A stretch of DNA of 63,627 nucleotides, counting the filler, from Sphacelaria rigidula (lineage: Eukaryota): NCBI GenBank assembly GCA_964200075.2. It is 11 parts of 11 records of this genome, joined end to end, with 100 filler letters (N's around TTAATTAATTAA, not from the genome) between each part and the next. Parts side by side here need not be neighbours in the genome. Positions count along the whole stretch, not along the records: positions 34,763 to 40,455 come from CAXNAA020025201.1; 10 more parts are not named here. One strand, written 5' to 3'. The notes beneath the pieces are model-generated. The model searched no databases and was not told the origin of the DNA. It worked only from the letters and a program-made list of their open reading frames with translations. A program made the position numbers and the translations under genes. Below, in pieces: positions 1-63,627 of this stretch (its first letter is position 1; each line of letters starts with the position of its first letter).

Positions 1-1238
1 CCACGTGTACGCCAGCATTTCACCCTGCACACGCGATACGATCATGCTCGATCAACAAGCATGTTCCAGGCGCAAACGTGACCACAAACCACACAATAAC
101 AAGCTGCGATCATTCTCAAAACGATTCGCGAATGCCTGTCATAATGTGTTTCCTTATTCTCAACAAGCACTCAATCACCTCAGCACTTGCTCCCCAACAT
201 CAGCACCCAACTCGGCGCTCACCGCAACAGCAAGCACCTCAGGCAATGCCTCCTTTGTAGTCCTCCAGCCCGCTGCTGAAAAACAGTAGCACTCGAACCA
301 CGACCCGGTGCAGAGCACAGAGCATTTTTTCCACTAGAACTCGCTCCTCGCGCCATGAGTCCAGCTACAGCTCCCACCCTCATGGAGCGGCTCAGCTCGC
401 CACTAAACGGTATATCCGCACCGCCGAACCAATGCGACAAGACATCTGCCTCCACGGATACTTGGGCAGTACTGAACACCTGTCCTTCAGTCAGTTTTAC
501 ATAGGAAACAAGAGGCGACACGGGAGCAGCCACATAGTTCCCAACAGCAACACCTCCGGATGGCACACTATCCTACTCAAATACCCTGCGACGCAAGTGT
601 GGAGAAACCTCCGCCATCGCCGCCAAACACGCCAAAGCTGTCCATGTAAACAGCAGTGCGTATGACCACCGCAACACCACGCAATCCAGTGAATCCACAT
701 GCGTGAACCCGGCATCCACTTTTCCTGCAAGCAGACACCTCCTGCGAATCATCTGAATAACCAACCGCCGTATCACTGGAGCAGACAGACTCGCCCTGAG
801 CATGGCAAGCCTCAAGCTTGCTCTGCTCGCTCTCATCACGAAGATAACACCCACTTGCAGCGGTGAGCATGTGAGGTGTGTCCTCAATCACGCGCTGGTC
901 CGGCGGCCACAAGCAACCAGGGCCTTTGCCTCTCAGCGCTAGCTCATCGAAGCGACTTGTCTATGCCCTATCAACAGCGCCGGAAGCAGCGGCTGGATCA
1001 AATGTACTCGCTTCAGCCATCACTTCCTGCCCAGCGCACTCCTGAACGGCAACAGCAGCAGCTGGGCTGCCTGCCGTCCGCTCGAGATGCGTGGCATGTT
1101 CGTCCTCTTCAACAGCTACACCAGCAGTATCCGAAAGAGTGCTTACTGCGGTATTGTGGGCGGGAGTGCTCATACCTACGCGCTTTGAAAGATACGTGCT
1201 GTGTCTCCTTCCTGCTCTTCATAGTAGAAGCAGCTGGC

Positions 1239-1466
1239 CTGTATCGTTGCTTCAGACGCGAAGTACTGACTGCACGTCCAGCGGGTGCATTATCGTGCCT
1301 GTCCCCTTGGGCAGACACATACTTCTCGGCTTTCACAGTGCAAGTTGCTGCCCTATATCGTTGTTTCAGATGCCCACCACTTACTGCACGTCTGGTAAGC
1401 GGACGGTCGTGCCTGTCCCCTTCGACAGAGACATGCTTCTCACCCTTTACAGTGCATGCGAGAGCT
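1239..1466 (-). repeat. Two diverged 114-bp tandem units in the region 3' of Gypsy pol
   Basis: Units at ~1239-1352 and ~1353-1466. In ORF 1109-1672(-) they read TVKGEKHVSVEGDRHDRPLTRRAVSGGHLKQRYRAATC / TVKAEKYVSAQGDRHDNAPAGRAVSTSRLKQRYRPAAS. Confidence 0.8.
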
Positions 1467-2207
1467 CTTTCATACCTTTCCCCTCTGAAAGACACGTGCT
1501 GTGTGACGAGTGCGCGCTTCACAGTGCGATGCACCCCACCGAACGGCGCATACTTGCGCAACGCGAAAAGCAACTGCTCGTTTTCAACATCATAAGCATG
1601 CTTCAAGCACGTGTCACACAGACATCTATAGAGCCCTCCTGGACTCAGAACAAGGTCACAAGATTGCTCCAAGGGCTTCCTCCCTCACTGGGGCCTGGAG
1701 ACTTCAAGACAGTTGTTATTCATAAACACACAGACTTCGTTATCGACAGTAACCACATGCGTGAAGCATGTGATGTTCAAATCAACATAGTCTGTCGGTC
1801 AGACCCGCAAGTCCGTTAACCAATAGAAAACGCCTACAACAGATTGTTCCACTTGTAGATCCTCATGAACCTGCACGTACGTGTACTGGAGGTGGACTAC
1901 TCTACAGCACCCCCAGAAACTCCGCACTACTCGAAGTAGAACGCGAGTTTCACGAAACAGTAGACACCGACTATCACGTATGCTACCTTTGTCCCCCCTA
2001 TAGTGACACATGACCTTGTATTGTCATGTTCCACAAAAACAATAACGTGCACAACTTTGAGCATCGACACTCAAAGACAATGTCTCAAGCGAACTCAGGG
2101 AAGTCAACCATTCTTCAACGGTAATTTCCACATAAGCATTCTTATACAAAGTAAAGGTGTCAAGTTAAGTACCATCTGAACCAGTAGCATTCGATATCAT
2201 CATATTT

Positions 2208-5200
2208 TCAAAGCTTCAAACTATACTTTGCCTGCAAACGTGCTCGCACCTTTTTACTCAGTCCCAACTTACGCAGCTCAGATTTTACAAATTGCGAGGG
2301 ACCGTCCAAAATATTTTCCAGAGGCTCCCACGAGTTTTCATCTTTGCCAAATCGGACCCACTTCACTTGTACATTAAATCTATATCCTGCTTCGTCCTCA
2401 GATATATCGGCAATAGCCGCCATCTCAAACTCGCCTTGTGCAAAAGCATACTGGAACACCTCCTTAACATCAGCCGTAGTCTGCAGCTCCTTTTCCGAAT
2501 AAAATCAAAGGCGGGCGACATGCACATCTTGTACTTCGCCATTCACAATGTTCTGTGCCTCGTACACATGTTGTTGTTCCGCCATCACAATCCGCCAAGG
2601 CCCCGTCCACGTACTCACAACCTTCGGCGTAGGTCCCGAACACCTCACCCTCGCCGCCAGCACGTAATCGCCCACCACAAAGTTAGTAAGCTTTCCTTTA
2701 CTAGCCACACGTCTCTGTAGATCGCGATTCTTGTCGACACGCTGCGCCACCTTCTTGTGAAGCTCTTGCTGAGCCTCAACGATTGACGTCACCTGTCGCC
2801 TCAAAGCGTCTTCGTCAAGCACATCGACGCTCCATTCGCCCCCAGTTGAAGATGACAGAGTAGAGAAACTGGAGTCATCCTACGATAGGGGGGGGGTATT
2901 TGGTTGCACGAAAAAAGAGGCTCATAAGTGTGTCAGACACCCTTCCACACTTGCGTTGCGCTTGTATTTGGTTCCAAACGGTGTCAGGCAGTATGGATGA
3001 GCGTTATTGATCCACAACAAGCTTGTTCGAACAACTGTTGCTGTTCTCAACGACAATCTGGCTCGAAATTTCGAGCAACAAATGGCCCAAAATACCCCCC
3101 CCCCTATCGTAGGATGACTCACTGGTGCGCGGTGCCCGGCCAAACATAACATGGTATGGCGTGCTAGCATAACGCTCTCGGAAAGCAGTGCTTAACGCAC
3201 ACTGCTACTGCAGGTACCAAACTCATCCATTCACGAACATCACGCCTTTCCTCTTGCAAAATTGCCTTCAAGGTACGAACAATCTCACGCATCATTCGCT
3301 CACAAGTGCCATTAGACCATGGCGAGTTAGCAACCGCGAATCGGCGATCCATCTTCAGCGCCTTCTCAAGCGCTCTCATTACACGATTCTTGAAATGCGA
3401 TGCCGTATCGCTGACCCATACCTCTGGCGACCCCAGCGTTTTGCACCATGTCAACAGATGCTTCACCGTCGTGGTCGCCACAACCCCTCGGAGACCAGCC
3501 CCTTTCATGTGAGCGCATACCATCAAGCGTGTTTGTAGTTCTCTCGCTGCCGGTGAGATCCACAATACATCCCTTCCTGCAACATACACGCGAAACAAAC
3601 CCTCACCGTCTTTGAAGACATACCCAACAGCGGCAGTAAACGTCTCAGCACCGTCAACCATACCTCCTAAACCCTCACGGGCTTGCTCTTGGGCTTCACG
3701 AACGGCCGCTTTCGACGGTAGCGTCTCATCAGGCTCTCCACTTGCAAAAATAGCGATAGCTCTCACGGATACCGCTGGAACGTTCACCCACCGGGACAGT
3801 AGATCTCCCCAGCAGTTACGCTCACCAGAAATATGCCTGATTGAATAATCATACTGCCCGAGTACAGTCTTCCATTGTTCAAGACGCTGGGCGGCAGCTT
3901 TCGCCCGTGTGGTCACACATGCTTCGGGATCAAAAATATAAGCGAAATTGCGATGGTCCGGATATATGGTCACTCCGCCCCACAAAAGGTACTCCGACCG
4001 ACGAAACGAACTCACGATGGCATACACTTCCTTGTACACCGTAGCCCACCGCAACTGCGCTCCTCGAAACGTCCCACTAAGAAATCTCAGGGGCTCATGA
4101 TTCATGTCCTCCACCGCTATATTGCGGTCCAATTCAGCTCTCGGTACCTGGGTCACGAAAGTATCCCAATGAAGATCCGACGCGTTTGGAAACATCATCA
4201 CCTTATAGCCCTTTTTGGGATGTGACAGAGCAACAGCATGTGCCACCAAATCTTGCGCCGCTCTCCAAGCTTGCGCACGCTCAAACGTCCACGCCGCGTC
4301 CTTGATTGTCCTGTTTGAAGCAACCCGACGCACGTTGCCCACCATATGCCCCTTGAGCAAAACACGAAGGGGCTCCACCACTTCAGCAAGGCGCGGAAGA
4401 GACGTCCGCAGCCAATTCACCGCTTGCAAAAACTGCATCAACTCGCCCGCGGTTTGAGGACGCCTCATATTCGTCAAACCGCTCAGCCGATCCCTGTCGT
4501 GAGCCACCTGTCCATCCGAGAGACCCTTTCCGCACCACGTAATTTCCGTATCATAAAACATACACTTGTGTGCAGCCGCAAAAAGACCAGCATCCTCGAG
4601 GCGGCTTAAAATCGCATTCAGCGTGCACAGCAAGTCATCTCCATTTGCCCCCCACCACAGATGTCATCTACCCATACCTTACATGGAAGTATAGTGAATA
4701 GCTTCGTCATAGTGCCCTGAAAATACCCCGTAGCGTTGAGTACTCCTTGAGGCACGCTCGTAGGCGTGAATAACCCGTCAGGGGTTGCAATAGTGAAGAT
4801 TTCTTGGGCATCTGCCGCCAACGGCATCTGTCAGTATCCCTGCAGCATGTCTAGCTTTCCAAAACAAGCAGCTCCTACCAAATCCGCCATCTCCGCTTCT
4901 TGGTTTGGCATCACAGTCGGCACTTTCTCAATCTGCTCATTAACGGCACGGTAATCACCCACCAGTCTGAAACCACCTTTTTTAGGCGGTGCAACAGCCG
5001 CGCTCGCCCATACTGCCTGCAAACTACGAAACACGAGCCCGAGCGCCACCAACGTTGCCATGCAACGTGCCAACCATGCCATCTTAACTGGAGAGTATGC
5101 TCGCGGCCTAGCCTTAACTGCCGTAGCACCAGGTTTGAATGTCACCCTGAGAGGGTCGGCACGAGCGGGCGGATCACCACGTAGCGCTCGCCGAAAAGCA

Positions 5201-5694
5201 TTCGCACGGCGGTTTACAAGCTCGCGAAGCTTGCCCACGCCGCTGTCGGACATACCATTATTGGCAGCTGCTAGTACCGCCTCCTCCAGCGCGACCTTAC
5301 GCTCACAGCTCTTGTTCGGGGGTCATACTCATTCCCGGACCGCGCGACACCAGCCGCTCGACTGAGGGATCCACGGGCTCCTCCCGATCACCTTGGTGCT
5401 GCAGAGCCTCAACCGCGATGTTGATACGTCGACAGTCCGTGAAATCAGGCGTGTTTACACCTCGCACCGAAGTGTTTCCTGCACGTGCACATGCACCTAA
5501 GCTACTGTACACGTCAATGCCCAGCGCCTCCAGCGTAGGGCTTCCCATGATGATCACATCATCGGTACCCGGCATGACCACATATGAACATGGGTCCAGC
5601 ACAACCGGTCCCCAGCTGGTGTGTAAAGCGATGCGGACAGGGCAAGTGTTCTGCTTCACGCGCTCAACATTGACATTTGCCGATTTCACCAGCT
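2208..5694 (-). mobile_element. Decayed Ty3/Gypsy LTR retrotransposon pol (protease region-RT-RNase H-integrase-chromodomain)
   Basis: Minus-strand ORF pieces in Gypsy order: 5303-5689 (DDVIIMGSPTL, protease C-end), 4831-5253 (WASAAVAPPKKGGFRLVGDYRAVN...KLDMLQGY), 4618-4827 (PQGVLNATGYFQ...WVDD), 3164-4633 (RT thumb, RNase H HISGERNCWGDLLSR, integrase VSDTASHF...NGTCER), 2505-2822 (WTGPWRI, GPY/F-like) and 2208-2459 (VKW...ENSWEPLENI, chromodomain-like). Broken by stops and frameshifts. Confidence 0.93.
2872..3120. mobile_element. 249-bp MITE nested in the Gypsy integrase (GAG...CTC termini, 4-bp TSD; Sola-like)
   Basis: About 30-bp TIRs GAGTCATCCTACGATAGGGGGGGGGTATTT / AAATACCCCCCCCCCTATCGTAGGATGACTC. 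ACTG is duplicated at 2868-2871 and 3121-3124. Excision restores the frame ...YHVMFGRAPRTSFSTLSSSTGGEWSVDVLDED... Confidence 0.9.
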
Positions 5695-5794
5695 NNNNNN
5701 NNNNNNNNNNNNNNNNNNNNNNNNNNNNNNNNNNNNNNTTAATTAATTAANNNNNNNNNNNNNNNNNNNNNNNNNNNNNNNNNNNNNNNNNNNN
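5695..5794. other. Artificial contig-joining spacer (first of 10)
   Basis: 44 N + TTAATTAATTAA (stops in all six frames) + 44 N. Identical 100-bp spacers at 11489-11588, 17283-17382, 23077-23176, 28870-28969, 34663-34762, 40456-40555, 46249-46348, 52042-52141 and 57835-57934. The pieces between are 5694 or 5693 bp. Confidence 0.99.
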
Positions 5795-5811
5795 CTACGC
5801 GATCGAGGGGC

Positions 5812-6018
5812 ATTATTATTATGATTATTATTATGATTATTATTATGATTATTATTATGATTATTATTATGATGATGATTATTATTATTATGCTTATTAT
5901 AATTATGATGATTATTATTATTTTTTATTATCATTATTATCATTATTATTATGCTTATTATAATTATGATTATTATTATTATTATTATTATTGTTATTGT
6001 TGTTGTTGTTGTTGTTGA

Positions 6019-6073
<55 letters not shown>

Positions 6074-6095
6074 TATTATTATTATTATTATTATT
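5812..6095. repeat. Compound (ATT)n/(GTT)n microsatellite abutting a retroposon 3' end
   Basis: ~280 bp of ATT/ATG/GTT triplets followed directly by CGCACATTAGTCCGAT...GAACCCGTGGTCACAGACGTAGGCTCGC. The same motif recurs at ~10203 (also behind an ATT run) and at ~27241. Confidence 0.9.
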
Positions 6096-7755
6096 TTCGC
6101 ACATTAGTCCGATTTCGCGAACCCGTGGTCACAGACGTAGGCTCGCCTTTCCAATACCGTCCTTGCTATTCCTTACCAGACACATTAATTACCAAAATCA
6201 ATGAAAAATAAAAATGAGAAGAGCGACGCCACGAAAACCGGTGCGAATTAGGCCGACGAAAACGCCATTGGGCACCATCGCTGAAAGTGTGGGGGGTTGG
6301 GTTATAGGCTTGAACCTCATCTCGGAGTTAAACCTCAATTCGCACACTTATTTGTTGTTCGCAAATTCATCGGGGGCATATCCCTCCTAGCACGTTGGAA
6401 TAGTAATCCTAGCATACTCACATATCCCGTAAGTCGTTTCTTGGATAAGATAGGGGGCTCCCAACAATAATTCAAGCCTCAGAAAATATTTGTGCACCCC
6501 TACCATAGCATCGCCCTTCCACCGCACATTTTCGATCGAAAACTAAAGTGCTAATACATGCCCTTACTCCGAATGACGTCGACGATGCACTCCTTCGGTT
6601 GCTTCAACCGCCCGCGCGTCACCTGTCGAATCCGCACCATGTTTCACTTCACCCTTCGACGGCCGTCATCTCGGTCACGCAGTATTTTTCAAGTGAAAAT
6701 GATGCCGATTCAACAGATGACCTACCCTAGCGGGCAAAGGGTTGAAAGTATGTCATTCAGACTCGGTTGATATCTGCGGGGGAAAGGCGTTCGCTTTGTA
6801 GGCTCTTTGAGCTAGAAAAACAAAAACATGTTTTTGGCCCTAAAGAGCCTACGGAGCAAAGGCCTAGCGGGGACACTGATCATACGAACGAGCCAACCAG
6901 CACAAGTTCTGCCGCAAAAGTAGCCCAAAAATAGTTCCGCCGCATCGACCAGGTGGCGTTCACTGTTGGCTGTTGAGCTCTTGACCTCTTGGGTCGGATA
7001 CGACTGGTGCGAGACACAAAATAAATGCTTTCTGGCGAATGCTGATGTAGCTGGCTTGTTCGGTGTCATCCAAAAGGTTATCGTGGCGCCTCAACTACTA
7101 ACCGGAGACCAAATCGAGATAGCAGGAGCAGTATACCTCACGATACGGAGGTCGCTCACACATGATTTGACTGATGGTGAAACTTTCGAAATCAATATTT
7201 GAGACGGATCCACTGCACACACAGACTCCCACAAGACAAACAAGGTGCTACATACACAAGTATCTTGTTCGCCATGTGCTACTCGCGTAAATCGGAGAAC
7301 ATGTCGAATGTGTATATATCGGGGAAGGCGAAGCAAAGTCGCAAGCCCATGTTGCTGCGTTTGTTGAAAGCTTGAAGCTGAAATGATATGTAGGTACAAA
7401 ACATTTCAGATTACCGAACGCCGCTCGCTCTTTTTCAACATGATCAGAAATATAATTCGCATTTTCTCAGCGAGTGATTTTGTAAATGTATCTTATGTTC
7501 AAGCTCATTGGGTTGCGGACCGGCTCTCCGCACTGTCACGCATGTTGGATTGTAACTGGCTCTTTTGGCCAGTTTCCTGTTCGAGAAAAAACCCAAACCT
7601 ACATACACCTGATAGCGCACAAGAGTATATCGCCCGCCTACCCAGTCTTCCCACCTCACAACTACAAACATCGATCTGCAGCGTCACCATCAACTGTGGA
7701 CAACCCGAAAAACAAGACGACAACAACAACAACAACAACAGTCGACACAGCAACC

Positions 7756-8413
7756 ATGGCCAGTTCTTACGGAGACAACAGGTTCACCGGCCTAGACCCC
7801 TTTGCCAGCTATACCAAAGAGGTATGCGCGCTAAAATTGTTCTGTCGGATGTATGTGGGGAAGCGGTTTTAGGTATGCGGCCCATAGGATATCATGTAGA
7901 GAAGAATACGGCCCCGATGAAATATACTTGGAAGTAGTATCAGTTGTGCAACATGTCCGTACAGACAGGAGTAGATCTGATGGCGATGGATCGAAAATGT
8001 GGCGACACGATAAATTGTCGCGAGGGCCTGTGCAAGAGCGACACATCTCGTCTCTGTTCCGGTTACATAGTACAAGGCCACTAACTCTTTTCACCCCAAC
8101 ACTGAACAAGGCTGTGATTGCGACCTATCCTGCACAATGCTGCCTGAACGCTGTCCCCCGCATCTTGAACAAACGAACTTGTGCTTCTGCCGCTGATGAT
8201 GATGATACGATGATGGATGCCCACAAAACGAGCGCTCTCTTCTATTTTTTAAACCAGATGTCCATGACGGCGGGCCTTCTCTGCCTGTACGGGCTGCTGA
8301 ACCTCGTCCCTGGCGTGTATGAGCTGGTGCGTGTCACTACTGACGGTCAAGACTGGTCGGGAGGAGAAGACACTTACCCTCCGGTCGTGCTGCACCTCGC
8401 ATCCCTCATCCAG
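7756..8413 (+). CDS. 5' part (2 exons) of an uncharacterised, probably membrane, protein
   Basis: Exon 1 7756-7821 (MASSYGDNRFTGLDPFASYTKE, donor GAG|GTATGC; CAACC-ATG context after a CAA-repeat 5'UTR). Exon 2 8258-8413 (pyrimidine tract + CAG|, MSMTAGLLCLYGLLNLVPGVYELVRVTTDGQDWSGGEDTYPPVVLHLASLIQ, donor CAG|GTACTG). Both junctions are phase 0. No later exon identified. Confidence 0.7.
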
Positions 8414-9880
8414 GTACTGTAGATTGCGCTCTGAAACCCCGCCGTCCAGGATGCCTCCCTGCTCGGTGTTACTGCTGCGCATTTTTGCGCGAAAGTGTTG
8501 CAAGATGCTCATGATGTTTGTTTTTGTTAGGCTATGGTGCGCAGCTCTGTGGAACCAAATGAACACGTCCGCCAAAGAATCTCGAGGATTCAAGGTACAC
8601 GTTACCCCGTCCAGGGCGCGGTGGTGCATTCACTAACCATGTGGTTTCTGCGGTCTGAACGCATCGAGCTGTACAGTTCCGGACAGGCCGTGCAGCGCGG
8701 TATTTGGTGTTTTGTGCGCAAAAACACAACTGCAACTACTCCTCTCCTTGAACAATTATTATTCAGGTTGAAGTTTGTGACGCAACCTACATACACCACG
8801 GCCACGATAACCATCTCGATGGTGAGAACAGCGGTATCCCAATATCCAGAAATCTCCAAGCATTCCCCACTACCGCAGTCGTCGACATGCAGCAGATGTT
8901 AGTGATCTCCAAGCACTGCACGCTAGTTATTTCAGGTATCAACCAAAGATGGGAAGACGTGAATACCCCCATGCTTCGACAGCGGAAGTTTTCGCGGGCC
9001 AAAGAAGTCAAGACCCTGAATAATTGCCGCTTCATGCAGAGACCTAATTGTTCCGGGGACGGATCAAGTCGAAGAAAGTCTCGACGCAAAACAATCTGAA
9101 ACAAAAATTATCGATGTGCGATAGATGGGTAGCGAGCTCTGAAGCCAGCGACCAGTACACACTGCTGGGCCTGCGGCATCTTGGTCCCTGCAATCGTTTT
9201 GGTCAACTAGAGGACATCTGATTCAACCGAAAATCACCAATTACAAGGACAGACGATTGATCCAAGCATGGGCTCCACTACTGCCTGTGTTGACCTTCCT
9301 CCTATGTAACCCCAGCTGATGCGCGCACATATACCGGAAAGTATATAGACCGGCGTCCAAAATAGATGGGACGACAACACTCCTGCGGATGGGTTGCATT
9401 TGTCTGCACTGTACTGTTTCATACTCTACCCAACTCAAAATTGCACCCTGCTCTTCTTCAGTCACATTCAACTCATGATGCGGATATATATGAAAAGCAG
9501 TGTATTATCTTGACACCATATACCCGCCGTGCGTATAGCTGACGGGCCCTTGCTTGTTCAGCACGCAAGACCGGCTCCTTCAAGTTACACGACCTCTTTG
9601 TTTTGCGGGTGTAGGTTGGTTTCTTGAACCCTACGACCGCGAGGGCAGATCGTCTGGCCATGCAGTCATTTTTCAAGTACATTTGATGCTGATTCAACAG
9701 GCAGATGACCTACTGTATGCCCGCGCTCCAAGGGTTGAGACGTTACGTTTTGCGCGACTGCGCTTATTTTAGCTTTCACCGCGAACATGTGTGAAATATA
9801 TGTTGTCGGTGATAGTATCCCCTGAAGAATATGACGAAAGGATCTGGATTATCCAACCTCGAGATCACACGAGGCAGCTC

Positions 9881-10010
9881 TTGATTGATTTGATTGATTG
9901 TCGCACCTCAACTGATCCCCCAGGGGTCCAGCCGTGGTCTCATGACAGACGTACTCAAGAAAAACGGAAGTCAAACACGCTCTAAGGAAAATAAAAAAAA
10001 GGAACAGAAA
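9881..10010 (-). mobile_element. RTE-type LINE 3' end with (CAAT)n tail
   Basis: TTGA repeats followed by GTCGCACCTCAACTGATCCCCCAGGGGTCCAGCCGTGGTCTC, which matches the 3' end of the RTE fragment at 20951-22207 and the copy at 42826-43084. Confidence 0.8.
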
Positions 10011-10153
10011 ACAATAGGAACAGGGAAAAAAAGCCCTACGAGCGTACAATGCTGAAGGTCGCCCCTCGATTGACCACCGTATAGGAGATATAGGAACGCT
10101 GGATTAATATATATATATATAGTACTATTTTACTACTATTATTTCCATTTCTA

Positions 10154-10189
<36 letters not shown>

Positions 10190-13100
10190 GTACCATCATT
10201 ATCACACGTTAGCCAGATCTACCGAACCCGCGGTCACAGACGTAGGCTCGCTTTCCCACTACCGTCGCTACCGAGGCTTCAGTTTCGTATGCGCGCATGA
10301 AGTTTAGCTAAATTTGGGGTTTTGGGGCTTAATAAAAGTTTATTGAAAAGCTTGAAACGAACTTAAACTTTCTGAAAAGCTCACGCGTATGTGCTTGAAA
10401 CGCGAATAAGTTGCGATATATTGTTATGCGCTTCCTGCAGTCGTTGTAGCAGCTACCTGAAAGTGTCCCATATGGCGTGACTCGTCACCAGACAAGCTTC
10501 AATAGTCTAAACTGTCATGGTTGCGGGTCTGACCAAAAAAACTTTTCACTGGCTGTATATTTCATATATAAACGTGAAACTTGTCCAGAGGCTGCAATGC
10601 CCCACTACTGTATCATATATCATGAGTGTACGCAGTGGCATTTGTTGTTTCGATAGGTGATTTGGGGTGGCCTTCAAACTTAATGATCGAAGCAAAGTTA
10701 TATTTTTCAATGGGAAACAAACTAGAAAACTTCGAATTCCCAGATTGTCGTCTTCTCCTCATGCCACGAGTAGAAGGCTCGCCTCGTGAGGGGATACTGC
10801 GACAACGCCACAACGAGGACGCGAAGGGGGTGCATAAAGTACGCATATTTTCGCTGAAAAAAGCTTTAAATGGGGGCAAGGGGGGAAAGTTAGTGAAATA
10901 AAGTAAGATTAATTAATTTTTAAAACGCGCATACGAAGGTGAAGCCTATCGCTATCATACATACCCTTACATGAGGAATAAGCGCTCATTGCGCGACGTC
11001 TTCTGAGACTCTGAAACCGAGAAAAAATGATGAAACAACAGAAGACAACCGTCAACGAAAACAAAAGAGAAAGAAAACCCACCCGAGTTGGTCCAGGTGT
11101 GGTGAAATAAATGAATCACACTTGCCCGAAACGTAAAGTAGTACGTAGCCAAATGGACAACAAGCGTTCATTGGACTTCCGTTTTTCTTACGCTTCTCAG
11201 GCATTTTGTCAAACCGTGTTCTTGTGCGCAAGGGATAAGCGTCTTCCTGCTCACACGGGCTTTGATTTTGTCATGCATGTGCCAAGCGTAGTTTCTCTGT
11301 GCATTCTGCCTTGGCCTTTTGTTTTTGACTTTCCGTTTTTCTTACTCCCTTTTGTTCAATGTTTAGGTCCTCCCGTCTGAAGAGAAATCATCATGCCGAT
11401 TCAACAGAAAACCTATAACAGTGTTTTCGTGAGATTGAGAGTAGATGATACGATTGAGAGTGGCTTTGATCATTCGCTCTAAGTGAGTNNNNNNNNNNNN
11501 NNNNNNNNNNNNNNNNNNNNNNNNNNNNNNNNTTAATTAATTAANNNNNNNNNNNNNNNNNNNNNNNNNNNNNNNNNNNNNNNNNNNNATCTAGAATCGT
11601 TAGCAGCCCCTGAACTGGATATAATTTTGCGAAAAAAGTGCACCCCTACCGTAGCATTGCTCTCCAGACGTAAAAAAAAGGCTGTTTTTTGTGAATTTTT
11701 AATGTGACACGTTACAAATTCGCGAAAACAAGCAGAGTTTTCGTCACATTTGGAAAGTAAAACGCTACGTTAAGTTTCATTCGGAGGACCACGCGTTACG
11801 TCACGTTACTTTACATATGTCCCATCCGGAAAATCAAACCTGATTACGTAGCGTTAAATGACCCGAAGTTACGTTTTTTCGAATGTGTCACGTTAAAGCG
11901 TCACGTGTCACGTATCCCTCCCTGAAAAATACATGTCTGTGAGCCATGTGCTCTTGTAGGTTGCACTACGAGTTTGACTTGCTGCTGCTACATGGTGATG
12001 CATGATGGAAGATTGCATGTATGTGGTGTAACTCTAGCCCTTGGGTTGTGAGGCGAGTGATGAGGTTTGTTTTACCCAAGCACTCCCATGTGCCATGTGT
12101 GAGGAGCATGTCGTTACAGTAGCGTTACCACGATTTGCAGCGGAACGTCCCTTGATAAAATGCTGCGTGTTCAAGGAGCACGTGGATGGTATCTCGTCTA
12201 TGTCTGGGAGGAGCACATGAACGGTGTGCCGCTGTGTCTAAAAGGAGCGGTGCAGGTGAGCTGCAAAGTCCCCTGAGATGGGAACAGAGTTTTGCACTTC
12301 GGCTGATAGGCGGATGTACTGAGTCCAAGTGGCGGTAATATATTTGAATGTTGTCGAAGGTGTGGTCGAAAGATCGAGTTTGAAAACCGTTCAATTACGG
12401 GTGGTCAGGGATGACGGTGGTCGAGGTCCATTGGTCGTTATTGGATTGGAATGCATGTGTCCCATAGCGGTTTCATTCACGGCTTCTCCTTCAATGTTAT
12501 CCGTGGATTGATTGTTGGCGATGTTTTTTTGTAGCTTTTACGAAGGAAACGTGCAAGGTGCATTCGTTTTCAAGGAATCGAATGGCCAAGAGGCCAGACG
12601 CGTTGGGGACGAGTTCGATATCTATTTTATTTTAGTTTGAAAGACGTGTTGGTTGGCTCTTGTACTCCATGGTGCAGAAGTTGAGCGTACGAACATGATT
12701 ATTTTGCATGTTGCAGATGTCTCTTGTCTCGATTGAGAGGGGGGAATATTCACGAATGCTCATATCTTCGACTTTCGTTGATGTTTGAGGGGGTTTTTGT
12801 TGGTTCAGAGTCAAGACGCTTGTTGTGGGCATATTTGGGAAATTGGCTCGACGTATTGGGCTGTAACTAGGAGTGGTGCAAGTGTTGTACCATCGCATGA
12901 ATGTTCATGGTGGACGCTGTGAATCTCTTGCGAGTTACTCGGAAATTGGGCGGAGCCTATACGGAGCTGCCCTCATATACAGCGGCAGAAATTGCACAGT
13001 CAACGTGGAAAATTATGGTAGTACTACGCAACAATGATGACTGAGTCGATCATGCTCAAGTTTGGCTACTTAGATATAACCTGCAGTCGGGACAGGGTGT

Positions 13101-14039
13101 AGTATTAGACCTGTTTACAGCTGATGGATGGCAGGCAGGTCTGCGGGTCTGATCGATGAATTCTGTAGGTGCTTCATCATGATGATTTGGAGACACTGCT
13201 CACCCGGTGCGAGGAGGACCGGATAGGCTTGCTTGTCTCCGGTATAATGAACAGCTAGGAATCATTGCAGTTGCTCAAATCTACGAGCCCATGATGGATC
13301 AACCCCTCGTAGCTAACTGGTGTTGACTGGCGTTGAGTGACCTAATTTTACAGCTCTGATTCGAAGGCGGGATAATTGAAGTGAAGAATTACAAAACAGC
13401 TGCTGTTTGTCGAGAGAGGGATGCTATGTTATGCTACAATGAAGGGATGAGAGACATGACAGATAATCAAATGCTCGGAGATGTAATCTAGATTTTGCAT
13501 TATGTGACAGAGATGGACAAGTGTTGCATCGGCGTAGATCTCGCATGAGTGTCTAGTATTGGATCGAGTCTTCGCCACTACACAGCGGTATGTCAGAGAT
13601 TGTATTCGTTGCTGTTGTTGATTCTTCGGCTGTTGACATACCGCTGCCTGCTACGCTTTGCAGTACTGTCCTCGTTGCGTTTCACCATTCCACCAGTACC
13701 AAGGCCAAGGGGGTGCATCGGTTTCGTATTACTGTTTATACGGCTGACGTATCACTGAAACGTTGCTTGAACGCCGAAGTGGACTTCATCGTTGCCGCTT
13801 TTGATTCTCTTGCGAGACGTTTTGCTTTTTTTTTCATTATAAATTCTCCCGGGACTTATACCTCAACAGCAACACATACTGGGAATTCGCGTGCATATGC
13901 TGCCGTGATGTAAACGTGACTCGAATACGTTCGTATGATCATGACTACAGAGGATAACCTTCGACGAGATATATTCCTCCAAGTCCAAATCTTGGACACT
14001 GCAACTGTTGGTACGGCACTGCTCAGCTGTTCTTCTCAC

Positions 14040-14482
14040 CTCTTCCGTGGAGCCCGCCACTCCTGCCCCCCCTCCACCACCACCCTTGCCCCCCTTCTCC
14101 GCTGCCGCCGCTCCGCCGCCACCACCCCTCTCATTCCTCACAGGTCTAGCCCTACCAACAAGCGAAAGCTTATGCCGCTCTTCTGTTCGGGGCGGTGGAC
14201 TGGGCAAGCTAGGAAACGCCTCGGATGATGAGCCGCCGGTAGTCGCACCGCCCCCCCACCCACCACCACCCCCACGAGCGGACAAAGCAGCACTAGCCCC
14301 GCCGCTTCCAGTTGTGTCGCCTCGAGAAGGTCCGCCGCATGCACCAGAGGGAACAAAGGGTTCGGAAGTGGCCGACAACCCCGATACGGGGACGCCGGGG
14401 TTTCGTCCCCGGTTTGCAGGCACTGGTACCACGATGCCTCCGGCAAGATCGTGGTCTGGGTCAGGTGCGGCCATGGACTCAC
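14040..14482 (-). CDS. Internal Gly/Pro/Ser-rich exon of an unidentified protein (PAM2-like motif)
   Basis: GC-rich open frame within ORF 13863-14555, with acceptor GAAGCAG| at 14483 and donor GAG|GTGAGA at 14040. Contains LSATSEPFVPS (PAM2-like) and EAFPSL. Confidence 0.6.
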
Positions 14483-14560
14483 CTGCTTCGATGGGACGGA
14501 AAATGATGAACTTCATAGCGTGGGCTAAAACAGTGAATACGCTAAGCAAACTCAAGTGTT

Positions 14561-14670
14561 TTGGAACTCATTGACGATTTTCGTCTTTGTGAATTGGCAT
14601 AATTTTGACTCGAAAATGACTGAAAATGATGCCAATTTACAGAAACAAAAATCGTCAATGAGTTCCTAAA
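14561..14670. repeat. ~110-bp palindromic (hairpin) element
   Basis: GGAACTCATTGACGATTTT...AATTGGCAT pairs with ATGCCAATT...AAAATCGTCAATGAGTTCC. Confidence 0.75.
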
Positions 14671-16593
14671 CGGTCAAGTCCGTGCGGTCAGTTAATGCGC
14701 GGCCAGGTGATATTCGATAGGGTACAAATAATTACTCATGTTTCGTTTTTGTTTACTGGGGAGGAAGTCATCCTGTATGACCCAACTGAGGCTCATACGA
14801 TCATTTTTGTGCGACTTAGTGTTCATAAACGCATTCTCCTGCGGTAAAATATCCGCAGACTATTTGCAATGAAATAATTGATGAAGCACCACTACTAGCA
14901 CGAGTGCTGGTGACTTTGGCAAAACTCATTTCCCAGCACTTCTACTCCACTCCAGCAACGCGAACATCTGATAAAACCATGACCCCCAGCCGTCGCAGTT
15001 GCGAGTGTAGCTCGTGTAAGACGTCACCCAATAGGTGCGCCACCGGGTCATCTTCTACGCGCCATTCTCGACACTGAAGAAACCACTCGAGTGTAAATTT
15101 AACACATGGTTTGCTGGATGCTGCAGATTGCATAGACAGCTGTGGTGAAAAGTTGTGTGAAATGAAATGAACCACACCCTGAACAATTGCGTATAGAGTT
15201 GAATATTGCGTCTATTGCAAAAGACAAGAGATCCCATACTGTACGCAGTACTCTATTTGACAACGTTATCTACTGTCCAGGGTATGGAATAGAACATACA
15301 CCAGACACATACACCAGACACCTGTTGTATTGGATGGGCTGCTGCGCTCGTCGTCAGCACCGTCGGTCAGGCCTGAGCCATCACGGCCAGCACGACGGAT
15401 GTTGAAGCCGACGGTCGCTCGCCGGTCGGTAATCCTGTGATCTGCCAGCAGGTGATTCTACCGCGGAATACGGAGGGGAATACGAGAAAAAGAAACTTCA
15501 CATGAAAAAGCAATAAATATGAATAAAGTGACACGAACTGAGGCATGTTGGTGGGCCAGTGTAATGCTGCCTCGTGCATTTGTCATCAATAAACAACTGG
15601 CTGGTCCTGTTCAAACATGACAACAAAACTCTTGGACTTTGGAAAAATGACAACGAAACCCTTCGGTTTTAGAAAAAGACTCGAAAAAAAAAGGGGGGGG
15701 GGGCGGTCCATCGTTGCGGATGCCCATGTTCCTTCCGCCAGTACAACGCCAACTTCACCACCCTAATTTCGCTTCGTGTCGTCCCTTCATGACTGCATGA
15801 CTCGCAGCTACTCGTGCCAAACCCGGACGCCACACACCAGTACACGGGGATACGGGGCTCCTGGATAATCCACTGGATGCACCGCGCGCGGCGGGACCCA
15901 ACAATAGGAGGGAATCGCCCCTGCTGATCCTCATTAATCACGATTACCAGTAGTCGGTGGTAGTGTTGACGGTCCTGGTGGGATGGTGATGCAGTTGTCT
16001 AACAAAGTATATACTCGTACTGTGGTGTGCTACTCTACTGCCCTTACTCATACTATACTGCAAAGCCGCGCGAATGTCTGGTAGTTGCGGCTGTCAATAC
16101 TCCTCTGTGCTGTTGAACACCAGTGTGTCTGTGTCGTTGATCTTGCATATACGCATGAAGCGTGTTTCTTCACGGAGTGGTTCAACAGACAGATTCCTCG
16201 CTGCAGAAAAAATATAGTAGAGATCATTTCGGATCATTTTCTTCCGTCAATGTGCGGTTTGTCCCCCGGCTGTGCAAAACTACTCCCGTGCATTCCACAG
16301 GACGTCGACCCGATTTGTGTCTTTGCAGGATTTGACCATGCACGATATTTTGCAGGTTACAATTTCACCAAAATATCATTATATGTGTTGCACTTTGAGC
16401 CCCATTGCCTTTCTCGGGACGAGCCCGTGATCTCAAGGGATCAACCCATCTCTCCCCAGTACCATATTTGCTCCATCTAAAAAGGGGTGCGTGGTCGATG
16501 GTCAAACGACGAAGGCAAGCAACAAATTAGTACGCCCCCCACCCCCGGTACCATGTTTGAGAATTCCAGGTGTTTTCTCTTCGCACAGCACCA

Positions 16594-16935
16594 GGCCGGT
16601 CGCCCCGATGGCTCAGTTGGTAACCTCGATAACCTTCCTATGGTTGAGTCGTGGGTTTGAATCTTTGAGCGATCTGGGATTTTCCTCACACATTGCCCGA
16701 AAGTGGACTTGATGGTCGACGAGCAAAAGGGACTGCTGGACCCCTCTCACGATGAAAGAGAAGGGCAAGCACCGCAGAAGGAAAGTGGAGTACCAGAACA
16801 AACAAAAAAAGAAAACAAACGTCTAGTGTGTTGGTCTTCCTCCTGTCTGACCCCGGCTGGTGCGCCCACACATACCGAAAAGTGTAGACCGGCGTCCAGG
16901 ATAGAAGGGATGACAACACCACACGACACACACAG
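16594..16935 (+). mobile_element. tRNA-derived SINE
   Basis: Head GGCCGGTCGCCCCGATGGCTCAGTTGG (A box) and GGGTTTGAATC (B-box-like), a body, and a CAACAC-type tail. The 3' body recurs at ~9285-9380. Confidence 0.75.
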
Positions 16936-17817
16936 GACTGATCCCACGATGGGGAGTGGGGTGGAGGTGTTTTGAGCCCATCCCCACACGGAGGAGCCAC
17001 TTTCTCACGTAGCTGCGAGCAAAAAATATCCCTGCAAATGCTTTGTTTTCAGTATCAAGCTCTTTTTCAAACCACTTGACACCGCTCCCACTCCTGTAAA
17101 CGTCCAGTACAAACATGTGAGGTCGTGCAACACACTCGTGGCCCCCTTTTTTCGTGCAACCAAACACCTCTTCCGCCCCCCCCCCCCATTTAGACGTCAG
17201 ACACGGGATGTTTTCCTGCATACCCTGAAGAGCGTCTGCAGGCAATGTGTGTAACCCAAATCCCCAACGTACGGTAACCCCANNNNNNNNNNNNNNNNNN
17301 NNNNNNNNNNNNNNNNNNNNNNNNNNTTAATTAATTAANNNNNNNNNNNNNNNNNNNNNNNNNNNNNNNNNNNNNNNNNNNNCCCCTTTGCTGCATTGTA
17401 GCCCCCCCACAGGTTTTGGTGCCGTGTTTCTTTGTGCTGAGTTCGCCTTCTTGGTGACTGTTTCTAGTACCCGTAGTCACCTTTCTTGTCGCTGTCGCAT
17501 CTTTGTCCGTGTCCCCTGAGCATCTAGTGTTTTTCTTCTTCTTGTCTTCGAGGTTTCTTTACGCGATGAGAGGACTGTAGATTTATTTAGTCCAGCCTCC
17601 CCGCATGTTTGGAACTTTGATGACTAGTTCTCTGGGTGTGTTTGTTGTTGTCACTGCTCAACCCCCTGCTGTCAGCCAAGAGAGCTCGCCGCACGGGAGT
17701 ATTCCCTTACATTGTCTTGTTGAACGGGTCCTTGGTTACACCGTGTACTGTCAATGATACCGCCTTTGTTGTAGGCCGTATTTATGCCCGACGACTGTTT
17801 CAGGTTGAAGTGAGCTA

Positions 17818-17927
17818 CACGGGTGGCCACTGGGGTGCCTGCAACCTCAAATTTGGACGTTACAGACGTTGCACAAGGTCTGTAACGTCCAAATTTGAGG
17901 TTGCAGACACCCCAGTGGCCACCCGTG
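17818..17927. mobile_element. 110-bp near-perfect hairpin MITE with TA TSD (Tc1/mariner-type)
   Basis: TA|CACGGGTGGCCACTGGGGTGCCTGCAACCTCAAATTTGGACGTTACAGAC...GTCTGTAACGTCCAAATTTGAGGTTGCAGACACCCCAGTGGCCACCCGTG|TA. Arms are ~50 bp with one mismatch. Confidence 0.88.
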
Positions 17928-18979
17928 TACTGCATTTCTACAATTCATCTGGATGGTTTCGTTTGTTTGTTCTACCCCTATCCCGTGGCGCAGCCTGGTC
18001 AGCTGGCGACACGGGTGTGTTCTCTTGTGCCGTTCCATTGCTCGTGGTCCAGTGTTCCCCTGGGAATGATCGCTCATACCGCCCTCGTTGTAGGCCGTAT
18101 TTTCGCCGGACGATTGCTTTGAGTTGGGTATTGCGTCCTGACGAATTGTTTTTTTTAAATTGACATCAAGTTTTGCTCATGACACGCGATAGTTGATCCG
18201 CCGCGCTCAACGAAAGTTCTGACCAACGACCTTTGGCTTTTTACCCTGAGTGTCGTCTTGGATGGGCTGGTGCCCACCCCCGCAGGATTTTGACTCCGCA
18301 CTTCGGGCACACCAACCGTGAACTTCACGCTGCACGCCTTCTGCAAGGCAGATTTGATACTTCAAACGCCCTGCCACGGAAACGAGCGGGGTGCCACTCT
18401 CGCTATACGCGACGGATGTGTCGGGACGGAGTCGAACAAAGCCGTGGAGGTCACTTGGATCTGCGTCCGACCAGAGCAGTTGCCGCGATGCTATGCCGCA
18501 ACTGCGTTTTCCCTCCCCTCTTCCCGGGTTGTTGGTATTCCATCCATGTTCCGTTTGTAGATGAAGTCCACGCGTGCGTACCATTTAGTGCTTTACTTTG
18601 TAGATGGACTTGCATGTGTGTCGTCTTGTTCAACATAGATGTGTGAGTGACACGTATATACAACGTATTCCTTTTTGTGGGTTGAACGTTTGATGCTGTG
18701 ACGGATCGCAGCGATGCTCGCCTCTTGAAGGTGTGGGAGAGTGATCACTTTTCTTCGCTTCATTCTTTTGTACGAGTGTAGTGTAGAAGTGCCCTTTCTC
18801 GTTGAATTATGACATTCCTCGGCGCAACTACATTGTGCCGAGGTGATGTAATCCAACTGCATTAGGCCTCGTCGAGGATGGGCTAGTGTGATGAAGCTCA
18901 GAGGCGTTGCAAGATGTACGCTGTGCGGGTCTGCTCGTAGAGCCTGGATTCCGTGATGCGTTGTTATCGCGTTTGCTCC

Positions 18980-19332
18980 TGTCATAAGTTAGGGTTGTTC
19001 AGCCCCAGCCCCAGGCCGTGGCGCCCCATCTCAGTCAGTTACTGCCCTTGCCGTGGTCTACCCTGGGCCATCACTACGCTCTGCTCCTATGGCTGCCCTG
19101 CGGCTGTACTGAGTAAGAGAGCTGCTTGTAGATAAAACATGAAGCTATGAAACACGTGAGTTCTTAATCAACAGTCTAACATGAGTGAAACTACTTGTGA
19201 TTGTTCTTGATGGATAGCTAGGTCTGTATGAAGTTGCCCACGTGGGAGCTTGGTGGGTTGGCACCATGGTATCTCCTGGCACTCATACTGAGAGACCCCG
19301 GCCAGTACATTAGCTACTCCCTCTTTATGACA
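18980..19332. mobile_element. Putative isolated LTR (353 bp)
   Basis: Begins TGTCATAA and ends TTATGACA (8-bp inverted termini, TG...CA). Flanks GCTCC/CATGT do not form a TSD. Confidence 0.5.
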
Positions 19333-19399
19333 CATGTCTAGTAATTCCTATACTTGACGGCGATAGCATCCGTACTAAAGTCTATATAAAACCCCCGAT

Positions 19400-20650
19400 C
19401 TATACATTCAGCAGGTGACGACGATTTTTGGTGTGCATATTCCCTGGAGCACTAGGGGATGATAGATACCCTCACTTCTACCTAATTCGTCATGTATCTC
19501 GAGATTCGGGGCACATATTTTTTGATACTATAATCAATATGTTGCGAGCAGCGGCACCAGATGAACTAAATTTGGATATCGCGTCTCAGTTCTTGAGAGT
19601 TATGCTATGAAATTTCGTAAGGAGAATTAATGATGCATCATGAAGAATAAAAAACAGCTTCATCAATTTTTTTCGGTTTCATTTTTTTCGTTTTTTGGGC
19701 AGTGTTGAGGAGAAATGAACAGTGATCTTGGGCCTCATCCTGTTTTTTCAGCTGAATTTTAGAAATGTGATTCAAAACTCAGATTGAATAACCACAGAGA
19801 TATGCTGAATAAAAGAAAACGACGCCCTCATTTTGTTTAGGGAAAGATTCGGGCGTTCTCGTAAAAAAAAGTTGTTTCCATACTAAAATGCCCTAAACCA
19901 GTGAAAAAATGAAAGCAAAACCAACCTGGCCCACTCTGTTTTGCTAATTTTGCGCTCCAGAGGGCCCACGCAAATTTCGGTACACAAGCACCAGACTTGG
20001 GTCGGTGAGTGACCTACAAAATACTGTTCCGAATGTCTTCCGACCTTGTCACTAAACGGCCCATTCACCGGCCAATATCTAGAGTTGGACCCTGAAATTT
20101 GGTATAGACATTGCATAGGGCATAATAAAAACAAATATCAGTGCACACCCATTTTGTTTTCGTTTGTCCATGAGTGAAGGGCAATAATCATTTTTCAGAT
20201 ATCAGTACAACACCCTTAACTCATGAAAAAAAAACTTGTGTGCACCGGTATTTGTTTGTATTATGCCCTATTCATTGTTCATACCAAATTGAAGGGTACA
20301 ACTCTAAATATTGGCCGGCGAATGGGCCTGCAAACTGCAAATTCGCTTCTCGGCTGGCCCAGCTCGTATAGGCATCAAATGTCATGAGCCCCATACGAAG
20401 AAATATTTTAGAACCTGCAGGAAAAACGAACAAGAACAATATGCGACGAAACCTTCGTCGAAGGGTCTGTGGACCGTACAGTTACACGTGGCATTAGATG
20501 CCTTATGTGCTCTGTAAAATCAACGAATAGAAAATCGTTCCCGCGAAATATCCACTCGCAAATTGCTACTTAACACGAAAGTTGAACAACAGAGGTCAAT
20601 ACTACATGCGCCCTTTTTTTTTTTAAGCATGTCCCCTGAAATTTGTATAG
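19400..20650. mobile_element. Degenerate AT-rich foldback non-autonomous DNA element
   Basis: Inverted arms around ~20190 (GGCCAATATCTAGAGTTGGACCCTGAAATTTGGTAT...GCATAATAAAAACAAATATCAGTGCACAC versus its reverse complement at ~20235-20330). 19540-19800 is similar to 29435-29670. Boundaries approximate. Confidence 0.6.
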
Positions 20651-20950
20651 CATATCACACACATCCCTTCCATGAAAACCCAGGCAAAAAGAAATCATGT
20701 AGATCTACATATTACACGCAACACATGTAGTTTACTGCACTTATACAAAAATTATATGCACAGGCATTTTTTTCCCTGTTTACCCATAATCAATCATGCT
20801 CAGCAATATTTATGCAAAATAGCAAGCCTAAAAAAACATAATACACACGTTACTGAAGTTTCTTTGTTGTATTACCTTTTTCTGCCCCAACGCTTATGAG
20901 CAGGACTGTGGCAGCTAGTTGATCCTCGACTTCAAAGCTTATGGGCGTAG

Positions 20951-22207
20951 TTGATTGATTGATTGATTGATTTTCGTACTTTAACTGACCCCGCAGGGTT
21001 CCAGCCGTGGTCTCCTGATAGACGTACCCAAGAAAAACAAAACTAAAACACTCGCTGAAGAACAGAAGGAACCGAGATAAAAAAAAGCAAACAGAACGAC
21101 ATAGTAGACAAAGATGTGAAAAAAATAAATGATGAGGAAAAAAGTCAACAAAAGCAACACACACAGAAAGAAATGGCCGACCTAAATTAAAAAAAGAGGA
21201 GAAGAAGAGGACAGTACAGAGCGAATAAAATAAAATACATAATATGATGAAAAAAATGGGAAAAGTCCAAGGGATTCAACGCAGCAGAGCGGATACAGAT
21301 ACACACCGGTAGGCACCGCAGAGCCACTGACTAAGGACATAATCAACAACCGATATGGGCAGACAGGATTCTTCGATTGGCAGCCCTCGACGCAGCAGCC
21401 TCTCGGTTGTGACGGCGGTCTAATTCTCGCTTGTCCGCGCGTCGCCACGAGTCCTCAAACTCTCTCGCTCCCATTTTTCCAATATGCCATTTGCCCATGT
21501 TCTTCGCCGCAGTGACCCAATCGTAGGCATCGTTAGCCTCTACACCGTAGACGAACCACTTTCCTTCGGGCTCCTTTGTGGGGGACAGCCCCTAGCGTAC
21601 GTATGTTCTCCTGTACGGTATTCTCCCATTGCTTGGGGGGGCGGCCGACCTCCTTGGGCCCTCGTGTGGAAAGCCGGTCGTTCATGACACGCTTGGGAAG
21701 GCGTGTGTCCTTCTGCTGGACAAGGGCTCCCGCGAACCAGAGTTTACGTTTGCGGATAGTCGTCTCGATACGTTCGCAGTTGGTCATCTCGAGCACCGCT
21801 CTCTACGAAAGAGTCTTGTAGCCATTTCGATCGCTCCTGCGGAATCCAACCACTCGCAGCAAGAGCTTATGATGGGCAGGGCACAGACTGCCGAAGTCCT
21901 CAGAACGCAGCGTCCATGTAGCACACCCATACAACAGAGCTTCCACCACCTCTGCTTTAAGCAGTCGAACTTTCAAGGAAAGCTCGGCGTTGGATCGGTC
22001 GTAGAGTTGGGAGCTATATTTTCGGATACGCGCCCACGCTGCGCTGATACGGCGGTTGATTTCGATGGGCAATTTCGCATCCACGCTGATAGCTCCGCCA
22101 AGGTAGATGAACTTCCCCGTCTGCTTATACCGTTGGCCGGCAGCTTTGATATCCAGGGTGGCCTCCGTGGAACTGGGTACAGAATTATTCCGATGTGAGG
22201 AAGTCAT
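20951..22207 (-). mobile_element. 5'-truncated RTE-clade LINE (RT C-terminus, 3'UTR, (CAAT)n tail)
   Basis: ORF 21803-22207 (FIYLGGAIS...EINRRISAAWA...KVRLLKAEVVEALLYGCATW) and ORF 21533-21796 (IRKRKLWFAGALVQQKDTRLPKRVM...GRPPKQW) are typical of the RTE RT C-terminus. Frameshifted. Tail at 20951-20970. Confidence 0.9.
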
Positions 22208-24104
22208 GCATTACAAGCTGGGACGAGAGTGCTCTAAGATCAAGCACTTGTCGTTGCATTTGAGACCCACGTCATCAAGCTCCGACAGCAAAGGTCCTGT
22301 GGCTCTCACGCAACGCAGTCGGTAGTACGGCAGGCAAACTGGACCATAGCTACCTTTCGTTGCTCTACTGTACTTACTCCCGACCGAAGTTCGCAACAGG
22401 TATAACAGCTCAATAGTTTGATTTTTCTAAACTACATCCACCTAATTTGCACGATTCTCAAGACCTGAGGGAAGGTAGCCGCTTCGGGTCCGCTTAAACA
22501 TGCGAAGATACCGTCGAACAGCAATACCAAGCTTTTCCGGTATTTTCATCAGGCAGTCCGTGGAGAACGGAACAGAAATCGAGAAGTTACCGTCCGTATT
22601 GGAAACCAATGCGCATGAAACGCTTTGCAGGTTGGAAAACACGTATTTTCATGGAGAAGGAACTCCCCGTACCCCCATTAGTGTTGTATGCGCTTGTAAA
22701 AGCTCTTCCGTCGTTCACTATTACCTAGCAGGGGGACAGGGAAACCGTCCTGCATGGACGGACTCCTATGCGCCACGCTAGTAACAGTTAGGTCACCACC
22801 ACAGGTATTTCTTTTTCACTCCGCATGTCAAGGTCTCTACAAGTGTTTGATCTCTCACACACACCCCTCAACTGGCGTGTGGCACGCTGTTCTGATCGGG
22901 CACCCAGAGTTTCAGATGTGGGTAGAATCAACGATGAGCAACACCCCCCAAGTTCAAATTGAATCTATTTGTTATCGCCGCACCACCGCCCTTGCTGGCA
23001 TGTTTGTGACAGAGAACAGTAGCGGCGGTGACGGGAACATTGCCCTGTTTTTCAACGACATGTTTTTCAGCGCACANNNNNNNNNNNNNNNNNNNNNNNN
23101 NNNNNNNNNNNNNNNNNNNNTTAATTAATTAANNNNNNNNNNNNNNNNNNNNNNNNNNNNNNNNNNNNNNNNNNNNTCTCATTTCAAAATACGTTCTCAT
23201 TTTTCTGGCAACCCTGTTTTGTATGTAATATATCTATATTTTTAAATATTCATCAAGGAGCAGTATATACTATATCTTATATTTAATATAAAAATATATG
23301 TCCAAAAATATACGATCCTCACATCATATATTATATAAATATGTAAAGGAGCAGAAGCAAGCATACACCCCGCCAAGGCCACCAAACTTTGCGGATCTTG
23401 TCAATGTTTATTGATCTAGTTCTTGCAACAAAGTTCACAGAAAAAAATCAGGATAGTTTTGATTGTCGAAAAAACGCCCCTTGGCGTCTGTGGTCATCGG
23501 GACAGGACGGGCAAGGAGCAGAGGCAGATATGCGAACCCCACATAGCCCATCAGACTTTTCGGTTTTTGCCAGCGTTCATTGATCAATTGCATGCGATAA
23601 AATCAACAAAAATAATCAAAACAGTGTTTATTGATCGATTTCTTGCGAAAATGTTGACAAAAAAAATCGAAAAAATCATGACGACTTTCGAAAAAATGCC
23701 CTCCGGGGTGGGGGGCTACTTGTCCCGAATTGTTTTTCAGCTGCCCCTTGGTTTGCGTTTCATATGACGACGTACTTTGGTGCTTTCAAAAATGTGTTGG
23801 TCGTACCGGCGGGTTTGCTCAAGCGTGGTCCGGAACTGGTTCTAGTTCGGGGGTACGTTCAGGGAATCTGCCCGTGGGGTAGAAATACGCCGGCCGATGT
23901 ACCCACTCAACACACCGAGCCCTCTCCCAAATCCAATACTGGGATCGCCCATCCGTCGCCCCCTCCCGCTGCTGATGTTCTCATCTCGCAGCCGCCACGT
24001 TACTTCTGTTCTTATCTGTAGCATCAGTGGTGCACCCTCAAGTGTGTGTTCTTGTTCTTATCTGTAGCATCAGTTGTGCACCCTCAAGGGTGTGTTCTTG
24101 TTCT

Positions 24105-24260
24105 TAACCCTTAGACGGCGAGCATCGCCTCGGAACAGTTGTACAGGCCGACAGTCCCGAGACATTCGGGGGTTTCCAGAGCTCGGGGGGGGTGGTTTTT
24201 GAGGGGGGGGGGGGTGTCTCTCCGCGGAGCAGCAGAGCAGCTCACGCACTCAACCATGTG
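24105..24260 (+). mobile_element. piggyBac-like transposon terminus (TTAA-CCC...)
   Basis: TTAACCCTTAGACGGCGAGCATCGCCTCGGAACAG...; a reverse-complement homologue lies at ~43430-43578 in another contig. Confidence 0.6.
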
Positions 24261-27200
24261 TATTTGGAAGTTTCCCGCGGAAAATTATGAGCCGTGCGCG
24301 AGGCCCGAGAGGCGCGTGAGGACCATTCTGATCAATCACGGTCGTCAAAATGAGCATTTTTGTTCCGTTAGGGTAAGACTCTGTAAGACTATTAGCTGTC
24401 GAGAAAGAAATCTCATTTTTATAAATGACTATCCAACCATAGATAACATTTGCTGAAAGTGTGTGTTTGTTGCTTCCGTGATAGAGTTCACTGTGCCGTT
24501 GTTGTTCAGTTTTGCCCTAGCTGCGTCGTCTTAGCTGCATACCAGCACCTGACATAGAGCTAACAGCGCAATACGCGAGGCCCCAACACGAGTATCCAGT
24601 GCACATCGCGGTTGACGCCCACATTGATGGAGATGCGACCGTTATTGCGGATCAGTTATTGAAGGTTTGCGCACACTTCCGACACCATCTTCGAGAGTTG
24701 GCCCAACAGCTGTCTGGGCGAGGCGGCGAATACACAATGGGTCAACCCCGGGGCTGGACGCTAGTGTGAAGGGTGACGCGCTCACAGAGGCGGCCGCGGC
24801 TCATGTTGATCTGTGCTGGGAGGCGTGGTGGCTAAGTAGGGTTCGACGTTTGCAAAGGAATACCGCAATCAGGTGAGGGCAAGCCTCTGGTGTATCTGTG
24901 CATGATGAGGCAGTGTGTCACCTACTCTGCTCGGCGAGGTGTCGTCGCCATCGGACTAACTCACGCTTAGAGGATAGGTCCGTTTTGGCACATGGTGCAG
25001 TAAGTAATATGTAGCACTCTACCGTTGCGTGACGGTGGTCTCATTGAGAGGTACCGCACTTGCTTTACACAAGGAGACGCTATCGCATCAAACCGGCCCG
25101 TGTTCGGCAAATACTCACTCTCTGGGATTACATCAATATACATGAAATATACTGTACGGGAGTACAGTAGGGTTCATTTTTTTCTCGTACTGTACTGTCT
25201 GTAAATATACTAAACAACAGTACAGGGGCCGTCACCGCTTGAAGCCTGGAACGTATCGTAGAGAGGTGTGCCATGCGCTCATTTCACAGGTACTCGCGAG
25301 TGTGCGACGTGCGACGCCGACGACCTGCTGCTTTAAAAAAATGCACGCAACACACTACATACACGTGCGCCTACAGTCACGCTCTAGTTACCGGCAGCTA
25401 TCGATGCTTCGGTTTTCATGTATGTGATGACACTACAGACTGCACAGGCACCTTCGGAAAGGTAGATACTATAATAGTACCCGGTATACACCGGTATTGC
25501 GCTAATTCGACACCTACCGTACCCGCTCAATCAAGTATTTTCCAAACTCATAATTGCGATACCTACGATACCACGAGATTTCGAGATTTCAATACCTACC
25601 GTACCCGTTCAATCGGATATTTTCAAAACTCATACCTACGATACCCACGCAAACCACGGTATGGGACACCCCGAGAAATACCGGGGATATATCCGGTAAA
25701 TACCGGACGCGATGCGATCCCCCGGGTGCAGCAGCTGGTCCCAACTTACGCAAAGGCTAGAAGTTGTCAGAGCAGGTACGTCTTGTTTTCACAAGTAGTA
25801 TATACCCCATTTCCCCCTGATTTTCGTGTTCGGATCAATTCGATGAACTTATTTTCATGTGGACTGATGTTCTGGGTAAATGGATACGTATACATATTTT
25901 TTCACCGTTACGGTGCTGTACATTGTTTCATAATTCATGAAGATGAACATCATACACGATAATATTCCACGTGCAAACAAGCAGAGAGAAAAACGAGAAG
26001 GAGGACAAGTAACAAAAAAACGTGAGGGGTCGCAGGAGGCATTCAAACCAGGTAAAAAGGTACCAAAATACCAAATAAATAACCTTGCATATATAAACAT
26101 ATATAAACATATATATATATATATATATATATACCGTTATTACTGCGCCATTGCCGGGTGCTCTACATGAAAAAACACAATCACATGGAGAGGCAAACTC
26201 TGCACTCACGTGCTTCTGTACCTCCCCTTTCGTACAACTGCAACACCTTAGTGCCACAAATTGCAGCGCTACCCCCTCGGAATGAAAACCTGACTATTGA
26301 AATTCAAATTTGCCCTTACTACTGCTCTATTCTCAGAGTGCTCTCGTCCCTGCACCCACGTCAACAACTACGAAAATCGCCACACGGTACTCATGATCGA
26401 TCCATGGATTGAGTGTCTCACCCTGTCAGCTGATTGCAACATTTCAGCTGAGGATCATGATGGGGTTCTGTGTGCTTTGAGGTCTGCAGGTTAGCGTTGT
26501 GCGTTGTGTGCGTGTGGAGGTGGGGCTGCCAACCTTGGGCACATCAATAATTTGATTGACGAACTTGCACAGGGATCTCAAACGCTTTTCCGCACTGCCG
26601 GATGGCAGTTTTGAAATCGGTATAGAGGGTAAGGCAGGTACCCCGTACCGGTATTTCGGACATCTCATAACCTACCGATACCGACCCAATCGGGTATTTT
26701 CAAGTGTCATACCTACGATACCCACGATACCACGGTATTTCAAGAAACCAGCACCTACCGTACCTGTTCCTTTCGTACCTGCTCCTTTCGCGGTCAGTAA
26801 ACACCGCTAAGCGAACGGCGTTCACCTTTTCTGTTGCCACGGAATAGGCGTTCGTCTCAACTGGGGAACGACCCTCATGTATGAAGAGGTACAGATGGGC
26901 CAATCAGGTTTGGTCCAGCGATTCCTGCCCGCCGCGGTTGGCGCCGAAGGCGCAAAGGCGGGTGGTGTCTACCAGCAGTAAAACATCATGTTTCGACGTC
27001 AACACCCTCTCATGGATGACATATCTTCGTGTATGTTTTTGTCGCTCGAAAAAGTGTGGCGGAAAAAAAAATGTCATCGCATATGTCCACCGCGTTCTGC
27101 TCCTAGTTGGCATCAACGATTGTTTCATCATTTCGGCGTGCATTCGCACATAATTTTTATATGGGAAATGTACGGTGAAAAAGGAATATTCCGATTTGAT

Positions 27201-27689
27201 AAGCCGTGATTTCTCCTATTTTGTATTAAATTATTGTTTGCGCACATTTGTCCGATCCCTGGAACCCGTGGTCACATATGTAGGCTCGTCCTTCCACTAC
27301 CGTTCCTGCTATTCAGCTGTCGTGGCTTATTTTGAAGCTGGTTCAAATGACGACCTATTTCATCGGAGTTTCTGTTTTCCACTGCACGTTTCGATCGAAA
27401 TATGATATGCTAAGACACGGCCTTAGTGGCGAGCGGAGAAGAAGTGAAAAACAGTAAAGCCAACCTTTTTCTAACAAAAATGCGGGGGAAAGGCACGAAG
27501 AGGTGCTGGACCCCTAGCTTATAGACTACCACGCCACATACCATCCGTCCACATGATCATGCAAACTAGTGCACACCACTCATCGTTGGCTACGGTCGCA
27601 ACCCTGCAGCATTGAGCAGGAGTTGAGCACAGGGATGGATACACTGCAGCAGTTGCGTATGCTGTGTGTGCATTTTGTCGGCGAGAACT

Positions 27690-28860
27690 TGCACACGTCG
27701 GGCGAGTCATTACTCGTCGAAGCGAGTGCACTCGTTAATGTTTCTTGAAAACACCACGAATATGGCTCGTGTGCTCGGGCTATCTATTTGCCTTCACCAA
27801 GACCGACGACTCGTGTACTGGAGTCATGATTTTTTCCACCACGAACAATTACTCGAGTGCTAGATCTATGAATTTTCTCCGCCACGAGCAATGACTCGAG
27901 CGCTCGCCCTACTATTCTTTTCCACTGCGGGCAATGACTCGAGTACTCGCCCTATTAATTTTTGCCACTACGAGCAATGACTCGAGTATTCGCCCTATAT
28001 TTTTTCACACGCCGGACGAGCACGAATATGACTAGTGGCACTCACACTCGTTGGGCTGCTCGTTGGGGGTAAATATTGATAGGGTGAGTACTCGAGTCAT
28101 CGCTAGCTGTGAAAAAAAAAAATCGGCGGGCACTCAACCCATTGTTTATGATGAATGACTTGAGTGGAGTAGCCAGCAATCCGACGAGCAAATAATTGTA
28201 ATGAGCCCTTCCACGATCTTGAACCTAGAATCTTCGAGTTAATATGCATGTCTGCACATGTGCAAGCGTCAAGCTCCAAAGTTAGTTTCAAGTTTATCCA
28301 AGCACCCCCACACACATACTGATCAGAATTTTACCAAAGCAGCGGAGAGTATCTCTCGAGTAGTACATTTACATCTTTTTATGGCGAGCACTCGAGTCAT
28401 TGCTCGCTGTAAAAAAATAATGACTAGAGTCCACAAGTGATTGCTCGTTCTTAAAAAAAATGACTCGAGCACGCGAGTCATTGCTCGTTGTGAAAAAACT
28501 GAATGACTCGAGCACACGAGTTGTTGCTTGTTGTAAAAAGAAACGATGACTCGGGCACACGAGTCATGCTCGTTGTGTTAAAAAAAAACGTCCACGAGTG
28601 CAGTCGTTTCGACGACTAATGACTAGTCCGACGTGTGATGTTTTTTCACCACGAGCAATGATTCGCGTACCCGCCCTGTTCATGTATTCCCACAACGACC
28701 AATGACTCGAGTACTCGCCCTCTTCATTTTTTTTCACCACGAGCAATGATTCTAGTATTCACCCTAATATTTTTTCTCACCACGAGCAGCCCAACGAGTA
28801 CAAGCCACGATTCATTCTCGTGTTCGTCCGACGTGTGAAAACTTGGCTATCTTCTTTCAT
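27690..28860. repeat. Array of ~43-bp ACGAGCAATGACTCGAG units in alternating orientation blocks
   Basis: Units are forward at ~27760-28020, inverted at ~28090-28570 (CTCGAGTCATTGCTCGT) and forward again at ~28650-28800. They are diverged, with no unique spacers. Confidence 0.8.
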
Positions 28861-29249
28861 CGTGGGGACNNNNNNNNNNNNNNNNNNNNNNNNNNNNNNN
28901 NNNNNNNNNNNNNTTAATTAATTAANNNNNNNNNNNNNNNNNNNNNNNNNNNNNNNNNNNNNNNNNNNNCAGGCCCCATGACTGCAGATTAATTAACCTT
29001 GCTGACTTAGGTAGGTCCCGCATTCATCCGAAGGTGGGAAACGTATACCAGCGCTCACGTCGAACTTGTCGCACATGGCGTGCATGTACAAGCCATTCAA
29101 GCCTTGAGTCACGAAGAAGGGTTGACTGCGTGAATTACATCACGCCTTGAGTCATGAAGAAGGGTTGACTGCATGCATTACAACTGATGTACGAACCGTA
29201 TGATTTATTCATTGAGATGATGACTTTAAGTCGACTCACGAGTTGATTT

Positions 29250-30760
29250 GTCCTAACCGTGAAAGTCTTCGTGAAAACCCGAACGGTATATACAGCGGAT
29301 AATGGCGATTATTGGTGTGGACATTTCCAGGAGCACGGGAAAACGATCTATACCTCCACTTTTGCCACATTCGTCATCTGTCTCAAGATATAGCGCACGC
29401 AAGGTTCTAAACTAAAATCAATATATTTCGAGAAGAGGCACTTACTGCACTAAAATCTGGATATTGCGTCTCAGTTATTGAGAAATTTGCTTTGAAATTT
29501 CGTGTGGAGAAACGGTAGTACATAACGAAGCAAAAAATCACCGTCTTTCCTCTTTAATTTTTCATTATTTTTGTTTTTTACGGGAGTTTCAAGGAAAAGT
29601 AGACAATGCTCTCGAGCCTCATCTCAGTTTTTCAGCTGAATTATAAGAACTGAGATTTGAAACCCATCATGGAGAATCGCAAAGGCGTGCCGAAGACAAA
29701 AAATTGGCCCTTCATTTATTTATTTTTTGCAGAGGTACGGGTCTTCTCGTGAAAATATGATTTTTACTATAGTAAAGCGTCCTAAGCAAGTAAAAATATA
29801 TATATATATATATATATATATGCAGATCAACCTCCCCCACTTTTTGGGTTGGTTGTGGCCTAGCGAGGTCCCACACAAAGATTCGAAACACAAGTACCAA
29901 ACCTGGGCCAGTGAATGGTCTGGAAACTTATTGTGAATCTCGCCCGGCCCGGTTTCTAAATCGCTCCGTCTCACCTCAATTTTGCGAGTTGGACTTTGAA
30001 ATTTGGTGCGGAGGAAGAATAGGGCATGTTAAAACGCTGTCCACCGGGACGAGCAGTTTTTTTTCGTGAGTCAACGGTATTTTCCTGATATCTAGATACT
30101 GATTTTATTGCCATCAACTCACTAAAAACAAATCTGCCCGTCCGGATCGACACCTTTTAGGAAGCCCTGTCCTTCCTTCCTCTCTGTACCAGATTTCAAA
30201 AGTCTAAATCGCAAAATGGAGGTGAGACGGAGTCTGCAAACCACAAACTCGCGTATTGGCCGGCCCAACCGGTAAATAAAAATGGGCATGTTGAGTTTTT
30301 CATGCGTGTAGAAAGTTCTAGTGTAGTAAGGACCAGCTTTTCACGAGATCCTGAACTCACGAAAAAAAAATGAAGGCCCCCTTTTGTTTGCAGTGCGTGT
30401 GCCCTTGCGATCTTCTATACTTAATTCGGTTCACAATCCTACAGAATGAGCTGAGAAAGTGAGCTAAAGGCCGAAAATAATCCCCATTCTTCACGAAAAC
30501 GCCCTCAACTCACGACATACATAAATATCCCAAGGGTACTGAAGTTCTTGTTTTCATTTTGCCCTTCGATATTCAATTTCAAAGCGCAGCTCTCACGACA
30601 GAGGCGGAATCCAGATTTGGTGCATTCAGTGTTGCTACCCGTAACGAATCGAGTTTAGCATGGCACCTCATGTGTACCGTTATCTCTAGATAAATGACGA
30701 ATTAGGTGAAAATGAGGGTATCGGATGTTCCCCCGTGCTCCAGGAAGTGTCCATAAAAAA
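29250..30760. mobile_element. ~1.5-kb degenerate foldback DNA element (same family as 19400-20650)
   Basis: Left arm (AAATCTGGATATTGCGTCTC...GCTTTGAAATTT; CTCCGTCTCACCTCAATTTTGCGAG..GACTTTGAAATTTGGT) is mirrored by the right arm (ACCAGATTTCAAAAGTCTAAATCGCAAAATGGAGGTGAGACGGAG; AATTTCAAAGC...AATCCAGATTT). Centre ~30100. Confidence 0.7.
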
Positions 30761-31138
30761 AGCATCTGTTGTACATATCGCTCAGTGCTTCATACAGACT
30801 TTAGTATGGACCCTATCTTCGTCTGGTATAAGGATTACACGACATTGTTGTTACTCAACGAGAAAAAATCGCCCGGACTTTTGAGCAGGTGGGCATCTTT
30901 CCTCTCAACAGATGATTGATAACATATGCACCTTCCCTTTCAATGGACGATTAATAAGATATGCGGATCACGGTCCAAGTCGTCTTGGTCGATGAGATAT
31001 GGCTGTGAGAGCTCAAATCCGATTTTAGGTTGACCCAACTCGTAACGTACCCGTGCCAAGAATTCTCAACACCATGATGCGCGTCAAGAAAAAACGGGTG
31101 AAAACCAGGGCCCACTGAGAATCGCTTGTAGCACTCAC

Positions 31139-34100
31139 CCCGCCCATGTTGAGGAAGTTCTCGTTGAGAACTCGTTCGATCCCCATCTTCATGGTCGTGG
31201 TCGAGGACGGACAACTCCCACATGCGCCCTGTAGTGCCAACTTCACCTGAAGAGGGCGTGCAGCACGCGTAGGCAAGCAAAGCTATCATAAAGTATCTCG
31301 AACTCTTCGAGCAATGGCTGATTATTTTAACCTCCTCCATAATTGCATACGCCGTTGCCCCTCAACATTTCTTTCACTCATGAAGCGCATAAATCAACAT
31401 CCTTGAGTTAATGTACGAGCTCAAAGAACTGGGGCAGGGCGAAGGACCTGGTCAAGTCTGGAAGCAAGACTCACCACTCGGGTCTCGATGTCAACCCCCA
31501 TTACCCTCACGTTTCCGCCGTCGGCCACCAGATAGGGACGAACCTCGTCAAGCACCTAAGAGCACACGAATGTCGATTGTTCGGGTTCATGGTTTGTTAG
31601 ACGCTCGACATGGGAAGACACTGGACATAAACACATGAGACGATTCTTGGAAGCTATCACGCATAAAATACAGACTAATTTAATTTCACAACCGATAGAT
31701 TGGCTTGCCAACGGTTTTCTAGGTGCATAATTTAGCAGAAGACAATGGAACGTTTCGGGGAAATGCATGGATTTTTGCCATAGCGTAAGAAATTGCTAGG
31801 TTAATAAGACAAACTTCAGTAAAAACAAGACCGTAAAACGTTTCGGGGAAACGCATGGAGTTTTGTCATAGCGTAAGAAATTGCTAGGTTAACAAAACGA
31901 AACTTCAGTAAACCTCCCGCAACAAGTTGTCAACCTCACTCGGATTGACGTGGCTTTCTTCTCTGTATTGATCGGTTTGAACCAACGGCATTTTCCCATC
32001 TGCGATCAAGCCGTATCTCCGCCACCTGAGCAGACCTGTACAGACACGTACTGTGTGGACATGCACAGCACATAGTCACTGCGCATTCAACTCTGCAACG
32101 CAGAAGGTTACAGACCCAACAACTACACTGGGAGTTCGATGGTATGTCACCTAGTAGCCCGAGCCCATGTTTCGTAGCCTATACGATGATGGTGTCGTGA
32201 GTCTCTTCATGTCTACATTTGTTCTGCTACAGACCGTACACGACTAGCACAGCTTGCCTTGCGAGATTATGCCCATCTCTCCGCTGCTGCTACAAAATTA
32301 AGAAACATCTCAGACAAGGTTTTCTACATCAGCATTCGACGGCATGGGCTACAAATGAAACGACGAGTAATTCATGTGTTACGAAAACGCCCCTGCTCGG
32401 TGGTACAACCATTCCTCGCATGTGCGCAATATTGCAAGGGTCGAACGAAAAGAGTCGGACGAATGAATGATTTGTCTGGAGATTACTCGATGTTAGTATA
32501 ATTGATTTGTCCCGTACGAATCAATCCTCAGGCTTTTCTTCAGCGTTGCAACCCACGTACGCGCAGCCCAGGCACGTGGAATGGCGCGAACATTGTGGGG
32601 AGACCTTTTTGACACGCGGTCAACTTTTTTCTCTCTTTCGAGCAATCAGGCCTGAAAAATCGTGGATTTGGTGATTCGAACCGGCGATGATTCGTCCGAA
32701 CCGTACAAGATTGTCGTGGCCTCGGCAGACTGGAGGAGGATTCAACATTTGAGAACGCCGCCCGTCCCCAGTGCGTACTGACCGCACATCAAGGGCACTC
32801 CCTAGTATCTTAGAGCTTACCGCGCGCAAACTCCCAAATATGTGGGCCACGCCAGCAGCATGTAAGCCAATACCGCAGGTATCTTGGTTCACAAGACGTG
32901 GAAGAAGTCTCTCTGCTCGTGGGTTCTATATTGCCAACGTTATGTCGCCTCTACTCGCGTTGCAGCAAGAAGTAAACTGCTCACGTTGGCAAAATAGGAC
33001 TTCTAACTTTTGTTTGTCAGCGTAAGCCGAAAGAAGCCCTTGAGTTATCAAAAGGGGGACTGACAAAAGAAACGGCCAGCGTAACAGCCCGTTGTTGTTT
33101 TTTTCGCGGGCTTACACCGGTAAAAGTTACGTTGACGAAAAAAAAAAACGCGTTTCCAGAACTCTCTACTGTATCTGACTGACGTGCATACCTTGTCAAC
33201 GTTTTCCAACGTAAATTCCAAGTCATTGCACTCCGAGGAAGATGGAACTGGTGGAGGAACCGGCTCGGATCCAGGCGCAGCCATCCCGTCAGGTCCGACG
33301 CCCGGAACAGGCACACCGTTCGAGTCGAAGGGACTGTCATTGAGAAATCAGAATCCACAAAACATGAAGGGCGCTTCTATCAGCACGCGTTGCGATACGG
33401 GGAAAAAACACGCTGTCAGCACGTGCAGCGACAGGGCAACGGTAGTGCGTCATTCCTTACACAAGATATCCACTTCTGCTGCTTCGGTTACGTGAGGTCC
33501 AATTTGCCATGGCGGGGCAACACTCCTCATTTCCTCTGGAAATTTCAAGTTCGTCAGTCCACATTATTGCGGTACGAGTATAGCCTGAAGAATAAAATGC
33601 ACCTTATTATAGTAGCGCTCGGCGCCTCCACGTTCGCGATGGCTGGATCCTCCGTTAGTTTAGTTTGGCCGTCGATCACGCCGCTCCAGTCGTCGCCCTC
33701 CACCGCCGACTCTAGACGCCTTCGGCGCTCGATTTCTTCAGAGCTCAACTGCATGCAGAAACACCAACGCATACGCCAGTTCGATCGGTTGCTGGTTGCA
33801 TCAAGGTCCATCGCTGCACAACAGTAAACTCGTTTCATACATGCGACAATTCATGTGAACACGCGATGAACACCGTGACATGTTCAACACTCCTTCCGCA
33901 TTGTTAATTCACATCGACCAATCGACCACACTACAGCATTTCGAGGCGTGAACGCGTGCAACAATGAACAAGGCATCCTTTGACCATACCCACAATTAGC
34001 TTTAGGGGCCCCGCCACCTCTTTCGTTCGACTACCGATGCAAGTCTATACACTCGCCGCGGAAATCTAGAGGTTGCCACTTGCCTGCTCTGTTTCGTCGA

Positions 34101-34182
34101 TGAGGTCTGGGTCGGCAATCGCTTTGCGCATTTTGAGTTTCATCTCCTCGTAGGACTCCCTCTGTGCCGGAGACATTGAATC
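31139..34182 (-). CDS. NFU: NifU-like (Nfu) Fe-S cluster carrier protein, partial (5 internal exons)
   Basis: Exons 34084-34182 ([35 protein letters not shown] donor), 33603-33748, 33192-33333 (...[10 protein letters not shown]), 31475-31555 ([27 protein letters not shown]) and 31139-31246 ([31 protein letters not shown]...). All phases are compatible. Carries the NifU C-terminal domain signature RPYL-x-DGG...GACGSCPSS. Confidence 0.92.
31749..31912. repeat. Intronic tandem duplication (~88-bp period, 2 copies)
   Basis: AACGTTTCGGGGAAA.GCATGGA.TTTTG.CATAGCGTAAGAAATTGCTAGGTTAA...AAACTTCAGTAAA occurs twice. Confidence 0.85.
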
Positions 34183-34519
34183 CTGAGGCAGAAAAGAAAT
34201 GTAAAGTTTGGATACAGCGTTTGAGAAGGCGCGGCAACTATTGCTCCACTTACCAACAATTTTCCTGTGGCGCCCACACTATACATGAGAGGCCATAACA
34301 GAGGTGACCTTCCGCAGACAACATCCATGCCAGAGCTCGTTGCCTCTCGTGCACATCCTGGACAACGGACACAATAATAGTTCATTGCTTCAGCAATAGA
34401 CACGGGGAAAAGTCTATAGATATATATTATCGAACACGATAGATGGTGAAATACATATATTGATATGCATTGCAAAGAACAATAGATGAAGATCACTCGT
34501 CATCGATGGAAATGGTGTA

Positions 34520-34662
34520 CCGCAATAGATTCTGGGTTATATGGATCGATAGCCATTGCCGTAATCAATAGGTTTGGTGAGCCATCCATCGATAGTCATC
34601 GCCGTTATCAATAGGTTTGGTGAGCCATCCATCGATAGCCATTGCCGCCATCAATAGATGAA
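34520..34662. repeat. ~43-bp minisatellite running to the contig end
   Basis: ATCGATAGCCATTGCCG..ATCAATAGGTTTGGTGAGCCATCC, about 3 copies. Confidence 0.8.
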
Positions 34663-35684
34663 NNNNNNNNNNNNNNNNNNNNNNNNNNNNNNNNNNNNNN
34701 NNNNNNTTAATTAATTAANNNNNNNNNNNNNNNNNNNNNNNNNNNNNNNNNNNNNNNNNNNNGCAGGGGTACGTGGGATGAGAAGTAACCCAGCTACCGC
34801 ACGGGCGTGGTACGAAGTAGATTGATAGTAGATATCACAGATACTCCGTACTAGCCAAGTTGCTGCCTCTTTTCTTGGGCCGCTGCCGTCAGCCAGCCCG
34901 AACTGGCCTCAGCGCTCGGGCCGAGGCCGGAGGAGGAAAAGGGTTATCGTACCGTGGTATATTTCTGGAGGTGCGACGCCTTGATGTGCTGTCGGGGCTA
35001 CATCTATCGGTTACAGGTCCGCACACAGACAGATGGGACTATGTACTATCCTCTACTGTACCGTGCCCCAGCGTGCTTACTGTATTGTACGGAATGTACC
35101 GGATTTGAGCCGTGCTGACTGCAACCTTTTGTTGGAGTGCTTGATGTTTTTGATACGCACCATTTTCTAGTAACCAACTAGAAGATCCCATTTTGTCGTT
35201 CTCCAGGCTTGAGAGAGTTGAATAGTCGTGTGTGCACCCCGGAATGCACCTCTGAACAAAGATGAAACTTGAGCATGAGTTGAAGTAGAATAGGTGAACT
35301 AAGCCTTTTACCCTCGACGCTCCCCACAAGCAAGCCGCGATTTTGTGTCGGAAGGCGAATGAATAATCGTAGCATGAATACCTGAAAATACGGAACATGA
35401 AATAAATTAGTAACACATACAAAAATGTGCAGTGCGCCACATATGCAGGTACGCATGTAGTGTGTGTAGGCCACCGGCTGGATATTGACGGGAGAATTAT
35501 TTATGCGTTCAAACATTGTCCTCTCCTTCTCTGGGAACGCTGCCCGTTAACGACGCGTGTCCAGGTGGCTCGTGGTACGGCAAGACTCAGTTGCCCCTCG
35601 TGGTTGGCTGGTTGGAAGCGGGCATCATATCAGTCGCCGGATTGGTCTACGCTAGATTTTTGTTGCTGAGCAATTTTGTAGAGG

Positions 35685-38600
35685 ATGAGTTCTCGAATTT
35701 GCGTCGATGCAGAGTGCACATCAAGATCGTCTTACGGTGTAAATGGAAGCACGAAGGCGGAATTTTGCGCCGAGCACGCCAAAGCAGGGTTGGTCAACGT
35801 GACGAGCAAAGTGTGCGGCATTGACGCCTACTCCACACATTCGTCGTACAGCGTGATGGGCAGCGGAGATTCCGAATTCTGTGCGAAGCATGTCAAGGAG
35901 GGATTGGTCAACATCAAGAGCAGAGTATGCCTCAACGACAGCTGCTCCAGCGTGCTGTCGTATGGTGTGGTAGACAGCACAAATGCGGAATTATGTGCCA
36001 AGCATGCCAGGGAGGCGATGATCAACGTCAAGAGCAAAGTGTGCAGCAACGACGGCTGCTCCACACAGCCGTCATATGGCGTGGTGGGCAGCAAGAAAGC
36101 CGAGTACTGCGCCAAGCATGCCAGAGAGGGGATGGTCAACGTCACGAGCAAAGTGTGCAGCAACGACGGCTGCTCCACACAGCCGTCATATGGCGTAGTG
36201 GGCAGCAGGAAAGCCGAGTACTGCGCTAAGCATGCCAGAGAGGGGATGGTTCACGTCAAGAACAAATGTGGCGAAGAGGGCTGCTTCACGGCGCCGTCGT
36301 ACGGCGTGGTGGGCAGCAGAGAAGCCGAGTTCTGCGCTAAGCATGCCAGAGAGGGGATGGTCCATGTCAAAAGCAAAGTATGCGGCAACGAGGGCTGCTT
36401 CACGGCGGCGTCGTAAGGCGTGGTGGGCAGCAGAGAAGCCGAGTTCTGCGCCAAGCATGCCAGAGAGGGGATGGTCGATGTCAAAAGCAAAGTATGCTGC
36501 AACGAGGGCTGCTTTACGGCGCCGTCGTACGGCGTGTTGGGCAGCAGGAAAGCCGAGTACTGCGCCAAGCATGCCGGAGAGGGGATGATCAACGTCAAGA
36601 ACAAATGTGGCGAAGAGGGTTGCTTCACGGCGCCGTCGTACGGCGTGTTGGGCAGCAGAAAAGCCGAGTTCTGCGCCAAGCATGCCAGAGAGGGGGTGGT
36701 CAACGTCAAGAGCAAAGTATGCAGCAACGGCGGCTGCTCCAGCGTGCCGTCGTACGGCGTGTTGGGCAGCAAGAAAGCCGAGTTCTGCGCCAAGCATGCC
36801 AGAGAGGGAATGGTTCACGTCAGAAGTAAAGTGTGCAGCCACGACGGCTGCTTCACACAGCCGTCGTACGGCGTGTTGGGCAGCAAGAAAGCCGAGTTCT
36901 GCGCCAAGCATGCCAGAGAGGGAATGGTTCACGTCAGAAGTAAAGTGTGCAGCCACGACGGCTGCTTCACACAGCCGTCGTACGGCGTGGTGGGCAGCAA
37001 GAAAGCCGAGTTCTGCGCCAAGCATGCCAGAGAGGGGATGGTCAACGTCAGAAGTAAAGTGTGCAGCAACGACGGCTGCTTCACGGCGCCGTCGTACGGC
37101 GTGGTGGGCAGCAGGAAAGCCGAGTTCTGCGCCAAGCATGCCAGAGGGGGGATGGTCAACGTTAGGAACAAATGTGGCGAAGAGGGCTGCTTCACGGCGC
37201 CGTCGTACGGCGTGGTGGGCAGCAGAGAAGCCGAGTTCTGCGCCAAGCATGCCAGAGAGGGGATGGTCCATGTCAAAAGCAAAGTATGCTGCAACGAGGG
37301 CTGCTTCACGGCGGCGTCGTACGGCGTGGTGGGCAGCAGGAAAGCCGAGTTCTGCGCCAAGCATGCCACAGGGGGGATGGTCAACGTTAGGAACAAATGT
37401 GGCGAAGAGGGCTGCTTCACGGCGCCGTCGTACAGCGTGATGGGCAGCAGAAAGGCCGAGTTCTGCGCCAAGCATGCCAGAAAGGGGATGGTCAACGTCG
37501 AGAACAAATGTGGCGAAGAGGGTTGCTTCACGGCGCCGTCGTACGGCGTGGTGGGCAGCAGAAAGGCCGAGTTCTGCGCCAAGCATGCCAAAAAGGCGAT
37601 GGTCAACGTCAAGAGAAAATTGTGCACGAAGGACGGCTGCTACACACAGCCGTCGTACGGCGTAGTGGGCAGCGGGAAAGCCGAGTTCTGCGCTAAGCAT
37701 GCCAGAGAGGGGATGGTCGATGTCGAATGCAAAGTATGCTGCAACGAGGGCTGCTTTACGCCGGCGTCGTACGGTGTGGTGGGCAGCAGGAAAGCCGAGT
37801 CCTGTGCCAAGCATGCCACAGAGGGGATGGTCAACGTCTCGAGCAAAGTGTGCACGAAGGACGGCTGCTACACACAGCCGTCGTACGGCGTGGTGGGCAG
37901 CAGGAAAGCCGAGTTCTGTGTCAAGCATGCCAGAGAGGGGATGGTCCATGTCAAAAGCAAAGTATGCTGCAACGAGGGCTGCTTCACGGCGGCGTCGTAC
38001 GGCGTGGTGGGCAACAGAGAAGCCGAGTTCTGCGCCAAGCATGCCAGAGAGGGGATGGTCCATGTCAAAAGCAAGGTATGCTGCAACGAGGGCTGCTTTA
38101 CGCCGGCGTCGTACGGCGTGGTGGGCAGCAGGAAAGCCGAGTTCTGTGTCAAGCATGCCACAGAGGGGATGGCCAACGTCAAGAGCAAAGTGTGCAGCAA
38201 CGGGGGCTGCTCCAGCATGCTGTCGTACGGCGTAGTGGGCAGCAGAGAAGCCGAGTTCTGCGCCAAGCATGCCAGAGAGGGGATGGCCGTCGTCAAAACC
38301 AAAGTATACGGCAACGCGGGCTGCTCCAGCGTGCCGTCGTACGGCGTGGTGGGCAGCGGAGAAGCCGAATTCCGCGTCAGGCATGCCAGAGAGGGGATGG
38401 TTAAGATGAAGAGCAGGGTGTGTGGCACTGACGCCTACTCTACGGTGCAGTCGTACGGCGTGGTAGGCAGTAGAAAGGCCGAAGTGCGGGCCAAGCGTGC
38501 GAGGGAGGGGATGACCGATGTCAGGGACAAATTATGCGGTAACGACGGCTGCTCAAGAGTGCCGTCGTACGCCGCGGTGGGCAGCAGAGAGGACGAATTC

Positions 38601-39125
38601 TGCGCCAAGCATGCCAGAGTAGGGATGGTTGACGTTGAAAACAAAGTGTGCGGCAGCGACGGCTGCTCCAGCGTGCTGTCGTACGGTGTGGTAGGCAGTG
38701 CGAAAGTTGAATTCTGCTCTGACCGTCCAAGCAACTGCGCTGAATCTCTCCGGCGTGTACTTCCCAATAGTGCTACACTGAGCGTTGGGACACCACCGCC
38801 GGGGTTGGCACAATCCGCCGCCATGGTCCATGGAGATGTTGAAGAGATGAACGTCGGTGCCAAGGCGGAGCTGAAAGTCACCTCTGCTTCAGGTGTTGTA
38901 CATAGGAGGAGAGTTGCGGGGAGAATGTGGGCGGGAGCAGCGGCAGCTGCTGGTGTGTGCAGCGTGGGTGGGTCTAGCATTTCCATCGCTAGAAGTAGAA
39001 GGGCAAAGCGACCTCGTACGATGTCGGTGGCGTCGAGGCAGGCCGTTCCAGCGGATGCTATGGACACTAAACGGGATGGAGAAAGCGTTAAATTGGCGTT
39101 GGCAATTTCGAAAAGTTTTTCCTAG
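35685..39125 (+). CDS. EsV-1-7 cysteine-rich repeat protein (27 tandem repeats); one in-frame TAA at 36414-36416, possible pseudogene
   Basis: ORFs 35685-36416 and 36420-39125 share one frame. Consensus C-x3-GCFTxPSYGVVGSRKAEFCAKHAREGMVNVKSKV (C-x4-C-x16-C-x2-H; 38 or 37 aa) is the EsV-1-7 motif known from the Ectocarpus IMM family. No introns are evident. The C-terminal tail carries an NLS-like RSRRAKRPR. Confidence 0.9.
35700..38720 (+). repeat. Coding tandem repeat, 114/111-bp units
   Basis: 26 full units plus one truncated unit. Central units are nearly identical at the DNA level (GCCGAGTTCTGCGCCAAGCATGCCAGAGAGGGGATGGTC) and terminal units are diverged. Confidence 0.97.
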
Positions 39126-41836
39126 CATTGCGTTTTGTCGCGATGGGGTTCTTTCCCGGAGCAACCCGGCAAGGGTTGCCCGACAGGTCTTCTGTTGGAA
39201 CTGTTACTATCGGCACATGCGCCCGGACCTTATGTTGCTCTTATGTCTGCAGAAACAGGCCGAACTACAGAGAGAATAGCGTTCCACATATCATCCCTCG
39301 AGCAGTGTACACCAATGTCTTCCGGGATTGATGTAGATCTGGTGTTCGTGCCTGCGTTGTCGGCCTACTTTGTTTTCCACCACGTGTAGTCGGCGGAAGT
39401 CCGCAAAGGTAATTCTCATGGAGGCCTGGCCAAAACCCTTTTTTTTACGGTTCATCGACTGCACCGTCGATCACGTGTCCCCTAGAGAGCGGCGTATCTT
39501 GGGGGGTGGGAAGGTCATATTTTTCGTATCAGCGGTTGGGCCGTTGGTCATGCCTTCAACCCATGACGGGGCGAGTGAGAGGGGGCATACGCGAAATCCG
39601 AACGGCGTCTGTACTGCACATGTTCGTGAAACCAGGTACGGAGTTTTTGTTCGGAACGGGGGAATTGTCGTGATCTACATCACTATGGTCGAATCGTCAG
39701 AGACAGCCGTCACCGACCTGAAAGCCCGTGATCTGACAGGAACTTTGGTGCGGAAAGATTTTGAATCAACGTTGTGTACATTTTTGGCGGTATCTCATGG
39801 ACGGCGTCACCGATGCCACTCGTTTGCCGGACATGGCTGGAATTTGTATTAAAACAAGGATTTCATGATGTTGAGAGTAGAGCGTTGATAGAGAGTTGAT
39901 TGATTGATCGATTGTCGCACTTCAACTGAGAGTGAGTTATAACATTCGCTTCAACTCGACCATTTTTTTACTCCATGTATTCTTTTGTTCGCCGGTAACA
40001 CTGGCGTGTGCCTGCAGCTACCCGTCGATGCCCTACTCAGGGATATCAAGGGCTTCAGTGATAAACTACAAAAAGGGTAGCGGGCCTTGTGGAGAGTCGT
40101 TTCGGAACTGAAACAATCCATTCTTGGATTGGCCGCTCCTTGTCAATGCTATCTTCCACTCTCAATCTCACGGAAACATCGTTTGAAGCGATTCCAATTT
40201 TCAAATTGGTTGTTGTCTCAGGCTATTCCAGATTCGGCATTACATATGTGTGACAGAGAACACTCTCGTTATTTTCGGAAAACTTTTTAAAACGAGCAGA
40301 ACTTGAAAAAAACTGCTAAGCATGACCCCATTCCAATTTTCAAATTGGTTGTTGTCTCAGGCTATTCCAGATTCGGCTATATACAACAAATTGTGCGAAT
40401 TGAGGTTTAACTTCGAGATGAGGTTCAAGCCTAAAACAGTGCTTACCCCACATTTNNNNNNNNNNNNNNNNNNNNNNNNNNNNNNNNNNNNNNNNNNNNT
40501 TAATTAATTAANNNNNNNNNNNNNNNNNNNNNNNNNNNNNNNNNNNNNNNNNNNNGAACTGAAACGATTCATTCACTGATTGACCGCTTTTCACTCTCAA
40601 TCGTATCATCTACTCTCAATCTCACGAAAACACTGTTATATATCAAAAGGTAGCTCGGAGTCCAGAATAGATGGGATGGCAAGACACGACTACACGCACT
40701 ACAGCACGAAATCTATCGTCTAATACAGTATACGCAATCGTGTATACTTTATGCAGCACACTTTTTGACAGTGTTATCTCTTGTCCAGGTTGTGCTAATA
40801 TTCAACATCCGCGGTACCCGCACCGCCGACCACAGACCGCCTCGCCGATATTTCGCACTGGTCGGGATCTTGAGGGAACTGGTGGTCGGGTATCGTTTGT
40901 CGGTATGGCGTAGGCTTGAAGATCTGTTCCGTCACTGTCCCAATTAAGGGTGTACTACTCCGTCATTTTACCGAACTTTCTTCGACCAAAGGTGACAACC
41001 CCAGTCATTGCAGCAGCGCGCTGGAGGGGGAGAATTAGGAGTACTCACCAGGAGAAAAACAGTGGAAATAAGTAGAAAAAAGAAGAGGAAACGGGTTTGA
41101 ATTTGTGCCAGCCTGCTCAGTTTCGTGCGCTCGGAGAAAATGCGAATTCCTTCCCAACCTCCACCCTCGCGAACGAACCCCACGGGTAGCGCGGAAGTTT
41201 CCAAACTCTGCATTACCTACGGTGCCTACGTCACATCTACACAGTCTACAATGCACGGTTGCAAGAAGTCAACAAACTGACCTGCATGCATGTGCCATAC
41301 CCGCCAAAAGCGGATCACATCCCATCGGGGCAAGGGATGAGGGAAGGGGCGAAGCTGCGCACGCGAAGACTCGATGTGATTAAAAAAAAAGCACTTGCAG
41401 AAATAAAAATAGAAAATATCCTGATGGGAAAATAATGGTACCGGGTCAAAGAAATCTCACTGAGTTTTGTTGTTTTCTTCCTCCTCTCATTTCGCTTCCC
41501 CCTCCCCGGACGACGTGCCGGGATCGCCTTTTCGATCGGTACGAAACCGAAAGTGCTCCCCGCCCTTGATGAACTATAAACCATTTTTTCACAGAAAGCT
41601 CGCCGAGCGAAAATCCCAAGTCGTCCGTGTTTCGCGCGGAACTATCATCCAACACCCTTCGATTGCTGTGCCCTTCGAATGCAGTCGAGAATCGCCGATG
41701 AAACATTTACTCTCTAGGAATGGACCAATGACACACATGGAACAAATCTGGAGAACCGAAGGCCAAAATCTTTCGTCACTCGGAGAGAACCAAGACCCCA
41801 ACACCTACGCTCCCGTACTAGTCATGGACCGAAATC

Positions 41837-43052
41837 TCAAGTATTCGGAGAGACGGTGCCGTCAGCACCCACGATCCAATCCCCCGGTTCGTTGATCTCG
41901 ATGACCTTGGTCTCTCGCTTTTCAACCAGGTAGCCCCTAACCCTGTTAACACAAGCAGGTGAGGGTTGGCGGTTTTCTAAACAGGTTGCCCGCAGGAACA
42001 CGAAGCGGAGCGAGCAGCCAGTGCACACAAAGGGTTGATTTCAATGCATATAAGAACACACAACGTTTTGACCCCCCAAGAGGAACACACAACACTCGAT
42101 GGGTGCTTGCTATCTGGGGCGCGTCATCATATCTTCAATTGGTGGTTCGGCTATGCTAAAATAGGCGGTGGGGGATACCCATGCTTCACGCACCGCGACA
42201 CCCTGGTGGTCCAATGACACAGCTGACTCCATGAGGGCGGGAAAAGATGCGGGTTCGATTCCCGGTGGACGCATTTGGGGGCTATTCCCGAGAAGTATCT
42301 TATTTTTGCCGTCGAAAGTGTGACAGCACGGGTAGCAAAAACAAGTATTGGCAAGAGTCGACACGGCACGGAAGAGTTGATCCAATCCGCGATCCCAAAC
42401 TGCGAGGTGCGTACCAGGAGAGCAGTGAATGAATTCCTTGAATTCACATGAGCTTTTAGTTCATATGCGCGCATATGATTCGGCATAAAACAGTGTTCCG
42501 CGCATGACTCATGCGTTTTTTTTCTCTCTTCAAACGTATGTTTTTCGAGATTTCAGCATAACAAACGCGTAAAAACTGGGTCATACGCATAACTTGGCGC
42601 ACATAGCACTCCAACGAAATCATGCGCCCCCTGACCAGCAGCTATAATAGTACTGCCCACAGGTGCTCCATGTGGTGTTCGTGTTCGTGGATCTTTTTTC
42701 TAACCCCTTGACAGCGACCCCTCCGCAGATGGACTGAGTTGGACTATGCTACTTTTTGGGTTAAAAATCATTCATTTGGCACAACACAAAAACGCCTTTT
42801 TCATGAACATGTGGATATTTACCATCTATGTATTTTCCTCTTCTTTTCCTTCTTTCTTGTCTCAGATCGGCCATATATCTCTGTGCTTTGCTTGTGTTGA
42901 CTGTTTTATTACTTTTTTGTTACGACTCAGTCTGCTATGTCGTTCTGTTCGACCCCTTGTTCTTTTTCTTAGACCTTGTTTCAGTTTCGTTTCTCTTGGG
43001 TACGTCTATCACGAGACCACGGCTGGACCCCTGGGGGCTCAGTTAAAGTGCG

Positions 43053-43085
<33 letters not shown>

Positions 43086-46026
43086 TGTAGAAAATAGGAC
43101 CTGAGAACCCCCGACCAGATTTGACCCTGCAGTCAAATGCGTGCAGGCCGGTATACATGTGTGCCGATGTCTTCACTGGATACAACGGCAGGGGACAGTA
43201 TGAGTGTGCCATCGTTCTCCAGTGAACACAATTTACTGCATGCTGCTGACGCCTCTGCCTAGTGCTCAACAACAACACAACAGACAGTGCGAAGCTACAG
43301 GATGCTGGCAGCACCTGAGGGGTCAGGCAGGCGGCGTAGACCACGAGCAGAATAGAAAACAAGCTATTGCTACCCACAGGTACCCATGTAATCTATGGTT
43401 AATTTCCCATGACCAAATACATACGGTTGACTTGCTGAGCTCTTCGGCTTCTCTGCGGACAGACACCCCCCCCCCCCTAAAAACCCACACCCCCCCCGGC
43501 CACTGAAAACCCCTGGATGTCTCCGGACTGTCAGCCTGTGAAACTGTTCCGAGGCGACGCTCGCTGTCTGAGGGTTAACTTTGTTGCGGGTCTGATATCA
43601 GTTATTGTGCTGTATGTAGGTAGTTTACGTTGATTTGAAAGTGATGCGACAATAAATGTGCCATTCTTGGGGATTGCTCGTACTCCCGTCAGGAGAGAGC
43701 ATTGGATGATAGGATAGAATCAGCTGGAACTGAAATACAACCGAGACCGCAAGGAGAAGAATGCCACGGTTGGTTGTGGATGAAGGGGTAGCTTGCTGGG
43801 TCAGAGGCTAGAGTGTCATGCGGTACCATAATAAGCATAGAAACGTGACGTGCCATCCAGTGCGTACGTGTATGATAGATGCCGACGATGCCTGGTTGAC
43901 TTATTATGCAAGAGCTGGCATGTGAGTTGTAAGGGCAAAGTCCCGGAGAGTAACAGGTAACACTGCTGCAGAATCCAAGAAAGTAGTTGTGGCCTTCAAA
44001 ATCAATGAACGGAGAAAAGGAGCGAGCCCTTCTTCCAAGCAAACGTGAATCTCGAATCGTTCAACGTGTTGTCTTGTTTTCATGATGCTGGAAGGTACGT
44101 CCACGGGGGGTGCTGCCAGGAACGGTCACAACAAGGGCGCGAAAAAGGCGCATAGGGCGCATTATTCCACCGGAATATATCTATGAATCGGAAGTATTTT
44201 TTCTTTCAATCCACAGTTGCCGCCGCCGACCCGTGATCTAAAATAGTGAAGTCTGAATACCGGTGAGGGCGGAGTAGGGGAATCGATATCCAGCATACAC
44301 AATTCTGCACGTTCTTGCTTTGTAGGGAGTATCATAATGCTGGACGTGAAAGCACAAGAATATCAAACGCGAAAACAAAACTGGAGTCGAGGCGACACAG
44401 GAGTGCTGATTCAATCCGCGATACCAAGCGACAGGCATCTACAGGGGGAGAAAACGAGTCGATCCCCTGACACCACTGTACGGACTCGTCCCGAGAGGAA
44501 GGGATTGGATTTCTGAGGAGGAAATGAAAACCGTAAGGCAATGTACAAAAAGGGCGATACCCGCGTCTTCGGAATACAAACGGGCAACGCATTTCTCGGT
44601 TTGGGGCGGGGCGCTGGACGCGGGCTAAACACCTCGGAAAGACGTTCCAGCGCCTCAGCCCCGCGCGCAATAGTATCTGGGTAGCATGCCCGACCATCTT
44701 TTAATTCTTCACAGGTGCTTCTAATTTTAAGCTTTACTACGACGCAAAAAATGAGAGCCTGTGAGAGTACCCTTCTCGTTTACAAATCGGAAGGCTACAC
44801 CCTACCCTCCGCTAAAACGTATTCTCTCGCCCTCTTTCCTTCACGTGTGGACCGTACCGCCGGCTCCATAGAAAAAGACACGCCGACCAGTCACAACCAT
44901 ATGTATATATTTTATGAAATTGCACTCAACCGAAAAGGATCATGCCCAACGATCGAGAAAGAGTAACCTCCTGCTGGTTGGCCCGCAGACCCGCAAGATC
45001 CAACAATGCATCCAGGACGCGGACAGTCATGTGCCGAAGATCACAAAGATCCAACGAACATGTGTGAAAATCTTCCCGACGCACACACATGCCCGAATGG
45101 CCTCATGTGGCATCATGTGGAACATTAGAGCGTTGCGGGATCTGCGATTTGCCGTTGGATCTCTGTGACGTCCGGCACACCAGCGTCCGCACCCTGGATC
45201 CATCGTCAGATTTTCCGGGTCTGCGGGCCAACCAGCAGGGGCTACAATCTCTTGGTCGTTGGGTTTCGACCATCTTGGCGGGGTATAATTTCACAAAAAA
45301 ATGGATGAGGGTTGTGACTGTTCTGCGTATCTTCTGCGGAGCCGGAGGTACGATCACCACCTCACAGAGAGGGGTGAAGAAGGGTATGCATTTAGCCATT
45401 AAGGGATACACACATCAACAAAAAAGGGTGAGGGAAACAAATGATAGCAGAGAGTAGGGTGTATCCTCCTAGTTTGTATACAAAAAGGGTGCTCTCACAG
45501 GCTCTCCGTTTCCGCGTCGTAGTAGAACCTAATACCACGTGTGAAAGACTGAAACAATGATCAGGCATGCTGCCCAGATACCTCGTGCGTGGGGCTGAGG
45601 TGCTGGAACGTGTGCTCGAGGTGTTCTGCCCGCGTTCAACGCCGCGCCCCAAACCGAAAATGAGTTACCATTTTTGGTTTCAAAAACACGAGAGCATACC
45701 CTTTTTTGGTCATTGCCCAAAAAAAAGATACGCAATGGTTGAACCTGCGTAAATAGTACGATAGAACATGGCCTCAAAGCACACGCCATTAAGGTTACCG
45801 TTTCATCATGTTGAACAATCAACAATAAACTCATCCGTGGATACCTCACCTGTCCTCCTCTGTGACTTGGCTGGTGTCCTCGGGCAATGGGATCATAGCC
45901 CAGCCATCGTTGGACACCTTGAGTCCTCGCACGGTCACCCTCGCCCCCGCACCTGCCTTCAATGACAAAGCCCCGTCCAGCTCCACGCTTTCCAAATACA
46001 ATTCCTCGCCCTCGAGGATAAGGGTG
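41837..46026 (-). CDS. USP: UDP-sugar pyrophosphorylase, last two exons
   Basis: Exon 45850-46026 (TLILEGEELYLESVELDGALSLKAGAGARVTVRGLKVSNDGWAMIPLPEDTSQVTEED-R) joins in phase 2 to terminal exon 41837-41942 (VRGYLVEKRETKVIEINEPGDWIVGADGTVSPNT*). Matches, from recall, the plant USP C-terminus pattern ST-x-I-x-G...LDGAL...N-x-GW...EE-x-RIRG[FY]. Confidence 0.85.
42190..42425 (+). mobile_element. tRNA-derived SINE (second family), intronic
   Basis: A-box-like TGGTGGTCCAATG, B box GGGTTCGATTCCC, and body ending GATCCAATCCGCGATCCCAAACTGCGAGGTGCGTACCAGG. Related copies at ~44265-44450 (+) and ~56780-57008 (-). Confidence 0.7.
42826..43084 (+). mobile_element. RTE LINE 3'UTR with (CAAT)n tail, intronic
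   Basis: ...GAGACCACGGCTGGACCCCTGGGGGCTCAGTTAAAGTGCGACAATCAATCAATC...; reverse-complement homologue of 20951-21200. Confidence 0.85.
44550..45730. repeat. Inverted pair of ~260-bp diverged repeats enclosing ~600 bp (intronic)
   Basis: 44560-44815 (TTTGGGGCGGGGCGCTGGACGCGGGC..AACACCTCG...GCCTGTGAGAGTACCCTT...TACACCCTAC) is mirrored at 45445-45700. Confidence 0.7.
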
Positions 46027-46912
46027 CTGCACGTTGGGACGAAGGGGTAGCAGGGAAAAGGATCCAAACTCAGCATCGAGTATTCCTTTCTGAGGCTCCA
46101 TGTACATGCCGTTGAGTAGGCAAGATAACTATTCTTACCGTACCAAACTTGAGACACCGGGGGGGGGGGGGGGGGGGGCCTTTTTTGATAAGAGCGCCCT
46201 TCTCTTCACCCCCATGTCGGGCAAGAGGTATGGGGCCCTTTGTGTGGGNNNNNNNNNNNNNNNNNNNNNNNNNNNNNNNNNNNNNNNNNNNNTTAATTAA
46301 TTAANNNNNNNNNNNNNNNNNNNNNNNNNNNNNNNNNNNNNNNNNNNNAGAAGTAGCTCCCCTGAGTTCAACGGGGAGAGAAAAGAAAGAAAGAAAGAAA
46401 AAAAAAAGCAACAAACGCCAGATCTGTCAAAAGTGTACACCGCAAGAAAGGAAGAAAGAAGATAATAAAGGACAAAACAGGAAAACGACTGGTGACACAA
46501 GGAGATTAGTATGGCCACCATGTGAGGGTTCAACTCAATAACAAAAAACAACCGATATACACTATTAATGGGACCATATAAAGCGTGGACACCGAAATAA
46601 ATCCTTCACCCGCGCACTACACCCAATGTCACGACCGAAAGCTGGATGCGAAGAGCAAATGGAATAGTTAAACCTACATTTTACAGATAATGAAGAAGAT
46701 ACATACCAATTTCATCAGTGCCGAACTGTCAGCGAGGGAACAAGCAGACGTGGCCACGGGCCACACAAGCCAGTGCACACCCAACTTAATAACCTGCTCA
46801 ATACCAAGCTCAACTCCTCTCCGGATTGTGCTCCAAGTACTTTCAAGAGATCCACACCAGGGTGACGTAGTCAACTAGCCCGCACTACGTTCCGCAGCCA
46901 CCATCAGGTCGC

Positions 46913-49900
46913 TCAGCATGAACCGGGTACATCCGAAATATCGGTAACGGAAGAATCAGTCGAGCTGAGACAGGTTCCGTCCGGGAATACGTTATCCTTT
47001 ATAATTATGCTGAACGAATCATTAAGCTCCAACGTTGTCACGCTGGTGAAGTTGTTGCCTGAAACCAAAGAGGAGCGATCGTTGTGGGCAGCGGGGGGGA
47101 CAGAACAACGACAAAGGGGAGACAATATTGCTGCCGGGAGCGTATCATGTGGCGCGGCCACGAACTACGTGGTTACAGTCCATCACAAGTCAGCACTGGA
47201 TTCTCCCTGATCTACCCAAGACTACCATTCGTGAAACGAGGGGGTCGGGTACACCGTTACTCTGAACTGAGCACTCACTCGACCCGTACCATGAATCCCG
47301 ACAACACAGATCAAAATCACCGTGCCATTATTTTCCTATCTTTGTCTGTCTTTGGATATCCAAACACGCGATTTGGATAAAGTATCGAAGCCTTTTAACC
47401 CGTAGACCGCGAGATTAGTCTTTCTGGATCATGCATACTTCTTTTTCACTCGAAATTGGTGCCGATTAAATAGAAGACTAACCTCACGGTCTGAGGGTTA
47501 ACACATATTCAATGACCGATGGCGGCAAGCCTATTGGTCCTACTCACTATGACTGAGCCTTGCGCCTTACTCCGAAGTTTAGCAGGACGAGTACACGAGA
47601 ACCAAAGACAGATGGAATCAGGAGCGGCTTTTGCACCATGGAATAGTAACACTAGAGAACGTCACTCACGGCGCACAATGTTTTCGTCGCCGTTGCTCAA
47701 ACTGATCCCGTTCGTTGAGCCGGAGACAACGTTATAGTAGAACACGTTGGTACGAGGGCGCCCGTCTGACGTCCACGGAACGTCGTTGGTTGATTCGTAG
47801 GTCACCAAACCGTCTGCGGCGACGAACGTCGGTGAATGAGCGAATGAGAGGTCGCCGGGGGGGGGTTAAGGGGGGCGGGGCGGGGGGGGTGAAAGATAGC
47901 ACACGGAATTAATCACAACTGCTGACACCGCTGCGTTGATGGTGGTAATAATCCAGGAGTGCCCGTTTTAAAACGCACACCAGCTCAGAAGAACTTGTGT
48001 ACCAAGCCTTACACCTATTCACCGTGTTGCAGAGTAGAATATTGCATCTGAGTGGCCTGAGAGTCAAGTCTGGCGCCGAAATTGACAAGTAGTGTTAAAC
48101 CGGAAGGAAATAGCAGTCGACTTCGAAGTGAGGAAACCCATTAGAATGAACTTTTCTACAGAGAACTAGGGAGTCCCGAACAGGTCACCATTTCGGGTAA
48201 AGTATGTAAGAGCATAGGTGATTGACTAATAATCGAGTGTCGCACCATGACGGATCCTCGAGGAATTCACGTGTGGTCACAAGATACTCATACCCACGAC
48301 AGGAAAAAAATACTCCATTAAAAAAAAATACACAATATGAAAACCATTTGTTTCACCTCATAAGAAATAAATGATCATGAATATTAGCTTCGTTGTCACG
48401 ACCTAGAGGATGAACTAGAGGATGAAACTATCAAAGTAATAAAACACATACAACATGTACAACTTGCCAGTATTATCTTCGAAGACGTTTCCCCACACAA
48501 TGTTGTCCTCGCCCCCGATTATGATTCGGATCCCGATGGCCTGGTTGACAACCCTGTTGTTGTAAATCACGCAGTAGCTGGTTTCCGCGAGTGACAGTCC
48601 AGCGTCTGTATTGCCATGCACATAGTTGCCTGTTTCACATGACGAACGCAGTCGTGGACGTGCAAGAACACGGAAAAACTAAAGACTTGTTCACAAACTC
48701 TGTCCTCCCGGGGTGTTTTATTTCACTGCGAGAGGGAACGAAACGCAACTTTACCACCCCAGGGGAATTTGACTCTTTCCTCGAGGGCGCCCAGCGGCGA
48801 AGACGCTAGTTTTCCGCGCAAATAAGGGATAACAAATATAAATTTAATGGTTCCGATGACGGCTTTGTAGCCCAAGTTGAATTCTTGGCTCGTGCAAATA
48901 TCCCAGACTCACGAAAAAATAATTGCGTAGTTATGGGTCAGGCTTATTCATAAGGCCAGGGTTCGGAATGTGCCTTTTCGTCATACCACACGTCGACGCG
49001 ACCGTCTATTGTGGGTTTCATCACTCCGGTACGGTACGAACAGCCAAGAAGGGGGCAACTCACGGTACGCTATGCTGTTGTTGCAGCCACGGTGGAGGTA
49101 GATACCGGTTTTATTGTTGTTGTACACCTCGTTGTTGACGATCCGAAGATTGTTGCAACGCTTGGAGGCGATGATTCCTGCATGCAACCGCCATGCAACG
49201 CAGCATTTGTAGCAGCAGAAGCCACCCGGACAGAAACAATCACGGCATTATATGCATGGTTGTGGCTGAAGGACTGCACTTTGAACGGAATTAGAAACAC
49301 AGCACAAATACGTACATGGGACGAATGTGCGGAAATAGTATACTTATAATACTAATAATACTATAATGCAATATAAAAAGAATAATAATACAAATACAGA
49401 TGATAATAATGATGAGTGAGAAAAGGATGATCAGCGTAAACGATGAGGAACTCGGAATGCCCACCATGGTTTTGGTTGTTGTAGACCTTGTTGTAGGAGA
49501 TGGTGAGGTAGTCGCTGTCATCGTGGGGGTCAAATCTGATGTCCCGTGATGAGCGTTCAGTGCAGTTTCCCCCCGAAATTGTCCAGAAATTGCGGCACGA
49601 CAGCGCCAACACGGCAGTACGATGGCATAAAAAACAGACAACAGTAGTATGAGAACACGGTGGGCGGACGAATCAACAACGTTCGCTGAGGCGAAAAAGT
49701 ACATGCCATTCCTGAACCGTGCCAAATTTCAGGTGAACTTCGAACTGTAAAAATAAAGAACTCCGAATGAAGTTCCCTCAACGTCGCGATTGCGGCGACG
49801 TAGCACCGCTAGCAAGAAATCGTTGACGCTGAGAACTTGTCACGTGGTAACCGGTGTGCTCCTTCAGCTACGTTTACTTACTACAGTATGCCTCTGCAAT

Positions 49901-50291
49901 GGTTCGAATACGACGTACATAAAACCTTGGGTGAAATATACAAATATACAACTCCGGTGGAGGGAGCAGCGGGATGCTTAGGGCGCCCCACGTCCGTGAG
50001 CCTGGACGTTCTCAGAAACTGTATCGGTCACGGCACCAGGAATCCTGCCATTCGCGGCACTTCCTTGAAATCAGCAGCCGGACAACATATCTTGGAAAAG
50101 AACAGGAAATGCTCCTCAAGACTCTCGAGGTTACAAGTCTAACTACTGGCCGGGCGTACTAACCACGGACGGTGACACGCCTGAACTACCCAGCAGAGTA
50201 CAGGACGAATACTGAACTCACCCGTACTGGTGATTGTCCCGCATAATATTGTAGCTCCAGTTGCCCTCCTGGTGGCCGAAACTGTACATGC
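46913..50291 (-). CDS. Mannuronan C5-epimerase (alginate epimerase), 3' six exons
   Basis: Exons 50222-50291 (GMYSFGHQEGNWSYNIMRDNHQYG), 49465-49535 (FDPHDDSDYLTISYNKVYNNQNH), 49064-49177 (GIIASKRCNN...GIYLHRGCN), 48468-48629 (GC donor), 47670-47813 (DGRPRTNVF) and 46913-47058 (...VPGSC*). Phases are compatible. The catalytic motif YGFDPHD and HGIIASKRC are diagnostic of AlgG-type/brown algal ManC5-E. Confidence 0.95.
47399..47497. mobile_element. 99-bp piggyBac-like MITE (TTAA TSD), intronic
   Basis: TTAA|CCCGTAGACCGCGAGATTAGTCTT...AAGACTAACCTCACGGTCTGAGGG|TTAA. Confidence 0.75.
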
Positions 50292-53200
50292 CTGTACCAT
50301 TCGTTGGGGCAACAGAAGATCGAGCTCGATGGCTACGTGCACGCGATGGGTGTCCCTCACAGTACCACACTTACGCATTCACCTTTCAGAGCAACACAGC
50401 GAAGTCTCGTTTCTCTTCCATAATAAGGAGGCGGTATTAGAGAGTTTCGCAAGATTTGTTTTAATCATAGAGTCAGAGTACAGAGTGGACGCTTTGAAAC
50501 TTCACGGTTGTTGTTGTCGTTGTTGTTGTCTTCACATTAAATCACGGTGGACGTTAAAAACGTTCACGGCGTTTTTTATCATAGAGTCGGAGTGCAGAGT
50601 AGAAGCTTCGAAACTTCACGGTGGACGTTAAAAACGTTCATAGCGGAAGCTGATGTGACGTGGCGGTGATTGGCCGCAGTTTTTTGTTTTGTGATGTGAC
50701 GTGATCTTTTTTGTCGCAGTGATTGGCCGCAGGTTGCCCCGCCTAATGTACGATCAACAGGCGTCCAACACTGACTGTACCGTGCACTGCGGCCACCGTA
50801 CGCACCATACACTATGCTTTTTCACTGCACCTGCAGTACTTAAATCCACTACAGCGCACTACAGGACAATGTAGTGATGTAGTGCTATAGTTCTGTGCAG
50901 CGAGAAGTACAGTGCAGTACAAAGAGTAGTGAGATACAGAGCCCCACAACAGTACATTGCGATGCTGTGAACTATTATACGGTACAGCGATACGGTACGT
51001 CAGTTGTACGAACATTATTAGTTCAGACAGTACGGTACGCAGCACTTTCAAACAGCAGACCTCCGCCGCATTGCGATGATTATCCCACATGCCACCCATA
51101 AAAGTGGTGCAAGACGTTAATAACTTATGATCTCTCACGAGATAGAAATACAGCCAGGTGTAGTACTGCTTGGGCGCTGTAGACTACGAATCGTTCCCAC
51201 CGTCTTCTTTCAGCTGAAGCTGGCAAGAATGAGGAATTGCACCCAGCGCAACGTGTACCTGTCGAGCATTTGCATTTTCACGCAACACAACCAAGCGGAT
51301 TGCTGATACCATGGCGGCGTGAGGGAGGTCTTCTGATTGCGATGCCAAGCTTTTCTACTTCGTGAATGGCCCATTGTAATGAGTATGACAGTTTTGATTA
51401 ATGATGAATGTCCCACTTCGCTCGTTAGGGTGTATTGACTTTGGACTGGACGTGACCATGGGTGGTGAAGGTGGGCGTGGTTCTTTTCCATTCCGCTAAA
51501 CTATGAGGAGGAACAACGGTTTTCAAAGTGAAGGGATGTACACGGGACTCTCACTCTGAAAACATCGCCCTGGAAAAAACTTCATAGCAGAAAGTAGTGC
51601 ACCGTTACCGGCTATTTTTCCTTCCACTCTGACTTTGAGAGTTTGAAAAAACCTTTCCCGCAACTCTCAATTCTGGAAGGTTTTCTTCGAGACCAGGCGC
51701 ACCCCCGTGTATGAGTTCAACCCCTGGCTTTTGAATGACATTTTCAGGGGGGTGCGAACCAATCGGGCACGCAACCAGCACCTGCTCTGCCACTCGTGTC
51801 GTTAATCTCCGCCCGGGACAAACGCAAAAAAACATAGCTAAGCACCACCACACGTGGACAGATAGCACCCTGTAGGACACCACTACATGGTTCAGCAACC
51901 CTGTATAGCATTTGCCAACCTTAGTATCTCTACCGGCATTTTGTTTAGTGTTTTCTCGATGCACTCACTGTAAAACAGCCGATCATCTATGTTGAGGATG
52001 GTGCTTTTCATTGAGGATGAGAACCCGGAGGATTAAAATCTNNNNNNNNNNNNNNNNNNNNNNNNNNNNNNNNNNNNNNNNNNNNTTAATTAATTAANNN
52101 NNNNNNNNNNNNNNNNNNNNNNNNNNNNNNNNNNNNNNNNNATGTCAATAACCGAAATGTTGGGGTCCTACGGGAAAATCCAATTTCGGGGAATTTCGGC
52201 GATCCGATTCGGGAAAAAATGAGATGTTGTGCTATATTTTATCGGAGAAATCGGTAAAGTCAGTCTTGATGAACCAACGATGTATACTACTACGTGGCTG
52301 GAGAAACCTGCTCTCCCATTTTTTGGGGAAAAAATACACTTTCTACGATTATAGCCCCCCGCCCAAAAGTGCATGGTTTTGGGAGGCAAAATCTTCACGT
52401 AAATCGAAATGGGAGAAGCCGAGCACAACGAGNNNNNNNNNNACAACGAGCAGCTGGGAATTCTCACGACTGGGTTCGTTCTAGCCAGTATTGCCAATAT
52501 GAGGCGCTTCATGCAGCCTGAACCCAAGCATCAGGCGCTGTATGCTCATCTTTTTCGTGAGACTTTTGGCTGGTTTTGGGCGGCGGCTATCCGTTATCGT
52601 AGAAAGTGTCAAAAATAGAAAGTGTCCGAAAATGTTCGACTTTCCGTCTGAAGAATAACGCCCGTTAACAACGCCCGTTAGCTACAGGATATACAACCGG
52701 TTTGATGGGGTGATCTTTTCCTTCCCCCATAAGGTGTGGCGAGGTGTCCAGGAAACTCCACAGCTCGACCACCTCACTGACTATTTTTTTCATCATCATC
52801 ATCACGTGTCAGCGCGACCTTTCTGACTCGTGGTCAACTTGTACCAAAATCTCGCCAAGAGGATGAGCAGAAAAAAAGTCCTTGCTCCGACCTTAGGAAC
52901 ATATACACACTTTCAACACACCAAGACGTGAGCCAAATTCATTGTCGGAGCTTTGATCACGCTTGACACCTGATTTACTTGGGTCGACATTAGCCCCCCC
53001 TGCTCCGTGCCCGAGGATCCGCAGGAGTATCCATCGTTCGTTTTCCTCGAAATCCATCTGCTAATACTCGTATTATAGGACATCCGGACGTTCGGATATC
53101 CGGATATCCGTCACTTTTTCCAATCTGCGGATCGATCCGGAAAAGACTGCCGGAAATCCGAAATCCGCTGCATTTGAAAAATTCAAACGGAGCACATCAC

Positions 53201-55694
53201 ACATCTAGTTTTTTGTGGTGCCGAAACTGGACACCGTTTTGGGGCGGGGGGGATAAAGATATGCAACCGAACCGCAGACCAAAGATATTGCAGATATTGT
53301 AGTCGGATGTACGAGTGTGGAATAATGATAGAGTGTCGTGACAGAATGTTTGGTAGATCTCACTGACTGCACACTGTACCGGGTCTAGACTTGCGTCTTG
53401 CTCAAGGAGCAGAGCTCAGTTGTGCCTCTCATTACATCATAATCATCATCAAGCATCAAGCATTTTGCACAGACTGCAAGAAGCTGAAGAAGACATTTGC
53501 ATGATGCGAGAGTTCGAGAGTGACAGCAGCAGCGGGGGGAAACGTCCAAAGGAAGGGAAAAAGCGGCGAAATCGAAACTCTTCCAAGTATTTTGTTTTTT
53601 ATTTCCAGACCGAAGTCGGTAAAATGAACCGACCAATACCCTCGGCCACTTGTTGCAAAGCCCTGTAGACAGGAAACTGAACAAAAACAGGTAATATCAC
53701 ATCGTCGTCGGTCACAACAATAGTAGAGTCCTGCGGGAGATCAAGTGAATCGCGTCTTCTGGGGCATCATCGCGTACAACGCATTGGCGCTGGCGCTCTG
53801 GATCATTTCGAGGAACTGAGGTAAAGCAGGCTATCGCATACATTGATATGGGAAGCTTTAGAAAAATATCATGTACAGAGGGTACATGGGTAGTCCACGT
53901 CAAGCACCGTCATATTGTTCCCAGAACAGAGAAAGCTATCGATCTCGCTTCCTATGTAGGCCCCAACCTGTATGAGCAGCGTACGTGTTTTATATCGACT
54001 TCAGTATTGAACAACATGAACGAATCTTGGGTCCGCCAGAAAATCAAAAATTACACACATGCAGCATAGGCAGGGCACACGAACGCAAGACGAGACAGCA
54101 TGCAGCTGCTGTGTGTGAACTTTGCCCTCATTCGCCGCCTGACCCGCCTCGAGGACTCTCTTGCCCTTGACTGCCATATTGTCTCCGTCAAGCATGTTTA
54201 TTTGTTCATTGTTCTCGCCTGGTTATTCCCTCGTCCCGAACGTTCATTGTTCAGCTCCGTTCTGTGAAGCCTACTGACGGCAGTTTACACTTGTGCCTCA
54301 AATTTCATCCGTTCATACGTGGTCGTGGCCAATCAAACCACTTAAATTTCGGAAGTTTGCGGTAGTCTCCAGTGGCGGCTCAGGTAGCGGAGATGAGCGG
54401 CTCAAGGGGCGGAGAGGGGCGAGGGGGAGTGTGTATGTGCTGGTTGTGGGCCACCTTCTTTAGTGCACCTCCTATGCTCTCTCTCGCGTTGTGAAATTTA
54501 CAGAAAACTTGCTATCGTACGGTATGAAGTCGGAGATCTGCACGAGTATAGCCAGTCTTGTGTAACCACGGCTGTATCCCTCCGGAATCAGTTTATGTGC
54601 GACAAACAATCCATCTATCAGAACTTCACTCACGCGTGCACGTGATCGACGACAATCAGCACAGTTATAAAACGGTACGGTTACACACGTTCTCTTCCCG
54701 TACGGATATGGTCACGTGCTGTAGTACAGTGCAGTCATCACAACAAACGTACTCAGCAGTTGTACAACATGCACTACGACCTACCTGAGTGGTGCGTGCT
54801 GTTGTTCCGTATGTGTACGAGTACTGTTGTAATACTTCACCTAACAGTAGGTGAACTAATTAAATAGGAGAGAATGAAGGAGTGCGCTACGGCTGGGTGC
54901 ATGTGCGTTTTACTTGTAGGGCGGGCGAGGACTTCGCGACATGGCCGATTGTGCACAGCTATGCAACCGTGAACTCAAAAAATTGTCGTTTCAGATGATG
55001 CAGTATGGTGTACGGTAGGGGTCGCACGGCAGCTGTGCGATCCTCTCATGTGCGAGGTCCCACGACAGTGCGTTAAAGATCAAGGTCACTTGTCCCAGAC
55101 AGTACCGGACAGTAAGTAAGGTGCTCCCAGTATAATACGATCATGCCGAGCAGACGACCCGCCACCATACTGCGCCGTAGAGTTTTTGGGATTCGAAAAA
55201 TTCTTCAGCTGGACGTGGTACATACCTAAGAGGGGTTGCTAAAATACATACTCTAGGCACTTCTGTCTGCCCATATTGTACCGACATGTGTTGTACCGAC
55301 ATGGTGCCGAAATGGGAAACACTCAAAACTCATCACCAGGGAGTGCTTTTCGGGGGGTGCTTTACGACGTACCGGGGATATATACCGTCATACACAACAG
55401 TACCTCCCTTCTCCTCGCCGGGTAAGGGTTGAGCACGAGAGTAGTTACACGAAGTAGGGTTCAGGGTTCTCATCACCGTCTCGTGAGGAAGGGATTGATG
55501 GAGTCACGGTAGAGTTTGTGCGAGAAAGTAACGTGCTTGTAAAAAAAGGTGAGTACGCTGTGCACTGAACCATTGAACTGCCTCCCGTCTAGTTCACGAA
55601 CAGGATAGGGGTGAAGTACCTACACTAGTATTATTGTAGGTGAGACACACCAGGGTTCAAATTAAGGATCGTGAGGGAGGGGCTCGTGAAGTAA

Positions 55695-56173
55695 GGCCGG
55701 ATGTTATGGCAAACAAATTTTTGGCCCACGGATTGTTCACTTTTAGGACGTTTGGCCCACCTCTTGACCCCCACATAAGGAAAATCGCAAACACATGTCT
55801 CGGGCACTTTGCATCACTTCACAGAGAGGAGCCTAGTCTGCCCTTCAGATTCGCTTGGCTCCGAGGTTTCGAGATTGACCGCTGGACAATACTTCGTGTG
55901 CAAAAATCTGTGCTTGTCGACCCCCGCCAGTTCGCCTACTATTCTGTGGAGATCGCCGTAGATTTTATTGCACACGGATTATCGTCCAGCGCTGCTCTCG
56001 AAACCTCGGAGCCAAGCGAATCTGAAAAGCAGACTAGGCTCCTCTCTGTCAGGTTGTGCAAAGTGTCCAAGACGTGTGTTGGCGATTTTCCCTCCTTGGG
56101 GGTCAAAAAGTGGCTCAAACGTCCCAAAAAAACAATCCGTGGGCCAAAACTCTGTGTGCCATAACATCCGGCC
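55695..56173. mobile_element. 479-bp foldback MITE, PIF/Harbinger (Tourist)-like
   Basis: TAA|GGCCGGATGTTATGGCA...TGCCATAACATCCGGCC|TAA. Arms remain complementary for about 210 bp. Confidence 0.9.
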
Positions 56174-56779
56174 TAAGTCACAACAGTAGTAGTAATGTTC
56201 ATGCGAGGAAGTAACACGGGACACGTGTGTATAGAAACGCCAATGCGTCGCGTACTGAACTCATGAATTGTCTACGTTTCCGTAAAATAAATCTAAAATG
56301 GATGGCAGCTTCTATCTTGAGATATGTGTCGCAATCAATTTGAAATAATCACAAGGTCGACAGTTTTGAAAGTATGGAGGAGCAAGAAGAAAAGGCTTTT
56401 GAGCAGCAGGGAAACTGAAAAAAATTACGTGTACATGATCACTCCATACCTTGTGAACACCATAGTAGTGATGCCGCGATAGCCCCCACCCAAACTAGCC
56501 CCGAAGCTGTCACGGCGAAAATGGCCATACATCGCGTGATGGCTGGTTTGAGAGTGTGCATGAAGCGCCTCATATGGACGAAAACAATCCTAAGCAGAGT
56601 TCCCAGCTGCTCAGCGTGCTCGGCTTTTATCATTTTCATTTGGTTCCGATGCCGATTTCGTTCCCTCAAACCAGCCTCTTGTCTCTCTCTTTTTTTTTGT
56701 CGCACTTTCAACCCCTCCCCTTCCTCGGGACGAGTCCGTGGTCTCGAGACAAGATATCATCCCATCATGTTTCCCCCGG

Positions 56780-57008
56780 TACACGCCTTGCAGTTTCGTC
56801 TCGCGGATTGGGTCAGCACGCCCGTACCGCGTCAACTCACGGCAAACAAACTCAGTCGACTACTTTTGTTTACTTACGTTCTCACGCTTTCCACGGTGGA
56901 CATCAGATATCACGAAGAAAAGACCCAACGCATCGCAAATCGAACCCTCGTTCTATCCACCCTACTAGCGACAGTCGGACCATTACCATTACACCACCGG
57001 GGCGCTCT
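56780..57008 (-). mobile_element. tRNA-derived SINE
   Basis: Minus strand reads GCGCCCCGGTGGTGTAATGG (A box)...GGGTTCGATTT (B box)...GACCCAATCCGCGAGACGAAACTGCAAGGCGTGTACC; homologous to 42190-42425. Confidence 0.72.
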
Positions 57009-58422
57009 GGGGGGGGGGGGGGGGCTGTGGTGGCATCACTCCATAGTTGCAACGTCCGTCTCTTTTTGCCGTAAAAAACACAGGACCAGCAGACGATATC
57101 ATGGCTAAAAGTGTTGTACTTGGCACGAAGTAGTTTCCTACCAAAGGTCACCGACCTATCTTACTCCCGCTCAAAACTCATACACTTCACCCACGAAGTG
57201 ACGCTGAGGCAGCAGGGAGCAGTGGTCTGCAATACCAATGATTGACCGCAGGTCCCCCCACCCCACCCCGCTCCCTAAAACTTTGATTTTCGATACTTCG
57301 TCCCCTGGTTGGAAACTTGCAAACTTTTGTATGTTTTCCAGAAAGATATCGTTTCGGACTTCCTGGAAACAAGTTGGGTCGTGCACCAAAACATTCCTCT
57401 CGCAGAAGAAGATAAACGTACCAGTCGCAAGGTTACGCGCGCAAATATATGTTGCACAGACCTAAGGCACCACCATACATGAATCTCTGAGGCGAACTGC
57501 CCCAGGACTGACGAATCATGAATTCGAGTCGTATCCGTTGATCAGTTCAGTCCGTTTTTACCCTACTAATAGTTTCGATAGGGCTGTGAACTAGCTGCTC
57601 TGGCCACTTGAGTTTCCAGTTCGCCGATTAACTGGAAACAATCGGCGGCGAGCGGCGAAGCCCGCCACTTGTGGCTTCGGATGATACTTTTGTCCCCGTC
57701 ACCTTGCCACTCAGCCCTTTGTGGTCGGGGTGGGCCGCCATTTCCCACCTTGTTGCATGCGGCAAATTCTCTTCCAACGGTATTAGCGTTGCGGCGCGCA
57801 TGCATACAACAGTATGTAGTACAATACAGTCTGGNNNNNNNNNNNNNNNNNNNNNNNNNNNNNNNNNNNNNNNNNNNNTTAATTAATTAANNNNNNNNNN
57901 NNNNNNNNNNNNNNNNNNNNNNNNNNNNNNNNNNGATTTCCACTTGCTCCACCATATCATTGTCGCCGTATAGTGTGGCTTCCTACGCTCGCCAAGTGTT
58001 GATGATACAGCCCACCAAAACGGTGCACTTCTCTAATTTCAAAGTATACTAGTGCGCCACTCTAAGTTCAAGTATACTAATGTGACATATTCGCGCACCG
58101 AACTCGAAATGAGGTATTTCAAAGATTTCCACCGACAAAAATCACATATACGGGAGTTTGTACTGTTTTGCGAGAGTTTTGTCGATGTATACAACTGGAC
58201 CCACTTCGCTTGTCGCGTGATATCAGTGGACATACCCAACCCGACCGCTCCGGGGTTTCGTTTTCGGTACATCCATGACGTATGCTTCTGGAGTCTCCTT
58301 TGGTCTTCCACAGTAACAATGGTTGCCGTCGGTCTTTTTATTTCCATTTTTTCCTCCTTGTCACAACTTGAAAAAATGAGGCGTCTGGCCCGGGGACGAG
58401 AGGGGAGGGTTCCAAAAGGGGT

Positions 58423-58886
58423 AAGGTCACTTCTCATGTGTCAAAAATAAATGTCTCGTTGAAGACTGCCTTTTTGGTCCTTCTCCGTCGTTTTTCGCCC
58501 AAAACGAGCGCTAGGCAAATGTTGACACCTAGGAATGACTTGCTCTACTCGTTGAGACCGTTCCAGGGCACCTTCCGTTTTCCGGTGGCCGCAATTTTTT
58601 CTCGTGCCAAACTTGCGTCGTCAATAACAGCCAAGTTGTGAAAAAAAACTCGCAGCTTTCCCCCTGTTTTCTGATAACTTGACCGTTTGCCATTGAAAAT
58701 ACCAGTTTGGCCAAAAAGAAAATTGCGGCCACCGCAGAAGCAAAGGTGCCTTGGAACGGAGTGCACGAGTAAAGCAAGTCGTTTCCAAGGTGTCAACATC
58801 CGCCTAGCCCTCTTTTCGGGTGTAGAACGACGAAGGGCCAACAAGGCAGATTTCAACATTTTTTTTCGACACATAACAAGTAACCT
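58423..58886. mobile_element. ~460-bp degenerate foldback element
   Basis: AGGTCACTT...TGTTGACACC.AGGAA.GACTTGCT.TACTCG...GGTGGCCGCAATTTT is mirrored by AAAATTGCGGCCACC...CGAGTAAAGCAAGTC...GGTGTCAACA...AAGTAACCT. Confidence 0.75.
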
Positions 58887-61338
58887 AGGGCTTATTTTTT
58901 TAGTATGCTGAAACGACGGCCGAAACGTGACGAAGTTGTGTGCGTTGTGTATCACGCCAATGCTTGCCCTAGTGGCAGAGCAACAGGACCGCAGAAACAA
59001 GCAGAATCTCGGTAAGAATGTAAAGCCTCTCCGGACTTACATCTCGGGGCACTCACGTACGTATCGATGGAACCGATAGCAGAGGCATATACAGATGGCA
59101 CATGACCACCTTCATGCTCATCGCCGTACAAATGATAAAAATGGGTCAGCCTCTTTTAGAACTTCGCTTGATATTGAACCGAAAGTGCCGCTGCTTCCTC
59201 TCGGGGAAAGTCTGGCTAAGCCGTATTTAACCCTTTCGTGGAGTGCTGTCCCGTCTGGATATTGCAGCCAACGCATCTGATCTTATTCATCAACGACCAC
59301 ATACAACAATAGCGATAGCCTGTCATCTCTCTCGACTGCACACAGAGTACGCTGGTTCTGCCTATCCTTAACTGCAGTCATTGGTCGACGGTCTGCAGTC
59401 ACTGCTCAGAAAAGAAGGCGGGATAGGGCCGTGAAAGCTGCACAAAAGGCCCCCCTCTCTCGTGCATGTGAGAAGCCCGCGCAGTCATTGTTTGTTGCCA
59501 GTTTTCCCCAGGGGAGCTCACCCGAACACCAACATACTTTCAGTTTGTCAAAACCCACTGGCCCAAATCCCAACCCGGGGCAGGCCAAGAACCCTCGGGC
59601 CAATTTGCGCCATGCAATGTGTGCGTCGGCGGAGCTCAAATCGGCGCCGCGCCTATCTGATCCGAAACGCATGCTGCGCGCTTAGAGCAAGTCCGTGGAA
59701 GTGTGCTCCGTGTAAGGTGTAAAGTTCTGAAAATGGTGGTTCAAACCAAAACCGGCCGTGCTTTAACCATGGATAGCTGCCGGCGGTTTGCATGAACGTT
59801 TTTTTCCACAACTGCGAAGATATCATTTTTTGTCACCATGTTCGGCAACTCTACAACACATTTCCATTGTAGCGATTACTCTATTCGTGTTTTAGACTCT
59901 TCCACGGATTCTCCAAAATGAGCATTCCCACCAGGGTGAAAAAAGTTGTCTGCGCATTCCTCCTCTGTACCCCATAGAAGGTGCCCCCGTTCGCGTCGTC
60001 ACCTGCGGAATTGTGAGCGAAATTACTGTTCCGAGACAAGGCATGCAGCTCAGGGGTTGGAATCTCTTCGGAACGCGCACCGTTTCGAAAAGGACAACAC
60101 AAGGACGCGCATCAAATATCACGGCCAAGATTTGTTCTTTGGGAAACAGGTTCAATCAACTTGGGCCGAGAAGATGGTGAAAATAATACAGACAGTACTG
60201 TTAAATAGTGGTTACATGAACCAGCTGGCCTGCCCCACCAAAGCTTTGTAGAGAGCCGTTTCTACTTCAAGACGCGTGTTGGACACCACTATATCCCATG
60301 GCGTAGGAATACTACTTCCCCATTGATTCCTATCTTTACATGCATCGCCGCACTATGCTTACTCAGCCGCCGTTGACGAGCTATGTCGGCTTCAAATACT
60401 CGTATCCACCCCGATGGCATGTCCGTGCGGGTATATCTGCTGGCTGTACTGTTGTACTCGTACTCGGCAGGTAAATATTGTAGGCGACGGCTCGTTGATG
60501 AATATGTAGCACGCCCAGTGATTTGTGTTCTTCAAACCTTGGCACGTTGCGAGCGTACAGCGACCACACTTCGAAAATATTCGTCGTTGGAAAAGATTCT
60601 CGTCGAAATTAATAAAAAGGGCCTCAGTTAGCGAGATAATTCAGATTGAACAACTCACTCCCGGGGGTGCTAAACACCGTCACCTATCAACGACAGTCCA
60701 GCAGGGAAACATTCAAAATTTCCACCCGCCTGTGCGCGTCAGTGAGTCCTGTAGGTTCTCTCCCGTTAGTTATTTCGCCATCAGACCTCCGAGGTGGAGG
60801 GCTTGGTAGTTGTTGTGTTGGATGTTCGATAGTACTCGACCCTCTGCTTCCTAACATCATCCCGATGTGTGGTCACGTGTTCAGGTGTCACGTGTCAGGT
60901 GCCAGGTGTAGGGTGGTAACTCCGTTGGGGCGGAAGAACTTATACCGATTCGCCGACCGGTTGGGCGAAACCGTCGCGGTGATGAGGTGATGCGTGTTGA
61001 GCGCTCCAAGTACTGGAAACTGGAAATGAACCATGCTTGGTGTGCGCACCACACACCCCACCAGCGTGGAGAGACCAATCCAAGCAGACAGCATGCGTAC
61101 TCCGAAAAGACCCGCACTATTACTGGCATTTTCACGGGCGCGTTCAGTACTGCAGCTCTCTCTAAGTCCATACCAAGAACCAGAGTTACCGGTGCAGCTG
61201 CTCAAAGATTGTTGTGCGCAAGTGCATAGATATCGGGTCACTCACTAAAGCTGCGAGATCACCAGTTACTGTTGTACGTGACCGGAAAGAAACGCTACAT
61301 CAGTAAACATAACATTCATCAGCCGATCATCATCAGCA

Positions 61339-61601
61339 ATGTGTAGGTTGGGCCATGCAACTTTGTGCCTAGGAATGGGCTTGTGGACGAGGTTAGCCGC
61401 GGCCACCAAGCTATCTGAGTGCCCCGCGAGCGGGCCGGAGGCGGTAACCTACCGATGGGAGGAAACAAAGGGTGGTGACGAGTCTCTGTACGTTGAGGGT
61501 AAGGGGGGCTGTGTTACCCTGAGCGATATCTATCGAGACGCTCCGGATACGCCTTTAGTGCCTATGACAACGGAGGGCGATGAGGTTGACGCCGAGACGG
61601 G
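61339..61601 (+). CDS. First coding exon of a probable secreted mannuronan C5-epimerase-family protein
   Basis: ATG after a CATCATCAGCA context, a signal-peptide-like N-terminus (...LWTRLAAA), then LYVEGKGGCVTLSDIY...PLVPMTTEGDEVDAETG, which resembles brown algal ManC5-E N-termini from recall. Donor GG|GTGAGT. The catalytic exons are not in this contig. Confidence 0.72.
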
Positions 61602-62100
61602 GTGAGTTTCGAGTAAATTGCGTGGGAAGTTGTGCTAATGGGAGGGGCGCAATCCCGAGAGTCTAAGCTTGCGAAACAACGACCAGGCTAAGGAAGATCG
61701 TGCACATGGTGATATCAACATGTATCGTGTAGGCGGCGTATTTTTCGCTCATTGATTTGAGCTTTACTGCAGACTCAATAACGAAAACGTCTCATGCATG
61801 ATACTGCAGTATAGTTGTGTGCTCATGTGCAGGAATGGGATGTATCGTTTAAATTATTGGTCGTGTGCACGATGATGCGGTTTAGCAACTAATTGCTGCG
61901 GGATACATGTGGTGGCTTGTTGTCGAACGCGATTTTGGAGAAAGCTCTCATCGTGTCATTCAATTTATTGTAGGCCGTGTACTTCGCGATCCCTGTCGAC
62001 AGGGAGAAAGGTGACGCCGAGAGTAAGTTGAGCTCGGGGAATCCAGCTCAGACCTGTAGGGTGCCGTGTGCTCAAGAAGTGAAATAAAATGGGCTTGTAA

Positions 62101-62519
62101 GAGCCTGGATCCGTTTTCGAGGTTTAACATTTGGGTGAGTTTCAACTCGAAAACAGTGCTTTTCCTGACCTAAAGTCATGACCAGCAAATTTCATATGGA
62201 CGACCTCATGCCCCCCGACCTCGTTGAAGCTATTTTTTGGGGTTGCCCGTCTTCCGTGCCCCCAAGGCGTATGTGCGAAAACACCTTCTTGCCCAGATAT
62301 CGGGGCGAAAAAGGGGACGTTTTTAGCCCGACATTGGTGCTTTCGCACATACGCTTTGGGGACACGGAAGACGGGTAACCCCCAAAAATAAATTTAAGGA
62401 GGTCGGGGGGCACGAGGTCATCCATATGAAATTCATTGGTCATGACTTTAGGTCAGGGAGAGGGCTGTTTTCGAGTTGAACCTCAACCAAATATTGAACC
62501 TAAAAACGGATCCAGGCTC
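62101..62519. mobile_element. ~420-bp foldback MITE (GAG...CTC termini), intronic
   Basis: GAGCCTGGATCCGTTTT...CCTGACCTAAAGTCATGACCA...GCGTATGTGCGAAA is mirrored to ...AAAACGGATCCAGGCTC. Arms are ~185 bp. No clean TSD. Confidence 0.85.
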
Positions 62520-62974
62520 TTTTGTGTTGGTCTGTCGTCAGTAGACCAGTGGCTTTCGCAAAGTTGCCTGTTCTTTGGGATGGTGCCATTCGCATATATT
62601 GAATCAGTAATAAAAAAAACGGAATATGGTTGAGGCCTGGCTTGTGCATTTATTAGTGCTTTCGGGACGGTATTATTTATTGGATGAACACAAGAACAAA
62701 AATGCAAAAAGTTAACGCCTGGCTCGTCCAGCATTGTAGCCAACCTCGGGATATCATTCTACCGGCCGGTCATTTGCGTTCCGATTTTCCTTACCTGAGT
62801 ACTCCTGACTGCCAGGGGCTTGTGGTGAAGATTTTTCTGTGCAGCGCGCAGGCTTCTTGTGAAGAGTTTCATTTCACTATATTGGAATTGCCCGGACAGG
62901 TGATATTTGGGCATTCTTCGCACGCGGCCATTCGGCTACCCCCCAAAATACTCTGTTCCGGTCAACTTTTCGAG

Positions 62975-63270
62975 CCTCCAGAGAAATCAAACGCCTCTAG
63001 AGGGTGCGTGGCCCTCCAGAGGGGTGGGTAGGATCGAACGCCTCTAGAGGCTTGTTTTGCCTCTGGAGGGCCGCGCACCCTCTGGGAGAACTTGGAGGAT
63101 GTGCAGCCCTCCAGAGCGCCATCTTTTTTGTTACTCTCGAGGGATTCAGAACTCAGAAGCCACTAGAGCATCAGATGCCCTCCAGAGGATTCGTTTTATG
63201 ACCGGAAATGAGTATGAAATAAATACCTTTAGAGGGTAATTTTATCCTCCGGAGGGTCACTTTACCCTCG
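62975..63270. repeat. Cluster of short palindromic CCCTC[CT][AG]GAGGG motifs (probable TE subterminal repeats)
   Basis: About ten variants of CCTCCAGAGG/CCTCTAGAGG/CCTCTGGAGG within 300 bp. Confidence 0.6.
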
Positions 63271-63627
63271 AGATGACGAAAATCGCGATAGAGGATGTGT
63301 ATGGGGGTAGCCAAATGGCCGCGTGTGCTATGTTGCTGCTCAAGTTTGTTCTTGTACGGTCTCCTTATCTGAAACCATGCAGCAGGAGCCTGTCGGGGAT
63401 TTTCTCGCGGGACCGGTGCACTACGTGACCTACCGTTTTTCATCCTCGTATTTTTTTCATCCCCTCCTGCGTTTCGTCTCTTTCATATTTCATTACGCCA
63501 AGGATCTGTCGAGAGAAAAAAATCGGAAACGGAGCCCCCCCCCCCCCCTTCCCTGGTAAGACACCCATGAGGCAATGTATAAGCCGTGGCTGTCTCTGGA
63601 AGTGGCGATACCAGAAAATAAAGCAAC

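Follow-up and report, generated by a model that had tools for sequence, protein, structure and literature searches.

An unusually long EsV-1-7 cysteine-repeat array, interrupted by one in-frame stop codon, in Sphacelaria rigidula

The 27-unit array and its reading frame

The window analysed, a stretch of 63,627 nt from Sphacelaria rigidula, carries 27 tandem repeat units at 35700-38762 on the + strand, as do all the features given below. A unit is 38 residues long, except for five of the 27 that have 37, with the missing residue lying in all five cases just ahead of a CGEEGC unit. TRF reported one tandem array at 35766-38698 (period 114, 25.9 copies, 83% matches, score 3232), and the Cys1 codons of the 27 units run from 35700 to 38649. 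By TRF, by unit resolution and by Pfam PF19114, the 27-unit EsV-1-7 array of the original prediction is real; no second EsV-1-7 array was found within the window. The Zn ligands are spaced C-x4-C-x16-C-x2-H and all four are present in 23 of the 27 units, the exceptions being unit 2 (C6Y), unit 24 (C1Y, C23R), unit 25 (C6Y, C23R, H26R) and unit 27 (H26R). Delimited by ligands and pairwise DNA identity, the core (units 4-23, 36042-38306, 11 cassette types) retains every ligand (80/80) and is unusually homogeneous, with 75-99% DNA identity among its units and a mean unit identity of 76%. The diverged edge units seen in the unit alignment, 1-3 (35700-36041; unit 2 lacks Cys6) and 24-27 (38307-38762; 24, 25 and 27 are short of ligands), have 46-81% DNA identity to other units, in keeping with the degenerate units predicted for both ends of the array. 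The slot-2 strings previously listed for units 4-27 (24/24) and the seven loop types were also reproduced exactly.

Membership of the EsV-1-7 family, which had been proposed for this array, was confirmed by the Pfam HMM, with PF19114 matched in 26 stretches (6 with E 1.5e-78 and 258.7 bits, and 20 with E 9.2e-263 and 848.1 bits). Across 668 family units the four ligand columns are near-invariant, and the linker is likewise conserved family-wide at G30, M31, V32, N/D33, V34 and K37 (GMV[N/D]V..K). The best named relatives are brown algal and come from Sphacelaria rigidula (58-59% identity) and also from Ectocarpus and Scytosiphon. With 27 units the array is the longest seen, the next longest among the 249 best relatives having 16. 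The locus is a new, unusually long member of the known EsV-1-7 cysteine-repeat family. According to the portions of the literature searched, the EsV-1-7 repeat constitutes one of the largest brown-algal gene families and includes a developmental regulator, though a molecular function for the repeat is still missing there, in agreement with the earlier remark that no biochemical function is established; those portions, and the structures searched, likewise contained no experiment or structure showing Zn or DNA binding by any EsV-1-7 repeat.

The whole reading frame (35685-39125) comprises 1146 codons, one of which is an internal TAA, followed by the terminal stop; over 3.4 kb it contains this one internal stop and no frameshift. 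An upstream open frame is absent, with a stop two codons before the ATG. The unit alignment places the TAA (36414-36416) in unit 7, at the codon for the Tyr of SYG, a codon that is TAC in 23 of the 27 units and TAT in three, making the TAA a single C-to-A change from the consensus. The ORF truly open from the ATG (35685-36416) encodes 243 aa, with units 1-6 in full and unit 7 cut off after 11 residues, and leaves a 901-aa remainder in the frame as assembled. Because of this TAA the frame is not one open 27-repeat protein, which contradicts the original prediction of such a product, and owing to it this copy may not yield the full protein. The first Met past the TAA does not occur before 36471, which makes a distinct protein from the downstream part unlikely.

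A single, very recent nonsense mutation would account for this arrangement, and the copy would therefore be an allele newly inactivated or truncated, barring a base error or polymorphism at the TAA. A possible but less likely explanation is indeed that the TAA reflects a sequencing or assembly error, or else a private polymorphism, with the full product of 1146 residues and 27 units being made in the species. The single-base difference from TAC within a highly repetitive stretch is consistent with this explanation, as are the late first Met and the portion downstream of the stop, which looks selected, with intact ligands and no frameshift. However, in short Logan contigs from three DNA-type runs (two studies), where other-letter rows occurred at 35579, 35581, 35592 and 35805, no alternative letter was detected at 36414-36416, although the bin 36287-36427 has depth in all three runs; the exact cover of the site is not visible in these contigs, and one of the runs is possibly the source of the assembly. 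Separately, one run guessed to be RNA gave low-depth contigs solely between ~35723 and 39381.

The array is followed by a non-repeat C-terminal tail of 120 aa (38763-39122; pI 11.2), in which Pfam found no domain. Its sole BLAST link is to the relative P0179, whose tail is 43-49% identical over 117 aa (E 2e-53 for the tail plus the degenerate C-terminal units). Several ligand losses of units 24-27 are common to P0179, and these losses are thus old. The NLS-like motif RSRRAKRPR noted earlier is present in the tail at 38991-39017, and its basic core is kept in P0179 (RAKRRRT). The shared tail and degenerate C-terminal units suggest that the gene is conserved.

Variation among units and duplication history

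The original prediction described variation concentrated in discrete slots, here taken as knuckle columns 2-4 (slot 1) and 7-10 (slot 2) plus linker columns 33, 35 and 36, and proposed a programmable reader like TALEs or zinc-finger arrays. On this reading each cassette would specify one DNA or RNA target element, and positive selection would keep the cassettes diverse, for instance in defence against transposons or viruses. We now regard this proposal as distinctly unlikely, though part of the evidence on variation agrees with it. Variation does lie at fixed positions of a scaffold that is otherwise uniform. Entropy in the slots exceeds that in the remaining columns 2.44-fold over the whole array and 3.9-fold in the core, which ranks second of 176 arrays, a ratio that is biased upward because the slots were defined on this array. 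Among the 175 other arrays, 164 likewise vary more in the slots than elsewhere, other homogeneous arrays (P0001, P0002, P0126, P0147 and P0162) have the same slot layout, and the family-wide conservation of the linker is reminiscent of arrays docking on a regular ligand. Against the proposal, columns 11, 24, 25, 19 and 15 are as variable as the slots in typical arrays, and the family as a whole consequently has no fixed code position.

Parsimony on the unit tree gave N=91 and S=24 for the slots (omega ~0.96), compared with N=93.3 and S=63.7 for the other 27 columns (omega ~0.40); the two sets differ (Fisher p=0.0006) with equal synonymous changes per codon (2.40 vs 2.36), and the omega values are rough because the unit tree disregards the mosaic history of the array. 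Pairwise pN/pS in the core was 0.78 for the slots and 0.28 for the scaffold. Concentration of variation in the knuckle and linker is therefore statistically real, as predicted, and the slots are enriched for variation, but their omega of ~0.8-1.0, not above 1, falls short of the diversifying selection assumed in that proposal. A positive-selection test on sister pairs (the 8 closest unit pairs, slot pN/pooled pS ~2.0), the sole value near 2, was rejected as an artefact of shifted duplication register. For units 10/11 and 13/15 the constant halves are identical or nearly so and are followed by identical next cassettes (0 differences), while the units' own cassettes differ at 7 and 3 positions, respectively; because the duplicated register is shifted, these differences are not substitutions. 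The knuckle loop, the four residues past Cys2 and the linker are thus relaxed, drifting at about the neutral rate. Selection has held the constant half, SYGVVGS.KAEFCAKHA.EGMV, uniform in every unit; columns 11, 14, 17, 20, 21, 24 and 25 are near-invariant here and yet have ~1.5-2.1 bits of within-array entropy in the 175 other arrays.

These values also bear on whether the locus could be a long-dead pseudogene or a neutral satellite-like repeat with no function at the protein level. The in-frame stop and the four units short of ligands might be read in that way, as might the repeat's leaving all six frames partly open (for example, a 732-aa antisense ORF). We consider this very improbable, given a scaffold omega of 0.28-0.40 despite plentiful synonymous variation, a full set of core ligands and a frame free of frameshifts over its whole length. 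In addition, several of the ligand losses in the edge units, being common to P0179, are old and tolerated, and the P0179 tail is conserved too.

Slots 1 and 2 are tightly linked and not combinatorial, with a mutual information of 2.08 of 2.62 bits that was reached in 0 of 5000 shuffles; the two slots, listed separately in the original prediction, are not independent. The array contains 18 cassette types, none of which (0/18) occurs among the 2104 units of the 249 relatives, where 2014 distinct cassettes were counted. By DNA the closest units are 6/14 (99%), 7/21, 11/12 and 13/15 (96%), 19/22 (95%), and 4/5 and 10/11 (94%), and blocks of three units recur with 87-91% identity. Reuse of cassettes thus seems to track the duplication of units and multi-unit blocks with shifting breakpoints. 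With linked slots, reuse that follows duplication and cassettes that none of the 249 relatives shares, a common code of the TALE kind is absent, and the earlier proposal that a small set of interchangeable modules acts as a code is not borne out.

The 20 central units probably arose recently by repeated unequal crossing-over, in which the duplicated pieces would have been single units or blocks of two to three units, with breakpoints shifting between events. Recent unequal crossing-over in the core would explain both the few recurring cassette types and the old, partly ligand-less edge units. We hold this account of the anatomy and history of the array with high confidence, and we regard the locus as the cleanest natural display of array evolution, with a selected half-unit scaffold, a free knuckle and linker and shifting unequal crossovers.

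Predicted fold, nuclease-like relatives and possible DNA binding

A two-unit AlphaFold model had a pLDDT of 87.7. Foldseek against BFVD matched it to Q8QNQ2, the EsV-1-7 protein of EsV-1 (E 3.2e-07, TMq 0.78, rmsd 1.8 A, 72 columns, 49% identity), both structures being predicted. The geometry between units was not confidently predicted (six-unit model, pTM 0.31). DSSP assigned to the models three short beta strands and a one-turn CxxH helix, with no long helices and no solenoid, unlike the fold of the TALE, PUF and PPR proteins to whose architecture the original prediction pointed. Each 38-residue unit would be a small, probably zinc-binding module, with the constant half forming a beta hairpin, the CxxH turn and the third strand. 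Among solved structures, a search with the six-unit sequence returned 0 matches, Foldseek against the PDB returned nothing at E<=0.001 for either model, and the best VIA-align score over 48161 chains was Z 2.2, to RING domains; the lack of a match to C2H2, GATA or treble-clef structures is not evidence of differing folds.

The tails of the relatives provide a different kind of evidence. Clustering of the non-repeat tails revealed a shared C-terminal domain of ~216 aa on the arrays of 145 of the 249 relatives, with the motifs E.DE..H in 144, RPD in 138 and [FYW]NPD in 141 of the 145, and with D, E, D, E and H invariant in a 50-sequence alignment. The 23 BFVD matches at E<=0.001 include four giant-virus proteins named 'Endonuclease' and one match named 'DNA primase'. 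We also detected sub-threshold Pfam Hjc matches in two of eight of the relatives' proteins, a PHROG 'homing endonuclease' match, likewise below threshold, in one of eight, and ESM-Atlas 'Vsr endonuclease' clusters scoring 0.83-0.85, under the 0.9 lead level; nothing relevant among PDB solved structures was found with P0013 or the 50-sequence profile as query. A nuclease identity for this domain is weakly supported by these sequence matches. The prototype of the EDxHD-type nucleases, in the portion of the source available, is I-Bth0305I (PMC3239194). The fusions have mostly 8-12 units, and within-array variation is higher in the slots than in the rest in 118 of 128 of them. The RPD ... E.DE..H ... 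NPD domain was not found in the tail of the present gene (38763-39122), for which BLAST gave no link to the cluster of 145 tails.

By analogy, the array-nuclease fusions lend indirect support to the idea of a nucleic-acid reader. Because the same repeat is fused to a nuclease-like domain in most relatives, we infer a DNA-binding mechanism for the array, to which we give about an even chance. Charge also fits DNA binding, the array being mildly basic (pI 8.9, net +48) and the tail having a pI of 11.2. The intact protein would most likely be a nuclear, DNA-binding string of zinc modules, in which the exposed knuckle cassettes would help to select the target, as in C2H2 arrays and unlike TALEs. 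For the programmable reader of the original prediction, however, the fusions have to be set against the absence of a helical solenoid, the stop codon in this copy and the lack of a link to transposable elements; an RT/RNase H fragment 31 kb off is a mere neighbour. No evidence of an anti-transposon or anti-virus role turned up, and there was no sign of an inserted virus, the long ORFs around the gene having given the one RT/RNase H fragment and no further Pfam domain (intron-containing genes would escape this search). A code readable unit by unit is highly doubtful.

An unlikely alternative to DNA binding is that the units are zinc-stabilised modules for protein-protein (or other non-nucleic-acid) contacts, as in LIM, RING and PHD arrays, with the constant half binding a repeated partner. 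RING domains bind proteins, and the very weak likenesses to solved structures all concern Zn modules that bind proteins, namely RING (Z 2.0-2.2) and, with Foldseek E>0.5, LIM, PZP and the nsp13 zinc-binding domain, but every one of these matches is below a meaningful threshold. The strong constraint on the constant half, not on the variable loops, is consistent with such contacts, as is the modest net charge per unit (-1 to +5). The nuclease-like fusions (145/249) and the viral 'Endonuclease' and 'DNA primase' names nevertheless fit DNA targeting better.

Overall, and with somewhat better than even confidence, we read the locus as a host gene of one exon that belongs to the EsV-1-7 cysteine-repeat family, with a recently expanded core, a selected scaffold, a recent nonsense mutation and zinc modules that would bind DNA. 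A broader proposition, which we put forward as quite improbable, is that EsV-1-7 arrays form an additional natural type of modular domain for DNA recognition, in which specificity would reside in the knuckle cassette (Cys1-x4-Cys2-x4) and the linker before it, and the spacing on DNA would be set by a constant half particular to each array. Giant viruses would direct homing-type nucleases with such arrays, brown algae would have domesticated the array, leaving out the nuclease, for nuclear regulators (IMM among them), and the 27-unit gene would be an extreme reader, grown recently, with a very long target.

Comparison with known modular proteins

TALE repeats have 33-35 residues and two helices, build a superhelix and use a di-residue code common to the family; TALE, PUF and PPR proteins alike are all-helical solenoids with a family-wide code. 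The present array resembles them in unit length (34-38 aa) and in combining a constant scaffold with variable positions. It differs in its Zn/beta modules, for which no rigid superhelix is predicted, and in cassettes that are private to the array.

C2H2 zinc fingers have the pattern C-x2-4-C-x12-H-x3-5-H and a beta-beta-alpha fold. Their arrays, as in KRAB-ZF proteins and PRDM9, likewise line up small Zn modules in tandem with a short, conserved and basic linker between them, have few variable positions per unit, grow by unit duplication and end in degenerate units. Here, in contrast, the ligand pattern is C-x4-C-x16-C-x2-H, zf-C2H2 is not among the Pfam matches, and the unit is predicted to have a one-turn CxxH helix beside its three short strands, with no recognition helix.

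The giant-virus array-nuclease fusions, with their putative Vsr-like or 'EDxHD'-type domain, have the same repeat as an N-terminal array, and the knuckle and linker are again the most variable parts; the gene described here has no nuclease-like domain and an unrelated tail. Because the locus has a stop codon and no code was shown, it is best placed as an extreme family member and not as a new system. Its closest counterpart is the EsV-1-7 family itself (PF19114 / IPR043822), from EsV-1 gene 7 to the brown-algal family with IMMEDIATE UPRIGHT (IMM), with which it shares the repeat, the ligand spacing and the linker. Like the Ectocarpus members, which have no other Pfam domain according to the accessible part of the published description, this gene has none beside the repeat. 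It is set apart within the family by its unusually homogeneous core, its in-frame stop, its own basic tail and its 27 repeats, compared with the five given for IMM in the part of the source available.

Anatomy of the array and a stop codon in unit 7

The EsV-1-7 Zn-finger-like repeats form a single tandem array on the plus strand (35685-39125), for which Tandem Repeats Finder gave a period of 114, 25.9 copies, 83% matches and a score of 3232. Splitting at the first cysteine yielded 27 units with starts at 35700, 35814 and so on to 38649, 22 of them 38 residues long and five 37, the missing residue lying just before a CGEEGC unit in every case. With units split in this way, the loop types and all 24 of 24 four-residue strings in the original prediction proved exactly right. 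Family membership was confirmed with Pfam, with PF19114 (EsV_1_7_cys) matching six stretches in the first open frame (E 1.5e-78) and 20 in the second (E 9.2e-263), and the NLS-like RSRRAKRPR is present in the tail (38991-39017, plus strand). A profile built from the units and searched against the six-frame translation of the window gave 27 matches, all in the array and in the same frame, and thus no second EsV-1-7 gene. Zn ligands are lost in four units, namely 2 (C6Y), 24 (C1Y, C23R), 25 (C6Y, C23R, H26R) and 27 (H26R), and 80 of 80 are intact in the core, units 4-23. No frameshift was found across the 3.4 kb of the array frame, and GC content over the gene is 0.55-0.60, compared with about 0.47 around it. 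Since the repeated unit is stop-free, long open frames also run through the array antisense (732 aa; 36186-38384, minus strand) and in shifted plus-strand frames (100-280 aa); of these overlapping frames, a family match exists for the EsV-1-7 one alone.

The 27 units predicted for the protein are thus present, but not in a single open frame. An in-frame TAA (36414-36416, plus strand) takes the place of the SYG tyrosine codon in unit 7; elsewhere in the array, 23 units have TAC at this position and three have TAT. As assembled, the ORF from the ATG at 35685 encodes 243 aa and is followed after the stop by 901 codons in the same frame, the first downstream Met lying at 36471. Contigs of four public runs, three of them DNA-type and from two studies, were mapped to the locus. 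The three DNA-type runs had differing letters at 35579, 35581, 35592 and 35805 and none at the stop, and each had depth in the bin containing the TAA. This favors a real TAA, with the provisos that the repeat is covered by very short contigs, that the one covering the base was not visible and that one run may be the source of the assembly. Contigs of several runs match the array and then diverge into different EsV-1-7-like sequence (window 36011-36381), so the same organism probably carries further paralogous arrays outside the window.

Among the other long ORFs of the window, the sole Pfam finding was a retroelement fragment (RT/RNase H) some 31 kb upstream of the array, a 499-codon frame at 3167-4663 on the minus strand (RT_RNaseH and RT_RNaseH_2, E 9.9e-12 and 4.3e-08); nothing in these ORFs suggested an inserted giant virus. 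An open frame at 13945-14571 (plus strand) with a proline-rich run (PPPPPPLPP...AAAAPPPP), no Pfam match and an overlapping antisense open frame is possibly low-complexity coding sequence or a simple repeat. Pairs of 44-base N runs, 12 bases apart and recurring every ~5793 bases at 5695-57934, and one 10-base N run (52433-52442) resemble a product of masking or formatting more than a biological feature.

Constraint and duplication among the units

The variable positions fall in the loop after Cys1 (slot i), the four residues between Cys2 and SYG (slot ii) and the linker (slot iii). Slots (i) and (ii) share 2.08 of a possible 2.62 bits of mutual information, a value reached in none of 5000 shuffles, and slot (i) is further associated with the linker before it (p=0.0012), though not with the linker after it. 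Each unit thus comprises a variable half (linker plus C-xxx-G-C-xxxx) and a constant half (SYGVVGS.KAEFCAKHA.EGMV). Counting codon changes by parsimony on the unit tree gave 24 synonymous and 91 nonsynonymous changes in the ten slot columns (2-4, 7-10, 33, 35, 36; 2.40 synonymous changes per codon, omega about 0.96) versus 63.7 and 93.3 in the other 27 columns (2.36 per codon, omega about 0.40; Fisher p=0.0006). Pairwise Nei-Gojobori pN/pS in the core was 0.78 for slots and 0.28 for the scaffold. The predicted concentration of variation in the slots is therefore upheld: it exceeds chance, and the difference from the scaffold is protein-level constraint. Slots evolve at a roughly neutral rate, and neither method provided valid evidence of omega above 1 in them. 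A mutational hot spot in the slots, or conversion homogenizing the constant half alone, could be considered instead, but the equal synonymous change in both column classes argues against each.

The 20 core units carry 11 types of cassette (the knuckle residues of slots i and ii), of which GEE-FTAP has five copies, another five types have two copies each and the other five are singletons. Units of one type mostly cluster together on the unit tree, DNA identity is 99% for units 6/14 and 96% for 7/21, 11/12 and 13/15, and three-unit blocks recur at 87-91%. Cassette reuse is thus explained by descent, and the apparent alphabet is a by-product of duplication. The center of the array is homogenized and the edges (units 1-3 and 24-27) are diverged, the pattern expected for unequal crossing-over. 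An eight-closest-pair test for the slots, which gave a value of about 2, was rejected because the breakpoints of duplication are not fixed. In the pairs 10/11 and 13/15 the constant halves are the same or almost so, and the cassettes that come next are the same as well, yet each unit's own cassette differs from that of its partner; what the test counted as differences are therefore joints left by recombination and not substitutions. None of the array's 18 ten-residue cassettes was found among 2104 units of 249 relatives (2014 distinct cassettes); across these relatives there is no family-wide code of the TALE kind. The small alphabet of reusable modules initially proposed gives way to linked slots copied by duplication.

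Relatives, tail and possible function

Of 7999 candidates scored in a word-indexed search, 126 were relatives at E<=0.001 (best 41-56% identity), and exhaustive HMMER against 1.84 billion representatives returned 5921 matches at E<=0.001. Among named relatives, those nearest to the gene come from brown algae, first Sphacelaria rigidula (58-59% identity), then Ectocarpus and Scytosiphon, which suggests that the window derives from a brown alga or a near relative of one. The maximum was 16 units both among the best-scoring 249 relatives (regular expression and profile), many from short contigs, and among 18 relatives scanned with Pfam; at 27 units, the present array is longer than any in those 249. 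Over 668 units taken from the first 120 relatives, invariance is confined to the four ligand columns, followed in conservation by P10, Y/F12, G/N13, G16, F/Y22, G30, M31, V32, N/D33, V34 and K37. The most variable columns in 175 other arrays of at least eight units are 9, 7, 11, 24, 25, 19, 15, 29, 35 and 2; across the family, variation is not restricted to any small, constant set of positions. Slot variability in our array is the same as in other arrays; columns 11, 14, 17, 20, 21, 24 and 25, however, are frozen (0-0.7 bits versus about 1.5-2.1). The slot/rest entropy ratio exceeds 1 in 164 of the 175 (median 1.2) and is 2.44 for the array, second of 176, and 3.9 for its core, values biased upward since the slots were defined on the array itself. 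The same layout is seen in the homogeneous arrays of relatives P0001, P0002, P0126, P0147 and P0162, with a constant half particular to each. The architecture is most readily interpreted as that of a known-family member that expanded recently, its scaffold held by selection and its knuckle and linker positions under relaxed constraint.

Mixed Pfam domain lists in relatives P0037, P0076, P0095 and P0099 (a helicase-associated domain, HA, at 80.8 bits in P0037, rhomboid, methyltransferase, ankyrin repeats) show that the repeat has varied partner domains outside brown algae. A homologous C-terminal domain (median 216 aa), preceded by two extra Cys pairs and joined to an EsV-1-7 array at the N-terminus, is common to 145 of the 249 relatives, within P0010-P0249. 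Its motifs are RPD (138 of 145), E.DE..H (144) and [FYW]NPD (141), and an alignment of 50 sequences shows D, E, D, E, H, R, R, N and P to be invariant. Pfam matches were all sub-threshold (Hjc in two of eight proteins, ArenaCapSnatch in one of eight), one of eight array-fusion relatives matched a PHROG 'homing endonuclease', ESM-Atlas 'Vsr endonuclease / DUF559' clusters matched at 0.83-0.85, below lead level, and PDB sequence searches with the domain found nothing. These results point weakly to a nuclease, with some further support from the UniProt names of the viral structural matches given below. The EDxHD family is described as having a similar catalytic motif, likewise Vsr-like, linked to a distinct region that binds DNA (PMC3239194). 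If the relatives' tail is a nuclease, the domain fusion would make the EsV-1-7 array the obvious targeting module.

This shared domain is absent from the array gene, whose tail (120 residues, pI 11.2) has a single match among the 249 relatives, to P0179, an incomplete protein of 409 aa that comes from another assembly. The alignment (E 2e-53) spans the degenerate C-terminal units, in which several ligand losses coincide, and also the basic motif, which reads RAKRPRT in the array gene and RAKRRRT in P0179. The degenerate units and the tail are therefore old, conserved features rather than products of recent decay. We found no biochemical or structural study of the EsV-1-7 repeat in the literature searched. 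Given the putative nuclease fusions in relatives, a nucleic-acid-binding role for the array is plausible, with the chances about even; a programmable code read out unit by unit, although possible, is unsupported and in our view very unlikely.

Predicted structure

AlphaFold2 models were obtained for units 9-14 (60-row alignment; pLDDT 74.8, pTM 0.31) and for two units (106 rows; pLDDT 87.7, pTM 0.58). In the two-unit model, each unit has short strands, three at most (at residues 12-14, 20-22 and 31-33 in the first), and a one-turn helix at CxxH was assigned in the second. No solved chain resembling the unit was found by sequence search or Foldseek, and the best VIA-align Z was 2.2, to RING domains. 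In a viral predicted-structure library, 23 proteins matched at E<=0.001, including the EsV-1-7 protein (TMq 0.78, rmsd 1.8 A) and EsV-1-115; names among the matches include 'Endonuclease' for four giant-virus proteins and 'DNA primase' for one. The TALE-, PUF- or PPR-like architecture put forward in the original prediction is not borne out, as the multi-unit model contains short strands and no helical solenoid. TALE, PUF and PPR proteins are helical solenoids, whereas the array, as modeled, clearly adopts a fold of a different kind.
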